The notes under the pieces are model-generated. The model worked only from the letters and a program-made list of their open reading frames with translations, did not search any database and was not told the DNA's origin. From positions 12,988 to 76,987 of the forward strand of contig JAFRQM010000025.1 of the NCBI GenBank assembly GCA_017428625.1: a DNA stretch of 64,000 nucleotides. The letters are read 5' to 3'. This document shows, piece by piece, positions 1-64,000 of this stretch. Source of the stretch: Clostridia bacterium (lineage in GTDB: Bacteria; Bacillota; Clostridia; Oscillospirales; Acutalibacteraceae). How positions within the stretch are numbered: position 1 is the stretch's first letter; each line of letters starts with the position of its first letter. Made by a program: the position numbers and the translations under genes.

Positions 1-1
1 C

Positions 2-1084
2 CGCAAAGTAGTATTCGCTCCAGACGCTCTGCCTTGCCGCGACAAAACCGTCTGAATTGAAGAGAGTTACGAAATAGTCGTTGACATAGCCTTCTTCTTC
101 ATCAACCGCCTGAGTGAAGGTTATATCTGCGGTGCCGCCGTCTGTTTTAACCTCAACCGACGCTTCATCGGGGAAGAACGGTTTGTAAGTGCTTTTCCAC
201 CTTGCGTCGGTATAAATGAACGAGTCCGGGTTCCACGGTTCATCAATTACCCAGCGTTTTTTGAAAAACGAATCGGTAAGAACATCATAGGGATAAACGC
301 GGACTCTGCCTTTTTCATCCGCCTCGACAATAAGCATCTGCGCGGCTCTGTCATCGTTCGGAGGAACGGTGCCGTAAACTTTGTCAAACTCATCAAGTTC
401 AAAATATGAAAGAGTGCCGGTGCCGAGAGACGTGAAATGCTCCTGATGAATTGAGCGGGGGTCGTTTACCGGGGCGTGTGAGTGACCGGAAAAGTCAATA
501 ATCTGGGGATAGTTGACGAGGATGGGAGTCAGGTCTTTTTCGCCCCAGTCTATGCTTCCGTAAACCGTGTCGGTAATATGGGGATGCTGAAAAAAGAATA
601 TCGGTCTGCCTTCATCCTTGGCGGCAATTTTAAGCTGCTGTTTTGCGTATTCTTTTTTTGCGTCATCAAAGCGGCAGCCGTTTGTTGTGGTAAGGCTGAT
701 GAAATGAAAACCGTTTATAACGCGGTGATCATCGGGAGGCATATTGAAAATGCGTCTGAAACGTTCGAGCGCGCCCTGCTCCCCGCCGTTATCGCGGTTA
801 AACTCGTGACTTGCCATTGTCAGACAAACCTGTGTGCCGGGTCTGACATTGTCATCCAGGGTCTTTTTAATTGCGAGCATCTGCGTTTCGCTGCCGCTTG
901 TTGCAAAATCGCCGACAACATAAACGGCGTCGAGTTTATTGTAGTTTTCCGCTTCGCTGAGGCGATAAGCGATTTTTATAGCTTTTTCAAACCTTTCGTT
1001 TTCAACGCGGGGTTCGTCGTGGTAGTGAATATCGCTCACGACCATAAAGCGGAGCACGGGAGAAAAATCTTTATCTATATACAT
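2..1084 (-). CDS. Calcineurin-like metallophosphoesterase (3' end runs off window; not in ORF track)
   Basis: Hand translation from ATG at 1084 (GAGG RBS): MYIDKDFSPVLRFMVVSDIHY...VVGDFANSG...MASHEF...FQHPH...FSGHSH, i.e. the DxH, GD, xHE, H and GHxH metal motifs; open to the window edge. Confidence 0.85.
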   Translation of the reverse strand, partial: MYIDKDFSPVLRFMVVSDIHYHDEPRVENERFEKAIKIAYRLSEAENYNKLDAVYVVGDFATSGSETQMLAIKKTLDDNVRPGTQVCLTMASHEFNRDNGGEQGALERFRRIFNMPPDDHRVINGFHFISLTTTNGCRFDDAKKEYAKQQLKIAAKDEGRPIFFFQHPHITDTVYGSIDWGEKDLTPILVNYPQIIDFSGHSHAPVNDPRSIHQEHFTSLGTGTLSYFELDEFDKVYGTVPPNDDRAAQMLIVEADEKGRVRVYPYDVLTDSFFKKRWVIDEPWNPDSFIYTDARWKSTYKPFFPDEASVEVKTDGGTADITFTQAVDEEEGYVNDYFVTLFNSDGFVAARQSVWSEYYFA

Positions 1085-1114
1085 TTATATATACCTCACC
1101 GGATTATTCATAAA

Positions 1115-1138
1115 ACAAGCCGCCCGCGGGCGGCTTGT
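1115..1138 (-). terminator. Intrinsic terminator after the repeat-domain surface protein
   Basis: ACAAGCCGCCC-GC-GGGCGGCTTGT perfect hairpin followed by a T run on the minus strand. Confidence 0.75.
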
Positions 1139-1161
1139 ATGTTAAATGCGTTTTAAGCAAT

Positions 1162-3369
1162 TCAGACTCTGTTCAGAACTATTTTGATAAATTCAACAAG
1201 TCTCTTGCCTGTCTGAACAAGGATGGGAACAATCTGAGCCCAGTTAAGTTTTGTAAGGAAACTGAACATAATCTTTAAATTGGACCAATCCTGACCGACG
1301 AATGCGTCTCGAAGCTGAACATACCAGGGCTTGGTTGTGACGCTGGTGACAGAAATGCTGTAATCCTTGTTTGTAAACGAACCTGAGTTGGCGGTTACCT
1401 GAATGTAATATGTTCCTTTGGCAAGGCTCTTTATGGTGTCTTCAAAGGGTTCTTTGCTTGTGAAACTGCCGACTTTGATAGGCTGTTTAAGGTCGGTTGA
1501 TGAGTAAATGCGAACATTCCAGACGAAATTCTTGGCATCTGTGATACCGGCTGCGACTTCCGCTTTGGTGTATTCTCTCTTAAGAGTGAAGTGCGCGTTC
1601 AGAACTGAACTTGTTTTGAATTTGAAATAGTCAACATCCGCTTTGTCGAATGCCGAGCCGCCGATGTAGAGACTGTCTTTGCCCTGAATGAGATCGTCGG
1701 CTGTGGCTGTGGTGTCGTTTGACTCGGTTTCATAACCTGTGTAGGCTGCATACTGAACGCCCACGCCGTATTCACCCTGTTTGCTGTTGTCAAAGTGTCT
1801 GGGTGTGACTTTGAGATAGTATATGCCTTCATCAAGACCGAGGCATGCGCTTGAGAATTCACCGTCAACATAGTCAACATCGAAACTCTTGACTGAGTTC
1901 TCGGAAACTACGCCCGCGTTGGTTGAAAGTTTGTTGACATCAACATGATAGATGGTATTGCACTCGCCGTTGTCCTGGCTGTAGAAACGGATGTAGGCAT
2001 AGCCGCGTTTAACATTGAAAACGAAGTAGTCGATATCATCTTTTGTTGCAATGCTTGCGGTGTAAATAACCGGGCTTGCGGATGTGCCTGTGTTGATTGA
2101 GGTAGCCGATGTGTAATCGTTGTTGGGCTCCTGCTCCGCGCCTGAAACAACAGCTGTTGTAACTACAAGAGTGTAGGGAATGGTTGTGTCTGCGTCGCCT
2201 GCGGCAAGGTCTTTATAAACACGGACATAATATGTGCCTGCCTTGACGGAATTCTTGACGCTCGCAACGTTGTTTTCGTTGCCTTTTGAAACTATTGATG
2301 TGATTTCGGTGCCGCTTGCGTCAATGAGTTTTGCGCGGAAATAAACATCTGATGAGTTTGCGACCGCGTGTGAGAGTGTGAAACTGATGATAGCGGAACT
2401 TGCTACTGTGATTTTGAAGTAGTCGTCTGTATCTTTGGCAAGTTCGTTTGTAACATCGAGAGCACCCAGCATAGGTCTGCCGCTTACAATAGGATCGGCG
2501 TCGGCTGTGGTGTTGTTGTTTTCGCTTTCTTCATCGTGGTCGGGAATTTCGGTAAGAGTGGCGGTAATCTGATACTCAACACCTGAAACCGCGCCGCCGT
2601 CGATTACTCTGATGTAATATGTGCCGGCTTTGAGGGCGTTGCCGTCGCCTGCGCTCCAGGATTTGGTTTCTTCCTGACCGAGGGATGCGAAGGAGTCAAC
2701 ACGGGTTGTGCCGTCGGCAGAGAAGATTGTAACATCAAAATATTTTGCGGTAACGCCTGCTTTGGCAGGATGAGTTATTGTAATATTGAGGTAATACGCT
2801 TTGTCAAGAGTAACTTTGAAATAGTCAATATCTGACGCACTTGAAAGGATACCCTTGACGGGTGTGCCGGGAGTAAGCTGATTGGCTGAACCGATGGTGT
2901 CGTTGCTTTCATTCTCTGAATTAACAGAGGCAGAAACCTTAACTGTATAGGATTTGCCTATTGCGGAAGCATTGTTAGTTTCAACCGCAATGTAATATGT
3001 AGCGCCTATTGTTGTTGAGAATGATTTGACTTCTGTGCCGGTGCTGCCGAGCGAGTCGATTTTGGTCATTGCGTTTGCCGCAGCGGGAGCGCTTGCGGAA
3101 TCAAACACCTGAACGGTGAAATAGACATTGGTGCTGCTTTCGGTCGCGTGCGTGAATGTAAACTCGGTTGCGGCAGATGTCGCCGTGAATTTATACCATG
3201 TTTTTGCGCCCGCAGCGCTCAGTGTGCCGGGAACCGTCAGACCCGGTGTAAGAGTTGTTGCGCTCGTATAGTCAGCCGCAGAAGCGATGGTAACGCTTGC
3301 GACAGAAACTACACTTAATGCCATAATGAGCGCAAGAAGTGCCGATAAGAGTCTTTTGCCTGTTTTCAT
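1162..3369 (-). CDS. Secreted non-catalytic protein with five tandem PPC/collagen-binding-like beta-sandwich domains and a hydrophobic/amphipathic C-terminal tail
   Basis: Signal peptide MKTGKRLLSALLALIMALSVV..ASA after a GGAGG RBS (start 3369); recurring E-x-E-x-N-(D/N), D-x-D-Y-F and G-(T/I)-Y-Y motifs. Confidence 0.7.
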   Translation of the reverse strand: MKTGKRLLSALLALIMALSVVSVASVTIASAADYTSATTLTPGLTVPGTLSAAGAKTWYKFTATSAATEFTFTHATESSTNVYFTVQVFDSASAPAAANAMTKIDSLGSTGTEVKSFSTTIGATYYIAVETNNASAIGKSYTVKVSASVNSENESNDTIGSANQLTPGTPVKGILSSASDIDYFKVTLDKAYYLNITITHPAKAGVTAKYFDVTIFSADGTTRVDSFASLGQEETKSWSAGDGNALKAGTYYIRVIDGGAVSGVEYQITATLTEIPDHDEESENNNTTADADPIVSGRPMLGALDVTNELAKDTDDYFKITVASSAIISFTLSHAVANSSDVYFRAKLIDASGTEITSIVSKGNENNVASVKNSVKAGTYYVRVYKDLAAGDADTTIPYTLVVTTAVVSGAEQEPNNDYTSATSINTGTSASPVIYTASIATKDDIDYFVFNVKRGYAYIRFYSQDNGECNTIYHVDVNKLSTNAGVVSENSVKSFDVDYVDGEFSSACLGLDEGIYYLKVTPRHFDNSKQGEYGVGVQYAAYTGYETESNDTTATADDLIQGKDSLYIGGSAFDKADVDYFKFKTSSVLNAHFTLKREYTKAEVAAGITDAKNFVWNVRIYSSTDLKQPIKVGSFTSKEPFEDTIKSLAKGTYYIQVTANSGSFTNKDYSISVTSVTTKPWYVQLRDAFVGQDWSNLKIMFSFLTKLNWAQIVPILVQTGKRLVEFIKIVLNRV

Positions 3370-3431
3370 TTTTTGTTCCTCCTGAAAAATTTTGAGTGGA
3401 TTTTTTGGATACTGTTCCATTATGCAAGTGG

Positions 3432-3460
3432 ATTTTATCACAACAGAACTTAAAAGTCAA
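3432..3460 (-). promoter_or_regulatory. Sigma-A-type promoter of the repeat-domain protein
   Basis: Minus strand TTGACT-17 bp-TAAAAT with TG extension. Confidence 0.6.
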
Positions 3461-3486
3461 TAAAATATATAATATATTAATATTTA

Positions 3487-5769
3487 TTAAGAAAACTCCA
3501 CTTTCACTATTTCACCCTGAGCCGTGATGTTCACAGCCTTAAACGGAGAGTCCGAAGAGTTGACAATCTGCTGAGCTATTTTGTCTTCAACCTCTCTTCT
3601 GACTGTGTTTCTCAGGTCGCGCGCTCCCCTTGTGCCGTCGGTTGAAAGAGATGCGAGCGCTGATTCGGCGGCTGAATCCCATGTGAGTTTAATGCCTTTG
3701 TCGGCAAGCGGCGAAACAAGTTCATCGAGCATAAGCCCCGCGATTTTTTCATAATCTGCGCGGGTTAAGTCGTTGAAAACAACTATTTCATCAACCCTGC
3801 CTATAAATTCGGGACGAAGGAAATCGCGAAGCGCTTTAAGCGCTCTGTCGCGGGATGCCTCGCCCTGTGATTTTGCAAAGCCGAGCGCGCCCTCTTTGCG
3901 GTCGCTGCCCGCGTTTGAGGTCATAATTATAACCGTGTTTTCAAAACTTACCACTCTGCCGTGAGCGTCGGAAATTCTGCCCTCGTCGAGAATCTGTAAA
4001 AGAATGTTCATAACATCGGGATGTGCCTTTTCGATTTCATCAAAAAGAATAACCGAATAGGGCTTGCGTCTGACTTTCTCCGTAAGCTGACCGGCTTCAT
4101 CATAACCGACATAGCCGGGAGGAGAGCCGACTATTCTCGAAACGGAGTGTTTCTCCATAAACTCGCTCATATCAAGGCGGATAAGGGTTTCGGGGGTGTC
4201 AAACAGTTCGTTGGCAAGAAGTTTGACGAGTTCCGTTTTGCCTACGCCGGTAGGACCTACGAAAATAAATGACGACGGTCTGCGGCGCGGGCTTATCTGC
4301 ACCCTGCCCCTGCGTATGGCGGCGCTGACAAGTTCAACCGCTTCATCCTGACCGATTAATTTCGCCTTTAAGTTGTTTTCGAGGTCGGAAAGACGCCTGA
4401 GGTCGCTTTCAATGACTTTTGAAGCGGGAATGCCCGTCCACAGTTGGATGACATTGGCAAGGTCATCCTCAAGAACCTGATTGTCGGACGCGAGTTTTTC
4501 AAGTTCGGGCATTTCATTTTCAAGTTTCATAATATCCGCTTTGAGAGTTGCGAGACGCTCAAAATCCTGCTCACCCGATTCATCGGTGACAAGGTTCTGC
4601 TGTTCCTCTTTGAGAGCCGCGAGTTTTTCCTGAGCGCTTTCAAATTCGCTTATGTGCTTGTTGCGTAAGTTAGCGCAGGTGCAGGCTTCATCGAGAAGGT
4701 CTATTGCCTTGTCGGGCAGAAAACGGTCATTAATATAGCGTTCCGACAGAACAACCGTTTTTTCAACAAGAGTGTCGGAAATGCGGACTTTATGATAGTT
4801 TTCATAATAATCTTTTACACCGATGAGCATCTGTGTTGTCTGCTCTATTGACGGCTCTTCAACCTTTACGGGCTGAAGGCGGCGTTCGAGAGCGGCGTCT
4901 TTTTCGATGTATTTGCGGTATTCCGTAAAAGTGGTGGCACCGATAATCTGGATTTCGCCCCTTGACAGCGAAGGCTTGAGAATATTGGCGGCGTTCATTG
5001 AGCCTTCTGCGTCGCCCGTGCCGACAAGTGAGTGAACCTCATCAATAAACAGAATAATATTGCCTTCGTTTTTGACTTCATCCACAAGGCCTTTAATACG
5101 GCTTTCGAACTGACCTCTGAACTGTGTGCCCGCGACAAGAGCGGTAAGGTCAAGCAGATGAATCTCTTTGTTTGCGAGTTTTGCGGGAACATCGCCGTTG
5201 GCTATGCGCAGGGCAAGACCCTCCGCTATGGCTGTTTTACCGACACCGGGTTCGCCTATAAGGCAGGGGTTGTTTTTTGTGCGGCGGCAGAGAATCTGCA
5301 CGGTGCGGTAAATTTCATTTTCACGACCGATTATGCGGTCGATTTTGCCGTCGCGCGCCTTCGCGGTTAAATCGGTGCAATACTGGCTGAGAAACTTTCT
5401 CTGTTTCTGTTCCTGCTTTTCGGGGCGTCTTGACGGACGCTTTTTGCGTTTTTCGGACTGCTCCTGCGATGAGGTTTCGTCGGAATTGTTGTTCATAGCC
5501 GCAAAATTCTGCAGGAAAGGCATTGTTCCCGCTCCGCCGGGCATAAAACCGCCCTCTTCGCCGAACATCTGCTCAAACTGTTCGCTGACCTCATCTATTT
5601 CGTCTTCGGAAATACCCATACTTTCCATAATCTGTTTTACGGGACCTATGTTCATTTCAAGGGCGCATTTAATGCAAAGACCTTCCTGCGTGGTTTTGTC
5701 GCCGTCAACCTTGGTAACGAAAAACATCGCCGGTCTTTTTTTGCACCTTGAGCATAATACCTGTTTCAT
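3487..5769 (-). CDS. Clp protease ATP-binding subunit, ClpE-like (N-terminal Zn finger, no Clp_N repeats)
   Basis: CxxC...CxxC N-terminus; two Walker A motifs ([16 protein letters not shown]); FRGQFE, RLDMSEF and GYVGYDE motifs. Confidence 0.9.
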
Positions 5770-5778
5770 ATTGACTCC

Positions 5779-6405
5779 TTAATCTTTGGAAAATCTTTCC
5801 CTGACCTGTTTAACTATAGCGGGAAGGTAACTGATGAATGCTATGATTGTGCACAGTGCGCTGACGCATACGAGAATCATAGCGACCGTCTCGGGCATAA
5901 TTGTTGAAAACGCGCCGACTTCGGGACCGATGAGAAGGATGGCTATCATTACAAGATAGAAAACAAAGGTTGCTATCTTGCCCCAGATTTCCGCCGCGCC
6001 GGGTCTTATACCGAATCCTATCATCAAAGCGCCGCCGATGACGAAAATAAGCTCTTTGACAATAAACACGATAAACACATAGCCTGCCGCGCGTATGACG
6101 GGACTCTGCGCTCTGCCGAAAAGAATAATCATCATTACGGCTATTGTAAGCATTGTGATTTTATCCGCCACAGGGTCGAGAACCTTGCCGAGCGCGCTCA
6201 CCTGATTGAAACGGCGGGCGATTTTGCCGTCAAGAAAATCGGTGATGCCCGAAAAAGCGAGAATTGAAATCGCGAGGATTTTGTCACCTTTCAAAAAGAA
6301 ATACGCGAAGAAGGGAACAAGTATTATTCTGATAACCGAGAGAAGGTTCGGTATCGTCATACAGCCTTCAAAAAGTTTGCCTACAAGATTTTCTTCTTTT
6401 TTCAT
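5779..6405 (-). CDS. CDP-alcohol phosphatidyltransferase (PgsA family)
   Basis: DFLDGKIARR..S.LGKVLDPVADK signature; multiple TM segments. Confidence 0.9.
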   Translation of the reverse strand: MKKEENLVGKLFEGCMTIPNLLSVIRIILVPFFAYFFLKGDKILAISILAFSGITDFLDGKIARRFNQVSALGKVLDPVADKITMLTIAVMMIILFGRAQSPVIRAAGYVFIVFIVKELIFVIGGALMIGFGIRPGAAEIWGKIATFVFYLVMIAILLIGPEVGAFSTIMPETVAMILVCVSALCTIIAFISYLPAIVKQVRERFSKD

Positions 6406-6427
6406 ATAATTTACCTCCTTAAAGGAA

Positions 6428-7117
6428 TTATTTACCGTTTATTATTGAAGCGACAACGCCTGCCGCGTATGAATTGCCTACGGCGTCTGCAAAAGCCGTG
6501 CCGTCAAACATCGAGGCGGCAAAAAGTGCGATTGCCGCTATGCAGAACACGGCGAACAGACCTTTGACAACTCCGAGCAGCAGACCCGCCGTTTTGTTGA
6601 CTTCTTTTAAGACGGGAAGTTTTACAAGCGCGCAAACGGGAAGAGTGAGCAGCCTCAGAACGGCATATATTATCACTGCGCCGATAACAAAGAGGATGAA
6701 CCGTGTTACGGGAACGGCAACGGACTGCGCAATCTCGGAAATAACTGTTTGCGCCGCCTGTGTGAAGTCGCCCTGCCCCACCGATTCGGAGAGCATTGAT
6801 TCAAGATTTATTCCAGCTTTTGACGCTTCGGAAACGAGCGTATCGGGAAGAGCCGATGTCAGCGACTCCCGCCCCGATGAGGCGACTTTCTCAAGCCCTT
6901 TCGCCGTAAATGTTATTAAATGCTGTTCAATAAAGTTTGTGTAAATGACCGGCGCGACACGCGGCGCATATATTTTTGCGGCAACAAAAGCGATTACCGC
7001 CGAAACCGCCGATGTAAGCATATCGACAAGACCCTTTGCAAGACCTGTCAGCGCACAGCCGATGAAGATTGCTGCGAGTATTATATCAACCAGATGATTC
7101 GCGATATCAAACTCCAT
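6428..7117 (-). CDS. CvpA family membrane protein
   Basis: DIILAAI..G..KGLV N-terminus and VNKTAGLLLGVVKG C-terminal motif. Confidence 0.75.
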   Translation of the reverse strand: MEFDIANHLVDIILAAIFIGCALTGLAKGLVDMLTSAVSAVIAFVAAKIYAPRVAPVIYTNFIEQHLITFTAKGLEKVASSGRESLTSALPDTLVSEASKAGINLESMLSESVGQGDFTQAAQTVISEIAQSVAVPVTRFILFVIGAVIIYAVLRLLTLPVCALVKLPVLKEVNKTAGLLLGVVKGLFAVFCIAAIALFAASMFDGTAFADAVGNSYAAGVVASIINGK

Positions 7118-7134
7118 GTTCCGCCCCCCTTTTA

Positions 7135-8313
7135 TCAATACTTTTTCAGGATGTTTTCTTCAAGGGAGAAGAAACTGCCGGATGTATAAATGACTTCATC
7201 CGGGACGCTTTCAAATGTTTTTGTCTGGGTTACCTGCCCCTTTTTATTCAGTTTTGTGGCGGTTTTGCCGCAGACCGCAACGGTGACGGTGCCTTCGCAG
7301 CGCACATAGTCCGCTTCGCCGGTGATTGTTGTTTCGGCTGTTTTTACTCCCGACGCGGAATAGCGGAAAATTCTTGTCTGCGCTCCGCCGAATTCACGCA
7401 TTGATATTACGGCGTTGCCGTCTTCGTCAAAGGAGACGTTGTTGAGCTGATTTTCGCTGTATTCAAGGCCGTCGGTGCGTTCCATTTTTTTGTTATAAAT
7501 AACAAACTGGTTGTCGCCGACTGTGATTGTTCTGCCTGTTTTTGTAATGCAGACACGGAGCAACATTGTGTCATCGAATTTTGTTTCGGACAGAGGTTCG
7601 GTTTTACCTGTATCAAAAACAACAAGTCTGCTGTAAACAACGGCGTTTCTGACGCCCGAGGCAATAACCGCAAGCCTTTTTCCGTTTATCGACAGGCAGG
7701 CGTCGAGGATTCTTTCATCGGCACATTTCCACTCAAAAAGAGCATTGCCTGATGATGAATAAACGGTGATTTTGCTTTGAATATCGCTTCCGCCTTCTGT
7801 TGCGACAGCAAATTTTCCGTCTGAGGACAGGCAGGCTGTGAGGATTTTATCCGCAACGGTTATCTCGGACAGTTTTTCGGTTTTGCTTAGAAGAACGACT
7901 GTTCCTTTCGCGATATCATAGGCGAGGGTTCTGCCGTTCCTGATAACGGTTCTTGAATCCGAAGCGTTAAACTGCACGCTCCCCATTGTTCTCGCGCCCT
8001 GAGTGAGAAACTGCGCTTCATCGTTATAGAGAACGAGTATTTCGCCGTCAACCGGTTTTATTTCTTTTATACTCAGGCTTTCAACCGTAAGCGGCCAGCC
8101 GCCGTTTGACGACGACATAAACACCTTACGGAAAGAGTCAGTGACATTTGAAACCGCGACATTGCCGACGGTTTTTGCGGCAATATAAACAGCGGAGAGA
8201 ACAAGCGCAACGATGATAACAGTGAAAAGAATGTGCTTGAGCCTTTTGGGATGAGGATTTTCTTTACCGCTTTTGTTTTTGCGAAGGCGCGGTTTTCTGA
8301 TATTTATTTTCAA
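7135..8313 (-). CDS. Membrane-anchored beta-propeller-like protein (DUF5711-like)
   Basis: Basic N-terminus, single TM helix, repeated beta-strand blades. Confidence 0.55.
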   Translation of the reverse strand: MKINIRKPRLRKNKSGKENPHPKRLKHILFTVIIVALVLSAVYIAAKTVGNVAVSNVTDSFRKVFMSSSNGGWPLTVESLSIKEIKPVDGEILVLYNDEAQFLTQGARTMGSVQFNASDSRTVIRNGRTLAYDIAKGTVVLLSKTEKLSEITVADKILTACLSSDGKFAVATEGGSDIQSKITVYSSSGNALFEWKCADERILDACLSINGKRLAVIASGVRNAVVYSRLVVFDTGKTEPLSETKFDDTMLLRVCITKTGRTITVGDNQFVIYNKKMERTDGLEYSENQLNNVSFDEDGNAVISMREFGGAQTRIFRYSASGVKTAETTITGEADYVRCEGTVTVAVCGKTATKLNKKGQVTQTKTFESVPDEVIYTSGSFFSLEENILKKY

Positions 8314-9059
8314 CGGATTTCACCTCCGTAATTGACTTTGTTCAGGTAAAGCCCCTGCGGCGGAGCCGTCGGACCCGCGAGGGAACGGTCTTTTGATTTG
8401 ATTATTGCGGGAATACTCTCTTCATTGATTTTGCCCTGCGAAACGGCTGTGAGCGTGCCGGTGATTATTCTGACCATATTATAGAGAAAGCCGTCTGCCT
8501 CTATTGTGAAAATCACTTCGTCGCCCTGCCTTGCGACTTGCGCTTTTTTAACCGTGCGGACTGTGTCTTCCACGCTGCTGCCGGCGGAACAGAACGCCGA
8601 AAAGTCGTGTTCGCCGAGAAAATATTTCGCGCACCTGTCAAGCAGGTTTTCATTCAGAGGGTATTTGTATTGCCAGACAAGCCCGTTGAGAAAGGGCGAC
8701 GGCACGGGCGAGTTGAGTATTCTGTAAATGTATTCTTTTGAAACGCAGTCATACCTTGCGTGAAATCCCCACGGCACTTCGCTGCAGTTTTTAACCGCGA
8801 TATCTTCGGGCAGAACAGCATTGAGAGCCGTTACGAGTTTTTCGCAGGTGAAAGGCGTCTGCGTTCTGATGTTGCAGCAGAACATATTGGCGTGAACGCC
8901 CGCGTCGGTGCGTGAACAGCCCGTAACATTGTCACGCGTGCCGGTTATATGCTCCCACGCGTTCTGAAAAGTCTGCTGAACCGTGGGCGCGTTCTCCTGC
9001 ACCTGCCAGCCGTGATATGCCTTGCCGTTGTAGGCAAGTTCAAGAAGAAGGTTGCGCAC
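8310..9059 (-). CDS. truA: tRNA pseudouridine(38-40) synthase
   Basis: YNGKAYHGWQ, GCSRTDAGVHA, GFLYNMVR, TAPPQGLYL. Confidence 0.95.
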   Translation of the reverse strand: MRNLLLELAYNGKAYHGWQVQENAPTVQQTFQNAWEHITGTRDNVTGCSRTDAGVHANMFCCNIRTQTPFTCEKLVTALNAVLPEDIAVKNCSEVPWGFHARYDCVSKEYIYRILNSPVPSPFLNGLVWQYKYPLNENLLDRCAKYFLGEHDFSAFCSAGSSVEDTVRTVKKAQVARQGDEVIFTIEADGFLYNMVRIITGTLTAVSQGKINEESIPAIIKSKDRSLAGPTAPPQGLYLNKVNYGGEIR

Positions 9060-9078
9060 GGTTAAGCCTCCTTTCGAT

Positions 9079-9894
9079 TCAGATAACCGCTTCGAAAAAG
9101 TGGTTAAGGACTATTACGCCGGCGAGCAGAATGAGCACAAAGCCTGCCGCGATGAAATCGCGGGGTCTGAGTTTCATCTGCTTCATTCTTGTTCTGCCCT
9201 CGCCGCCCGTATAACAGCGGCAGGTCATCGCGAACGCAAGTTCATACGCTCTGCGGAATGACGAGACCATAAGCGGAACAAACACGGGGACAAGCGCCTT
9301 TGACCTGGTGATAAGCCCCCCTGTTTCAAGTTCGGCTCCCCTCGCCTTCTGGGCGTTCATTATGCGCTCTATTTCTTCAACCAGAGTGGGAATGAAGCGG
9401 AGCGCGAGGGTCATCATCATAGCGAGCGTGTGGACTTTGACATGAAACACCGAAAGAGGGGAAAGCAGCCTCTCTATTGCGTCGGTGAGCATGGTGGGGG
9501 TTGTTGTGTAAGTCAGAAGGGAACTGATTACTACAAGAACAAGGATGCGCACAGCCATAAAGACCGCTGTGTTTATGCCTTTTTCGGTTATTTTTAATGA
9601 GTGCCACTCAAAATATGTCGCGCCGCCGGTTGTATAGAAAATATTGAGAACGGCGGTGAACAGAATAATGATTGCAAGCGGTTTTATGCTTTTGAGAACC
9701 ATTTTAAACGGCACCCCGGAAAGGATGACCGCGAACACGGTAAACACAACCATAAGCGCAAGCGAGAAAAAACTTTTGCAGAGAAAAACAAAAACCAAAA
9801 GGGCGAAAACGAGGATGAATTTCATTCTCGCGTCCATTTTATGAAGGAAAGAATTGCCTGTGTAATACTGGCCTATGGAGATATCGCTTATCAT
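9079..9894 (-). CDS. ecfT: ECF transporter transmembrane component T
   Basis: ALRFIPTL, AQKARG and AMTCRCY motifs; adjacent to two ABC ATPases. Confidence 0.92.
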   Translation of the reverse strand: MISDISIGQYYTGNSFLHKMDARMKFILVFALLVFVFLCKSFFSLALMVVFTVFAVILSGVPFKMVLKSIKPLAIIILFTAVLNIFYTTGGATYFEWHSLKITEKGINTAVFMAVRILVLVVISSLLTYTTTPTMLTDAIERLLSPLSVFHVKVHTLAMMMTLALRFIPTLVEEIERIMNAQKARGAELETGGLITRSKALVPVFVPLMVSSFRRAYELAFAMTCRCYTGGEGRTRMKQMKLRPRDFIAAGFVLILLAGVIVLNHFFEAVI

Positions 9895-10757
9895 TATGCG
9901 TTCCCCCTTTGCTGCATTTTGCGCAGGCAGGCGACCGCGTCGTCAACCGTAAAAATGTTTTCGGGAACATTGAGGCCCCGTTTTTTGAGGTTTATGAATA
10001 TTCTTGTGATTTCGGGAACATTGAGCCCCATTGAGCGCAGTTCCTCATCGCGGGTGTAAACCTCCGTGGGAGTGCCGAGCATCGCGATTTCCGCATTGTT
10101 GAGAACACAGACCCTGTCGGCGACGCCGGCTATATCTTCCATACTGTGCGAGACGATAATAACCGTGCAACCCGTAGCCCTGCGGTAGTTTTTAATCATA
10201 CTTATAAGTTCTCTTCTGCCCGCGGGGTCAAGACCCGCGGCGGGTTCGTCGAGAACAAGCACTCCGGGTTCCATTGACATAACGCCCGCGATTGCCGCCC
10301 TGCGTTTTTCACCGCCGGACAGGTCAAACGGAGATTTTTCGAGGTTTTCTTTTCTCACGCCCGCCATACCCGCGGCGGTGAGAACTCTTCTGTCAATTTC
10401 TTCCTGAGAGAGTTTCATATTTTTCGGGCCGAAGGCAATATCTTTGTAAACCGTTTCTTCAAACAACTGGTATTCGGGATACTGGAAGCAGAGCCCGACT
10501 TTGAAGCGGGACTGACGCAGAGTCTCTTTGCTTTCAAAAATATTCTGCCCGTCAACAAGGATTTCACCCTCATCGGGTTTGAGCAGACCGTTGAAATGCG
10601 CTATAAGCGTGCTTTTGCCGGAGCCTGTGTGCCCGATTATGCCGAGAGTTTCGCCTTTTTCGACATGGAGGTTTATATTTTTTATTGCGGCTACCTGGTT
10701 TTCGGTGCCTTTCATATAATAGTGGGTTAAATTCCTGACTTCCACGGCAGGTGTCAT
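9894..10757 (-). CDS. ecfA2: ECF transporter ATPase A2
   Basis: GHTGSGKST, FQYPEYQLF, LSGGEKRR. Confidence 0.9.
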   Translation of the reverse strand: MTPAVEVRNLTHYYMKGTENQVAAIKNINLHVEKGETLGIIGHTGSGKSTLIAHFNGLLKPDEGEILVDGQNIFESKETLRQSRFKVGLCFQYPEYQLFEETVYKDIAFGPKNMKLSQEEIDRRVLTAAGMAGVRKENLEKSPFDLSGGEKRRAAIAGVMSMEPGVLVLDEPAAGLDPAGRRELISMIKNYRRATGCTVIIVSHSMEDIAGVADRVCVLNNAEIAMLGTPTEVYTRDEELRSMGLNVPEITRIFINLKKRGLNVPENIFTVDDAVACLRKMQQRGNA

Positions 10758-11611
10758 TGCGCTTCACCTCCGTAAATATTCATAATCTCCTCAACGGCGT
10801 CTTCAACTGTCAGAACAGTCTTTTTTATGCCGATACGAGAGCAAAGTTCCGTTGACTGCGGAACATCAAGCCCGCAACTTTTAATCGCCGCCGTATTGGA
10901 AAACACGGTTTCGGGTGTTCCGTCGAGCGCTATTGAGCCTTTATTCATAACAATGACTCTGTCTGCTCTGACCGCTTCCTCCATAAAGTGGGTAACCATA
11001 ATAACTGTTATGCCGTAATCGCGGTTGAGGCGGCGGACGGTTGCGAGAACATCCGCTCTGCCGACAGGGTCGAGCATTGCGGTAGGCTCATCGAGAACTA
11101 TGACATCGGTGCGCATTGCGAGCACGCCGGCTATTGCCACTCTCTGTTTTTGACCGCCCGAAAGGTTATGCGGCTGTTTGAGCCTGAAATCATACATATT
11201 TACGGCTTTCAGCGATTCATCAACTCTGCGCCTGATTTCGGAAGGCTCTATTCCGAGATTTTCGGGACCGAAGGCGACATCGTCTTCAACTATTGTTGCG
11301 ACAATCTGATTGTCGGGATTCTGAAACACCATACCGACTTTGCGGCGGATAAGGTCGCCGCTCTCTTCATCGGAGGTGGTCATACCCTCAACCGTAACCT
11401 CGCCGGAAGAAGGGACAAGAATTGCGTTGCACATTTTGGCGAGAGTGCTTTTACCGGAACCGTTGTGCCCGAGCACAGCGACAAACTCGCCTTTTGAAAA
11501 CGCGACGCTTATATCTTTTAAGGCAGGCGAAGGCTGAGGACGGTTTTCTTCATCCTCATCCGTATCGTAATAATATGTGACATTTTTGAATTCAATAAGT
11601 TTTTCGCTCAT
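10754..11611 (-). CDS. ecfA1: ECF transporter ATPase A1
   Basis: GHNGSGKST, FQNPDNQIV, LSGGQKQR; start re-picked at MSEKLIEF. Confidence 0.9.
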   Translation of the reverse strand: MSEKLIEFKNVTYYYDTDEDEENRPQPSPALKDISVAFSKGEFVAVLGHNGSGKSTLAKMCNAILVPSSGEVTVEGMTTSDEESGDLIRRKVGMVFQNPDNQIVATIVEDDVAFGPENLGIEPSEIRRRVDESLKAVNMYDFRLKQPHNLSGGQKQRVAIAGVLAMRTDVIVLDEPTAMLDPVGRADVLATVRRLNRDYGITVIMVTHFMEEAVRADRVIVMNKGSIALDGTPETVFSNTAAIKSCGLDVPQSTELCSRIGIKKTVLTVEDAVEEIMNIYGGEAQ

Positions 11612-11628
11612 ATAAAACCCGTTTAAAA

Positions 11629-12501
11629 TTATTTTTCCGAAATCCAGAACGCGCTCGCGCCGCAAGGCAGAACTCTGCCCGGCTTTGATGAAACGGGAAG
11701 CCCTATTTCATCGCTGAATGTTGTGCCGCCGAGTTTTCTGCCCGCGGTTTCGGACAGAATATACTGCATAACAGAAGGCGACAGCCCCGTTGTGTAGGAA
11801 TTGATAAGCATCATAAGCGCGTTTTTGCTTAAAAGCTGCGTGCAGTTTTCTACAAAGCCGTAAACCTCGTCTTCAAGTTTCCACACTTCGCCTCCGGGAC
11901 CCCTGCCGTATGAAGGCGGATCCATTATAATTATATCGTAAGTATTGCCTCTGCGGATTTCGCGGGCGACAAATTTCATGCAGTCATCGACAAGCCAGCG
12001 GACCGGTCTGTCGGCAACGCCCGATAAAGCCGCGTTCTCTTTTGCCCAGGCGGTCATACCTTTTGAGGCGTCAACATGGGTGACAGACGCTCCCGCTTTA
12101 AGCGCGGCGACAGTTGCTCCGCCGGTATAAGCGAAAAGATTAAGGACTTTAACAGGTCTGCCTGCTTTTTTGATGACTTCGGCGGTGTATTCCCAGTTGA
12201 CAGCCTGTTCGGGGAAAAGTCCGGTATGTTTGAAGCCCATTGTTTTGATGTTGAACTTCAGGCCGTTGAAGCCCACCTGCCACACATCGGGCATTTTTTT
12301 GTTGACCGACCAACTGCCGCCGCCCGTTGAGGAGCGGTTATAAACAGCGTGAGCATTGTTCCAGAGTTTATCTGTTTTAGGCGTTTTCCAGATAACCTGC
12401 GGATCTGGGCGCACGAGAATAATATCTTTCCATCGCTCCAGCCGCTCGCCGTCTGAGCAGTCGATAAGCTCATAATCTTTCCAGTTTTCTGCCGTTCTCA
12501 T
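11629..12501 (-). CDS. Class I SAM-dependent methyltransferase (RlmI/RlmK-like)
   Basis: LNLFAYTGG SAM motif, DPPSYG. Confidence 0.85.
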   Translation of the reverse strand: MRTAENWKDYELIDCSDGERLERWKDIILVRPDPQVIWKTPKTDKLWNNAHAVYNRSSTGGGSWSVNKKMPDVWQVGFNGLKFNIKTMGFKHTGLFPEQAVNWEYTAEVIKKAGRPVKVLNLFAYTGGATVAALKAGASVTHVDASKGMTAWAKENAALSGVADRPVRWLVDDCMKFVAREIRRGNTYDIIIMDPPSYGRGPGGEVWKLEDEVYGFVENCTQLLSKNALMMLINSYTTGLSPSVMQYILSETAGRKLGGTTFSDEIGLPVSSKPGRVLPCGASAFWISEK

Positions 12502-12503
12502 AA

Positions 12504-13535
12504 TCAGACTCCGAATTTCTGTTGACCGGGCATAGGTATTCCCAGATGGTTATATGCCGCGGGCGTTACCATTCTGCCGCGCGGTGTTCTGCTTAAAAAG
12601 CCGAGCTGCATAAGATATGGCTCATAAACATCTTCTATGGTAACGGATTCTTCGCCGATAACGGCGGCAAGAGTTTCGAGACCAACGGGGCCGCCGTTGT
12701 AATTTCTTATCATCGTGGTAAGAATCAGACGGTCGATATTGTCAAGACCGAGCGGGTCAATCTCCATTTTGCCGAGCGCCATGGACGCGGCTTCTTTTGT
12801 GATTACACCGTCGCACTTTACCTCTGCATAATCACGGGCCCTGCGCAAAAGACGGTTTGCGATACGAGGTGTGCCCCTTGAACGCGAGGCAATTTCAGAC
12901 GCGCCGTCATCATCGATTTTAACACCGAGAATACCCGCGGAACGGTTGACAATCATTTTGAGTTCATCGGCGGAATACATCTCAAGGCGGAGAATGACGC
13001 CGAAACGGTCGCGCAAAGGCGAACTTAACTGACCGGCTCTTGTGGTTGCGCCGACAAGCGTAAAGCGGTTCAGGTCGAGCCGTATTGAACGGGCGGAGGG
13101 ACCTTTGCCTATAATAATATCAATGGCACCGTCTTCCATAGCGGGGTAAAGCACTTCTTCAATGGCTCTTGAGAGGCGGTGAATTTCATCAATGAAAAGA
13201 ACGTCGCCCTGTTCGAGATTTGTGAGAAGAGCGGCGAGGTCACCCGGCTTTTCGATAGCGGGGCCGCTCGTTACCCTGAAATTGACACCCATTTCGTTTG
13301 CGATTATGCCCGCGAGCGTTGTTTTGCCGAGACCGGGAGGACCGTAAAGCAAAACGTGGTCGAGAGGCTCGTTCCTGTTGCGGGCAGCCTCAATGTAAAC
13401 AGACAGATTCTCTTTAGCCTTTTCCTGACCGATGTATTCGGAGAGCGCTTTCGGGCGCAGGGAGAGTTCGATATCTTCATCCTCTGTGCCGTTATATGAA
13501 GCGTCCATAAACCGGGTTTCGTAATCCTGTTCCAT
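12504..13535 (-). CDS. ruvB: Holliday junction branch migration helicase RuvB
   Basis: [34 protein letters not shown]. Confidence 0.97.
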
Positions 13536-13550
13536 AATCTGCTCCTGAAA

Positions 13551-14162
13551 TCAAAGTTTTTTCGCAAGAGCGGCAAGTGCCTTGCGGATAAGTTCCTCTG
13601 TTGAAAGGCTCGGATCAAGTTTGCCGACTGCTATGCTTGCCTCGGAACGGGAGTAACCGAAGGCGGAAACAAGAGCTTCGACCGCGTCGGAACCGGCGTT
13701 GCCTATGCCCGCTTTGCCTGCGGCGGCGACTTCGGAAAGGTTGGAAGAACTCATTTCAACCGAGCCGAGTTTATTCTTTAATTCTAGCACTATTCTCTGC
13801 GCTATTTTTGCGCCGACGCCCTGAGCGGTTGTTATTGCCTTGACATCGCCGCTTGAAACAGCGACGGCGAGCTGCGCGGGCGACAGAGCCGAGAGAACAG
13901 CCGTTGCCGCTTTGGGACCTACGCCAGAAACGGTGATAAGAAGTTTAAAACATTCAAGTTCATCTTTGCTGCAAAACCCGTAAAGTTCAAGCGCGTCTTC
14001 ACGCACGGCAAGGTATGTGTAAACCGTTGCCGTTTCGCCGACGGGCGGCAGTGAATTGATTGTTGAAAGCGTGGTGTTGAGAAGAAAAGCAACGCCGGAG
14101 CAATCTATCGCGACGCTTGCGGAATCTTTCATAACCACTTTGCCGGTGAGACTGTAAAACAT
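13551..14162 (-). CDS. ruvA: Holliday junction branch migration protein RuvA
   Basis: VREDA..LYGF, VSGVGPK, GVGAKIAQRIVLELK; start re-picked at MFYSLTG. Confidence 0.95.
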   Translation of the reverse strand: MFYSLTGKVVMKDSASVAIDCSGVAFLLNTTLSTINSLPPVGETATVYTYLAVREDALELYGFCSKDELECFKLLITVSGVGPKAATAVLSALSPAQLAVAVSSGDVKAITTAQGVGAKIAQRIVLELKNKLGSVEMSSSNLSEVAAAGKAGIGNAGSDAVEALVSAFGYSRSEASIAVGKLDPSLSTEELIRKALAALAKKL

Positions 14163-14166
14163 AAAT

Positions 14167-14667
14167 CTACCTCTTGTTAAGATATTGTGAAATTGCGGAG
14201 CCGCTTGTATGGCAGTGGCAGATTGCCATTGCGAGAGCGTCGGCGGCGTCGTCGGGTTTCGGGATTTTTTCAAGGTTCAGCATTATTCTTGTCATTTCCT
14301 GAACCTGTTTTTTCTCCGCCCTGCCGTAGCCGACAACACTCTGTTTAACCTGAAGAGGCGTGTATTCGAAAATCGGAATATTCTTCTGCTGGGCGGCGAG
14401 GACGATTACTCCCCTTGCCTGAGCTACATCTATGGCGGTTTTCTGGTTTGTGTTGAAAAACAGTTTTTCGATAGCGAGCGCTTCGGGTTTTGAGCGTTCA
14501 AGAAGGATGCACAGTTCGTTGTAAATATGGAGAAGGCGTAAATTGAAAGGAGTGTGCGCTTCGGTTGTTATTGCGCCGAAGTCAAGCATACGGAAATGAT
14601 TGCTTTTGTATTCCACAACACCGTAGCCGACTATCGCGTAGCCGGGGTCAATGCCGATAACCGTCAT
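14167..14667 (-). CDS. ruvC: Crossover junction endodeoxyribonuclease RuvC
   Basis: IGIDPG, IEKLFF, PDDAADALA. Confidence 0.95.
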   Translation of the reverse strand: MTVIGIDPGYAIVGYGVVEYKSNHFRMLDFGAITTEAHTPFNLRLLHIYNELCILLERSKPEALAIEKLFFNTNQKTAIDVAQARGVIVLAAQQKNIPIFEYTPLQVKQSVVGYGRAEKKQVQEMTRIMLNLEKIPKPDDAADALAMAICHCHTSGSAISQYLNKR

Positions 14668-15989
14668 TTCTTGTCTTTGTTCCTTTCTCTGATAAGTATT
14701 CTTGTCGGAGTGCCTTCAAGCCCGAAAACAGCCCTTATCTGATTGTCGAGATAGCGCTGGTAACTGTAATGGAACAGTTCGGCGTTGTTGACGAAATAAA
14801 CAAATGTAGGCGGCCTTGTGGATGCCTGTGTAACATAATAAATTTTGAGCCGTTTGCCTTTATCTGTAGGAGGCTGAACCCTTGCCGCCGCGTCGGCAAG
14901 CACTTCGTTGAGTTTGCCGGTGGTAATACGCATGGCGTTTTGTGTGTCAACGAATTTTATGAGTTCATAAAGCCTGTCAAGTCTGATTTTTTCTTTTGCC
15001 GAAATAAAGATAATCGGAGCGTATGACATAAACGAAAAATCGTTCATAAGTTTTTTACGGTAACTGTCCATCGTTTTGCCGTCTTTTTCGACAATGTCCC
15101 ACTTGTTGACGGCGATTATGCAGCCCTTGCCCATTTCGTGAGCTATGCCCGCAACTTTGGAATCCTGCTCGGTAAAACCTTCGGTGCCGTCAATCATTAT
15201 GACGCACACGTGCGCTCTTTCAACAGCCATACGGGCGCGGATGACCGAGTATTTTTCTATCTGGTCATAGACCTTGCTCTTACGCCTCAGACCGGCTGTG
15301 TCGATAAACATAAACCTGCCGTATTCGTTTTCGACATAAGAGTCGGTAGCGTCTCTGGTTGTGCCCGCTATTGATGAGACAATCATTCTTTCCTCGCCGA
15401 GAACGGCGTTTACAAGGGACGATTTGCCGACATTTGGCTTGCCTATGACGGCGACTTTGATGTATTCGTCATCCTCTTCGCCGTCGGGCGCGTCGGGCAG
15501 ATATTGACAGACCTCGTCAAGAAGGTCGCCCGTGCCGAGACCGTGAACGGATGAAACGGCTATGGGATCGCCGAGACCGAGATTGTAAAACTCATAAAAA
15601 TCAGCGGGGAGTTCGCCTATTGTGTCGCACTTATTGACGCAAAGCACTATGGGTTTTCCGCTTTTCTGGAGCATGGCGGCTACATCCATATCGGTAGCGA
15701 CAACTCCTGAGCGTAAATCGGTAACAAGGATGATTACCTCCGCGCTGTCAATGGCGAGCTGAGCCTGACGGCGCATCTGCGAGAGTATTATATCGTCTGA
15801 GCGGGGTTCGATTCCGCCTGTGTCAACAAGCATAAACTTTTTGCCGCACCACTCGCACTCGCCGTAAATTCTGTCGCGAGTTACGCCGGGAGTGTCATCC
15901 ACTATTGCGGTGCGCACACCCGTAAGCTTGTTGAAAAGCGTTGATTTGCCGACATTCGGGCGACCCACTATTGCTACTACATTGTTCAT
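14664..15989 (-). CDS. der: Ribosome biogenesis GTPase Der (EngA)
   Basis: Two G domains (GRPNVGKS/DTGG and GKPNVGKS/DTAG) plus KH-like C-terminus; AGGAG RBS before MNNVV. Confidence 0.96.
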   Translation of the reverse strand: MNNVVAIVGRPNVGKSTLFNKLTGVRTAIVDDTPGVTRDRIYGECEWCGKKFMLVDTGGIEPRSDDIILSQMRRQAQLAIDSAEVIILVTDLRSGVVATDMDVAAMLQKSGKPIVLCVNKCDTIGELPADFYEFYNLGLGDPIAVSSVHGLGTGDLLDEVCQYLPDAPDGEEDDEYIKVAVIGKPNVGKSSLVNAVLGEERMIVSSIAGTTRDATDSYVENEYGRFMFIDTAGLRRKSKVYDQIEKYSVIRARMAVERAHVCVIMIDGTEGFTEQDSKVAGIAHEMGKGCIIAVNKWDIVEKDGKTMDSYRKKLMNDFSFMSYAPIIFISAKEKIRLDRLYELIKFVDTQNAMRITTGKLNEVLADAAARVQPPTDKGKRLKIYYVTQASTRPPTFVYFVNNAELFHYSYQRYLDNQIRAVFGLEGTPTRILIRERNKDKK

Positions 15990-15999
15990 TTCATACTCC

Positions 16000-17319
16000 T
16001 TAATTACGGGTTTCGTCTTCAATGAGTTCCGAGAGCAGCACAGCTCCGTCATTCGGCACGGGGCACACTCTGACGCCGAGCGCCTGCTGAAGCTGCGACA
16101 AAGTCATATCGTCAAGAAAACGGTTATCATCTTTGCGCAGAGACACCTCGGGGATTATAACTTTATGGCCGAGAGGAACATCCTTAAGTGTGTCGAAATA
16201 ATCCTTGCCGCTGAGAAGGCCCGCGACGGTAACGGTTGAGCCGAAAAGTTTATTTGCAACTTTGTAAATATCAATACGGAGGTTTTCATACTTTTTCTGA
16301 GCCGCTGCGGCAAGTTCGCACACGAGCGGGTAAGCCGCCGCTCCCGTTGCCCAGGTTATTGTTCTTTTTTGAGAGACAGCACCGGCGGGCGCGTTTTCGA
16401 GTGCCTGCATAAACTCGCTTTTGAAGAGCGACCAGAGACCTACTCCGTTTTCAAGCTGGGGATAATCGCCGTAATAGTTTTCGCCGGGAATGGGACGCTC
16501 CGCCTGAATAAAGAATTCGTCGGCGGCATAGGCAATGCCGTAACCGCCCTTTTCAACGAGGTTTTTATTGAAAGCGTCTATTGTGTCGATAACTCTGCCC
16601 GCTTCTTCGGGAGTGAAAAGCCTGAGATTCGCAAGCCCTTCTCTGTGACAGGTTATGCCCACGGGAACAGCCGCTATACTCTGAACGGAAGGCGTGAGTT
16701 TCGCGAGTTCGTCAAGGCTGTATTCAAGTTCCGCTCCGTCATTTATTCCGGGGCAGAGGACAAGTTGTGTGTTAAGAGTTATTCCCGCATCGGCAAGTTT
16801 TTTTATGAATCTCAGAGAAGTGCCCGCGTTGGGATTTTTCATCATTTCAACGCGCAGTTCGGGATTCATTGTGTGAACGGAGATATTGACAGGGCTTATG
16901 TGCATATTGATTATTCTGTCAATTTCATCCTCGCTCATATTTGTCAGCGTGATATAGTTGCCGAAAAGAAATGAAAGGCGGGAGTCATCGTCTTTAAAAT
17001 ACAGGCTGTCGCGCAGGCCCTCGGGAAGCTGGTCGACAAAGCAGAACACGCATTTGTTTTTGCAGGCGTGCTGACGGTCCATAAGATAGGTTTCAAACCC
17101 GAGCCCTATGTCATCGGTTTCGGATTTTCTGATTTTTATCTTTTTGACTTTTCCGTCTTTTTCGATTTCAAGAGCAAGTTTTTCTTCGCTGAGATAAAAG
17201 CGGTAATCCAGCACATCGGATACGGCGTGGCCGTTGATACTGAGCAGCCTGTCGCCGCCGCGGATTTTCTTTTTTGCCGCCGGACTGCCCGGAGTGACAG
17301 TTTTTATTGTTACAGCCAA
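16000..17319 (-). CDS. PDZ/radical-SAM-like Fe-S oxidoreductase (DUF512 family)
   Basis: N-terminal PDZ-like segment, CKNKCVFC, FKDDDSRLSF, QLENGVG; probable TTG start after GAGGAGGTG. Confidence 0.8.
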   Translation of the reverse strand: MAVTIKTVTPGSPAAKKKIRGGDRLLSINGHAVSDVLDYRFYLSEEKLALEIEKDGKVKKIKIRKSETDDIGLGFETYLMDRQHACKNKCVFCFVDQLPEGLRDSLYFKDDDSRLSFLFGNYITLTNMSEDEIDRIINMHISPVNISVHTMNPELRVEMMKNPNAGTSLRFIKKLADAGITLNTQLVLCPGINDGAELEYSLDELAKLTPSVQSIAAVPVGITCHREGLANLRLFTPEEAGRVIDTIDAFNKNLVEKGGYGIAYAADEFFIQAERPIPGENYYGDYPQLENGVGLWSLFKSEFMQALENAPAGAVSQKRTITWATGAAAYPLVCELAAAAQKKYENLRIDIYKVANKLFGSTVTVAGLLSGKDYFDTLKDVPLGHKVIIPEVSLRKDDNRFLDDMTLSQLQQALGVRVCPVPNDGAVLLSELIEDETRN

Positions 17320-17467
17320 CGCCCACACCTCCTCTGATAGTGATAAAATCCCATAATAAAGCATTATAGAATATATCACAAAATGAAGTGAAATGTAAAT
17401 ACTTTTTATAAATAAAATATTAATAGATTTTTAATTATAAAGCAGGAAATGAATACCCGGAAAAAAA

Positions 17468-17489
17468 TCCGCAGCCGGGAAGGCTGCGG
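17468..17489 (-). terminator. Intrinsic terminator
   Basis: TCCGCAGCC-4 nt-GGCTGCGGA hairpin followed by 7 T on the minus strand. Confidence 0.75.
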
Positions 17490-17495
17490 AGCGGA

Positions 17496-18086
17496 TTATT
17501 CTTTATACATTTCGCTGTAAATAAACTCTGTCTGAACGCCGCCTTTTTCGATATGAAAGCAGCGTTTGCCGAGTGAAAAAATGTATTTGTCGTGCGCTGT
17601 TGAATCCGAACGGACATCGCAGACTTCGGCTTCGGGAAAGAGTTCGCGGAACCTGCGGACTTTTTCATCACAGCGACAGTTTTTGCCGATTACTTCCCCC
17701 GTTGTGCGGTTGTGCCGTGTGCAGATAAGGCAGTCAACATCAAGGCGTTTCGCGATTTCTTCAAGAAGAAAATCCGGGCTTGCGCTTATGATTACCGTTT
17801 TGTTTTCTCTGTTCCTGTTTATAAACCATGGGAAAACTCTGTTTTCATATCTGTTCCAGAAATTATCAACGGTTTTTTCGAGCGGAATTAATCTTATAAA
17901 ACTGAAAACAAATTTTTTCATTTTCGTGAAGTCATTCCGGATAAGGCAGTAGCGGACAACGCCGTAAAGGGCGTATGGTCCGAGAATTATTATATAAGGG
18001 TAATGCAGCAGGCACCACAGGTAAAATCGCAAGCCGCTGTCAAATGGAATTAATGTTTTGTCAAAATCGTAAATATCAACCTTCAT
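17496..18086 (-). CDS. HAD-IB family phosphatase
   Basis: DFDKT motif I, ISAS motif II, SDS motif IV. Confidence 0.8.
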   Translation of the reverse strand: MKVDIYDFDKTLIPFDSGLRFYLWCLLHYPYIIILGPYALYGVVRYCLIRNDFTKMKKFVFSFIRLIPLEKTVDNFWNRYENRVFPWFINRNRENKTVIISASPDFLLEEIAKRLDVDCLICTRHNRTTGEVIGKNCRCDEKVRRFRELFPEAEVCDVRSDSTAHDKYIFSLGKRCFHIEKGGVQTEFIYSEMYKE

Positions 18087-18095
18087 CGGAACCTC

Positions 18096-19586
18096 TTAAA
18101 ATGAAATAACCACTTTGTGTTTGCCTGTGCCGGTTGTGACTTTGAGGATTCCGCCTTCTCCGCCTTCGTTACGGACAAACTCATATTCGCCGTCGGTATC
18201 GATTTTAGCAGGCGTTTTGTGAACGAATATTTCGGTGGGCTCTTTGAAGTTGTAGCCCTGAGTGTATCTGAGCACGAAAGTTCCGCTTTCGCGGTCGGTT
18301 CTGTAACTGTCTATTGTGCCCGTAACCGCAACGGGAGCGGTGCGGACAAGGCTTTCCATAATAACGGTGTCAAACATATCGCTTGAATATGCCCAGTAAG
18401 TCTGACCCCATTGGTTTTCATCGAATTTGTCGAGCAGGAAGTTAATGTGGTTGAGCCAGGTTTTGTCTTCATTGCCGCCGCTGCCGCCCCATTCGCCGAC
18501 AAAGACGGGAACATTCAGGCGCTTCTGGGTGCGCCTGTGCTCGTCAAAAATCGCGCCTGTGCGTGAGTTGCTGGCGTATTTGTAATCGGGGGTGTCAACC
18601 ATTAAATCGTAGCCGTGAGGAGCGAAGCAAAGCTGGCTTTCGCGTTTGCCGTTGACGGTTACGGCAGGTGTGGAGCATGGAATCGAAAGGTTGGAGTAAT
18701 AGCAGTTCTCCATAATTATTATGCCTTTATCGGTAACCTCGCGGATAGCCGCGGCTACTCTGTTAATGAAAGGCGAATAATAGTTTTCATCAAAGTCTTT
18801 AATGATTTTTCCGCCGCCGCGGGTAACAATCTGACTGAAAAACTCAGGGTCTTCAAACTGGTCGAGAACCTTGTGGCGCGTTTCTGCTTTGAGGGCGTCT
18901 TTGATTAACTGACCCCTGTGAACGCGGCGGTCGAACATACCCGAAAGCACAACGCTGCCTATGAGTTTGCGAAAGACTTTGCCGCCTGGTGTGCCCGGGA
19001 ACGGTTCATTCATAACATCAAAACCGAAGAGCGAGGAATAGCCTTCAAACTCTTTGGCAAGGTATTTCCACATATTGCAGTAGTGCTCCTGAATAGGCTT
19101 GCCGTATATTACATCATTTGCCCAGAAATGGTCAAAGCAGCTGTGTATCGCTTTGCCCCAGAAATAGCCCTCTGCCCAGACGAATTTAGTCGGTTTGAAT
19201 TGATGCCCGTCGGTCATACACGCCCACAGCGGCGCTCCGTCGCCCGCCTGAGCGGGACCGCCGTATAAATCCTGGTGCATATCAAGAAAGAAATACATAC
19301 CGTGCTTTTCGCACAGGTCGGCAACTTTTTTGACTTTGGCTGTGTATTCTTCATTGTATTTGCCGGGCTGAGGCTCGACACCGTCCCAGGTGAGGCCGAG
19401 GCGCACAAGATTGAAGCCGCATTTTCTCAGCCTGACAATAAGATTCTCATCGAAATCAAGGTTGTAAACCTTAGCTGTGTTTTCGGCGTTTGCAACACCT
19501 TTATCGCAGAGATTTATGCCGTTGAATATTCTCTGCCTGCCCGATGCGTCAACAAAACGTTCGCCTTTTGTGAAAATGCGTTCCAT
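18096..19586 (-). CDS. Glycoside hydrolase family 5, endoglycoceramidase-like
   Basis: NLVRLGLTWDGVEP, LDMHQDLY, MNEP (acid/base), FVGEWG (nucleophile), C-terminal beta domain; start re-picked at MERIF. Confidence 0.8.
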   Translation of the reverse strand: MERIFTKGERFVDASGRQRIFNGINLCDKGVANAENTAKVYNLDFDENLIVRLRKCGFNLVRLGLTWDGVEPQPGKYNEEYTAKVKKVADLCEKHGMYFFLDMHQDLYGGPAQAGDGAPLWACMTDGHQFKPTKFVWAEGYFWGKAIHSCFDHFWANDVIYGKPIQEHYCNMWKYLAKEFEGYSSLFGFDVMNEPFPGTPGGKVFRKLIGSVVLSGMFDRRVHRGQLIKDALKAETRHKVLDQFEDPEFFSQIVTRGGGKIIKDFDENYYSPFINRVAAAIREVTDKGIIIMENCYYSNLSIPCSTPAVTVNGKRESQLCFAPHGYDLMVDTPDYKYASNSRTGAIFDEHRRTQKRLNVPVFVGEWGGSGGNEDKTWLNHINFLLDKFDENQWGQTYWAYSSDMFDTVIMESLVRTAPVAVTGTIDSYRTDRESGTFVLRYTQGYNFKEPTEIFVHKTPAKIDTDGEYEFVRNEGGEGGILKVTTGTGKHKVVISF

Positions 19587-19707
19587 AGTGCGTTCTCCTT
19601 TAAAAATGATATTCGCGTAGGAATAATTATATTCTATCATTTTTTATCATTCTTTGCAACATAAATGATTGACGGTCATTTATCAGGTATGATATATTTT
19701 ATTCGAG

Positions 19708-21942
19708 GTGTTTTGTTTGAAATATTCAATTGACGCTTTCATAATAAAAGCGGTAACGGATGAAGAAAAAAGAGCCGCGTGTCTGTTCGCGGACGAACTT
19801 GAGTCAAGAACAGGCAAACGCCCTGATATAACCGCAAACGGCGGCAGTTTTTCGTTTGGCTTTTTCACGACTGAAATGAAGAACAAAGACAGTTTTTCGG
19901 TTGAAGAAAGCAACGGCGCCGTCTGTGTTTACGCGCAGGGCATTAGAGGGTTTATCTACGGTTTTTCACTGTTACTGAGAAAAAGCGTTTTTAAAGACGG
20001 AACATTTGAAACAGTGTGCGGTATTGCGGGCGATTATGCGCCGCGCAAAGAAATACGCGGACATCAGCTCGGCTACAGAACAACGCCTAACACTTATGAC
20101 GCGTGGAGTTATGAAGACTACCGCAGATATTACCTTGACATTATGTTTGCGGGCTGCAACACGGTTGAGCATATCCCCTATGAAAGCGGTAAATCATGCA
20201 GGAACAGACTGATGAAATATGACGAGGAGGAATTCCTTGTTGAAGCGTGCCGCATGGCGGATGAACTGGACCTTGATGTGTCACTGTGGTATCCGAACGC
20301 GGACGGCGAAACGGATGAATCGGCGGCGCAAACAAGAAAAAAACTTGTTGAAAAACTGCCGAGAGTAAATGTGATTTTTCCGCCCGGAGGGGATCCCGGA
20401 AATCTGCCGGCAGACGAGTTTCTGCGCAGATGCAGAGCGATAAGCAAGTCCGTTAAATCGGTCAGTGAAGAAATAAAGATTTTCCCGTCAGCTCAGGCGC
20501 CTCACGGCATTGACAACTGGGGAGAAGAATTTATAAAAAGCCTTGAAAAAGACAGTAAAGGCATTGACGGAATCATTATGGGCCCTAATCATGCCTTTCC
20601 TCTCGATGTTCTCAGAGAGAAGGTTCCGGCTCATCTGCCGATAAGATTTTATCCCGACATAACGCACAATCTCAGGTGTGAATACCCCGTTCATTTTGAA
20701 AAGGACGACTGGCACTATGCGCTTTGCGCCGGTTTAAGCAGAGAATGCACTAACCCGAGACCGCTTGAATACGCGCGTCTTCACTCGCTGACAAAAGACT
20801 ATGTATGCGGCAGCGTAAGTTACTCCGAAGGAATAACCGATGATGTGAATAAATTTGTATGGAGCGGTCTTGATTTTGACGACAGCCTGAGCGTCAAAAG
20901 CATTTTACAGGACTACGCGAGACTGTTTTTTGCCGGTGTTCCCGCAGATTTTGTTGCCGACGCGGTTTTGCGGCTTGAAGCGAACTGGGAAGGCGACCCT
21001 GCCGAAAACGACGGAATTGACGAAACGCTTGACATATTCAAATCGCTTTCGGAAAAATATTCTTTTTTGAACGATAACTGGCGATTCAATCAGTTATTAT
21101 TCAGGGCGGAATGCGATTGGCTCATAAGACATCGCCGAATATTCGAAAACTCACTTATTGAAAAAGCGCAAGCCCTTGTAAAAGACGGAATGATTCGGGA
21201 AGCGAAAGCGGTTCTGCTGACAAATTACGCTGACGAATACAAAGCGGTGAGAAAAAATATTGACAGCCTTGCCGCTTTACTGTTTGACGAAATCGGGCTT
21301 CAGCTTGATGTTGAACATTACTGCGCGGACAACCCCGAAAGGGGAGCCGTGCTTGACACAATAGACCTGCCCGTAACCGACAGGGCATGGCTGCTTAACA
21401 GATTCGAATATGCCGAAAAGTTTGACGGTTGTCAAAAAACAGAGTTTTTAAAAAGGGTTTTCACACGCAACACGGTCGCCGGTGATGAGTTTTATTTTTC
21501 CGTTGCCGAAAACGGAATTGCCGGAACGAACTCGGAACAGACAGGCGAGATTTATATAAATGTTCAGGCAGACAGACCCGATGTCAACAACGGGCAGTTG
21601 CCCTGTTGTATGTTCAAGGTGTTTGACAATTACTCCTTCCGCCTCGCGGCAGACGGATTTTCACCCGGCACAGCTTACCGTCTTATTGTGACATTTGCCG
21701 ACCGCAACTATGAAAAAGCGGGCGTTTTCAGAATAACCGCAAACGGGAATACTGTTTATGAGGGCGAACTCCCCGGCGGTAAAAGCGACAAGGCTTATGA
21801 TGAGCAAATGCTTTGCGGAGGGTTTATGTCAAGAGAATATTTTATACCCTCAAATGTATTCACGGACAGCAGACTTGACCTTGTTATGGAAGAAAAGAAA
21901 ATCGGAGTAATGATAAGCGAATTAAAAATAATCAAAGCGTGA
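19708..21942 (+). CDS. Unassigned putative glycoside hydrolase (GH20/GH67-like N-terminal domain, possible carbohydrate-binding C-terminal domain)
   Basis: N-terminal F.V......V.V.A..IRGFIYG pattern, RGHQLGYR..PNTYDAW strand, location between two GH genes. Confidence 0.45.
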   Translation: MFCLKYSIDAFIIKAVTDEEKRAACLFADELESRTGKRPDITANGGSFSFGFFTTEMKNKDSFSVEESNGAVCVYAQGIRGFIYGFSLLLRKSVFKDGTFETVCGIAGDYAPRKEIRGHQLGYRTTPNTYDAWSYEDYRRYYLDIMFAGCNTVEHIPYESGKSCRNRLMKYDEEEFLVEACRMADELDLDVSLWYPNADGETDESAAQTRKKLVEKLPRVNVIFPPGGDPGNLPADEFLRRCRAISKSVKSVSEEIKIFPSAQAPHGIDNWGEEFIKSLEKDSKGIDGIIMGPNHAFPLDVLREKVPAHLPIRFYPDITHNLRCEYPVHFEKDDWHYALCAGLSRECTNPRPLEYARLHSLTKDYVCGSVSYSEGITDDVNKFVWSGLDFDDSLSVKSILQDYARLFFAGVPADFVADAVLRLEANWEGDPAENDGIDETLDIFKSLSEKYSFLNDNWRFNQLLFRAECDWLIRHRRIFENSLIEKAQALVKDGMIREAKAVLLTNYADEYKAVRKNIDSLAALLFDEIGLQLDVEHYCADNPERGAVLDTIDLPVTDRAWLLNRFEYAEKFDGCQKTEFLKRVFTRNTVAGDEFYFSVAENGIAGTNSEQTGEIYINVQADRPDVNNGQLPCCMFKVFDNYSFRLAADGFSPGTAYRLIVTFADRNYEKAGVFRITANGNTVYEGELPGGKSDKAYDEQMLCGGFMSREYFIPSNVFTDSRLDLVMEEKKIGVMISELKIIKA

Positions 21943-21953
21943 GGTGTTTTATT

Positions 21954-23624
21954 ATGAATAAAGCTGTTGCTTTTTTTCTTGCTGTTTTCGCGTTTTTCAG
22001 CGGAATTTTCGGAGAGGTCTCAGCAAAGATAAATGACATTTTCAATAATTACGCTTTTGAAATCAACGCTTCGAAAACAGGCGACACTCTCGGCAATGTT
22101 TCATCCAATCTCACCGTCTGGAGCATAGAGGGCAATCCGTTTGTAAACCCGCAGATTTCGGATGAATACAATATTTTTGACTTTGTTGAATATGTTGAGC
22201 TTATGCAGTGCACGGGAGGAAGTCCTCAAAGGGATTTGTTCGTCAATCCCTCCGATACATCCGTGGCGGACGATTATGATTTTTCAAAACTCATAAACAA
22301 CTGCAGGGGCATTCTGAGCCTCGGCGCAAAACCTTATCTCAAGCTCGGCAGTGTGCCTGTCAAATACTCAAATGCGGCAAGCACAGACACAATTTTCGGC
22401 ACAAATATCTATCCGCCCGATGATTATGATATTTATTACAATTATATAGCCGCCTGCGCACGCGCACTTGTTGAGGCGTTCGGCAAAGAGGAACTGCTGA
22501 AATGGCGCTTTGCCGTTATGACGGAATTTGAAAATGCCGACTGGTTCACAACTGAAGACAGGGACCCGGAAAAAACTTTTGAGGCTTATTGCAAACTTTA
22601 TGATTACACTGTTCAGGCGCTGATTGACGAAATAGGTGAAGATGTGTTTGTGGGTGCTCACGCAATGGCGGTAACCGAAGGACTTTGGGACGAAAGAGAT
22701 TTTATAAAGCACTGCGCCGAGGGCACAAATTACAAAACGGGCAAAAAAGGCTCACATCTTGACATGCTTACGGCTTCATTCTATGACATAAAGCCCGGAA
22801 AATACACATCGGGGCTCACTCCGTCCGAAACAATCGCTCACCTCAGAGAGGCAGCGGAGAAATGCGGACTGAACAACCTTGTTTACGGTTTTGACGAGGG
22901 CAGAATTCTGTGCGGAACGCCCGGCAAAGACTCCGATGAGCTTGCGGCGAGAATAACGGGCTACACATATCAGGCTGCCTATGACGCAAGGCTGGCAAAA
23001 ATAATGTTTGAAAACGATATATCATATTTTTCCGCCTGGCAATATATGACCGACGGAATGTCAACGGGAATACCGACAGTAAGTTATTATGTTGCGAAGT
23101 TCGCCGCACTCTATAAAAACGCGAAAACCGTTTTAACCGAAAAAGTCCGCAGAGGGCTGCAGTTCGGCACTGAGGTTGAGGCATTTTCCGCGTTTGATGA
23201 GGAGAACGGCACGCTTCGGGTTATGGCATATAATTTTAAAAACGATGTTAACTACGCCAAAACCGCCGACCTTAAATTCAGAATAAATGCCCCGCAGTTT
23301 GACGGTAAAACCGTAAAAATAACCGCTTTTGTTATTGATGACGACTGCAATTTTTTTGACGAATGGGTGCAGGACAGAGAAAAATACGGCATTGACAGCA
23401 GTTGCTCATCCTGGTCTCCGGACGACCCGATTCTCGGAAGCACAGCCACTCTGACGGATGAACGGGCGAGAAACATCTATTATAATGAACTTCATGAAAA
23501 ATACGAGGAATGCGCAAAACTCAGCCCCGTTGAAACAACAGTTAAAACCGAAAACAGCGAATTAACCCTTGACATAACGCTCAACCCAAACGCGGTTGTT
23601 TTTTATGAAATAACTGTCGCATAA
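21954..23624 (+). CDS. Secreted GH39-like (clan GH-A) glycoside hydrolase
   Basis: Hydrophobic N-terminus, KPYLKLG..P, WRFAVMTEFEN (acid/base position), YGFDEG (nucleophile position). Confidence 0.6.
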   Translation: MNKAVAFFLAVFAFFSGIFGEVSAKINDIFNNYAFEINASKTGDTLGNVSSNLTVWSIEGNPFVNPQISDEYNIFDFVEYVELMQCTGGSPQRDLFVNPSDTSVADDYDFSKLINNCRGILSLGAKPYLKLGSVPVKYSNAASTDTIFGTNIYPPDDYDIYYNYIAACARALVEAFGKEELLKWRFAVMTEFENADWFTTEDRDPEKTFEAYCKLYDYTVQALIDEIGEDVFVGAHAMAVTEGLWDERDFIKHCAEGTNYKTGKKGSHLDMLTASFYDIKPGKYTSGLTPSETIAHLREAAEKCGLNNLVYGFDEGRILCGTPGKDSDELAARITGYTYQAAYDARLAKIMFENDISYFSAWQYMTDGMSTGIPTVSYYVAKFAALYKNAKTVLTEKVRRGLQFGTEVEAFSAFDEENGTLRVMAYNFKNDVNYAKTADLKFRINAPQFDGKTVKITAFVIDDDCNFFDEWVQDREKYGIDSSCSSWSPDDPILGSTATLTDERARNIYYNELHEKYEECAKLSPVETTVKTENSELTLDITLNPNAVVFYEITVA

Positions 23625-23666
23625 CACAAATCATCGTAAATTAGAAACAAACAAGGAGGAAGCAAT

Positions 23667-24749
23667 ATGCCGCATTCATCAGGCGGAGGCTCACACGGAG
23701 GAGGCGGACACGGCGGCGGAGGCGGTTCGCACGGAGGTTCATCGTCAGGTTCACGCTCTATGCCGACCGCAAGGCGCAGTTATTTTGCGGGTTCAACGCC
23801 CTATGTGCGCTACCGCAACGGTAAAATGGATGTTCTTTATGCCGACCGCGACATAACAAAAACCAAAAAGCAGGATATTGTTTCAAACATTGTAACAATA
23901 CTGATTATCACCCTGTTTATGTGCGTATTTGCCGCCGCGAGTTTCGGCTCAATTTCGGGGGTGTTCCGCGCGCCAAAAAAACTTTCGACCGATTATGACA
24001 CAACAATAATTATTGAAGACAACATAGGCGTTATCACCGATAAAGCCGCTATGGAAAAGGTGCTTTCCGGGTTTCTTGAAACAACGGGAATCACGCCCGC
24101 AGTCATAACTGTTTCAAACGAAAGCTGGCGCAATTACTCAAGCCTTGAAAACTATGCTTATGACTTGTATGTAAACACATTTGACGATGAGAAGCACTGG
24201 CTTATTGTTTATTCACAGCCCGGCACCGTTTCATCATACGGTTTTATTGACTGGTATTGGGAAGGAATGCAGGGTGACGACACCGACAACATCATAAATG
24301 ATTATTCCGCAGGCGTTTTTACCGACCTTATGCAGAAATATCTTACAGCTGACTCAAAATATACCGTCGAAAGGGCAATAAGGCTGTCGTTTGAACAGAT
24401 TACGCCGCAGATAATGCAGAGGCACACAAACAGGGAAGACCTGAAGGACGCTGTTCTTGTTCTGCTTGTGATGGCGGCTATGTGGGGTTTCCCCGTGGTT
24501 TTCAGCATTATCAACCTGCTGAAAATGAAGAATTATAAAGAATACCGGAAAGTGCCCTCGGTTGACGGCAAGGTGCTTATTCAGGAAACCTGCGACTACT
24601 GCGGAGGCGTTTATGTGGTGGGTACCTGCCTTAACTGCCCGCACTGCGGAGCGTCGGTAAAGGCTTATAGCGGTTATGACCCCGGCAGGTTTGAACTTGA
24701 CCAAAGCAGGTTTGAGGTTGACCCGTCAAGGTATGAATATAAGGAATAA
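23667..24749 (+). CDS. Membrane protein with Gly/His-rich N-terminus, TPM-like periplasmic domain and C-terminal double zinc ribbon
   Basis: MPHSSGGGSHGGGGHGG; two TM helices; CDYC...CLNCPHC. Confidence 0.55.
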   Translation: MPHSSGGGSHGGGGHGGGGGSHGGSSSGSRSMPTARRSYFAGSTPYVRYRNGKMDVLYADRDITKTKKQDIVSNIVTILIITLFMCVFAAASFGSISGVFRAPKKLSTDYDTTIIIEDNIGVITDKAAMEKVLSGFLETTGITPAVITVSNESWRNYSSLENYAYDLYVNTFDDEKHWLIVYSQPGTVSSYGFIDWYWEGMQGDDTDNIINDYSAGVFTDLMQKYLTADSKYTVERAIRLSFEQITPQIMQRHTNREDLKDAVLVLLVMAAMWGFPVVFSIINLLKMKNYKEYRKVPSVDGKVLIQETCDYCGGVYVVGTCLNCPHCGASVKAYSGYDPGRFELDQSRFEVDPSRYEYKE

Positions 24750-24799
24750 GCGGTTGTAATAATATATTAAATCGTTTATAATAATTATTTAGACTATAA

Positions 24800-26521
<1,722 letters not shown>

Positions 26522-26525
<4 letters not shown>

Positions 26526-27400
26526 AAATCAACGCCCCTTCAAAGCAGCATACGGTGCAGTTCTTAAAAGATAATATTTTATGGATTGCCGGCTGTTCAA
26601 TCTATTCGATTTCACTCAACTGCTTTGCGGTGCCCAACAACATTGCGCAAAGCGGTATTTCGGGTTTGGCGATTGTCGTAAACTACCTGTTTAAAAGTTT
26701 CTCTCTCGGCACAATAAATTTTGTTTTAAACCTGCCCCTGCTTCTGCTTGCCTTTGTTTTTATCGGCAAAACTTTTGTTGGCAAAACGCTGTGGGTGGTC
26801 GCTCTGCTTTCCGCCGCCCTTGATATATGGGGGAAGATTCTGCCTGTTTATAAAGGCGATGACAAGCTCCTTATCGCCCTTATAAGCGGTCTGCTTTCGG
26901 GCGTGGGCCTCGCTCTCGTTATTATGACAGGCACAACCACCGGCGGCACGGATATTATAGGCAGGCTTGTTCATAAGCGTTGGCAGCACATACCCATAGG
27001 CAGGGTTATTATGATAAGCGACGTTGTTGTTGTAATCACGGCGGCTGTTGTTTTCCGCAACATTGAAAGCGCGCTGTACGCCGTTATTGTTATTTTTGTG
27101 AGTTCAACTGTTATTGACAAAATAAACTACGGTATGGGCAACGCAAAAATGCTTATGATTATTACCGAAAAAGGTGATGAAATCTCATCGGCAATAACCA
27201 CAAAAACTCCGCGCGGAGTTACAAAAATCCCGGTTGAGGGCGCGTATTCCGGCGAAAACAAGCAGATGCTTGTGTGCGTTGTGCGCAACCATGAGGTGCA
27301 AAAAATAAATAAGATTATTAAATCGGTTGATCCGCAGACCTTTATTATCATCAGCGAGGCAAACGAGATCCTCGGAAAAGGCTTTCGCAAACCGCTGTAA
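26522..27400 (+). CDS. YitT family membrane protein
   Basis: GISGLA, NLPLL, GTTTGGTD, GAYSG, DPQTFIII. Confidence 0.88.
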
Positions 27401-27404
27401 AAAC

Positions 27405-27434
27405 TTGACACGGTTTGATTGTTTGATATATAAT
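27405..27434 (+). promoter_or_regulatory. Sigma-A-type promoter of the yebC-like gene
   Basis: TTGACA-18 bp-TATAAT. Confidence 0.6.
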
Positions 27435-27468
27435 ATTAAAGTTAAAATTAATAAAGAGAGGTTTTTTT

Positions 27469-28206
27469 ATGTCAGGCCATTCAAAATGGAGCACCATAAA
27501 ACGCAAAAAAGAAAAGACCGACAACGCGAGAGCGAAGGTCTTTACAAAAATCGGCAGAGAGATTGCCGTTGTTGTCCGCGAAGGCGGCCCCGACCCCGCC
27601 TCAAACTCAAAACTCAAAGATGTTATCGCGAAAGCGAAGGCGAGCAATGTTCCCAACGACAACATTGAGAGAATAATCAAAAAAGCCGCCGGTGAAGACA
27701 GCGACAAGAAATATGAGGAAATCGTCTATGAAGGCTACGGTCCCAAGGGAATAGCCGTTATTGTAGAGGCTCTTACTGACAACCGCAACAGAACCGCCGG
27801 CGATGTGCGCCACTATTTTGACAAATACGGCGGAAATATGGGCCAGAGCGGCAGCGTTTCGTTTATGTTTACAAAACAGGGCGTTATCATTCTTGAGCAG
27901 GAAGGAATTGACGAAGAAAAGCTTATGGAAGACGCTCTTGAAGCGGGCGCGACAGATTTTCTTACCGACGACGGCATTTACGAAATCCGCACCGATCCCT
28001 ATGATTGCGGCGCTGTAAGCAGCGCGCTTGCGGACAAGGGCTACACCTTCCTTTCGGCTGATGTTGCTTACATCCCCTCAAACTATGTCGCACTCACCGA
28101 CCCGGATGACATTACCGCCATGGGCAAGATGCTTGAAATGTTTGAAGACAACGATGACATTCAGGGCGTATGGCACAACTGGGAAAACGCCGACGACGCG
28201 GAATAA
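27469..28206 (+). CDS. yebC: YebC/PmpR family protein
   Basis: MSGHSKWSTIKRKK, YEGYGP.G, DDIQGVWHN. Confidence 0.93.
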   Translation: MSGHSKWSTIKRKKEKTDNARAKVFTKIGREIAVVVREGGPDPASNSKLKDVIAKAKASNVPNDNIERIIKKAAGEDSDKKYEEIVYEGYGPKGIAVIVEALTDNRNRTAGDVRHYFDKYGGNMGQSGSVSFMFTKQGVIILEQEGIDEEKLMEDALEAGATDFLTDDGIYEIRTDPYDCGAVSSALADKGYTFLSADVAYIPSNYVALTDPDDITAMGKMLEMFEDNDDIQGVWHNWENADDAE

Positions 28207-28256
28207 GCACAAAAACGACAAAAGTGTGCAGGTCTTTTCATCTGCACACTTAATTT

Positions 28257-28511
28257 TTATGTATTGTTTTCGCCGAAAAACTCGTTGTAGCTGATTTTGA
28301 ACACCCGGCAAAAGGCCTGAATTTCAATATCGGTGATGAATCTTTTGCCGCATTCTATTCGCTGTATGGCGTTTTTATCCAAGTCAACGCCCTGCAACTG
28401 AAGCAACTCGGCAAGCTGACGCTGGCTGCACTTGGGCTCTATTGCCATTCGCAATTCGGCAACCCTTTCGCCGCATATATTATTTTTATCATTATTTTTG
28501 TTTTTGAACAT
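28257..28511 (-). CDS. XRE-family helix-turn-helix regulator
   Basis: NICGERVAELR...SQRQLAELLQ...IQRIECGKRFITDIE. Confidence 0.8.
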   Translation of the reverse strand: MFKNKNNDKNNICGERVAELRMAIEPKCSQRQLAELLQLQGVDLDKNAIQRIECGKRFITDIEIQAFCRVFKISYNEFFGENNT

Positions 28512-28618
28512 ATTACACCTCAATGACATTCAGTGCTTGTCATTGAGGTTATTTTATGTTATAATGCGAATAAAATTGACATTCAGTAGATGTCATAATT
28601 ATTTGTTGGAGGTTTTTT

Positions 28619-29224
28619 ATGAAATATTTCAAAAAAATTATTATTGTTCTGGTCATTATCGGCTTGATAGCCGGAGGCTTTTACGCATTTAGTATATTTA
28701 AAGGAACAACTCACAATTCATCGGATGTATCAAGTGCTAATATCGATATAAGTTATCTGACAAAAGAAATTAAAAGAATCGGTGAATTGAGAACTGCAAA
28801 AATAACTTACGGCTGTTTATCTGAATTTGAAGAAGGTAATTACCCCATACTGACCAAAACAGCTTTTTCTATGTATTATGAAGCCACAGCAGAAGCAGGA
28901 ATCGACATTGAAAAAATTGACATTTCACAAGATTTCGACGGAAAATTCATTATAAAACTTCCCGAACCAACACTTTACGAAGCCAAAATAGATATGAGCA
29001 GTATTAAGATTTTCAAAAAAAGCAAAGCTATATTCAATTGGTCTAAACCTGAAGATCTTCAGGAAGCGTTAAAAATAGCGGAGCGGGATGTCCTGAAAAA
29101 AGCTCAGACAGATCAGATTCTTGAAATAGCCAACGACAAGGCGGTTTCCGTGCTTGAGAATGTTTTTTCTCATATTTTAGAAAAAAATCAATTTGAAATA
29201 ATTCCTTTTGAAAAAACTTCATAA
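28619..29224 (+). CDS. DUF4230-like membrane-anchored protein
   Basis: N-terminal TM, ATAEAGIDIEKI, IKLPEP; GGAGG RBS. Confidence 0.7.
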   Translation: MKYFKKIIIVLVIIGLIAGGFYAFSIFKGTTHNSSDVSSANIDISYLTKEIKRIGELRTAKITYGCLSEFEEGNYPILTKTAFSMYYEATAEAGIDIEKIDISQDFDGKFIIKLPEPTLYEAKIDMSSIKIFKKSKAIFNWSKPEDLQEALKIAERDVLKKAQTDQILEIANDKAVSVLENVFSHILEKNQFEIIPFEKTS

Positions 29225-29233
29225 AAATATTAT

Positions 29234-29255
29234 CGGCGGGGATATTTCCCCGCCG
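29234..29255. terminator. Terminator between convergent genes
   Basis: CGGCGGGGA-TATT-TCCCCGCCG hairpin. Confidence 0.7.
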
Positions 29256-29280
29256 TGAAACTTTTTGTATTGATTTTGTT

Positions 29281-29646
29281 TTATTCCGGAAATTCTTTTT
29301 TGAGGGCTTTTTCGGTCATAACGATTGAGACGCAGACGAGGACGCCCTGAATTGACAGAAGAAGCCCGCTTAATAAAACGAGTGTATTCTCGGATGAATT
29401 GAGGAAAAACGCCTGAACAATCACGGTGAGCGGGATTGTTACCGCCCCGAGTTTTTCCCAGAGCCTGCCGATACAGTTATGGGCAAAACGCCATGTTTCC
29501 TCATTTTTCATTGAGCGGCGCGTGCGGTAACCCAAAACTCTGTTGATTTTTTTCGGGCAACGCTTGTGCATAAGAAGCCCGCACACAAGAAAAAGTGCCG
29601 GCACAAGAAGATTGCAACCGAACAAATAATATTTAAACCAAGACAT
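29281..29646 (-). CDS. SdpI/YhfL family membrane protein
   Basis: PKKINRVLGYRT..SMKNEETW..AH plus TM helices. Confidence 0.85.
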   Translation of the reverse strand: MSWFKYYLFGCNLLVPALFLVCGLLMHKRCPKKINRVLGYRTRRSMKNEETWRFAHNCIGRLWEKLGAVTIPLTVIVQAFFLNSSENTLVLLSGLLLSIQGVLVCVSIVMTEKALKKEFPE

Positions 29647-29672
29647 ATCAAAGCCCTTTCGCTTTAAATGTA

Positions 29673-30191
29673 TTATTTCAGGCAGGCTGTAATTGCTTCT
29701 TTATAAGTTGTATAAGGGTCGTGCGGCTCGCCTAAAAAGGTTTTTTCTATTATACCGTTTTTAATAATGAGTGTGTAGGGAATACCGTTTGTAGGGTAGA
29801 GACTGCCTACACTGCCGTTTTCATCATAAGCGACACCGAAGGTGTAGCCGTTGTCTTTTATAAAAGAGTCAACGGTTGCCTTGTCTTCCCTGCAGTTGAC
29901 GGCTATGATTTCAACGCCTTGTATATGTTCATTTTCAAGCTTTTCAAAAGCGGGCATCTCGTCACGGCACGGCGGGCACCAGGTAGCCCAGAAATTGACA
30001 AGAACCACCTTGTCTTTATTTTTTGAAAGATTAAAGGTTGTGCCGTCATTGAGTTCCGCCGTAAAATCGGGTGCTTTCGAGCCCTCGGTCAAAGCCTCAC
30101 CGGATCCGCCTGCCTTTTCTACGCGAGGCAGAAACACAAAAAGACCGACGGCGACAGCAGCGCAGATAACAATAATAATTACTTTTTTCAT
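29673..30191 (-). CDS. TlpA/ResA-like thiol-disulfide oxidoreductase
   Basis: NFWATWCPPC, N-terminal anchor, GIPYT. Confidence 0.9.
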   Translation of the reverse strand: MKKVIIIVICAAVAVGLFVFLPRVEKAGGSGEALTEGSKAPDFTAELNDGTTFNLSKNKDKVVLVNFWATWCPPCRDEMPAFEKLENEHIQGVEIIAVNCREDKATVDSFIKDNGYTFGVAYDENGSVGSLYPTNGIPYTLIIKNGIIEKTFLGEPHDPYTTYKEAITACLK

Positions 30192-30208
30192 CAGAGTTTC
30201 TCCGTTAA

Positions 30209-30979
30209 TCAGAACACATCGGATTCAATATAATCCACCCCAAGCGATTTGCAGTACGCGAGTGAAACGGGGTCGTTCGCTGTCCACACTCCGACTTCAA
30301 GCCCTCTTGAATGGAACTGTTCGATCATTTCTTCTGTGATAACATTATAATCGCAGTCGATTGAAAAGCCGTAATCGAAGCATCTTTCATAGCCTTCATC
30401 GCCGGAGCCGTAGGTTAGCATTATGCGAAGGTCGGGGAAAAGCTCATGCGCTCTTATAAGATTGTCAAAATTGAAGGATTGCAGAATACATTTGTCAAGG
30501 CTGTAAACCTCAGCCGCCATATCAAAAATCTCTTTGACCTGCTCCTCATTGAAATCGCCTTTGAGTTCTATGAAGCAAATCATATTGTTCTCTTTCATAA
30601 TTTCAAGGTAGCGCTTATAGGTGCAAAGATAAACATCCTGCAGAGTTTTATACTGTTTGAGCGGCTGAGCGGTAAGCTCCGCGAAAGTATGATCGGCAAC
30701 CTCAAGCTCAGTGCCGTCCTTGAGAACAACGCTGCTGTTGTGGTTGGTTACATAAACACCGTCGGAAGTGACGCGGATATCGGTTTCCGCTCCGCCGGAG
30801 CCGTGCTGTGCCGCACCTTTGAACGCAAGTTCAGTGTTCTGATAATACTTTGATGAATAACCTCTGTGAGCTATCATACAGATTTTCATTTGTTCTCCTC
30901 CTCCGAACAGACCGCCGAACGCGGTGAAAATTGACATTGCAAATGCGGTAAGCATTTTGAAAAACAGAGAAACGGTCAT
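30209..30979 (-). CDS. Glycerophosphodiester phosphodiesterase family protein
   Basis: IAHRG, QNTELAF, ETDIR.T.DG, IELK, VWTAN; AGGAGG RBS before MTVSLFF. Confidence 0.88.
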   Translation of the reverse strand: MTVSLFFKMLTAFAMSIFTAFGGLFGGGEQMKICMIAHRGYSSKYYQNTELAFKGAAQHGSGGAETDIRVTSDGVYVTNHNSSVVLKDGTELEVADHTFAELTAQPLKQYKTLQDVYLCTYKRYLEIMKENNMICFIELKGDFNEEQVKEIFDMAAEVYSLDKCILQSFNFDNLIRAHELFPDLRIMLTYGSGDEGYERCFDYGFSIDCDYNVITEEMIEQFHSRGLEVGVWTANDPVSLAYCKSLGVDYIESDVF

Positions 30980-31100
30980 AAAAGCCTCCTGTTCCCAGTT
31001 TTTATTTCGCATATTATAGCATAAAGCGCGCTTTTTTTCAACATTGCGGCAACAGGACCGGCTCTTTTTGTATTTTTTTCATAAAATGTGGTATAAACAT

Positions 31101-31129
31101 TTGACAAACACAATATTTTGTGGTAGATT
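31101..31129 (+). promoter_or_regulatory. Near-consensus sigma-A promoter of microprotein 1
   Basis: TTGACA-17 bp-TAGATT with TG extension. Confidence 0.75.
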
Positions 31130-31176
31130 AGTTAAGACAATTGATATAATTGTAAATTTTTAGGAGGAACAAATTT

Positions 31177-31338
31177 ATGGAACTTTCATTCAATTCTCTC
31201 ATCGTTCTTATTGACCACTTAACCGGCTTTTTCCAGATGATAGGCGCTCATCTTGATGATTTCAATTTTGCAGACCCCGCCGGACTTATTGCTCAGATAG
31301 GAGATTTCCTGCAGAAAGCACTTTCTTTCCCCGTATAA
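31177..31338 (+). CDS. 53-aa amphipathic microprotein 1 (not in ORF track)
   Basis: AGGAGG RBS; MELSFNSLIVLIDHLTGFFQMIGAHLDDFNFADPAGLIAQIGDFLQKALSFPV; own promoter and terminator. Confidence 0.8.
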   Translation: MELSFNSLIVLIDHLTGFFQMIGAHLDDFNFADPAGLIAQIGDFLQKALSFPV

Positions 31339-31352
31339 GCATTTAATGACAG

Positions 31353-31381
31353 CGCCCTCCGTATGAGCGGAGGGCGTTTTT
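31353..31381 (+). terminator. Intrinsic terminator of microprotein 1
   Basis: CGCCCTCCG-6 nt-CGGAGGGCG-TTTTT. Confidence 0.8.
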
Positions 31382-31464
31382 CTTTGCAAAAGTTTACCGA
31401 CATTACACTTTTTGTATAATTTGTAATGATTTATTAAATTTTTCTTAAAGAAATACCCTGATAT

Positions 31465-31493
31465 TTGACATAATAACATTGAAGATGTAAAAT
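31465..31493 (+). promoter_or_regulatory. Near-consensus sigma-A promoter of microprotein 2
   Basis: TTGACA-17 bp-TAAAAT with TG extension. Confidence 0.78.
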
Positions 31494-31537
31494 TAAAATG
31501 CAAATAAAATTGCAAATAAATTATGGAGGAACTAATA

Positions 31538-41539: not shown

Positions 41540-44500
41540 ATGGCAAGAAAAAAGCAGACCATGGACGGCAACAACGCTGCCGCGTATGTAAGTTACGCGT
41601 TTACTGAAGTTGCCGGCATCTACCCCATTACCCCTTCAAGCCCCATGGCGGATTATGTTGACCAGTGGAGCGCACAGGGCAAAAAGAACATTTTCGGCAC
41701 AACCGTAAAGGTAGCTGAAATGCAGTCCGAAGCAGGCGCGTCGGGCACTGTTCACGGCTCACTCGCGGCAGGCGCTCTCACCACCACCTACACCGCTTCG
41801 CAGGGCCTTCTTCTTATGATTCCCAACATGTATAAAATCGCGGGTGAACTTCTGCCCTGCGTTTTTCATGTTTCCGCCCGCACGGTCGCATCGCACGCTC
41901 TTAACATTTTCGGCGATCACTCAGACGTATATGCCTGCCGTCAGACAGGCTTCGCAATGCTCGCCGAAACCAACACACAGGAAGTTATGGACTTAGGCGC
42001 GGTAGCCCACCTTGCTTCCATCGAAAGCAGAGTTCCTTTCATCAACTTCTTTGACGGTTTCCGCACATCCCACGAAATTCAGAAAATTTCGCTCTGGGAT
42101 TATGAAGACCTCAAAGAGTTGTGCAATATGGACGCTGTTGAAGCGTTCCGCAAACGCGCTCTCAACCCCGAGCGTCCCGTAATGCGCGGCTCGCACGAAA
42201 ACGGCGACATCTTCTTCCAGCACCGCGAGGCCTGCAACAAATACTACGACGCAGTGCCCACTATTGTTGAAAGCTATATGGACAAAGTCAACGCCAAACT
42301 CGGCACTGACTACAAACTTTTCAACTACTACGGCGCTCCCGACGCGGAACGTGTTATTATCGCTATGGGCTCCATCTGCGATGTTGCTGAAGAAGTTATT
42401 GACTACCTCACCGCGAAGGGTGAAAAAGTCGGCCTTGTCAAAGTCCGCCTTTACCGTCCGTTCTCGGCTGAAAAACTTATTGAGGCAATCCCCGCAACAG
42501 CGAAGAAAATCGCTGTTCTTGACAGAACAAAAGAACCCGGCTCACTCGGCGAGCCCCTTTACCTTGATGTTGTTACCTCGCTTGCAAAAGCCGGCAAACT
42601 CATCCCCGTTATCGGCGGCCGTTACGGTCTCGGTTCAAAAGACACACCGCCCGCAAGCGTTTTCGCAGTTTATGACGAACTCAAGAAAGACGCCCCCAAG
42701 GCACAGTTCACAATCGGCATAAACGACGATGTTACCGGCCTTTCACTTGAAGAAACCGTTGCCCCCAACACAGCGGCGGAAGGCACAATCGAGTGCAAAT
42801 TCTGGGGTCTCGGCGGCGACGGCACGGTCGGCGCCAACAAAGACTCCATCAAGATTATCGGCGACCATACCGACAAATATGTTCAGGCGTATTTCCAGTA
42901 TGACTCAAAGAAAACAGGCGGCATTACAATAAGCCACCTGCGTTTCGGCGACAAGCCCATCAAGAGCCCCTATTATATCAACAAAGCAGACTTCGTAGCC
43001 TGCCACAACCCCTCATATGTTGAAAAAGGCTTCAAGATGGTAAACGATGTTAAACCCGGCGGCGTATTCCTTATCAACTGCCAGTGGAGCCCCGAAGAAC
43101 TCGGCACGAAGCTCAACGCGGAAGCGAAGAGAATCATTGCCAAAAACAATATTCAGCTCTACACAATCAACGCCATTGACCTTGCGGCACAGATAGGCCT
43201 CGGCAAGAGAACAAACACCGTTCTTCAGTCCGCTTTCTTCTCACTCGCAAACGTTCTTCCCAAAGAGGAAGCTATCGGCTATATGAAAGAAAAAGCCCAG
43301 AAGTTTATGAAGAAGGGCAAAGAAATTGTTGAAATGAACGAGAAAGCAATCGACGCGGGCGCTGACGCGCTTGTTAAGATTGATGTTCCCGCAGACTGGG
43401 CTGACGCGGTTGACGAAGCCGCAGCGGCAGTTGAGAACGGCCCCGAAAAACTCGTTAAACAGGTCAACAACATTATGAACCCCGTAGGCTGCATGAACGG
43501 CGACTCGCTGCCCGTTTCGGCATTTATGGACCATGTTGACGGCACATTTGAACAGGGCGCATCCGCTTATGAAAAGCGCGGCGTCGCGGTTACCGTTCCC
43601 GCCTGGGACGCTTCCACCTGCGCTCAGTGCAACAAGTGCGCATTCGTTTGCCCGCACGCAACAATCCGCCCCTTTGCCCTCAATGATGAAGAGGCTGCCG
43701 CCGCTCCCGCTCAGGCAGCACTCGCGGAAGGCAAAATCAAGGCAAAGGGTATGAAATACATTATGAGCGTTTCTCCCATGGATTGTATGGGATGCGGCGT
43801 ATGTATCGGCGTATGCCCGACAAACTCGCTCAAGATGGTTCCCAGAGAGACTCAGGACGACCAGCAGGAAGTTTTCGACTACATGGTAGCGAATGTTTCA
43901 GACAAGGGCATTGCAGGCACAGACGCCATAAGCAGCCAGTTCAGCAAACCGCTGCTTGAGTTCTCAGGCTCCTGCGCAGGCTGTGCGGAAACATCATACG
44001 CACGCCTTGTTACCCAGCTTTTCGGCGACAGAATGTATATCTCCAACGCTACAGGCTGTTCCTCAATCTGGGGCGGCCCCGCGGCAACATCACCCTACAC
44101 AGTCAACAAAGCAGGTCACGGCCCCGCATGGGCAAACTCCCTGTTTGAAGACAACGCCGAGCACGGCTACGGTATGTATCTCGGTCAGAACGCAATCCGA
44201 AACAGCCTCATTGAAAAAACAAAGGCTCTGCTTGAGGTTTACTGCACAGACGAAATCAAAGCCGCCGCAAACGAATACCTTGCCACTCTTGACGACGGCA
44301 AAGCAAACCAGGCCGCAACAGCCGCTTATGTTGCCGCTCTCGAAGACGGCATAGTTGAAGGCTGCACCTGCCCCGGCTGCACACTCGCGAGAGAAATCGT
44401 TGCTGAAAAAGAATACCTTGCAAAGAAGAGCATCTGGATCTTCGGCGGCGACGGCTGGGCTTATGACATCGGCTTCGGCGGCGTTGACCATGTTCTCGCA

Positions 44501-45091
44501 TCCGGCGAAGATGTAAACATTATGGTATTCGACACGGAAGTTTACTCCAACACAGGCGGTCAGGCATCCAAGGCCTCCAACATCGGTCAGGTCGCTCAGT
44601 TCGCCGCGGCAGGCAAAGCCGTTGCGAAGAAGAGCCTTGCCGAAATCGCAATGAGTTACGGCTATGTTTATGTTGCGCAGATAGCTATGGGCGCCGACAA
44701 CAACCAGACAATCAAAGCCATTACAGAGGCTGAGGCATATCACGGCCCGTCAATCATTATTGCATACGCACCCTGCGAGATGCACTCAATCAAGGGCGGC
44801 ATGGTCAACTGTCAGGCAGAGATGAAGAAGGCTGTTGCATGCGGTTACTGGAACATGTTCCGCTACAACCCCGCTCTCAAGGCGGAGGGCAAGAACCCCT
44901 TCATTATTGACAGCAAAGAGGCGACAACAAGCTACCGCGACTTCATTATGAACGAGGCGCGTTACTCCTCGCTCACACGCTCATTCCCCGAGCGCGCTGA
45001 GGAACTCTTCACAAAGGCAGAGCAGACAGCCGTTGAAAGATACGACCACCTGCTCCGTCTTAAAGACCTCTACGCTCCCAAGGGCGAATAA
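41540..45091 (+). CDS. nifJ: Pyruvate:ferredoxin (flavodoxin) oxidoreductase
   Basis: YPITPSS, GLGGDG, two ferredoxin CxxCxxC motifs, SCAGC, GGDGWAYDIG. Confidence 0.97.
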   Translation: MARKKQTMDGNNAAAYVSYAFTEVAGIYPITPSSPMADYVDQWSAQGKKNIFGTTVKVAEMQSEAGASGTVHGSLAAGALTTTYTASQGLLLMIPNMYKIAGELLPCVFHVSARTVASHALNIFGDHSDVYACRQTGFAMLAETNTQEVMDLGAVAHLASIESRVPFINFFDGFRTSHEIQKISLWDYEDLKELCNMDAVEAFRKRALNPERPVMRGSHENGDIFFQHREACNKYYDAVPTIVESYMDKVNAKLGTDYKLFNYYGAPDAERVIIAMGSICDVAEEVIDYLTAKGEKVGLVKVRLYRPFSAEKLIEAIPATAKKIAVLDRTKEPGSLGEPLYLDVVTSLAKAGKLIPVIGGRYGLGSKDTPPASVFAVYDELKKDAPKAQFTIGINDDVTGLSLEETVAPNTAAEGTIECKFWGLGGDGTVGANKDSIKIIGDHTDKYVQAYFQYDSKKTGGITISHLRFGDKPIKSPYYINKADFVACHNPSYVEKGFKMVNDVKPGGVFLINCQWSPEELGTKLNAEAKRIIAKNNIQLYTINAIDLAAQIGLGKRTNTVLQSAFFSLANVLPKEEAIGYMKEKAQKFMKKGKEIVEMNEKAIDAGADALVKIDVPADWADAVDEAAAAVENGPEKLVKQVNNIMNPVGCMNGDSLPVSAFMDHVDGTFEQGASAYEKRGVAVTVPAWDASTCAQCNKCAFVCPHATIRPFALNDEEAAAAPAQAALAEGKIKAKGMKYIMSVSPMDCMGCGVCIGVCPTNSLKMVPRETQDDQQEVFDYMVANVSDKGIAGTDAISSQFSKPLLEFSGSCAGCAETSYARLVTQLFGDRMYISNATGCSSIWGGPAATSPYTVNKAGHGPAWANSLFEDNAEHGYGMYLGQNAIRNSLIEKTKALLEVYCTDEIKAAANEYLATLDDGKANQAATAAYVAALEDGIVEGCTCPGCTLAREIVAEKEYLAKKSIWIFGGDGWAYDIGFGGVDHVLASGEDVNIMVFDTEVYSNTGGQASKASNIGQVAQFAAAGKAVAKKSLAEIAMSYGYVYVAQIAMGADNNQTIKAITEAEAYHGPSIIIAYAPCEMHSIKGGMVNCQAEMKKAVACGYWNMFRYNPALKAEGKNPFIIDSKEATTSYRDFIMNEARYSSLTRSFPERAEELFTKAEQTAVERYDHLLRLKDLYAPKGE

Positions 45092-45111
45092 TAAAACCGT
45101 ATAACAGTTTT

Positions 45112-45139
45112 ACCCCGCTGTGAAAACAGCGGGGTTTTT
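45112..45139 (+). terminator. Intrinsic terminator of nifJ
   Basis: ACCCCGCTG-6 nt-CAGCGGGGT-TTTT. Confidence 0.8.
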
Positions 45140-45173
45140 GATTGTCAGATATTGGATTTTCAAGTTTAGATGA

Positions 45174-45413
45174 CACCTCATCCGGTTTCGCGGGGCTCAA
45201 CCACCTTCTCCTCAAGGAGAAGGCTGTGGCGAAGCGCCGGTTGCCGCTCACTGCGGTGCGGGTTTAAAAGAACAATTGTAGGGAACGCATATATGCGTTC
45301 CGATGGGTTTGGGGTTTGTAACTGTTTTTCCCCTTCCGTCTTGTTCGCTTCGCTCACAATCCACCTCCCCCTTGGGGGGAGGCTATGGCGGAACGCCGGA
45401 CGGCGTTCCCTAC
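45174..45413. repeat. REP/BIME-like intergenic mosaic of palindromes
   Basis: GTAG-GGAACGCA-TATA-TGCGTTCC-G (45278-45302) and an inverted GTAG-GGAACGCC-GTCC-GGCGTTCC-G (45389-45413), plus two related CCACCT(T/C)..C-loop-G..AGG hairpins. Confidence 0.75.
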
Positions 45414-45513
45414 GGTTTGGATGGTAGATATTGGATGTTGGAATTTGGATTGAAAAAACCGGAGCAACCGCAAAACGCAATTGCTCCGAACGGTTTATTG
45501 TTTTATATCATAA

Positions 45514-46533
45514 TCAAAAAATATAATCGGGATATGTTATTTTGCCTGTCTGCGATGAATCGACTATGGCGCGGCAGACCTCGACTGTTTTTGCGCCCTC
45601 AACGGCATCGGTGGCGACTGGCGTGTTATTGACAACGGCATCGGCAAACACTTCAAACTCACGCGCGGCGTTGTGGTTGTTTACCGTTACATTGATAATC
45701 TGCGGTTCGTGAGCCATACCGTCTTCACCCGCCGTAAAAAGAGTCATTGACGGAGAGGTGTTGTCGCAGATAATTGTTCCTTTGGTGCCGTAAATCAGCG
45801 TTCTCATTGTGTAATCGCGCTTGCAGCCCGTTGAAACGAATATTTTGCCGGCGACATTTTCATCAAATTTCATAACCGCTATTGTGGCGTCGTCATAAGA
45901 GACGGTCGGCAGAAGTTTATGCATACCGTAAGCGAAAACTTCTTTCGGGTCTCCGACAAGCCAACGCAGAAGGTCAACCGCGTGGCAGCCGCCGCCGATA
46001 ACTCCGTGACGGTCGGGGTCGGCGCGCCAGGTGTCAACAAGATACATATAATCGTGTGCGTATTCCGATTCGGCAAAATAGATTTCGCCGATTACGCCTT
46101 CATCAATAAACTGTTTCGCTTTTTCAAAAGCGGGTGTGAAACGGCAAATCTGACCGACCATAAACTTTGAGCCGGACTCTTTTTCGGCGCGTATGATTTT
46201 TTCGCAGTCTTCTCTTTTCAAGGCGAGGGGTTTTTCGCACAGAACATTTTTACCGGCCCGGAGCAGGTCGCAGGAAATGTCGGCGTGCTGCCGGTCGGGA
46301 ACGGCTACGGTGACAATATCAATATCATCCCTGTTAATAATATCACAGTAATCGGTTATTCTTTTTTCTTCCGGAATACCGTATCTTTCGCCCGCGAAAT
46401 CAAGGTTTTCACGGTTGCAGTCGCATATTGCGGCAATCTCCGCCCCGTAAGCGAGAGCGCCCTCAATGTGCGACATACCGAATTTCAGACCGATATGAGC
46501 GGATTTAAGTTTTTTACTGCCGTTTGCTTGCAT
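45514..46533 (-). CDS. Gfo/Idh/MocA family oxidoreductase
   Basis: VLCEKPLA, GQICRF, GGGCHAVD. Confidence 0.9.
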   Translation of the reverse strand: MQANGSKKLKSAHIGLKFGMSHIEGALAYGAEIAAICDCNRENLDFAGERYGIPEEKRITDYCDIINRDDIDIVTVAVPDRQHADISCDLLRAGKNVLCEKPLALKREDCEKIIRAEKESGSKFMVGQICRFTPAFEKAKQFIDEGVIGEIYFAESEYAHDYMYLVDTWRADPDRHGVIGGGCHAVDLLRWLVGDPKEVFAYGMHKLLPTVSYDDATIAVMKFDENVAGKIFVSTGCKRDYTMRTLIYGTKGTIICDNTSPSMTLFTAGEDGMAHEPQIINVTVNNHNAAREFEVFADAVVNNTPVATDAVEGAKTVEVCRAIVDSSQTGKITYPDYIF

Positions 46534-46549
46534 ATTATCCTCCCGTAAA

Positions 46550-47254
46550 TCAGGTTATAAGGTCTTTTTCAAGATGGGATGTGTCGTTGATATTTCTGAA
46601 AACCACACTTCCGTAACCGTGTGTTCCTTTTTTGTAAAACACAACTTTTGTTACGCTTGTGTTGCAGAAGGAAATGTCAACATCATCGGGCAGGCTTTCT
46701 TTGAAGCCCAAAATATAAAACACCATATGAGTTATAAACCCTGCGTGCGACACAACGGCAACCTTTTGCCCGTTTTTGTATTGCGAAACGAGCATACCGA
46801 CAGCCCTTGCGGCGCGCTGCTGAATTACGGCATCGGTGTCGTTTTCGCTGCCCTCAATGAGACCGCCCGAAAAATCCGCGGACGGGCACGGCGCGACATA
46901 TTCGCAAAAGCTTTGCAGCGCCTCAAATGACGAGCCGCGGTAATATGTGGGCTGATGTATTTCGGAAAAAACGGGATTGACAAAAAGCGCTTTTTTGTCT
47001 TTCTGAAAATCAAGAACGCCTTTTGCAGTCTGAACGGCGCGGTTAAGGCAGCTTGAATACACGGCGTCAAGGTTTATTTCAGAGAATCTTTCGCCGAGCA
47101 GGCGCGCCTGACACAGGCCCTTTTCACTGAGCAAAGGGTCTTCTCTCATATTAAAATCCATAGCGTCTATCTGCTCCGGTGAAGCGGCGTTTGTAACCGA
47201 CTGAGCGTGGCGGATGAGATAAAGTTCAAGTTCAACAACATCTTTTTCAGACAT
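46550..47254 (-). CDS. Histidine phosphatase (PGAM-like) family protein
   Basis: LIRHAQS, YSSCLNRA.QT, VSHAG; alternative start at 47266. Confidence 0.88.
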   Translation of the reverse strand: MSEKDVVELELYLIRHAQSVTNAASPEQIDAMDFNMREDPLLSEKGLCQARLLGERFSEINLDAVYSSCLNRAVQTAKGVLDFQKDKKALFVNPVFSEIHQPTYYRGSSFEALQSFCEYVAPCPSADFSGGLIEGSENDTDAVIQQRAARAVGMLVSQYKNGQKVAVVSHAGFITHMVFYILGFKESLPDDVDISFCNTSVTKVVFYKKGTHGYGSVVFRNINDTSHLEKDLIT

Positions 47255-47378
47255 TTCAACACGCACCTTTCTTTATTATTATATCACGCGGCGCAAAGGA
47301 TATTCAATAGCGTTTGACAAACATACATCCGCAGTAGTAAAATTAATATTACAATATATTAATAGAGGAGTTGCGTTT

Positions 47379-48050
47379 ATGCAGTATCAGATTAAAGGCA
47401 ATCCGCTGCCTTATGTGGAAATCAACCTTGAACAGGGCGAGCAGATGAAATGCCAGCGCGGCGCCATGAGCTGGATGTCGGCGGGTATTGAAATGAATAC
47501 GCAGGGCGGCGGCTTTGGCAAAATGTTCTCAAAGGCGCTTACGGGTGAAGCGATGTTTGAAAACATTTACACCGCCCGCACCCCCGGATATATCGCTTTT
47601 GCGTCAAGCCTCCCCGGCAACATTCTGCCTGTGCCCATTGAGCCCGGAAAGGATGTTATATGCCAGAAATCCGCCTACCTTGCCGCGACAACGGGTGTTG
47701 ACATCTCGATTTTCTTCCACAAAAGGCTCGGCGCAGGCTTTTTCGGCGGAGAAGGTTTCATAATGCAGAGACTTTCGGGCAACGGCCTTGCGTTTGTTGA
47801 AATTGACGGCAGCGTTGAAATCAAAGAACTCGCTCCCGGCGAAACACTTTATATAGACACGGGTTACCTCGCGATGATGGACTCCACCTGCACAATGGAT
47901 ATTCAGACCGTCGGCAGCGTAAAGAACGCCCTTCTCGGCGGCGAGGGAATATTCAACACGGTGGTGCGCGGACCGGGCAAAGTTTATCTTCAGAGTATGC
48001 CGGTTGCAAAACTTTCGGCTTCGCTTTACATGCCGCAGACGGGCAAATAA
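47379..48050 (+). CDS. AIM24/TIGR00266 family protein
   Basis: GAMSWMS, FFGGEGFIMQRLSG.G, GEGIFNT...GPGKVYLQSMP. Confidence 0.88.
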   Translation: MQYQIKGNPLPYVEINLEQGEQMKCQRGAMSWMSAGIEMNTQGGGFGKMFSKALTGEAMFENIYTARTPGYIAFASSLPGNILPVPIEPGKDVICQKSAYLAATTGVDISIFFHKRLGAGFFGGEGFIMQRLSGNGLAFVEIDGSVEIKELAPGETLYIDTGYLAMMDSTCTMDIQTVGSVKNALLGGEGIFNTVVRGPGKVYLQSMPVAKLSASLYMPQTGK

Positions 48051-48209
48051 TTATAAAAACATTTTCGGCTTTACATATAACAGCTCGGTTGTAAAGTCCC
48101 AAAACCGTTGATATACAAGGGTTTTACAATCTAAAAACATACACACTTGCATTTTTTTATTTAATATGCTATAATTCAAAAAAATTAATTCTCCTTGGAG
48201 GGGATAAAA

Positions 48210-48455
48210 ATGCGGACAAGAAAACAGGCTTTGGGTGACAGAAACATTGTCGGCGCCAAAATTGAAGAACGCAGAAAGGCTATCGGAATGAAACAGAAGG
48301 ACCTTCTTGCTCAGCTTCAGGTAAACGGGATTGAACTCAACGCGTCGGGACTTTCCAAACTTGAAGGTCAAATTCGCAATGTTACCGACATTGAACTCAA
48401 AGCGTTCAGCAAAATTCTGGGCGTTTCGGTTGATGAACTGCTCGGCCTTAAATAA
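48210..48455 (+). CDS. XRE-family helix-turn-helix regulator
   Basis: NIVGAKIEERR...MKQKDLLAQLQ...LSKLEGQIR.VTDIEL; GGAGG RBS. Confidence 0.82.
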   Translation: MRTRKQALGDRNIVGAKIEERRKAIGMKQKDLLAQLQVNGIELNASGLSKLEGQIRNVTDIELKAFSKILGVSVDELLGLK

Positions 48456-48477
48456 CTGACCGTTATTAAAATCGTAG

Positions 48478-48504
48478 AACCCTGTCTTTTAAGGCAGGGT
48501 TTTT
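48478..48504 (+). terminator. Intrinsic terminator
   Basis: AACCCTGTC-6 nt-GGCAGGGTT-TTT. Confidence 0.7.
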
Positions 48505-48664
48505 GTTTTTGTTTTTTATTTTAACATTTTAAAAGTTAAAAAATTATTAAAACAGTTATTTTTCTGATTTAGAATAATAAGCGCCTGCTTTTATATTATA
48601 CTGTCAAAGAATACGGAATAAAAAACCTTTTTTTAAATACACGAAAAGAGAGGCAAACGGAAAA

Positions 48665-50239
48665 ATGAGAAAAATGAGTTTCAGAATTATCAGTGTTATG
48701 CTCTGCCTTGCGCTGCTGCTGGGTGCCGCCGCTCCCGCCGTATTTTCGCTTGACACGGAACATCTTACCGATGTTCCGATGATTTACATTCGCGGTCAGG
48801 GCCTTGACCTGGGTGTTAAACAGGATGACGGCAGTTGGGATAAAGTGTATCCGCTGACTGTTCCGAACGGCTTTGTCAAAAGCATGCTTACATCCGAAAA
48901 AATCACAAACTTTATAAAATGCTATTACACAAACAATTACGATTGGTTCTGCGACGCGCTTTATGAAGACCTGAAAGTTATATTCGATGATTTCAAACTT
49001 GACAACAACGGTAATGTCAGAGACGGCAGCAAGGCTGTTTCGGACTGGCACAAAACGCTCACCAAATCAACGGTAAACGGCAAATACCCTGTTGACAAAT
49101 TCGCTTTCACTTACGATTTTCGCCTTGACCCTTATGAGGTAGCGGATGAACTTCACGAATACATTGAAGCCGTGTGCGAACTCACCGGCCACGACAAAGT
49201 TGCCGTTTTGGGCAGGTGCCTCGGTGCCAATGAAATACTCGCTTATGTTGACAAATACGGCGACGACCGTTTTTCGGATATCATCCTTTACGCGAGCGCT
49301 CTTGAAGGCTGTGTCGAGATTTCGCACCTTTTTAACGGCGATGTTTATGTTGACAACAACGGCACGGTCCGTTTTGTTGACGACTATGACATAAACAAAT
49401 ACATAAACGACGAGCAGATTACGGAATTCATAAGAGCGTTTCTTCACGTTTACAATGCTGTCGGCGGCGTTAAACTCGCGCTCAACGAAGTTAACCGCGT
49501 TTACAAACTCGTCTGTGAGAATGTTGTGCCCCGCATTCTGAGAGACTCATACGGCACGATGCCCGGCTACTGGGCGATGATTGAGGACGAGTGCTATGAC
49601 TCGGCGAAAAAACTCGTTTTCGGCGGCGTTGAGGAAGAATGGTCGGGACTCATTGAAAAACTTGACAACTACCACAACAATGTGGCGCTTAAATCTGAAG
49701 AACTTCTGCAGAAGTGCGCTGACGATGGGGTAAATATTTATAACATTGAAAAATACGGTTTCGCGGCGTTCCCCGTAGTGAAAGACTGTGAAATGATCTG
49801 CGACAGCACCGTTAACCTCACACTTGCCAGCGAAGGCGCCACAACAGTTGATTCGTTCAAGAAAACATTCAGCAAGGATTATATGGCAAACGCCGAAAAG
49901 AACGGCACTGCAAAATATATTTCAGCCGACCGCCAGGTTGACGCATCAACCTGTATGTTCCCCGACACCACATGGTTTGTAAAGAACCTGAGACACAAGA
50001 CCTTCCCCGACAGTATGAACGCGCTTGTGGCCGAAATGGTAAACGCCGAAGGCACATTCACCGTGTTTGACAGTGAGGAATGGCCGCAGTTTATGGTGTT
50101 TGATGAGGAAGCTCAGACGGCTTCGCCGATGACCGAAGAAAACTGCGAAACCACCGACAGATGGAAGACAAACTTCTTTAAAAACCTGATAATTGTTTTC
50201 AAGAACCTGAGTTATGTTTTAAGCAAATTGTTCGGTTAA
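48665..50239 (+). CDS. Secreted alpha/beta hydrolase (LCAT/lipase-like) with Cys in the nucleophile elbow
   Basis: Signal peptide; YDFRLDP, then DKVAVLGRCLGA at the G-x-S-x-G position; CDSTV. Confidence 0.65.
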   Translation: MRKMSFRIISVMLCLALLLGAAAPAVFSLDTEHLTDVPMIYIRGQGLDLGVKQDDGSWDKVYPLTVPNGFVKSMLTSEKITNFIKCYYTNNYDWFCDALYEDLKVIFDDFKLDNNGNVRDGSKAVSDWHKTLTKSTVNGKYPVDKFAFTYDFRLDPYEVADELHEYIEAVCELTGHDKVAVLGRCLGANEILAYVDKYGDDRFSDIILYASALEGCVEISHLFNGDVYVDNNGTVRFVDDYDINKYINDEQITEFIRAFLHVYNAVGGVKLALNEVNRVYKLVCENVVPRILRDSYGTMPGYWAMIEDECYDSAKKLVFGGVEEEWSGLIEKLDNYHNNVALKSEELLQKCADDGVNIYNIEKYGFAAFPVVKDCEMICDSTVNLTLASEGATTVDSFKKTFSKDYMANAEKNGTAKYISADRQVDASTCMFPDTTWFVKNLRHKTFPDSMNALVAEMVNAEGTFTVFDSEEWPQFMVFDEEAQTASPMTEENCETTDRWKTNFFKNLIIVFKNLSYVLSKLFG

Positions 50240-50252
50240 AATAGAGCAGCAG

Positions 50253-50280
50253 ACTCCCCGCAAAAACTGCGGGGAGTTTT
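50253..50280 (+). terminator. Intrinsic terminator
   Basis: ACTCCCCGCA-5 nt-TGCGGGGAGT-TTT. Confidence 0.75.
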
Positions 50281-50357
50281 CTTATGAAAAAGAAAAACAA
50301 ATTTAATAAAAATGATGATTTTACAAAACGCCTGTGTTATAATAATAAAAGTTATGT

Positions 50358-52496
50358 ATGAAAGGCAGTATGTTTATGCACAATCTCATAAGGCGCAACA
50401 CACCGCAGATTTTTCAATCGTTCATTCTTGAAAAAACCGAAAAGGAAAACGGAAAATCCGTTTATTATATTTCGCAGCGCGCGGGCAGAATAGTGCTCGG
50501 CGGCGACTGTAAAATAAGCCAGGCGATGGCTTACTACCGCTACCTCAAAGATTACTGCGGGGTGAACATATCACACGCGGGCAACACGGAGATTCCGGAA
50601 ATTACCGAAGCCCCTCTGCCCGACAGAGAGATAAAGCATATAATTGACCAGGATAAAAGGGTGTATATGAACTACTGCACCTTCGGCTACTCCTGCGCCT
50701 GGTGGGGCTGGGACGAATGGGAAAAAGAAATCGACTTTATGGCGATGAACGGCATAAATATGCCCCTTGCGGTTATCGGCACGGAGGCTGTGTGGTTTTA
50801 CACATTGCGCGAGTTCAAATACAGCGAGGACGGCGCTATGCGCTACCTGTCGGGGCCCGGTTTCTGGCCGTGGCAGCTTATGGGCAATCTGTGCGCTTAT
50901 TTTCCGCTCTCCGACAAGAAATTCATTGACGCGAGGCTTGAACTCGGTCAGAAGATAATAAACCGTCAGGTTGAACTCGGAATGACGCCGATTCTTCAGG
51001 GATTCTCAGGGATTGTGCCGAGGTCAATAGGCAAGGTTTTCAAAACAGCGAGGCTTCGTATGGTTAAGCCGTGGTGCAACTTCCCCTGCACCTGTATGCT
51101 CGACCCGCTTGACCCGCTTTTCACGAAAATCGGCACGGTTTTTCTCGAAAAACAGCGTCAGCTTCTCGGCGCGTATCACTACTACGCCTGCGACCCGTTT
51201 CACGAGAACACTCCGAACTCGAAAAAGAAAAGTTATCTTCCCGATGTGGGGAAAACAATAGATAAACTCTACAGGAATTTCGACTCGGAATCGGTCTGGG
51301 TTATGCAGTCATGGTCGCTCTATGAGGATATTGTCAGAGCTGTGCCGCAGGGAAGACTGCTTATTCTTGACATAGACGGTCAGAAAGCGGATGAAACAGA
51401 CGGTTTTTACGGCCACGCTTTTGTTACCGGCAGAATACATAATTTCGGCGACCGCAACACGCTTCACGGCAGTATGGGCAAAATTGCCGGAAACGAATAT
51501 GCTTCGGTAAAAGAAAAATACCCGAATGTATGCGGAACGGGACTTTTCCCCGAAGGCATAAGGCAGAACCCGATGCTGTTTGATCTGGCGTTTTCAATGC
51601 TGACCGAAAGCGAAAAGGCTGACATTGAGCCGTGGCTTGAAAACTACGCATTGCGCCGTTACGGCAGTAATGAAAAATGCCTTGCCGACGCGGTAAAGGC
51701 TGTTTATGAAACCGCTTATTCGCCGGAATGCACGGGGCGTGAAACGGGCTCTGTTATTTGCGCACGCCCGTCAACGCATCTGCTTCACACGGCGCCGAAC
51801 GATACGCTCACCGTGCGGTATGACAACCGCCGTTTATTTGACGCACTCGGGATGTTGTTACAGGCGGAAAAAGCGGACAAAGACGGCTATGAGTATGATG
51901 TTTGCGACATTACTCGCCAGGTGCTGAGTAATTTTGCGAACTCGCTTTACACAAAGATAATGACGGCTTACTACAGCAAGGATGTAAACACATTTGAAAG
52001 GTGCACAAACCTGTTTCTGAAGGTGCTTGAGGATATTGACGCCCTTCTGATGACTCGCAGGGAACTTACCCTCAGTTACAACCTTGAACAGGCGGGCGCC
52101 TGCGCCGTTGAGGAGAAGGAAAAACAGAATTTTGAACTTAACCTGCTTACTCAGCTTACAATCTGGGGGCCGATGATGAACCCCGTCAACTATGATTACG
52201 CCTGGAAAGAGTGGGGCGGTCTTATTGAGACTTATTACCTCAAGCGCTGGCACTCATTTTTTGAACAGCTCGCGGTTTATTTTAAAAAGCACAATTTCAA
52301 AACTGAGACAGGAAAGCAGTATTGCGAACGCAACACCTATGCCGGAAACAGTTTTTATAAAAACTATGAAAAATTTGAAAAAAACTGGCTGCAGACCGTT
52401 GACCCCGCAAGCCCTGTTGAAGAAGACACCGTTGAGTGCGCGAGAAAACTCGCGGAAAAATACGCAAAATATCTTAAAGATGATGAACTGATATAG
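50358..52496 (+). CDS. Alpha-N-acetylglucosaminidase (GH89)
   Basis: YMNYCTFGYS..WW.W.EWEKEIDFMAMNGIN, ELGMTPILQGFSG, DPFHE, GLFPEG, DYAWKEWGGLI; start could be 50370 or 50376. Confidence 0.9.
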   Translation: MKGSMFMHNLIRRNTPQIFQSFILEKTEKENGKSVYYISQRAGRIVLGGDCKISQAMAYYRYLKDYCGVNISHAGNTEIPEITEAPLPDREIKHIIDQDKRVYMNYCTFGYSCAWWGWDEWEKEIDFMAMNGINMPLAVIGTEAVWFYTLREFKYSEDGAMRYLSGPGFWPWQLMGNLCAYFPLSDKKFIDARLELGQKIINRQVELGMTPILQGFSGIVPRSIGKVFKTARLRMVKPWCNFPCTCMLDPLDPLFTKIGTVFLEKQRQLLGAYHYYACDPFHENTPNSKKKSYLPDVGKTIDKLYRNFDSESVWVMQSWSLYEDIVRAVPQGRLLILDIDGQKADETDGFYGHAFVTGRIHNFGDRNTLHGSMGKIAGNEYASVKEKYPNVCGTGLFPEGIRQNPMLFDLAFSMLTESEKADIEPWLENYALRRYGSNEKCLADAVKAVYETAYSPECTGRETGSVICARPSTHLLHTAPNDTLTVRYDNRRLFDALGMLLQAEKADKDGYEYDVCDITRQVLSNFANSLYTKIMTAYYSKDVNTFERCTNLFLKVLEDIDALLMTRRELTLSYNLEQAGACAVEEKEKQNFELNLLTQLTIWGPMMNPVNYDYAWKEWGGLIETYYLKRWHSFFEQLAVYFKKHNFKTETGKQYCERNTYAGNSFYKNYEKFEKNWLQTVDPASPVEEDTVECARKLAEKYAKYLKDDELI

Positions 52497-52510
52497 TCAG
52501 ATATATTTTT

Positions 52511-52540
52511 CACGGGGCTGTCCGGACGGACAGCCCCGTG
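52511..52540. terminator. Bidirectional terminator
   Basis: CACGGGGCTGTCC-GGAC-GGACAGCCCCGTG perfect hairpin between convergent genes. Confidence 0.8.
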
Positions 52541-52549
52541 ATTTTATTA

Positions 52550-54529
52550 TTATTCGTTGTTTTCAGTCTGTTTATTCTCTTTGAATGTCATAACGGTTTT
52601 GAAGAGGTCGCCGTCTGTAACAAGTTCAAATCTGCCTCTCTGGACTTCGGTAAAACTCTTTGCTATCGAAAGCCCCAGACCGTTGCCATCGGTTTTTCGC
52701 GACTTGTCGTTGCGTCTGAAGCGCTGAACAAGTTCTTCCTGCGTGAGGGTAATCTTATTGGCAGATGTGTTTTTAAGCGAGATTTCGACATTGCCGCCGT
52801 TTTTGCGGATGTCAATGAACACCCTTGTGTTGGGCATTGCGTAATTGCAGATATTGTTTATAAGATTCTCAAACACGCGCCAGAGCATTGTGCCGTCGCA
52901 CTCAATAAAGACAGATTCGTCGGGAACATCGAGCACCGGTGTGAGATTCTTTTCGGCAAACAGATGCAAAAACTCATCGACAATCTGCGTCAGATACAAG
53001 ACGATGTCGAGCGTCTCAAAAGAGACTTCCATTGTGCCGGTGGAAACTTTTGAAACCTCTATGAGATTTTGCAGAAGATTGTTGAGTTTTTGCGACTGGT
53101 TCTTTATGATGCCGAGGTAATTTGCAAGTTCTTCTTCATCGCATCCGCCGCTGCTGACAATATCGGAATAATTGATTATTGATGTAAGCGGTGTTTTAAG
53201 GTCGTGAGAAATATTGGCGATAAGTTCGTTTCGCATTTCGGTGCTGCGGTTTTTCTCTTCAAGCGCGTTTATCATTTCATCTTTTATGGCGATGAGGTCG
53301 TCATTGATGGCTCTGAAATCGCCGAACATTATGTGGGAGTCGGGAATGCTTCCGTAATCGCCGCTCGCAATTTTTTTACTGTTTTCACGCATGGCGTTGA
53401 GGTTGAAGGCGATAAGGAAGAAAATCGCCCCGAACACAAACAAAAAGCCCACCTGGCTGAACGCGAAGAAAAGGAAATTGAAATCCGAGAGAAGCCCCGT
53501 TTCGCAGGTTTTGAATTTATAAACAAAAAAGAAAACAATCGCAAGGTCTATGGCGAGAACAGCGCTCATCGCGATAAGGGTTTTGCCGATAAACGGTATT
53601 TTTATGTTTTCGTCCTGTTCTGTTTTTTTGCTGACCTTCTGCGCTATTCTGTATGGAACGGTATTTCTGAGCACCGAGCCGGATTTTATTCTTGAAGCGA
53701 GCGAAATGCAGAAAACGAGAAGAACAACGGACTGGAACAGTTCAAGAATCAGGATAATCGCGTTCCAGAGAACTATGTTGGTCTCTTTAATGTTCGGAAC
53801 AGAGGTCAGAAGAATGAGCGTCAGGGTGAAAGCGGTGTAGGCTATTACAATAAGCACCAGCACATCAAAAGGTATTCTGTCAACGAGGAACTGTTTTTTG
53901 GAATCCTTTGGCTTGCCGACGGAATACATCAGCCACCCGAGCAGAAACACGGCAACACAGATGAGAATAAACAGAACAATAAACACCGCGTATCTGAGGG
54001 TCATGGCAATATTGATGAGCATAAGGGCAAGGGCGTAATTGTCGTGAACCGTCATATCTTTGCGAACGCAGAGAGTTATTTTGCCCGAAACGCTGCCCGT
54101 CTCTTCAGAGAAAACATTGAACGAGCGTTTTTCTTTATAACAATAAGAGTCGGAGTCATCATAATCAAAACTCTCATCGCTGTTGAACACTACAAAGCCT
54201 GTTCTGTTTTCAAATTTAAACACTATGTTGGTGTTTTCGGCGCTGTATTTGCTGACATAATAATCATAGGTCTTTTGTTCGCCTGCCGACAGACCGTCGG
54301 GAGACTCGCTTTGGAAATGCAGTGTGAGATATCTGGAAATACTGTCATACTCCTGCTCCGATATTTTGCTCATCGCTTTCTGGGCAGGGTATGTATCCGA
54401 GTCGCTGCCGAAAAAATGGTAATCATACATAAAGTTTATTGCCAGAGCAATCGCCACGGCAATTTCGACAACGAAAATATATGTCAGCGCTACCGTTATT
54501 TTGTCGGAGAATTTTTTGAGTTTAATCAT
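52550..54529 (-). CDS. Multi-TM sensor histidine kinase
   Basis: ISHDLKTPL H-box, ENLINN, GLGLSIA. Confidence 0.92.
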   Translation of the reverse strand: MIKLKKFSDKITVALTYIFVVEIAVAIALAINFMYDYHFFGSDSDTYPAQKAMSKISEQEYDSISRYLTLHFQSESPDGLSAGEQKTYDYYVSKYSAENTNIVFKFENRTGFVVFNSDESFDYDDSDSYCYKEKRSFNVFSEETGSVSGKITLCVRKDMTVHDNYALALMLINIAMTLRYAVFIVLFILICVAVFLLGWLMYSVGKPKDSKKQFLVDRIPFDVLVLIVIAYTAFTLTLILLTSVPNIKETNIVLWNAIILILELFQSVVLLVFCISLASRIKSGSVLRNTVPYRIAQKVSKKTEQDENIKIPFIGKTLIAMSAVLAIDLAIVFFFVYKFKTCETGLLSDFNFLFFAFSQVGFLFVFGAIFFLIAFNLNAMRENSKKIASGDYGSIPDSHIMFGDFRAINDDLIAIKDEMINALEEKNRSTEMRNELIANISHDLKTPLTSIINYSDIVSSGGCDEEELANYLGIIKNQSQKLNNLLQNLIEVSKVSTGTMEVSFETLDIVLYLTQIVDEFLHLFAEKNLTPVLDVPDESVFIECDGTMLWRVFENLINNICNYAMPNTRVFIDIRKNGGNVEISLKNTSANKITLTQEELVQRFRRNDKSRKTDGNGLGLSIAKSFTEVQRGRFELVTDGDLFKTVMTFKENKQTENNE

Positions 54530-54532
54530 AGT

Positions 54533-55237
54533 TTACGCCTTTTCCATTTTATATCCGTAGCCGAAAACGGAAACAATGTATCTCGGCCGGGCGGGATATA
54601 TTTCGATTTTTTCTCTGAGATGTCTTATGTGAACGAGAACGGTGTTTTCCGCTCCGAGCGGGTCGCACTGCCAGACCTGTTTGTAGATTTCTTTAAGGGA
54701 GAACACCGTGCCGGCGTTTTCGGCAAGGAATTTAAGAATGGAATACTCGGTGGGCGTAAGGTTCACGGGTCTGCCGTCAACCGAAACCCTCTTTTTGTCG
54801 TCATCTATTACTATTGCGCCGTTTCGCAGAACATTCTCATCTTCCGGCTGAACGGAGCCGCCGTCTGTTCTACGGGCGCGGCGCAGCTGATATTCAACTC
54901 TTGCCGCAACCTCGATTTTGTTGAACGGCTTAGTGATGTAGTCATCAACGCCGAGACGGAACGCCATACGCTTGTCTTCCGCCTCGCTTTTCGCGGTTAA
55001 AAGAATAACGGGAACATCCGAAGTTTTGCGGATTTCGCAAAGCGCCTCAACGCCGTCCATCTCAGGCATCATAACATCCATAAGAATAAGGTCGATTTTG
55101 TTTTCGGCAAGTTTTTCGAGTGCCTGCCTGCCGTTGAACGCCTCAATTATATTGTATTCCCTATTGTCGGCGAGCAGATAAATTTTTAAAGCCCTGACTA
55201 TATCCTCTTCATCGTCGCATATCAGAATGTTATACAT
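54533..55237 (-). CDS. OmpR-family response regulator
   Basis: ILICDD, MDVMMP, LTAK, KPF, VHIRHLREKIE. Confidence 0.93.
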   Translation of the reverse strand: MYNILICDDEEDIVRALKIYLLADNREYNIIEAFNGRQALEKLAENKIDLILMDVMMPEMDGVEALCEIRKTSDVPVILLTAKSEAEDKRMAFRLGVDDYITKPFNKIEVAARVEYQLRRARRTDGGSVQPEDENVLRNGAIVIDDDKKRVSVDGRPVNLTPTEYSILKFLAENAGTVFSLKEIYKQVWQCDPLGAENTVLVHIRHLREKIEIYPARPRYIVSVFGYGYKMEKA

Positions 55238-55318
55238 TTAATTGCTTCCTCCGAATATTAATTATAAATAACACCTGCTGTTTTCTGTATTATAAAATAA
55301 AAATCCGTGATAAACAAT

Positions 55319-55361
55319 TGTCTTAATACAATTTGAGCGGCAATCTTAATGCAATCTTAAT
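55319..55361 (-). promoter_or_regulatory. Probable response-regulator binding direct repeats upstream of the two-component operon
   Basis: Perfect tandem GCAATCTTAAT x2 (55340-55361) plus partial GTCTTAAT, just upstream of a TTGTTT-17 bp-TATAAT promoter. Confidence 0.6.
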
Positions 55362-55487
55362 ATTTGGGAAAAAGGGCGTTTTTAGGCGAAAGGCTCACAA
55401 TTCCTTATATATCAACGGTTTTTGACGATTTGCGCCTCTATTTTTTCGCCTCTGAAACGCCCCTAAAATCCCTACTTTTGACTGCTA

Positions 55488-55509
55488 TTGCAGACAAATT
55501 GTAAACAAA
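55488..55509. repeat. Tandem 11-bp direct repeat, candidate integrase arm-type sites
   Basis: TTGCAGACAAA / TTGTAAACAAA immediately after the last prophage gene. Confidence 0.5.
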
Positions 55510-55512
55510 TTT

Positions 55513-55926
55513 TCAGTTATTTTCGAGCATTGTAACCGCCTTGCGGATGGCTTCGCGTTCTTTATCGTTTTCTGCCTCGTTCATCATTTCTTCAAGGCGC
55601 GATTTAACCTCTGCTCCGTCGCGGCTGTATCTTCTCGCATATCTGCCCATACTGTCTCTGCGGTATGAGTTGCCGTTGCTGTAATTGTCGCGTGAGTAAC
55701 CACCTTCACGGGAATAGCCGCCGTTACGGGAGTAATTATCTCTTGAATAATCACCGTTCATTGAGTAACCGCCTTCACTTTCCATAATACGGTCAATATT
55801 CTTGATTGTATGCACAATCTTATCTATTGAGTCAAGCATTCCGATTGAAAACTGGTTACCCTCTACGACATCATCAAGCTCATAGCAAAGCATATCGCGG
55901 ATTTTTTCAAGTGTTTTTTCGCTCAT
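55513..55926 (-). CDS. Prophage cassette protein with Tyr-Ser-Arg/Gly repeats
   Basis: GGAGG RBS; helical N- and C-termini flanking GYS/YSR repeats. Confidence 0.8.
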   Translation of the reverse strand: MSEKTLEKIRDMLCYELDDVVEGNQFSIGMLDSIDKIVHTIKNIDRIMESEGGYSMNGDYSRDNYSRNGGYSREGGYSRDNYSNGNSYRRDSMGRYARRYSRDGAEVKSRLEEMMNEAENDKEREAIRKAVTMLENN

Positions 55927-55940
55927 TGCGTTTCCTCCTT

Positions 55941-56375
55941 TCAAGCGACTCGCTCAATTATAATATTCGCGTTCTGAACATCAATCGGCTGTTCGGAATT
56001 GTTCTCGACGGCTATCGTATAACAACAACCTCTCGGCACTGTCACAAATATTCCGTCATAGACATTCCAAAAGTCACCGACCGCCGCAGGTGTAACAATT
56101 GAGGAACTTGTCGGGATAGGTTCGCCGTCGATAGCGAGAGCGAGGGAAATCGGCTCAACCGTTCCGCCCTCCGCAATCGCTATATTTGCCCCGAAACAAA
56201 CCTTATATCGGGCAAACTGCGAACAGCAATTATTCACGATGCCCCTTAAAGTTATAACACCTGCTCCTTCACGGTGAATGACATAGCCTCTGTTACAAGG
56301 AACTGCCGTTTCTGTGAAAAGCACATTGTTTCCTGCCGTAACCGTCTGCACGGCATTTGCTGTATATTCGGGCAT
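55941..56375 (-). CDS. Prophage cassette protein, BclA C-terminal/C1q-TNF-like beta sandwich
   Basis: All-beta pattern QTV.AG.NVLF...ISLALAIDG...NANIIIERVA; 6 Cys. Confidence 0.6.
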   Translation of the reverse strand: MPEYTANAVQTVTAGNNVLFTETAVPCNRGYVIHREGAGVITLRGIVNNCCSQFARYKVCFGANIAIAEGGTVEPISLALAIDGEPIPTSSSIVTPAAVGDFWNVYDGIFVTVPRGCCYTIAVENNSEQPIDVQNANIIIERVA

Positions 56376-56387
56376 AACTACCTCCTA

Positions 56388-57113
56388 TCAACCGCAAGTG
56401 CCACAACCGCCACAACCGCTATTGCAGCAGTTAGGGTTCTGCACTACATAGGCAGGAACGGGAGTCGGATTGAGAATTGCGGTCTGTGCATTAAGGGCAG
56501 ACTGAATAAAGCCGTTCTGTGCCGTCTGCGACTGTGCGAATTTGAGGTTTGTGTTCTGCGCAAGCAATTCAGCGTTGCGGTCTTTGAGGGCGTCAATCTC
56601 CTGCTGGCAAAGTTTGTCAAGAATTGACTGATTGCCTGCGGTGATAGCGGTGATAATATCACGGACGCCGTCATTGAGGGCACTCCTGTCGGCACAATTC
56701 TCGGTTGCAACTGTGTATTTCAGGTCGGCTATTGCCGCTCTGTTCTCACAGCAACAGTTCTGTTGTGCCATTGATATGCCGTTGAGAACCTGCATAAGGT
56801 TCGCCTGTGTGTTTGCTCTGCCGAGTTCCGCATTTGCGAAACCGCTTGTAATTGCTCCGTTAATGCCGTCAAGTTTTGAAACAACAGCGGCATTATCAAA
56901 GCCCCTCTGCATATCTGCCTGTGTTACTGCGGATGTTGTGTAGGGTGTCGCTCCGCCGCCGTCATAACCGCCGAAGCCGCCCCAACCTCTGCCCCACATA
57001 AAGAGGAACAGAACGATTATCCACCACGCACCATTTCCGCCGAAGCCGTCATTGTTATTGCCGGTTACCGCCGCAAAATCAGCAGGGGTCATTTCAGATG
57101 TTGTAAGTGACAT
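56388..57113 (-). CDS. Prophage cassette protein: leader-like N-terminus, Gly/Trp TM segment, coiled coil, Cys-rich tail
   Basis: GAAAGG RBS; GAWWIIVLFLFMWGRGWGG; QQNCCCEN; PNCCNSGCGGCGTCG. Confidence 0.82.
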   Translation of the reverse strand: MSLTTSEMTPADFAAVTGNNNDGFGGNGAWWIIVLFLFMWGRGWGGFGGYDGGGATPYTTSAVTQADMQRGFDNAAVVSKLDGINGAITSGFANAELGRANTQANLMQVLNGISMAQQNCCCENRAAIADLKYTVATENCADRSALNDGVRDIITAITAGNQSILDKLCQQEIDALKDRNAELLAQNTNLKFAQSQTAQNGFIQSALNAQTAILNPTPVPAYVVQNPNCCNSGCGGCGTCG

Positions 57114-57157
57114 AATTTGATTTCCTTTCGTTTGATCTATTTCAATTTGCAAATTGA

Positions 57158-57361
57158 CTATTTCATACAGTTCATAAACTGTCTTGCAAGCCCTTGCAGT
57201 TGATTAAACTGTGCTTGCGACATTTGTCCGGTTCTCAACAGCTCCTCAACTTTTGATTTCGGGTCGCCTCTGAACATAGACCGAAACTCATTAAAAGCTG
57301 ACATCATCTGCGAAAACTGATTGTTTTGACCGCCTAAAAGTTGAAATAAAGGATTACTCAT
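57158..57361 (-). CDS. Prophage cassette small Q/M/N-rich helical protein
   Basis: 67 aa; start overlaps the upstream stop codon. Confidence 0.75.
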   Translation of the reverse strand: MSNPLFQLLGGQNNQFSQMMSAFNEFRSMFRGDPKSKVEELLRTGQMSQAQFNQLQGLARQFMNCMK

Positions 57362-57722
57362 CTTTCATCGCCTCTTTCTTGCCTTTTTTTGCCGTAATTT
57401 CGGCAATTTTCGCGTTAAATTCCTCACGGGTAATAAAATTATCGGTGTTTATGGAAACCGCCGCATTTGCACTGTCAGGGGCGTTTTTTAGTTCCTCGTA
57501 GGTAAACACCCTTAACGGCAACGGCATTCCGCTTATATCTGCGGATTTTATGTAGAATTTTGACTCCTCCGAGTCCATAAGCAGAACACTTTTGCCGGGG
57601 TTTACAAAAAATGATTTTGCTCCACTTTCGCCCTGCACCCATACAATGCCGTTATCGGATTGCGGTGTCGCCTGAGCCGGCTGTTGAACATAAGTTTGAT
57701 AGGGATAATTGTTATACATCAT
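57354..57722 (-). CDS. Prophage cassette protein with Y/Q/P-rich N-terminus
   Basis: GGAGG RBS; YNNYPYQTYVQQP, WVQGESGAKSF, FYIKS.D..GMP, C-terminal ITREEF helix. Confidence 0.8.
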   Translation of the reverse strand: MMYNNYPYQTYVQQPAQATPQSDNGIVWVQGESGAKSFFVNPGKSVLLMDSEESKFYIKSADISGMPLPLRVFTYEELKNAPDSANAAVSINTDNFITREEFNAKIAEITAKKGKKEAMKDE

Positions 57723-58095
57723 CTTTTTTCCTCCAAAAATATATAGGTATCTCGCTTGTTGAGTCCCAAGTGTCATATACATTGCCGTTTACTACCGCTA
57801 CGGCGTGTGAAGATAATGCCAAAACATAAGTTCCTTTTGGGTAATCTTTACAGAAATCCGCTACCGTATAACAGTTCGGGCAGGAGTTCGGCACAATTTC
57901 TCTTTCAAATCCTTTACTCTGTAAATAGGCACCCCAAACCGAATTTGCGGAAGGCATATCGCAGAGTTCAAGCCCTTTTAAACACACTCCCATATATGTT
58001 TTGTCCCAAGTCTCGCCGGTCGCTTTCGAGATTGCTCTCACAACGCAATCCCCGACATTTCGCTTTTTTGGGTTTAAGTTCAGGTAGATAAACAT
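57712..58095 (-). CDS. Prophage cassette small papain-fold cysteine peptidase (putative)
   Basis: GAGGTG RBS; GDCVVRAI (Cys), HAVAV (His), YDTWDS (Asp). Confidence 0.6.
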   Translation of the reverse strand: MFIYLNLNPKKRNVGDCVVRAISKATGETWDKTYMGVCLKGLELCDMPSANSVWGAYLQSKGFEREIVPNSCPNCYTVADFCKDYPKGTYVLALSSHAVAVVNGNVYDTWDSTSEIPIYFWRKKDDV

Positions 58096-58178
58096 TTTGC
58101 ACCTCTTTGGGGACAGCCCATTCGCAGTCATAAGCTTGTTGATAATTCATTTTTTCACCTCTGTGTATAATTTTAGGC

Positions 58179-58250
58179 AAAAAAAGACCTCCCTGCGAGG
58201 TCACAGAGAGGACATTGTCAGGACAAAAAAAAGACAGGCAAAGCCCGTCT
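58179..58250 (-). promoter_or_regulatory. Two hairpin/T-run elements interleaved with four 11-bp-phased repeats
   Basis: GGTCA 58199, GGACA 58210, GGACA 58221, AGACA 58232; hairpins 58186-58202 and 58232-58250, each followed by a T run on the minus strand. Confidence 0.6.
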
Positions 58251-58451
58251 TTAACCTATGTGTCTTATTAAATTTTGCATTTGTTTGTCAACTATTCTCC
58301 GTATTTGTCGAGCCGACATATCAAACTCCTCCGCTAACGGCTCATAACAAATACCGTCAAGAACTCTGCGTTTGAGTATTGTGCGGTCTCTTTCGCTGAA
58401 TACCCATTCGTCAATTAAGTGTTCCCACTCGGAACGACTTAAACCTTTCAT
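58251..58451 (-). CDS. Small helix-turn-helix protein (sigma region-4-like)
   Basis: RDRTILKRR..DG..YE.LAEEFDMS.RQIRRIV. Confidence 0.75.
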   Translation of the reverse strand: MKGLSRSEWEHLIDEWVFSERDRTILKRRVLDGICYEPLAEEFDMSARQIRRIVDKQMQNLIRHIG

Positions 58452-58468
58452 TTTCAGCCCTCGCTTGT

Positions 58469-58648
58469 TTATCTCCCAAATATATCTAAAACATTGCGGG
58501 TTATTAATACTGTCTCATCTGTGCAGCATTTAATCATTTCAGAAAATTCCGTGTTAATCACAAAAGCAAGGTCGCTGTGCACATAATTACTCACGCCGTC
58601 AATGATTGCGTTCGCAAAGGTTTTAAGCGCCTCTATAAAATCAGCCAT
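58469..58648 (-). CDS. Small hypothetical prophage protein
   Basis: AAAGGTGG RBS before MADFIEAL; fills the gap between lysin and HTH genes. Confidence 0.5.
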   Translation of the reverse strand: MADFIEALKTFANAIIDGVSNYVHSDLAFVINTEFSEMIKCCTDETVLITRNVLDIFGR

Positions 58649-58660
58649 AATATCCACCTT

Positions 58661-59269
58661 TCAATCAAGATATTTTGCGAAACACCATTTGTTTTCGCCT
58701 ATCCGTGCCCAGTTGCCTTTGTATTCAAGCGGCTTAACAAGCGTGCCTTTCGGCAGCTCATCAACAACAGGGTGGTTTGTGCCTGCGCCGCTCCGCACAT
58801 TAAGATTTGCCGTTGTGCATTTCAGGAGCGGACGGATAACACCGAGCACGCCTTTATAATTGTGCTTTATTTCGGCGCAGTAATACTTACCGCCCCAGTT
58901 TTGGTCGAGACTGTAAAAAGTTGAGCGGTTGCCCTTGCCGAGCGCAATGGCAGTGTGACCCGCAACGCCTGTAACGCCGTCATAAGTTCCCCATTCGACA
59001 ATATCACCTTTTTGTGGAACAAAATCGGGCGTATTCTTAATCTTGATGAATTTACCCTTTAATTGCGGGTAATCATCAAAGTTATACCACAAACCTTTTG
59101 CGTAACCGTGAGGGTTTTTGTTAGTAGTAAAAGAAAAGTTTTTTATGCCGTAGCATTTTTCGAGATAAAATTTAATCTCATCCACGCACTGGTAAGGCTG
59201 AGACGGCACACCGTCATAATCGAGCTTCTTGCCGTTTGCCCATTTTAGAAAGTCAGATTTTGTCATCAT
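58661..59269 (-). CDS. Endolysin: CHAP amidase/peptidase plus SH3b cell-wall binding domain
   Basis: YQCVD (Cys), GHTAIA (His), LDQNWG; LNVRSGAGT...GNWARIG. Confidence 0.9.
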   Translation of the reverse strand: MMTKSDFLKWANGKKLDYDGVPSQPYQCVDEIKFYLEKCYGIKNFSFTTNKNPHGYAKGLWYNFDDYPQLKGKFIKIKNTPDFVPQKGDIVEWGTYDGVTGVAGHTAIALGKGNRSTFYSLDQNWGGKYYCAEIKHNYKGVLGVIRPLLKCTTANLNVRSGAGTNHPVVDELPKGTLVKPLEYKGNWARIGENKWCFAKYLD

Positions 59270-59534
59270 CGGTACCGCCCTCCGAATAGGTAAAATAGCC
59301 GTCTTTATCTTTAACAATGGTAATTATATGCTTTGCCGCCTCCGCTGTTAAATCAACCGCTTTTGCGTCAATCACGCCCTCAATGATAATATATGTCACT
59401 GCCGGGAGCACTGCGCTTATGACGGCGCAGATTACGCCGATTTTACCGCCGAGAGCCGAAAGGCTAACCGCTACGCCTCCGATAGCGGAAAGAACAGCAA
59501 TTATAAATTTTCTGCTTTTAAGCTTCTTAACCAT
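59253..59534 (-). CDS. Holin-like protein
   Basis: KLKSRKFII N-terminus, two TM helices, directly upstream of the endolysin. Confidence 0.7.
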   Translation of the reverse strand: MVKKLKSRKFIIAVLSAIGGVAVSLSALGGKIGVICAVISAVLPAVTYIIIEGVIDAKAVDLTAEAAKHIITIVKDKDGYFTYSEGGTDDDKI

Positions 59535-59835
59535 AGTATTGACCTCCGTAATCGTCATAGTCATTGTCGCCTTTTTGTGTTATATCTGCCTTATCAACAG
59601 GCAGATTTTCTTGTTTTAAGCGTTCAATTAAATTTTGCGTTTCTTTACCTGAAATAACGCTTTTTGCAATTTTTATGCTCGCTGTTGCCGCAAACTCAAC
59701 GCCGAATGTGATGAAAAAGTATTGAGTTAAGGTATCGGGCAAATATATACCCTTAACGGCAAGCGCAACAGCCGTTATCGTATAGGCAATACAGATTGTA
59801 AATGCGGCTATAACCGCCCGTGACAGACTTTTCAT
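59527..59835 (-). CDS. Second holin-like membrane protein
   Basis: Two TM helices, charged C-terminus, within the lysis module. Confidence 0.5.
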   Translation of the reverse strand: MKSLSRAVIAAFTICIAYTITAVALAVKGIYLPDTLTQYFFITFGVEFAATASIKIAKSVISGKETQNLIERLKQENLPVDKADITQKGDNDYDDYGGQYYG

Positions 59836-60083
59836 CTTTGCAGAATATAGGCGATAATGCCGGTTGCCGCCGCTCCGATGAGTGCTGATATAAGTTTATC
59901 CCACAGGGTGGCGGGCTTCGCCTGCAACGCAACAACAGCGTCTTTGAGTTCGTTCAGGTTCGTTGATATGCCGTCAAGTTTTACATTTATGACCTCACGG
60001 AAAGTCACAAATTCGGATGTTGACATCTCAACCTTTTTAAGCCTTTGCTCGTGATCTTCAAGTCTGCGTTCGATTTCATCCAT
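59832..60083 (-). CDS. XhlA-like coiled-coil/TM lysis-module protein
   Basis: IERRLEDHEQRL coiled coil plus C-terminal TM helix. Confidence 0.55.
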   Translation of the reverse strand: MDEIERRLEDHEQRLKKVEMSTSEFVTFREVINVKLDGISTNLNELKDAVVALQAKPATLWDKLISALIGAAATGIIAYILQR

Positions 60084-60433
60084 TAGTCAGCCCTCCCGAA
60101 AAAGATTTTAATGCCGGCTGCATTATCAAAATTTGCAAATTCGCCGTCAACCGCAACGCCGAGATAATCTCCCCATTCGTCACTCCATTGCAAGCCGTTA
60201 AAGGTCACAGACTCGGTTACGGTATCGATGAGTCCTTTTGTATCGGCGATAAGAACACCCGCCACATACAGGCTCATCTTGTCAATGTCGTTTGGTAGAT
60301 TTAAGTCTTGCGGAATATGCAGTGCAACCTTGCCGTCCTGTTCTACTGGATAAGCGTCAACCGCTATAAAGTCAGCGAGTTTTGCTCTCTCCGTAATAAT
60401 AACTTTTTCGCCGTTAATATTAATGTTAATCAT
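60083..60433 (-). CDS. Hypothetical phage tail-region protein
   Basis: AGGAGG RBS; lies between tail and lysis genes. Confidence 0.55.
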   Translation of the reverse strand: MINININGEKVIITERAKLADFIAVDAYPVEQDGKVALHIPQDLNLPNDIDKMSLYVAGVLIADTKGLIDTVTESVTFNGLQWSDEWGDYLGVAVDGEFANFDNAAGIKIFFGRAD

Positions 60434-60443
60434 TTTCATCCTC

Positions 60444-61814
60444 CTATGATTCGGGCGTTGCTGTCTCAACGCCGCCAAGTTCTATGTAGTGAATGCGGAT
60501 TTTTTCGATGGTTGACAAAGTCGCACTCGTTAAGATAGTGTAGCCGAGAATAGTGTATTCGTCATCACCGTCATTAACAACAAACGGCAGATTACAGAGG
60601 ATAAAGGTATCGCCTTCCGCGTATAAAGACAGAGCGTTATTCCAGCCAGCGCCTGTTATATAGCCTTCTATCCCCGTGACACGGCAGTTGTGAAGCAGAC
60701 CGCCGCTTGACATCTGGTCGCCCATAAGCAGAACTTCTGTGCCGTTGCCGACAACATTATCCAAAATTGCGGATGTAACAAAATCAACATCGAGTTCAAG
60801 GACTTTTTCGGTGATACCGCCGCCTTCACCTGCAACCCATTGACCGCTTGAATTGACTTTAAGGACTTTATCTTCATCCGCACTTGTTACGGCAGGAAGT
60901 TTGTCGCCTTTATTGTCGTCAACATATTTCTTTGTTGCAAGCTCAGTATCATTTGTGGGCGTCCAGCTCGGACTTGCCTGAATATCATCCGCCTTAATTG
61001 TTATATCCGCGCTTGCCGCCGTTGAAACACCGTTTATGCTTTTAAGCGCATAATAATTGCTCGGAAGTCCGTAAGCCAAAATTACCTTGTTATTCTGTAC
61101 GCGATAAGTTCTTATGTATGTATCGCTGCCGTCAAGGTCAAAAACGATAAAATAAAACTCTGTGCCCGATGAGTTTTTACCTGTCGCTGCAACAGGCTCG
61201 CCTTGATAGGTGAATGTGTAGCCGTTTGCCTCCATTGTCACAAGCTGTTGAGCCGTATAATTTGAAATAGCTTCCGTTAATGCTATTTCGGCTATACTTA
61301 ATTCAATAGCATTCCATTCTATCCCGTTTGCGTTGACAGATAAGAATTTTCCAATATCCGCCGTTGAATATTCGGGAATATCATCAAGCAACGCCTTGTT
61401 CGGATGTGTATGCCTTGCCGCCGTATTTGCAACAACCTGATTAACAAACGGTGACAGTTCGGGGTCGCTCGCAACATCCGCTCCGTCAATAGACGGCAAA
61501 AACTTTCCGTACAGCACTTGCGATTTTGCGAGGATATTTCCGCCTTCGTCTGTTGCTTCAAGTTGAATTGTTATAAGCTTTGAGCCTGTTGCTTCCTGCC
61601 ATAGGTCACAAGTAATAGTAGTATCTTTTTCAATCGGCGCAGAACGGTATATATTGCCGTCAACGCCAAACGCCACAATATAGCTGACAATCGCTGCGTC
61701 CTCGGTCAATTCTTCGGGCGGAGTTATAATCAACCGCGTTTCGTTGTTCTCGCCTACATAGCCAAGCGGTTCATCAACCGTGCCCGCTTGAAAGTTTACT
61801 GTTTTTACTCTCAT
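60444..61814 (-). CDS. Phage baseplate/tail-fibre-like protein (BppU-like N-terminus)
   Basis: LGYVGENNET.L N-terminus; RHTHPNK.LLD, ATKKYVDD and LPAVT.ADE.KVLKVNSSGQW fibre linker motifs. Confidence 0.6.
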   Translation of the reverse strand: MRVKTVNFQAGTVDEPLGYVGENNETRLIITPPEELTEDAAIVSYIVAFGVDGNIYRSAPIEKDTTITCDLWQEATGSKLITIQLEATDEGGNILAKSQVLYGKFLPSIDGADVASDPELSPFVNQVVANTAARHTHPNKALLDDIPEYSTADIGKFLSVNANGIEWNAIELSIAEIALTEAISNYTAQQLVTMEANGYTFTYQGEPVAATGKNSSGTEFYFIVFDLDGSDTYIRTYRVQNNKVILAYGLPSNYYALKSINGVSTAASADITIKADDIQASPSWTPTNDTELATKKYVDDNKGDKLPAVTSADEDKVLKVNSSGQWVAGEGGGITEKVLELDVDFVTSAILDNVVGNGTEVLLMGDQMSSGGLLHNCRVTGIEGYITGAGWNNALSLYAEGDTFILCNLPFVVNDGDDEYTILGYTILTSATLSTIEKIRIHYIELGGVETATPES

Positions 61815-61938
61815 TTTCCGCCTCCTGTTCTTTTATAAGTTGTTCGCAAAACTGTATTGCGCCCTGTATAGCGTGATAATCGGCTTCCGCCTGTTTTGCA
61901 CGCCGCTGTAAATCGGCTAAATGTTTTTTTAAGTCCAT
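61774..61938 (-). CDS. 54-aa coiled-coil phage protein (not in ORF track)
   Basis: GAGGTG RBS; MDLKKHLADLQRRAKQAEADYHAIQGAIQFCEQLIKEQEAENE... Confidence 0.6.
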   Translation of the reverse strand: MDLKKHLADLQRRAKQAEADYHAIQGAIQFCEQLIKEQEAENESKNSKLSSGHG

Positions 61939-62006
61939 ATTACACCTCTGTAAATGTAATATACTTTACATTATTGTAGAAGTATATTAGGTTAATTTGT
62001 CAATAT

Positions 62007-63998
62007 TCAATCAAAATAAACAGATTTAGACAAAAAATCAATATAGCAATGAGTTCCGCTGTCTATATCTTCCATAATAAGCAGTCCGGCAGTATGAGTA
62101 ACATATAAACCGTCTGTAATCTGCCCCACATCAAAGGGAGGCAGATTTGTCATAATAATAGAAGGCGTAACCCAAATTAAACCATCATTGTCAACACCTA
62201 CCAATCCCATTTGATTATAGAGCATAGCATAATCATCGGTTATATCAACACCGTCTGAATAAGACTGACTGTATTGATTATTAACTTTAAAACGACCTGT
62301 TATTTCGGTTGTGCCTGATATATCAAGTTTTGTGGTTGCTCTCAAACGCAGATAATTACCTTGTATGTTCGTTATACTGCTCGGCAAATATATATCGCCC
62401 GTGAGGGTTGTATCGCCTGTTACAGATAAATTAGCGGTTGAGGTCTGTATTCCAAAAGTGCCGCCAATTTGAACATCGCCGACCGACTTTATGCCGCCAT
62501 ATTGACCGTTTACTTCCGAGAATACACCTCCGCTGTCTATGCCAACATTAAGTTCGTCTATATATAGCGCATTATAATAATGCTGCGTCTGTCCGCCGAT
62601 ATGAGTAATCATCTTATCGGCGTTAGCCCAATCAAGAATTGTATTTATATATTTTGTTGTCGAATTGTCATAAGCGAGCGTTATAGTTGACAAATGAGTT
62701 GAGTTGTTACCGTTTATGTCGCCAAAATTAATTTTCGCACCGTCTATTGTGTTTGTGCTTTTATTTCCTATACTATCAGCAAATATATTACCCGTAACGG
62801 TTATACCGTCTGCGTTTGTAACAATACTATTACCGTCAACGGCTATTGTTGCGGCATTCGGGTTTTCCGTCTCGGAATAATACAAAAGATTGCTTGTGCC
62901 GCCTCCGCCGCCTTCGTCAACAATATCCTCTGCTTTTTGTGCGGCAGAGTTCATTTCAAACTCAATATCGCTGTCCGATTTACCCTCGGAATATAACTGC
63001 TGATATAAGCCGCCGTCATAGCAGGTCACAACTTTTGTGCAAACCATATTATGGATTGTTCCGCTTGCGTCAGGCGCATTTAATCGCATACCGCTTATTA
63101 AGGTCGGGTCGCCTCTGAATTTAACAGAGCCGATTTCATATTCAGTACCTTTGTTCGCAGAACCGAGAGAATTTATTTTTGCCTGTGTCATATCGGGGCA
63201 GTTAATAGCCATTGTTGAAAAGCCGTTTGATGTTTTTTTGCCGTATGAGACAGTGCCGTTTGTGAAATACTGAAAACTCTTTTTGCCCTCTGCAACAAAC
63301 CCGTTATCGTAAACATCGCCCGTTGAAATCGCGGAATATGACCCCGATATAAGATTATCAAACTCGATAGCTCCGATGTTTGCGGATGAATTGTTGTTAC
63401 AGTAAGCCCGTTTGCCCGCCATTGCCGCCATTCTTCCGAGAAGCGTGCGCCCGGTCATAGCGGATGTTATTGATATTTCGCCCGAATACGGCAACGCGCC
63501 AATTGTAACTTTGCCTACATTGTCCGAGCACACCCAATCCATAGTTGCCGTGCCGCTCACATAAGCGTCATCAAGGTTGCTGTCAAGCATATTTGAGTAT
63601 GTGCGATATTTTTCAAGCCCCGTTTCGCTGTATAATTCACCCGCTCTTGTTCTGATTAAGTCATATCGAGCGTGCCGTATGCAGTATTGCGCTATCGTCT
63701 TGCAGTTTGTTATGGTGGCTTTTCCGCTCTCTATAAGCGCCTCTATGCTTGACGGGAGCGCAACAGATGATATTTTACCGCTTGCGTAATACATTGCGTC
63801 ATACGCCGTCACAGAGGCGGAATAACGCGTTGTGGAGCCGCAATCCACCGTCCATTTGGCGGTGTCAACAAAAAAGTACCAATATTTCGGCGCAACAGGA
63901 CCGGTCAACATAACGCCTATAATAGCGCCCGTTCCGAAACTCTTACTTGATAATCCGAACAATTCAAGGTTAAGCGCCTTACTGCCTGTTGAGCCGAA
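62007..63998 (-). CDS. Phage tail/minor structural protein (5' end beyond the window)
   Basis: Frame stays open to the edge (..FGSTGSKALNLELFG..); VTAYDAM, FRGDP.L..G tail-protein motifs, GGGGG linker, beta-rich C-terminus. Confidence 0.7.
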   Translation of the reverse strand, partial: FGSTGSKALNLELFGLSSKSFGTGAIIGVMLTGPVAPKYWYFFVDTAKWTVDCGSTTRYSASVTAYDAMYYASGKISSVALPSSIEALIESGKATITNCKTIAQYCIRHARYDLIRTRAGELYSETGLEKYRTYSNMLDSNLDDAYVSGTATMDWVCSDNVGKVTIGALPYSGEISITSAMTGRTLLGRMAAMAGKRAYCNNNSSANIGAIEFDNLISGSYSAISTGDVYDNGFVAEGKKSFQYFTNGTVSYGKKTSNGFSTMAINCPDMTQAKINSLGSANKGTEYEIGSVKFRGDPTLISGMRLNAPDASGTIHNMVCTKVVTCYDGGLYQQLYSEGKSDSDIEFEMNSAAQKAEDIVDEGGGGGTSNLLYYSETENPNAATIAVDGNSIVTNADGITVTGNIFADSIGNKSTNTIDGAKINFGDINGNNSTHLSTITLAYDNSTTKYINTILDWANADKMITHIGGQTQHYYNALYIDELNVGIDSGGVFSEVNGQYGGIKSVGDVQIGGTFGIQTSTANLSVTGDTTLTGDIYLPSSITNIQGNYLRLRATTKLDISGTTEITGRFKVNNQYSQSYSDGVDITDDYAMLYNQMGLVGVDNDGLIWVTPSIIMTNLPPFDVGQITDGLYVTHTAGLLIMEDIDSGTHCYIDFLSKSVYFD

Positions 63999-64000
63999 AG

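Follow-up and report, generated by a model that had tools for sequence, protein, structure and literature searches.

Double-glycine leaders follow the pattern (E)LSxxELxxIxGG and are cut by C39 papain-fold peptidases; in ComA, a C39 representative, the catalytic Cys and His are 79 residues apart and the His and Asp 16 residues apart. The i-spanin Rz combines an N-terminal anchor, a coiled coil and conserved Cys residues. The phage-encoded proteins phi29 p16.7 and T4 holin T each combine a short N-tail with a single membrane segment and a larger, helical domain; they act alone, without Cys clusters or conserved partner genes. Cys-rich termini that join chains occur in the Rad50 zinc hook, by means of a shared metal, and in the Ena spore-fibre connectors, by means of disulfides between CC motifs and a jelly-roll. 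In the BclA/F-BclA and C1q/TNF-headed fibres, a peptide serves as the anchor, the stalk is long and oligomeric, and the head is a small jelly-roll (PMC12357932).

The gene described here (the target) lies in a 64,000-nucleotide stretch of DNA, the whole of which is referred to as the window, and its product shares features with each of these systems, but its membership in each known system fails on at least one defining feature. It has the N-tail, a putative single membrane segment and the helical domain of phi29 p16.7 and T4 holin T, though with no sequence similarity to them, and unlike them it carries Cys clusters and is accompanied by conserved partner genes. The likeness of its Cys-rich termini to those of Rad50 and Ena is an analogy only, as no sequence or fold relationship of the target to either was found. 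The likeness to BclA fibres extends to the arrangement of anchor, stalk and head proposed below, to a Pro-rich peptide that could dock on a beta trimer, to the synthesis of the proteins in the cytoplasm without signal peptides, and to weak BclA_C matches of the head proteins. Unlike BclA, however, the target stalk is predicted to be α-helical with no collagen GXY repeats, head and stalk would be separate polypeptides, the anchor is a hydrophobic segment rather than an exosporium leader, many of the hosts are non-sporulating and the homology is not significant. The target and its neighbours may turn out to be a new combination of familiar parts, namely a coiled-coil stalk, a jelly-roll head and a papain-like protease.

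The six-gene module and its surroundings

The target open reading frame occupies 56388-57113 of the window on the minus strand and encodes 241 amino acids plus a stop codon, with the ATG at 57113-57111, the stop at 56390-56388 and GAAAGGAAA 8 nt upstream of the ATG; the plus-strand translation of the same interval contains many stops. It belongs to a module of six tightly packed genes in the order pep, p142, p67, target, p144 and p143, and is located within the final 3 kb of a prophage; the tail-fibre, XhlA-like, holin and CHAP/SH3 endolysin genes of this prophage reach 58661. Between the lysis genes and a pair of hairpins are a 62-aa ORF and then a 66-aa HTH protein, and the host genes (two-component system) start beyond the module. 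The features are as follows.

58251..58451, minus strand: 66-aa sigma-70 region 4 / Mor-like HTH protein, just upstream of the module
58186..58252, minus strand: two strong, tandem terminator-like hairpins between the lysis/HTH genes and the module
57712..58095, minus strand: pep, 127-aa papain-like Cys-His-Asp protein (C17, H97, D108) with a CPxC motif, PHROG 3754
57354..57722, minus strand: p142, 122 aa, with a Tyr/Pro/Gln-rich N-terminus, a conserved beta-barrel-like (SH3-like) core and a C-terminal helix, PHROG 21718
57158..57361, minus strand: p67, 67-aa Met/Gln-rich helical protein, PHROG 22984
56388..57113, minus strand: target ORF, putatively membrane-anchored Cys-rich rod protein, PHROG 16490
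55941..56375, minus strand: p144, 144-aa beta-rich protein with conserved Cys pairs, PHROG 20016, the proposed 'head'
55513..55926, minus strand: p143, 137 aa, two helices with a disordered, Gly/Tyr/Ser/Arg-rich stretch between them

Each of the six proteins has its own PHROG without an assigned function. The target matches PHROG 16490 only (E=1e-41; function unannotated there), and gave no significant Pfam match and no NCBIfam, PADLOC or PDB sequence match. When all module proteins were searched, singly and as profiles, against Pfam, NCBIfam, PADLOC and PDB sequences, nothing significant was obtained, and PADLOC recorded zero matches among the eight proteins of the region. No transporter match was recorded for the module proteins and their neighbours, and the module contains no ABC exporter; neither a TM segment nor a signal peptide was seen in the five partner proteins. 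A search of the literature for the PHROG numbers of the module, or for a cassette downstream of endolysins, returned nothing. Judged by these comparisons, the six-gene module appears to be undescribed, with no characterised homologue of any of its six proteins detectable with the tools used. Among the partners, p67 is rich in Met (8.9%) and Gln (18.8%) across 45 relatives, and weak STI1/HOP DP matches are present in 5 of 43 members; a role as a holdase for the hydrophobic anchor of the target is speculative.

The target family is large: clustering at 90% identity gives more than 8000 clusters, and clustering at 50% gives 1613. Such massive conservation led to the rejection of a chance ORF. Nearly all relatives come from gut or rumen metagenomes, phage contigs and prophages of Clostridia and Selenomonadales, and recognisable ones are also present in one Bacteroides phage and one Vibrio contig. 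The metagenomic abundance of the family is in human, ruminant and other guts, and the sequencing runs that contain the region are gut metagenome DNA only, none of them RNA-seq. A module carried by thousands of gut phages constitutes a large unexplored piece of phage biology.

The synteny of the module was followed in 71 related loci, in which ORFs were called and iterated profile searches were carried out. The complete order pep-p142-p67-target-p144-p143 is intact in at least 37 of the 71, while in three loci (L013, L053 and L057) the module is rearranged with its genes still linked. The most faithful neighbour of the target is p142, and it is p142 and the target that the most distant loci retain. 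A homologue of the HTH protein stands upstream of the module in 14 loci. In the Butyrivibrio phage Ceridwen the module follows the endolysin and an annotated terminator at the equivalent place, with its genes labelled hypothetical in the record, and in the isolate Vescimonas fastidiosa MM35 it again lies downstream of the lysis cassette, every gene being hypothetical in RefSeq. Elsewhere it is located before the integrase (Dulem virus 33), at the end of a prophage adjoining pyruvate kinase (L005), next to a small tyrosine recombinase, flanked by the tail tube gene and the gene of a 6443-aa protein (an SPbeta-like phage), and, in a trimmed form, among recombination/replication genes (Bacteroides phage C3_41T2LP). 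These varied positions suggest a mobile accessory module that is not part of the lysis or structural blocks, and it behaves as a self-contained accessory ('moron') unit of gut phages. A conserved and presumably separately transcribed module of this size, at the classic moron position, is likely to affect the behaviour of gut phages or lysogens, for example exclusion, lysis products or surface properties.

Architecture of the target protein

The 241-aa product can be divided into the following parts, the leader-like motif being contained in the N-tail and the Cys triplet in the rod.

57030..57113, minus strand: N-tail, residues 1-28, acidic, with no Lys or Arg
57057-57092, minus strand: leader-like motif MTPADFAAVTGN, residues 8-19, predicted helix 10-16
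56991..57029, minus strand: short hydrophobic putative anchor AWWIIVLFLFMWG, residues 29-41, with Gly/Trp flanks, predicted helix 30-41
56931..56990, minus strand: Gly-rich disordered linker, residues 42-61, pLDDT below 50
56472..56930, minus strand: α-helical rod, residues 62-214, in 7- and 11-residue units
56748..56756, minus strand: conserved Cys triplet C120-C122 in QQNCCCENRA
56391..56471, minus strand: C-terminal tail, residues 215-241, with the conserved NPxPVPAYVVQNP and then the Cys cluster CCNSGCGGCGTCG

The strings quoted in the preliminary description, namely MSLTTSEMTPADFAAVTGNNNDGFGGNGAWWIIVLFLFMWGRGWGGFGG, NCCCEN and the terminal NCCNSGCGGCGTCG, are all present in this product, and the Cys clusters that it pointed out are real, as evident from the invariance of C122, C140 and C169 among 121 aligned sequences. 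The target has ten Cys residues in all (120-122, 140, 169, 229, 230, 234, 237 and 240); C140 and C169 are located farther down the rod than the triplet. Conservation of at least 90% in the 121 relatives was recorded for C120/121, C229/230, C237 and an N-terminal AD.AA, and also for the boxes QRGFDQ, ADLKYTVATENCADR and P.P.PAY.V.NP.

An AlphaFold model of the target, built with the 121 sequences, predicts helices at residues 10-16, 30-41 and 62-71 and an uninterrupted helix at 74-214, with disorder at 42-61 and in the tail 215-241. The mean pLDDT of the monomer model is 65.8 (70-86 in the rod) and the pTM 0.24, and a Foldseek search of the model against the PDB gave no match.

A Gly/Trp membrane segment had been proposed in the preliminary description, and a hydrophobic core flanked by Trp and Gly is indeed present, but this core is short, with 12 residues and a Kyte-Doolittle value of 2.3 over 12 residues and 1.3 over 19. 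With so short a core, a membrane segment is the likely but not the proven reading of the anchor. In the family, the N-tail measures 32 residues at the median, contains about three acidic residues and is free of Lys and Arg in 72% of the relatives; the segment after the anchor is almost without charge. An acidic, K/R-free tail on one side and a nearly uncharged segment on the other suggest a mild preference for an N-out, C-in orientation.

The helical rod was earlier described as being made of A/N/Q-rich heptads. Fourier analysis of rod hydrophobicity failed to detect heptads (p about 0.05-0.5), but the lengths of insertions and deletions reveal mixed 7- and 11-residue units. Insertions among the relatives are of 4 residues (63 cases), 11 (62), 7 (22), 22 (18) and 18 (12), and deletions are of 7 (21 cases) and 11 (14), while long homologues display tandem NGFAxVxxxxx 11-mers and a duplication of the CCC unit too. 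Heptad/hendecad periodicity, the canonical feature of coiled coils, is thus seen in the indel quanta and the 11-mer repeats, which suggest that the rod is an extended coiled coil in which heptads and hendecads are mixed. The length of the rod varies from about 125 to 270 residues across the relatives. With 17% charged residues and 54% A/N/Q/S/T/G, its composition is fibre-like and unlike that of typical cytoplasmic coiled coils.

The leader-like motif and the papain-like protein

The N-terminal motif had been taken for a loosely fitting double-glycine leader. Its spacing is in fact that of the leader pattern, as M-T-P-A-D-F-A-A-V-T-G-N departs from L-S-x-x-E-L-x-x-I-x-G-G only in its final position, and so does L-S-A-A-D-V-A-A-V-T-G-N, the consensus of the family. 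As in the leaders cut by ComA, LahT150 and PCAT, the motif of the target is hydrophobic at -12, -7 and -4, acidic at -8, Ser/Thr at -11 and Gly at -2. However, double-glycine-type leaders end in Gly-Gly, Gly-Ala or Gly-Ser and the motif of the window protein ends in Gly-Asn; Asn is the usual residue at -1 across the family as well.

When the conservation of the leader was checked over 336 relatives, the strict pattern was found in 49, as compared to 0.2 expected in shuffled tails, a number that measures conservation rather than independent recurrence because the sequences are related by descent. The relaxed pattern is present in 221, of which 82 end in GN, 23 in GS, 20 in GG and 5 in GA. The unrelated motif xMPVxP takes its place in 50 of the 336 relatives, and 65 carry neither. 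Leader-like and MPVxP motifs each occur with and without a nearby pep gene, and the motif class does not co-vary with the identity of pep (AUC 0.555, no better than with p67, p144 or p143).

The presence of a cassette peptidase, which the preliminary description had also put forward, is consistent with the model of pep, which is papain-like with a pLDDT of 94.5. The 38 diverse homologues compared all retain Asn6, Asp16-Cys17, Arg20, His97, Gly104 and Asp108, which gives a putative Cys-His-Asp triad. Its Cys and His are 80 residues apart and its His and Asp 11, so that the spacing of the predicted catalytic residues is close to that of C39 domains. The C39 identity itself did not hold up, as neither the window protein nor any of the 38 homologues matches Pfam C39 (PF03412 or related) at E up to 0.1-1, and by sequence pep has no match in the PDB. 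Foldseek against the PDB gave weak neighbours only, namely Josephin-2 (E=0.14, TM 0.49) and LahT150 (E=0.98, TM 0.48), with viral DUBs and PaTox among the other weak ones; LahT150 is a double-glycine protease. Against viral models, Foldseek recovered many relatives of pep in phages of many hosts, all uncharacterised. By sequence, the family extends to Tsamsa-like Bacillus phages, Geobacillus GBK2 and Lak phages, and in the GBK2 and Tsamsa neighbourhoods of pep the rest of the module is absent. A widespread family of papain-like phage enzymes with no known substrate is thereby documented.

These observations bear on the reading in which roughly 18 N-terminal residues of the target are a double-glycine-type leader, the removal of which by pep would activate a pore, a fusogen or a crosslinked polymer. 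The spacing of the motif and its excess of strict matches over chance, the predicted helix on the motif, the C39-like triad spacing of pep with LahT150 and Josephin among its best fold neighbours, and the tight synteny of pep, with reading frames that overlap within the module, all speak for it. The Gly/Trp/Phe-rich segment with its short core is also akin to fusion peptides, and the protein would on this account resemble protease-activated pore formers. However, both the window protein and the commonest motif class have Asn at -1, 115 of the 336 relatives have MPVxP or no motif, motif class and pep do not co-vary, and the motif is present at loci without pep, while pep is widespread in phages without the target. 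Furthermore, unlike C39 systems, the module has no exporter, pep and its 38 homologues carry no C39 sequence signature (fold matches at E about 0.1-1), and the 'cargo' would be a 220-aa membrane rod and not a secreted peptide. If the protein is inserted N-out, a cytoplasmic peptidase could reach the tail only before insertion. On balance, activation by leader removal is regarded as unlikely. The resemblance to double-glycine leaders, and the proximity of a small papain-like protein with similar Cys-His spacing, are real, but membership in a double-glycine/C39 system is not established, several defining features having failed.

The downstream protein and the tail cysteines

The gene that follows the target in the window encodes p144, in which C118 is invariant and C117 is at least 90% conserved. 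In four loci (L052, L058, L063 and L067) p144 is absent and the target is followed directly by p143; it is exactly in these loci that the tail of the target protein, ending in ...PYPIPAYTVANPVTPA, contains zero Cys, although the CCC triplet and PxPIPAY are retained. These four form one clade (62-83% identity), and the co-loss of p144 and the tail cysteines therefore counts as about one evolutionary event.

In every locus where the p144 profile had no match and the sequence extended beyond the target, the next protein is again small and beta-rich and bears Cys, and when such unmatched followers were sorted by eye at least four sequence types could be distinguished. The family of the follower differs between phage lineages, and it is firmly observed that a conserved stalk is paired with a small, exchangeable beta protein. 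Co-variation of the tail type (PxPIPAY versus CPVPxxPVYG) with p144 is no greater than with the other module proteins.

As regards the fold of these followers, sub-threshold matches to Pfam BclA_C (PF18573) were obtained for one of 47 p144 homologues (E=0.003), and the followers in L053 and L057 matched it weakly (E=8e-4 and 3.5e-3). The best PDB match of the p144 profile, not significant at E=0.041, is 9H38, the C1q-like head at the tip of the F-BclA spore fibre (PMC12357932). Comparison of p144 with the L053-type follower by hhalign gave a probability of 7%. As all the matches are non-significant and the hhalign probability is so low, a C1q-like fold is treated as a lead and not as a result.

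Proposed function and alternative readings

The reading tentatively preferred, which falls somewhat short of an even chance, is that in a two-piece fibre the target forms the coiled-coil stalk, tethered to the membrane, and that its Pro/Cys tail couples to the adjacent head while the other proteins assist assembly and pep possibly trims a component. The rod would be a parallel coiled-coil oligomer, probably a trimer, and the Pro/Cys tail would dock on and lock to the exchangeable beta 'head', p144, which is possibly BclA-C/C1q-like. The lock might consist of inter-chain disulfides or of a shared metal site, and the product would be a two-piece fibre tethered to the cytoplasmic membrane. Under this scheme p142, p67 and p143 would be assembly partners, p67 perhaps shielding the hydrophobic anchor, and pep may trim one component, for which the N-tail is one candidate substrate.

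The fibre would probably be assembled on the cytoplasmic side of the membrane and become exposed no earlier than lysis, a location favoured by the lack of export signals in the five partners and by the N-out charge bias. In the opposite orientation it would be a surface fibre, which would suit the fibre-like composition and the variable length. An exchangeable head suggests recognition of a variable partner, and exclusion of other phages, receptor masking or adhesion may be guessed as the role. The formation of disulfides is uncertain in strictly anaerobic hosts.

A more specific version of the proposal takes the six genes as a device in which the stalk is locked through Cys (metal or disulfide) to lineage-specific heads and matured by a papain-like protease recognising the double-glycine-like signal, and which would govern the interactions of infected cells, debris and other phages by exclusion, receptor masking or targeting. 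In this fully specified form it is considered improbable; if true, thousands of gut phages, with monoderm as well as diderm hosts, would share the device.

The coiled-coil rod and its exchangeable head could instead form an accessory fibre on phage particles or lysis vesicles, in which the hydrophobic segment would serve as a temporary anchor or as the core of the oligomer. The low-charge, A/N/Q/S/T/G-rich composition is that of phage fibres, the 11-residue units and variable length are in keeping with it, the encoding of an exchangeable head after the shaft recalls fibre/adhesin pairs, and the partners without export signals are likewise compatible. One database record names a relative of the target 'outer capsid protein/viral fiber', but that name is most likely an artefact of the coiled coil. 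Placement also argues against a virion component, as the gene lies outside the structural block and behind the terminators in the window, and in an early-gene region in the Bacteroides phage; a virion fibre is accordingly rated as decidedly improbable.

The weakest of the alternatives, a spanin-like or accessory lysis function in which a type II membrane protein with an envelope-spanning coiled coil would carry out the last lysis step, or time lysis, together with XhlA, holin and endolysin, draws on the Rz-like combination of N-terminal anchor, coiled-coil body and conserved Cys, on the module being immediately downstream of the lysis cassette in the window, Ceridwen and Vescimonas, and on relatives in phages of diderm hosts (Selenomonadales, Bacteroides, Vibrio), but is very improbable since two terminators part the module from the lysis genes, it sits among recombination/replication genes in C3_41T2LP and in the tail region of the SPbeta-like phage, neither the module proteins nor the ORFs that lie inside the target gene contain a lipobox, an o-spanin lipoprotein partner is lacking, the carriers mostly look like monoderm Clostridia, and the twofold variation in rod length is unlike a periplasm-spanning ruler.

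Three further candidates were rejected: a holin, the target being too large and holins already present; a bacteriocin precursor, owing to the 220-aa rod and the lack of an exporter; and a spore or exosporium protein, as relatives occur in non-sporulating hosts. The proposed stalk offers several experimental handles, namely the leader-like peptide, the CCC ring, the Cys tail and the partner head, and the module has cultivable carriers in the Butyrivibrio phage Ceridwen and the Vescimonas fastidiosa MM35 prophage.

Probable mobility of the module

The setting of the six-gene module in two SPbeta-like phage contigs (L003 and L004), where it is flanked by a YomU-type tail tube gene on one side and the gene of a 6443-aa protein on the other, and adjoins a gene for a 241-aa tyrosine-recombinase-like protein, suggests that the module travels as a cassette. 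The ORF calls in both contigs also indicate a seemingly split gene for the target, the predicted membrane-anchored Cys-rich rod protein. In Dulem virus 33, an opposite-strand endonuclease gene (8172-8723) is inserted with p67 on one side and the target on the other, which looks like an insertion of the homing-endonuclease type.

Upstream boundary and lysis genes

The module lies downstream of the lysis genes, and the features of this region are as follows.

59832-60083, 59253-59835, 58661-59317 (-): PBSX-like lysis block (coiled-coil protein, two holin-like proteins, endolysin)
58251-58451 (-): 66-aa HTH protein, with weak matches to sigma-70 region 4, Mor and the CD3324 family
58186-58252 (-): two tandem strong terminator-like hairpins, between the HTH gene directly 5' and the module

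The 83-aa coiled-coil protein of the lysis block, which bears a membrane segment at its C-terminus, looks XhlA-like when judged by eye, and the endolysin comprises CHAP and SH3 domains. Fourteen related loci have a homologue of the 66-aa protein 5' of the module; this protein may be a regulator specific to the module. No sigma-70-like promoter was found in the interval from the hairpins to pep, the gene of the papain-like protein.

Individual module proteins

The pep family (57712-58095, -; also L072, L073) is widespread in unrelated phages, including Tsamsa-like Bacillus phages, Geobacillus GBK2 and Lak megaphages, and has structural relatives in phages of Pseudomonas, Enterococcus and Caulobacter, among others. 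As the relatives in all these phages are uncharacterised, pep and its relatives constitute a separate orphan family of phage enzymes.

57158-57361 (-): p67, Met/Gln-rich small protein
55513-55926 (-): p143, Gly/Tyr/Ser/Arg-rich low-complexity core with one conserved helix on each side

A striking enrichment of Met (8.9%) and Gln (18.8%) characterises p67 and its family, members of which match, below threshold, the STI1/HOP DP domain as well as tape-measure models (TMP_2, in 4 of 43 members, best E=6e-5). p67 may act as a chaperone of the hydrophobic segment of the target; alternatively, both matches may be an artefact of composition. The core of p143 carries GGYSRDNYS repeats and RRDSMGRY, and its match to a 17-aa Uperin model is at chance level.

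Two long members of the target family (P0218 and P0250) contain tandem 11-residue repeats with Phe at every 11th residue, an aromatic spacing reminiscent of units known from tape measure proteins; the CCC box occurs in two copies in P0218.

Base composition and host genes

The G+C content is 0.50-0.52 across the target gene (56400-57000) as compared to 0.40-0.46 in the remaining prophage, probably reflecting its Ala/Gly/Cys-rich composition. PFOR, pyruvate phosphate dikinase, Der, Clp ATPase and glycosidases are encoded elsewhere in the window.

1162-3441 (-): 759-aa host protein

Residues 365-410 of this protein match the T9SS type A sorting domain above the model cut-off; the match is internal, and would be surprising for a Clostridium-like anaerobic host.

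Follow-up and report, generated by a model that had tools for sequence, protein, structure and literature searches.

The DNA analysed here is a stretch of 64 kb (the window, to which all coordinates refer), on the minus strand of which a tail-fibre gene is followed by two holin-like genes, a CHAP+SH3 endolysin gene (58661-59317), a 62-aa ORF, the gene of a 66-aa HTH protein and a cassette of six genes (Table 1). The gap between the HTH gene and the cassette is 100 nt, and the control interval was taken as 58151-58253. The cassette genes matched only PHROG families of unknown function, and because a host-like two-component system starts at 55237, the cassette is the last module of the phage. 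No terminator was predicted between the endolysin and HTH genes in the window; thus, the HTH gene is probably the last gene of the lysis unit. A promoter-like sequence, TTAATA-17-TATATT (58479-58507, minus strand), was also seen within the last part of the 62-aa ORF, a short way before the RBS of the HTH gene, and could be a source of some HTH expression that is independent of the lysis unit.

Table 1. Features of the HTH gene, the control interval and the cassette, with their positions in the window.
Feature	Position	Strand	Remarks
66-aa sigma region 4-like HTH gene	58251..58451	-	recognition helix S46-K56 (SARQIRRIVDK)
Terminator T1, AAAGACGGGC-TTT-GCCTGTCTTT + T run	58225..58252	-	from scan and RNA fold; overlaps HTH stop codon
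Word W1, TGTCTT	58231..58236	-	in 3' arm of T1; register of the family words
Word W2, TGTCCT	58220..58225	-	register of the family words
Word W3, TGTCCT	58209..58214	-	begins 5' arm of T2; register of the family words
Word W4, TGACCT	58198..58203	-	at 5' arm/loop junction of T2; last T is first base of the -35-like hexamer
Terminator T2, CCTCTCTGTG-ACCT-CGCAGGGAGG + TCTTTTTTT	58179..58211	-	from scan and RNA fold; embedded in the promoter
Predicted weak promoter, TCGCAG (58198-58193)-17-TAAAAT (58175-58170)	58170..58198	-	position and geometry of the family promoter
Two near-duplicate RBS/start signals	58093..58162	-	AGAGGTG...ATG at 58150 and at 58095
Six-gene cassette (phrog_3754, 21718, 22984, 16490, 20016 and a Tyr/Ser/Arg-rich protein)	55513..58131	-	

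An earlier note on this DNA had described four RGWCA pentamers on the plus strand, starting at 58199, 58210, 58221 and 58232, and had given their phasing as exactly 11 nt. Both the positions and the phasing proved correct, the corresponding minus-strand words starting at 58236, 58225, 58214 and 58203. The four-repeat RGWCA pattern had a single match in the window and none in 100 shuffles. On the coding (minus) strand, the pentamers widened to 6-mers (W1-W4), with 22 of 24 letters common to the four words. For comparison, the best array of four 6-mers was sought, at any offset and at periods of 8-14, in 3000 dinucleotide-preserving shuffles of the 103-nt interval; a score of 22 was reached by only 1 of the 3000 (P about 3e-4, allowing any word, offset and period). 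The three-word pattern did not occur a second time in the 2.63-Mb genome, and the word array revealed no further targets of the HTH protein in the genome from which the window comes.

The array begins 15 nt past the HTH stop codon and is interleaved with two intrinsic-terminator hairpins, T1 (drawn at 58252-58230) and T2 (drawn at 58211-58188), which were the two sites found in a terminator scan, each with a G+C-rich stem, a short loop and, on the coding strand, a T run at the 3' side. RNA folding of the interval gave -34.4 kcal/mol (z = -4.95), with both hairpins forming. The outer repeats do serve as hairpin arms, as had been claimed, W1 in the 3' arm of T1 and W4 at the junction between the 5' arm and the loop of T2. 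A GACCTC/GAGGTC hairpin proposed at the same time is a subset of the longer T2. A known riboswitch or RNA motif was ruled out by an Rfam search, which gave no matches in the interval at E ≤ 1. The placement of two of the words in hairpin arms would suit plain tandem terminators of the late operon, in which the repeats are a by-product or else the sites of a host OmpR/PhoB-type regulator. We regard this explanation as extremely improbable, given that a chance array of this quality arose in so few shuffles and that W2, together with the matching upstream words of relatives, falls outside any stem.

In keeping with the earlier note, which had seen no good sigma A promoter in the interval, a scan for TTGACA-/TATAAT-like hexamers 16-18 bp apart, with a criterion of 9 of 12 consensus letters, gave none. 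The predicted cassette promoter, TCGCAG-17-TAAAAT, agrees with the consensus at 8 of 12 letters and is not picked up by the generic scan; it was recognised by homology with the promoters of related loci. Both its -35 and its -10 are weak, and it has no TG extension. The loop and 3' arm of T2 hold the -35, and the 17-nt spacer holds the T run of T2. Further downstream, the initiation signals AGAGGTGAAAAAATG and AGAGGTGCAAAATG were found 55 nt apart on the minus strand of the window. The ATG at 58150 opens a 60-aa out-of-frame ORF and occupies the position of the papain-like start codon in relatives, in which the first cassette gene starts about 30 nt past the -10, and the ATG at 58095 opens the papain-like phrog_3754 gene. 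The paired start signals look as if a short part of the initiation region had been duplicated. At this place, some relatives and the cultured Butyrivibrio virus Ceridwen have a real additional ORF of about 55 aa.

The 66-aa protein matched the Pfam families Sigma70_r4 (20.9 bits, cut-off 24.1) and Mor (20 bits), in both cases below the cut-off. A profile built from 61 homologues matched region 4 of SigF and SigE in the PDB. The AF2 model (pLDDT 95.5) contained helices at residues 6-16, 20-31, 36-42 and 47-62, and the top Foldseek matches of this model were region 4 of SigD, SigF and Thermus sigma A (TM 0.69-0.76, rmsd 1.4-4.0 A); many phage Sigma70_r4 and DUF1492 proteins could also be superposed (TM about 0.8). 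According to the model, the protein is a free-standing sigma region 4 fold, its whole length being that domain. Sigma regions 2 and 3, which core binding and -10 recognition require, are absent, as the 66 residues are wholly taken up by region 4, and a protein without regions 1-3 cannot act as a sigma factor by itself.

Viral contigs (80 loci), genomes (16) and metagenomes (80) yielded homologues of the HTH protein with 50-74% identity, about 170 loci in all. No relative above 74% identity was found in any of these three collections, and no homologue was present in 60 related genomes. The papain-like first cassette gene was found downstream of the HTH gene in 56 of the 80 viral loci, and the remaining cassette genes mostly followed in the same order where the viral contig extended far enough. 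The HTH gene therefore heads a seven-gene module.

The 110 nt past the HTH stop codon were then compared after reduction to 123 non-redundant sequences. Self-matches of 4-mers at a lag of 11 nt numbered 198, compared to 62.5 expected (z = 11.5); lags 22 and 33 were mildly raised and lags 10 and 12 were near expectation (z = 0.3 and 2.0), so that only lag 11 was prominent. Thus, the repeats and their phasing are conserved at homologous cassettes, a point on which the earlier note had staked its proposal beforehand. The loci carried 2-4 in-register words behind the HTH gene, strictly phased at 11 nt. A terminator-like hairpin was present at 103 of the 123 loci, and 19 had two hairpins, as in the window.

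The register of the words was obtained by anchoring on the -35-like hexamer, which allowed 52 non-redundant sequences to be aligned without gaps. The consensus reads W1, an A-rich spacer, W2 (ttgcAC), gaAA and W3 (GCAC, where the stem starts), followed by the loop TTCAT (W4), TGTCA, the 3' arm, TTTTTTTT, TGc, nAaAAT and the RBS, and each word starts at (-35 start) - 4 - 11k. Adjacent in-register words were 53% identical at period 11, compared to 22-29% at periods of 9, 10, 12 and 13. The window matches the family base for base (GGCACTCTGATGACATCGTCAGGGTGCTTTTTT in the relative L044, TGTCCTCTCTGTGACCTCGCAGGGAGGTCTTTTTTT in the window). Ten stem positions were paired in 87% of cells among the 52 relatives, compared to 40-48% when the partner column was shifted by 1-3, and compensatory changes or several pair types were seen at all ten; this retention of pairing through varied pair types indicates that the hairpin is selected as a structure.

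The promoter is conserved in the same frame. Where the promoter could be scored clearly (65 loci), the family -35, T(T/C)G(T/C)CA, lies at the junction of the loop and the 3' arm and the -10 is nAnAAT; the spacer, which is mostly the T run of the terminator, is 17 nt long at 55 of these loci, and the -10 is TG-extended at 42 of them. Promoters of relatives at this position reach TTGTCA-17-TAAAAT and TTGCCA-18-TGT-TATAAT, and such near-consensus sequences suggest that some of them might be active with no activator present. A poor -35 (TCG... or TCC...) and the lack of a TG extension are seen at many loci, among them the window. A terminator embedded in a promoter is a compact insulation device that would be useful to know in the annotation of phage genomes.

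The full design is also present in the cultured virus Ceridwen (MN882553.2, 22048-22500), in which the order of the module is the same. There, TGCAC occurs twice, the first copy overlapping the last codons of the HTH gene; after the second copy come a hairpin whose loop is TTCATTG, a T run and a -10. In Ceridwen, every gene of the module carries the annotation hypothetical, and outside the array its genome gave only one further two-word match, probably due to chance. Ceridwen has been observed in the lytic cycle only (PMC7372960), which argues for expression of the module in lytic growth.

The words differ among loci yet recur within each locus. In the family register, the words of the window are GTCTT/GTCCT/GTCCT/GACCT, and those of four relatives are TGCAC/TGCGC/TTCAT (L034), GATAC/GATAC/GGCAC/GATAT (L027), GTTAC/GTTAC/GGTAC (L079) and GACCC/GACAC/GACCC/GACAT (L001). 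Excess mutual information was calculated between every protein column and every word base in 73 unique pairs of protein and array. For word base 1, the top column was residue 52 (0.58 bit, z = 11.4; next column 0.33), and for word base 3 it was residue 48, both of which are on the second helix of the HTH (S46-K56). Asn52 went with words that begin with T (86 of 110 words) and Arg52 with words that begin with G (72 of 89). At bases 2-3, Arg48 was associated with GC or TC, Ala/Val48 with AT, and Ser48 mostly with AC or AA. The window, with R48, R52 and G-T-C words, obeys both rules, and its unusual residues R51 and D55 go with an unusual CT at bases 4-5. The co-variation of repeat and protein that the earlier note had called for was therefore found among the homologues, with recognition-helix columns as the best predictors of the word bases.

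Since gene and site are adjacent, such an association might reflect linkage by descent; this worry is countered by the helix columns exceeding all other columns of the same protein in predicting the words. A tree was also built from the non-helix HTH columns and the papain-like protein, and on the best version of this poorly supported tree 9 of 9 branch-disjoint Asn/Arg pairs were concordant (p = 0.004), as were 7 of 8 pairs for residue 48; an independent-pairs test confined to well-supported branches retained 1-2 pairs only and had no power. The pairings of Arg with G and of Ala/Val with T would fit base contacts in the major groove.

Some loci have extra genes between the HTH gene and the cassette, in gaps of 340-3400 nt; at these loci, the array is found directly upstream of the cassette, together with the hairpin and the promoter, and the HTH gene is followed by a plain terminator. 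A further 41 loci (L185-L225) were picked via a cassette gene rather than via the HTH gene. About half of these cassette contigs, several of which are longer than 100 kb, had no HTH homologue within 7 kb; in these, the cassette either shares a transcript with other genes or is preceded by an unrelated leader. The HTH-less cassettes showed no lag-11 excess, the 14 upstream regions that were read contained no array, and lag-11 matches averaged 0.56 at HTH-less and 2.17 at HTH-bearing loci in a small sample (18 and 12 loci, respectively; p = 0.03-0.1). What precedes the HTH-less cassettes is a tRNA, a plain terminator or a nearly adjoining gene.

These comparisons also bear on a host factor as the reader of the repeats. 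The host two-component system lies 1 kb away, and pho boxes, too, are marked by 11-bp direct repeats beside a -10. Against a host regulator, the words change with the helix of the phage HTH protein, which a host factor does not explain, and the array is missing where the HTH gene is missing, which speaks equally against mere tandem terminators. The proposal that the 66-aa protein itself reads the array, made in the earlier note, is now supported by the conservation of the phasing, the co-variation of helix and words, the linkage of array and promoter, and the absence of the array from HTH-less loci. On these comparisons of sequence, the four words are very likely the binding sites of the 66-aa protein.

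Reading could in principle take place on RNA. The earlier note had named relief of termination as an alternative to activation, and a protein that binds the words in the nascent transcript, as in the RAT/LicT and HutP systems, would block T2 and let transcripts read through into the cassette. The words do extend into the 5' arm of a terminator and are transcribed together with the regulator gene. We nevertheless consider antitermination highly unlikely, for several reasons: the -35, 17-nt spacer and -10 are conserved in a fixed register with the words; where the HTH gene and the promoter lie apart, it is at the promoter that the array is found; a period of 11 nt corresponds to one turn of duplex DNA; the modelled fold is that of a reader of duplex DNA; the pairing of Ala/Val with T suggests contact with the thymine methyl group; and most of the array in the window comes after T1, which would stay unrelieved.

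The closest known arrangement is that of the Ltr activators of Gram-positive phages, which include RinA, ArpU, LtrA (Sigma70_r4), LtrB (DUF1492) and LtrC (Quiles-Puchalt et al. 2013, PMC3753634). In these systems, the activator gene is directly followed by 2-4 short direct repeats, in an intergenic region that also contains the terminator of the activator gene and the promoter of terS, mutation of the repeats abolishes activation, and every activator is specific for its own repeats (PMC3753634). The module described here likewise combines a small phage protein, predicted to bind DNA and to have a sigma-4-fold domain, with direct repeats distal to its own gene and with an intergenic region that holds both the regulator's terminator and the target promoter. 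It differs in place and target, as Ltr genes are located upstream of terS, after the replication and before the packaging module, and turn on terS together with the entire late operon (packaging, morphogenesis and lysis), whereas the 66-aa gene lies behind the holin genes, the endolysin gene and a small ORF and would serve an accessory cassette, in Ceridwen as in the window. It also differs in size, since Ltr proteins have about 100-140 aa (134 aa in LtrA of phage 37) with an N-terminal extension and the protein studied here is the bare domain of 66 aa. A direct family tie to LtrA of phage 37 found no significant support in the sequences (hhalign probability 5%, E = 0.0076). We found no description of strict 11-bp phasing or of a promoter-embedded terminator for Ltr systems. 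Past the ltrA stop codon of Staphylococcus phage 37 (L184, 1625-1832), short repeats and a hairpin with a T run abutting TAAAAT were observed, and this downstream sequence suggests that the terminator-in-promoter arrangement may be more general than the 66-aa HTH family.

In the mechanism that we propose, T1 and T2 would halt transcripts that come from the lysis/HTH unit and, as the two terminators would thereby insulate the cassette, the latter would be transcribed only from its own promoter. Several copies of the 66-aa protein would sit head-to-tail on one face of the duplex DNA, on the four TG(T/A)C(C/T)T words, at predicted sites about -72, -61, -50 and -39 as counted from the expected start; the -39 site abuts the weak -35. 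The array so occupied would recruit or stabilise host RNA polymerase at TCGCAG-17-TAAAAT. Because the HTH gene is the last of the lysis unit, we propose that the cassette would be expressed in a delayed, very late burst. Binding to DNA on one face is suggested by the duplex-reading sigma-4 fold, the period of one turn, the pairings of residue and base, and the fixed register with the promoter, and we infer that the protein physically binds the array, that binding is cooperative and that the sign of regulation is positive.

Of the two mechanisms in the earlier note, activation of the promoter is thus the one that we favour, and relief of termination is disfavoured by the conserved -35/17/-10 and by the sigma-4 fold. 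That the 66-aa protein binds the array and activates the cassette promoter is, on the sequences compared here, moderately likely. The opposite sign of regulation is unlikely in our judgement: occupancy of W3 and W4 would then block sigma A region 4 at the -35, and a cassette that is on by default (for example, as a moron in a lysogen) would be switched off once the late/lysis unit makes the HTH protein. W4 overlaps the -35 hexamer by one base, so occlusion of sigma A region 4 is possible; moreover, the core promoters of several relatives are strong and their -10 is TG-extended, the cassette lies at the prophage edge beside host genes, which is a typical place for a moron, and the cassettes of other phages work without the HTH protein. 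Activation is favoured over repression, as all sites are upstream of or abut the -35 and none covers the -10 or the start, and as the -35 is poor and the TG extension absent at many loci, including the window. It is further favoured by the terminators, which would leave the cassette dependent on its promoter, by the presence of the module in Ceridwen, a phage seen in the lytic cycle only, and by the Ltr systems, in which the same layout of gene, repeats, terminator and promoter is activating by experiment. In addition, switching the cassette off right before lysis would have no obvious use.

The fold allows a more specific form of activation. Compared to sigma-70 region 4, the 66-aa protein has the same four-helix fold, with residues 48 and 52 on the helix that corresponds, in the profile alignment, to the one that recognises the -35, and many family words look like -35 hexamers (TTGCAC); it differs in that it would read arrays of 2-4 sites and not one hexamer. 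The protein could accordingly be imagined as a detachable sigma region 4 that docks on the beta-flap in place of, or beside, region 4 of sigma A, with W4 as a surrogate -35, and to this version we give only a small chance. The upstream copies may then act as a loading array, with residues 48 and 52 setting the specificity. If true, it would amount to the appropriation of sigma by one protein, by which the host holoenzyme is re-targeted to a private class of promoters.

Activation from phased repeats next to a -35 has further parallels. The pho boxes read by PhoB and PhoP, members of the OmpR family, are 11-bp direct repeats occupied head-to-tail on one face of the DNA; the unit nearest the promoter adjoins the -35 or takes its place, and activation takes place via sigma region 4. 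PhoB and PhoP are winged-helix, receiver-regulated host proteins, whereas the protein here is a phage-encoded, sigma-4-like four-helix domain without a receiver (on the model), and the words co-vary with the phage protein. The Mor and C proteins of Mu and CII of lambda resemble it as small phage HTH proteins, known as activators, with sites just upstream of or around the -35 of weak promoters of the middle or late class, and CII reads TTGC-N6-TTGC direct repeats that flank the -35. They differ in that Mor and C are dimers on inverted repeats and CII is a tetramer on repeats spaced at 10 bp, and none of them is known to have the sigma-4 fold modelled here or a terminator in its promoter. The pho boxes of PhoB/PhoP, lambda CII and Mu Mor are functional analogues only.

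If the proposed mechanism holds, the Ltr logic of regulator, repeats, terminator and promoter would extend beyond the terS switch and down to a minimal sigma-4 domain of 66 residues. The array also offers a testable handle on the timing and mode of expression of a six-gene cassette of unknown function that is widespread among the phages of rumen and gut, and Ceridwen and its host, B. fibrisolvens DSM 3071, are a cultured pair with the same design. The natural series of helices and words (Arg52 with G, Asn52 with T, Arg48 with C, and Ala/Val48 with T) would amount to a ready-made recognition code, which could serve studies of DNA reading by sigma-4-type domains and the design of orthogonal small regulators.

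The 130 nt upstream of the HTH start codon were also inspected (L001-L176; e.g. L011 3900-4000, L064 and L080). The 62-aa ORF of the window (58469-58657) is unrelated to the ORF found at this place in relatives, most of which have a tiny, very basic ORF, MAKxTVTKxRRRK..., before the HTH gene, its stop codon often overlapping the HTH start codon. Many of these tiny basic ORFs end in a CxxC...HGTG zinc-ribbon-like motif, and the gene that precedes them ends in ...NYIGNDGDITNG.
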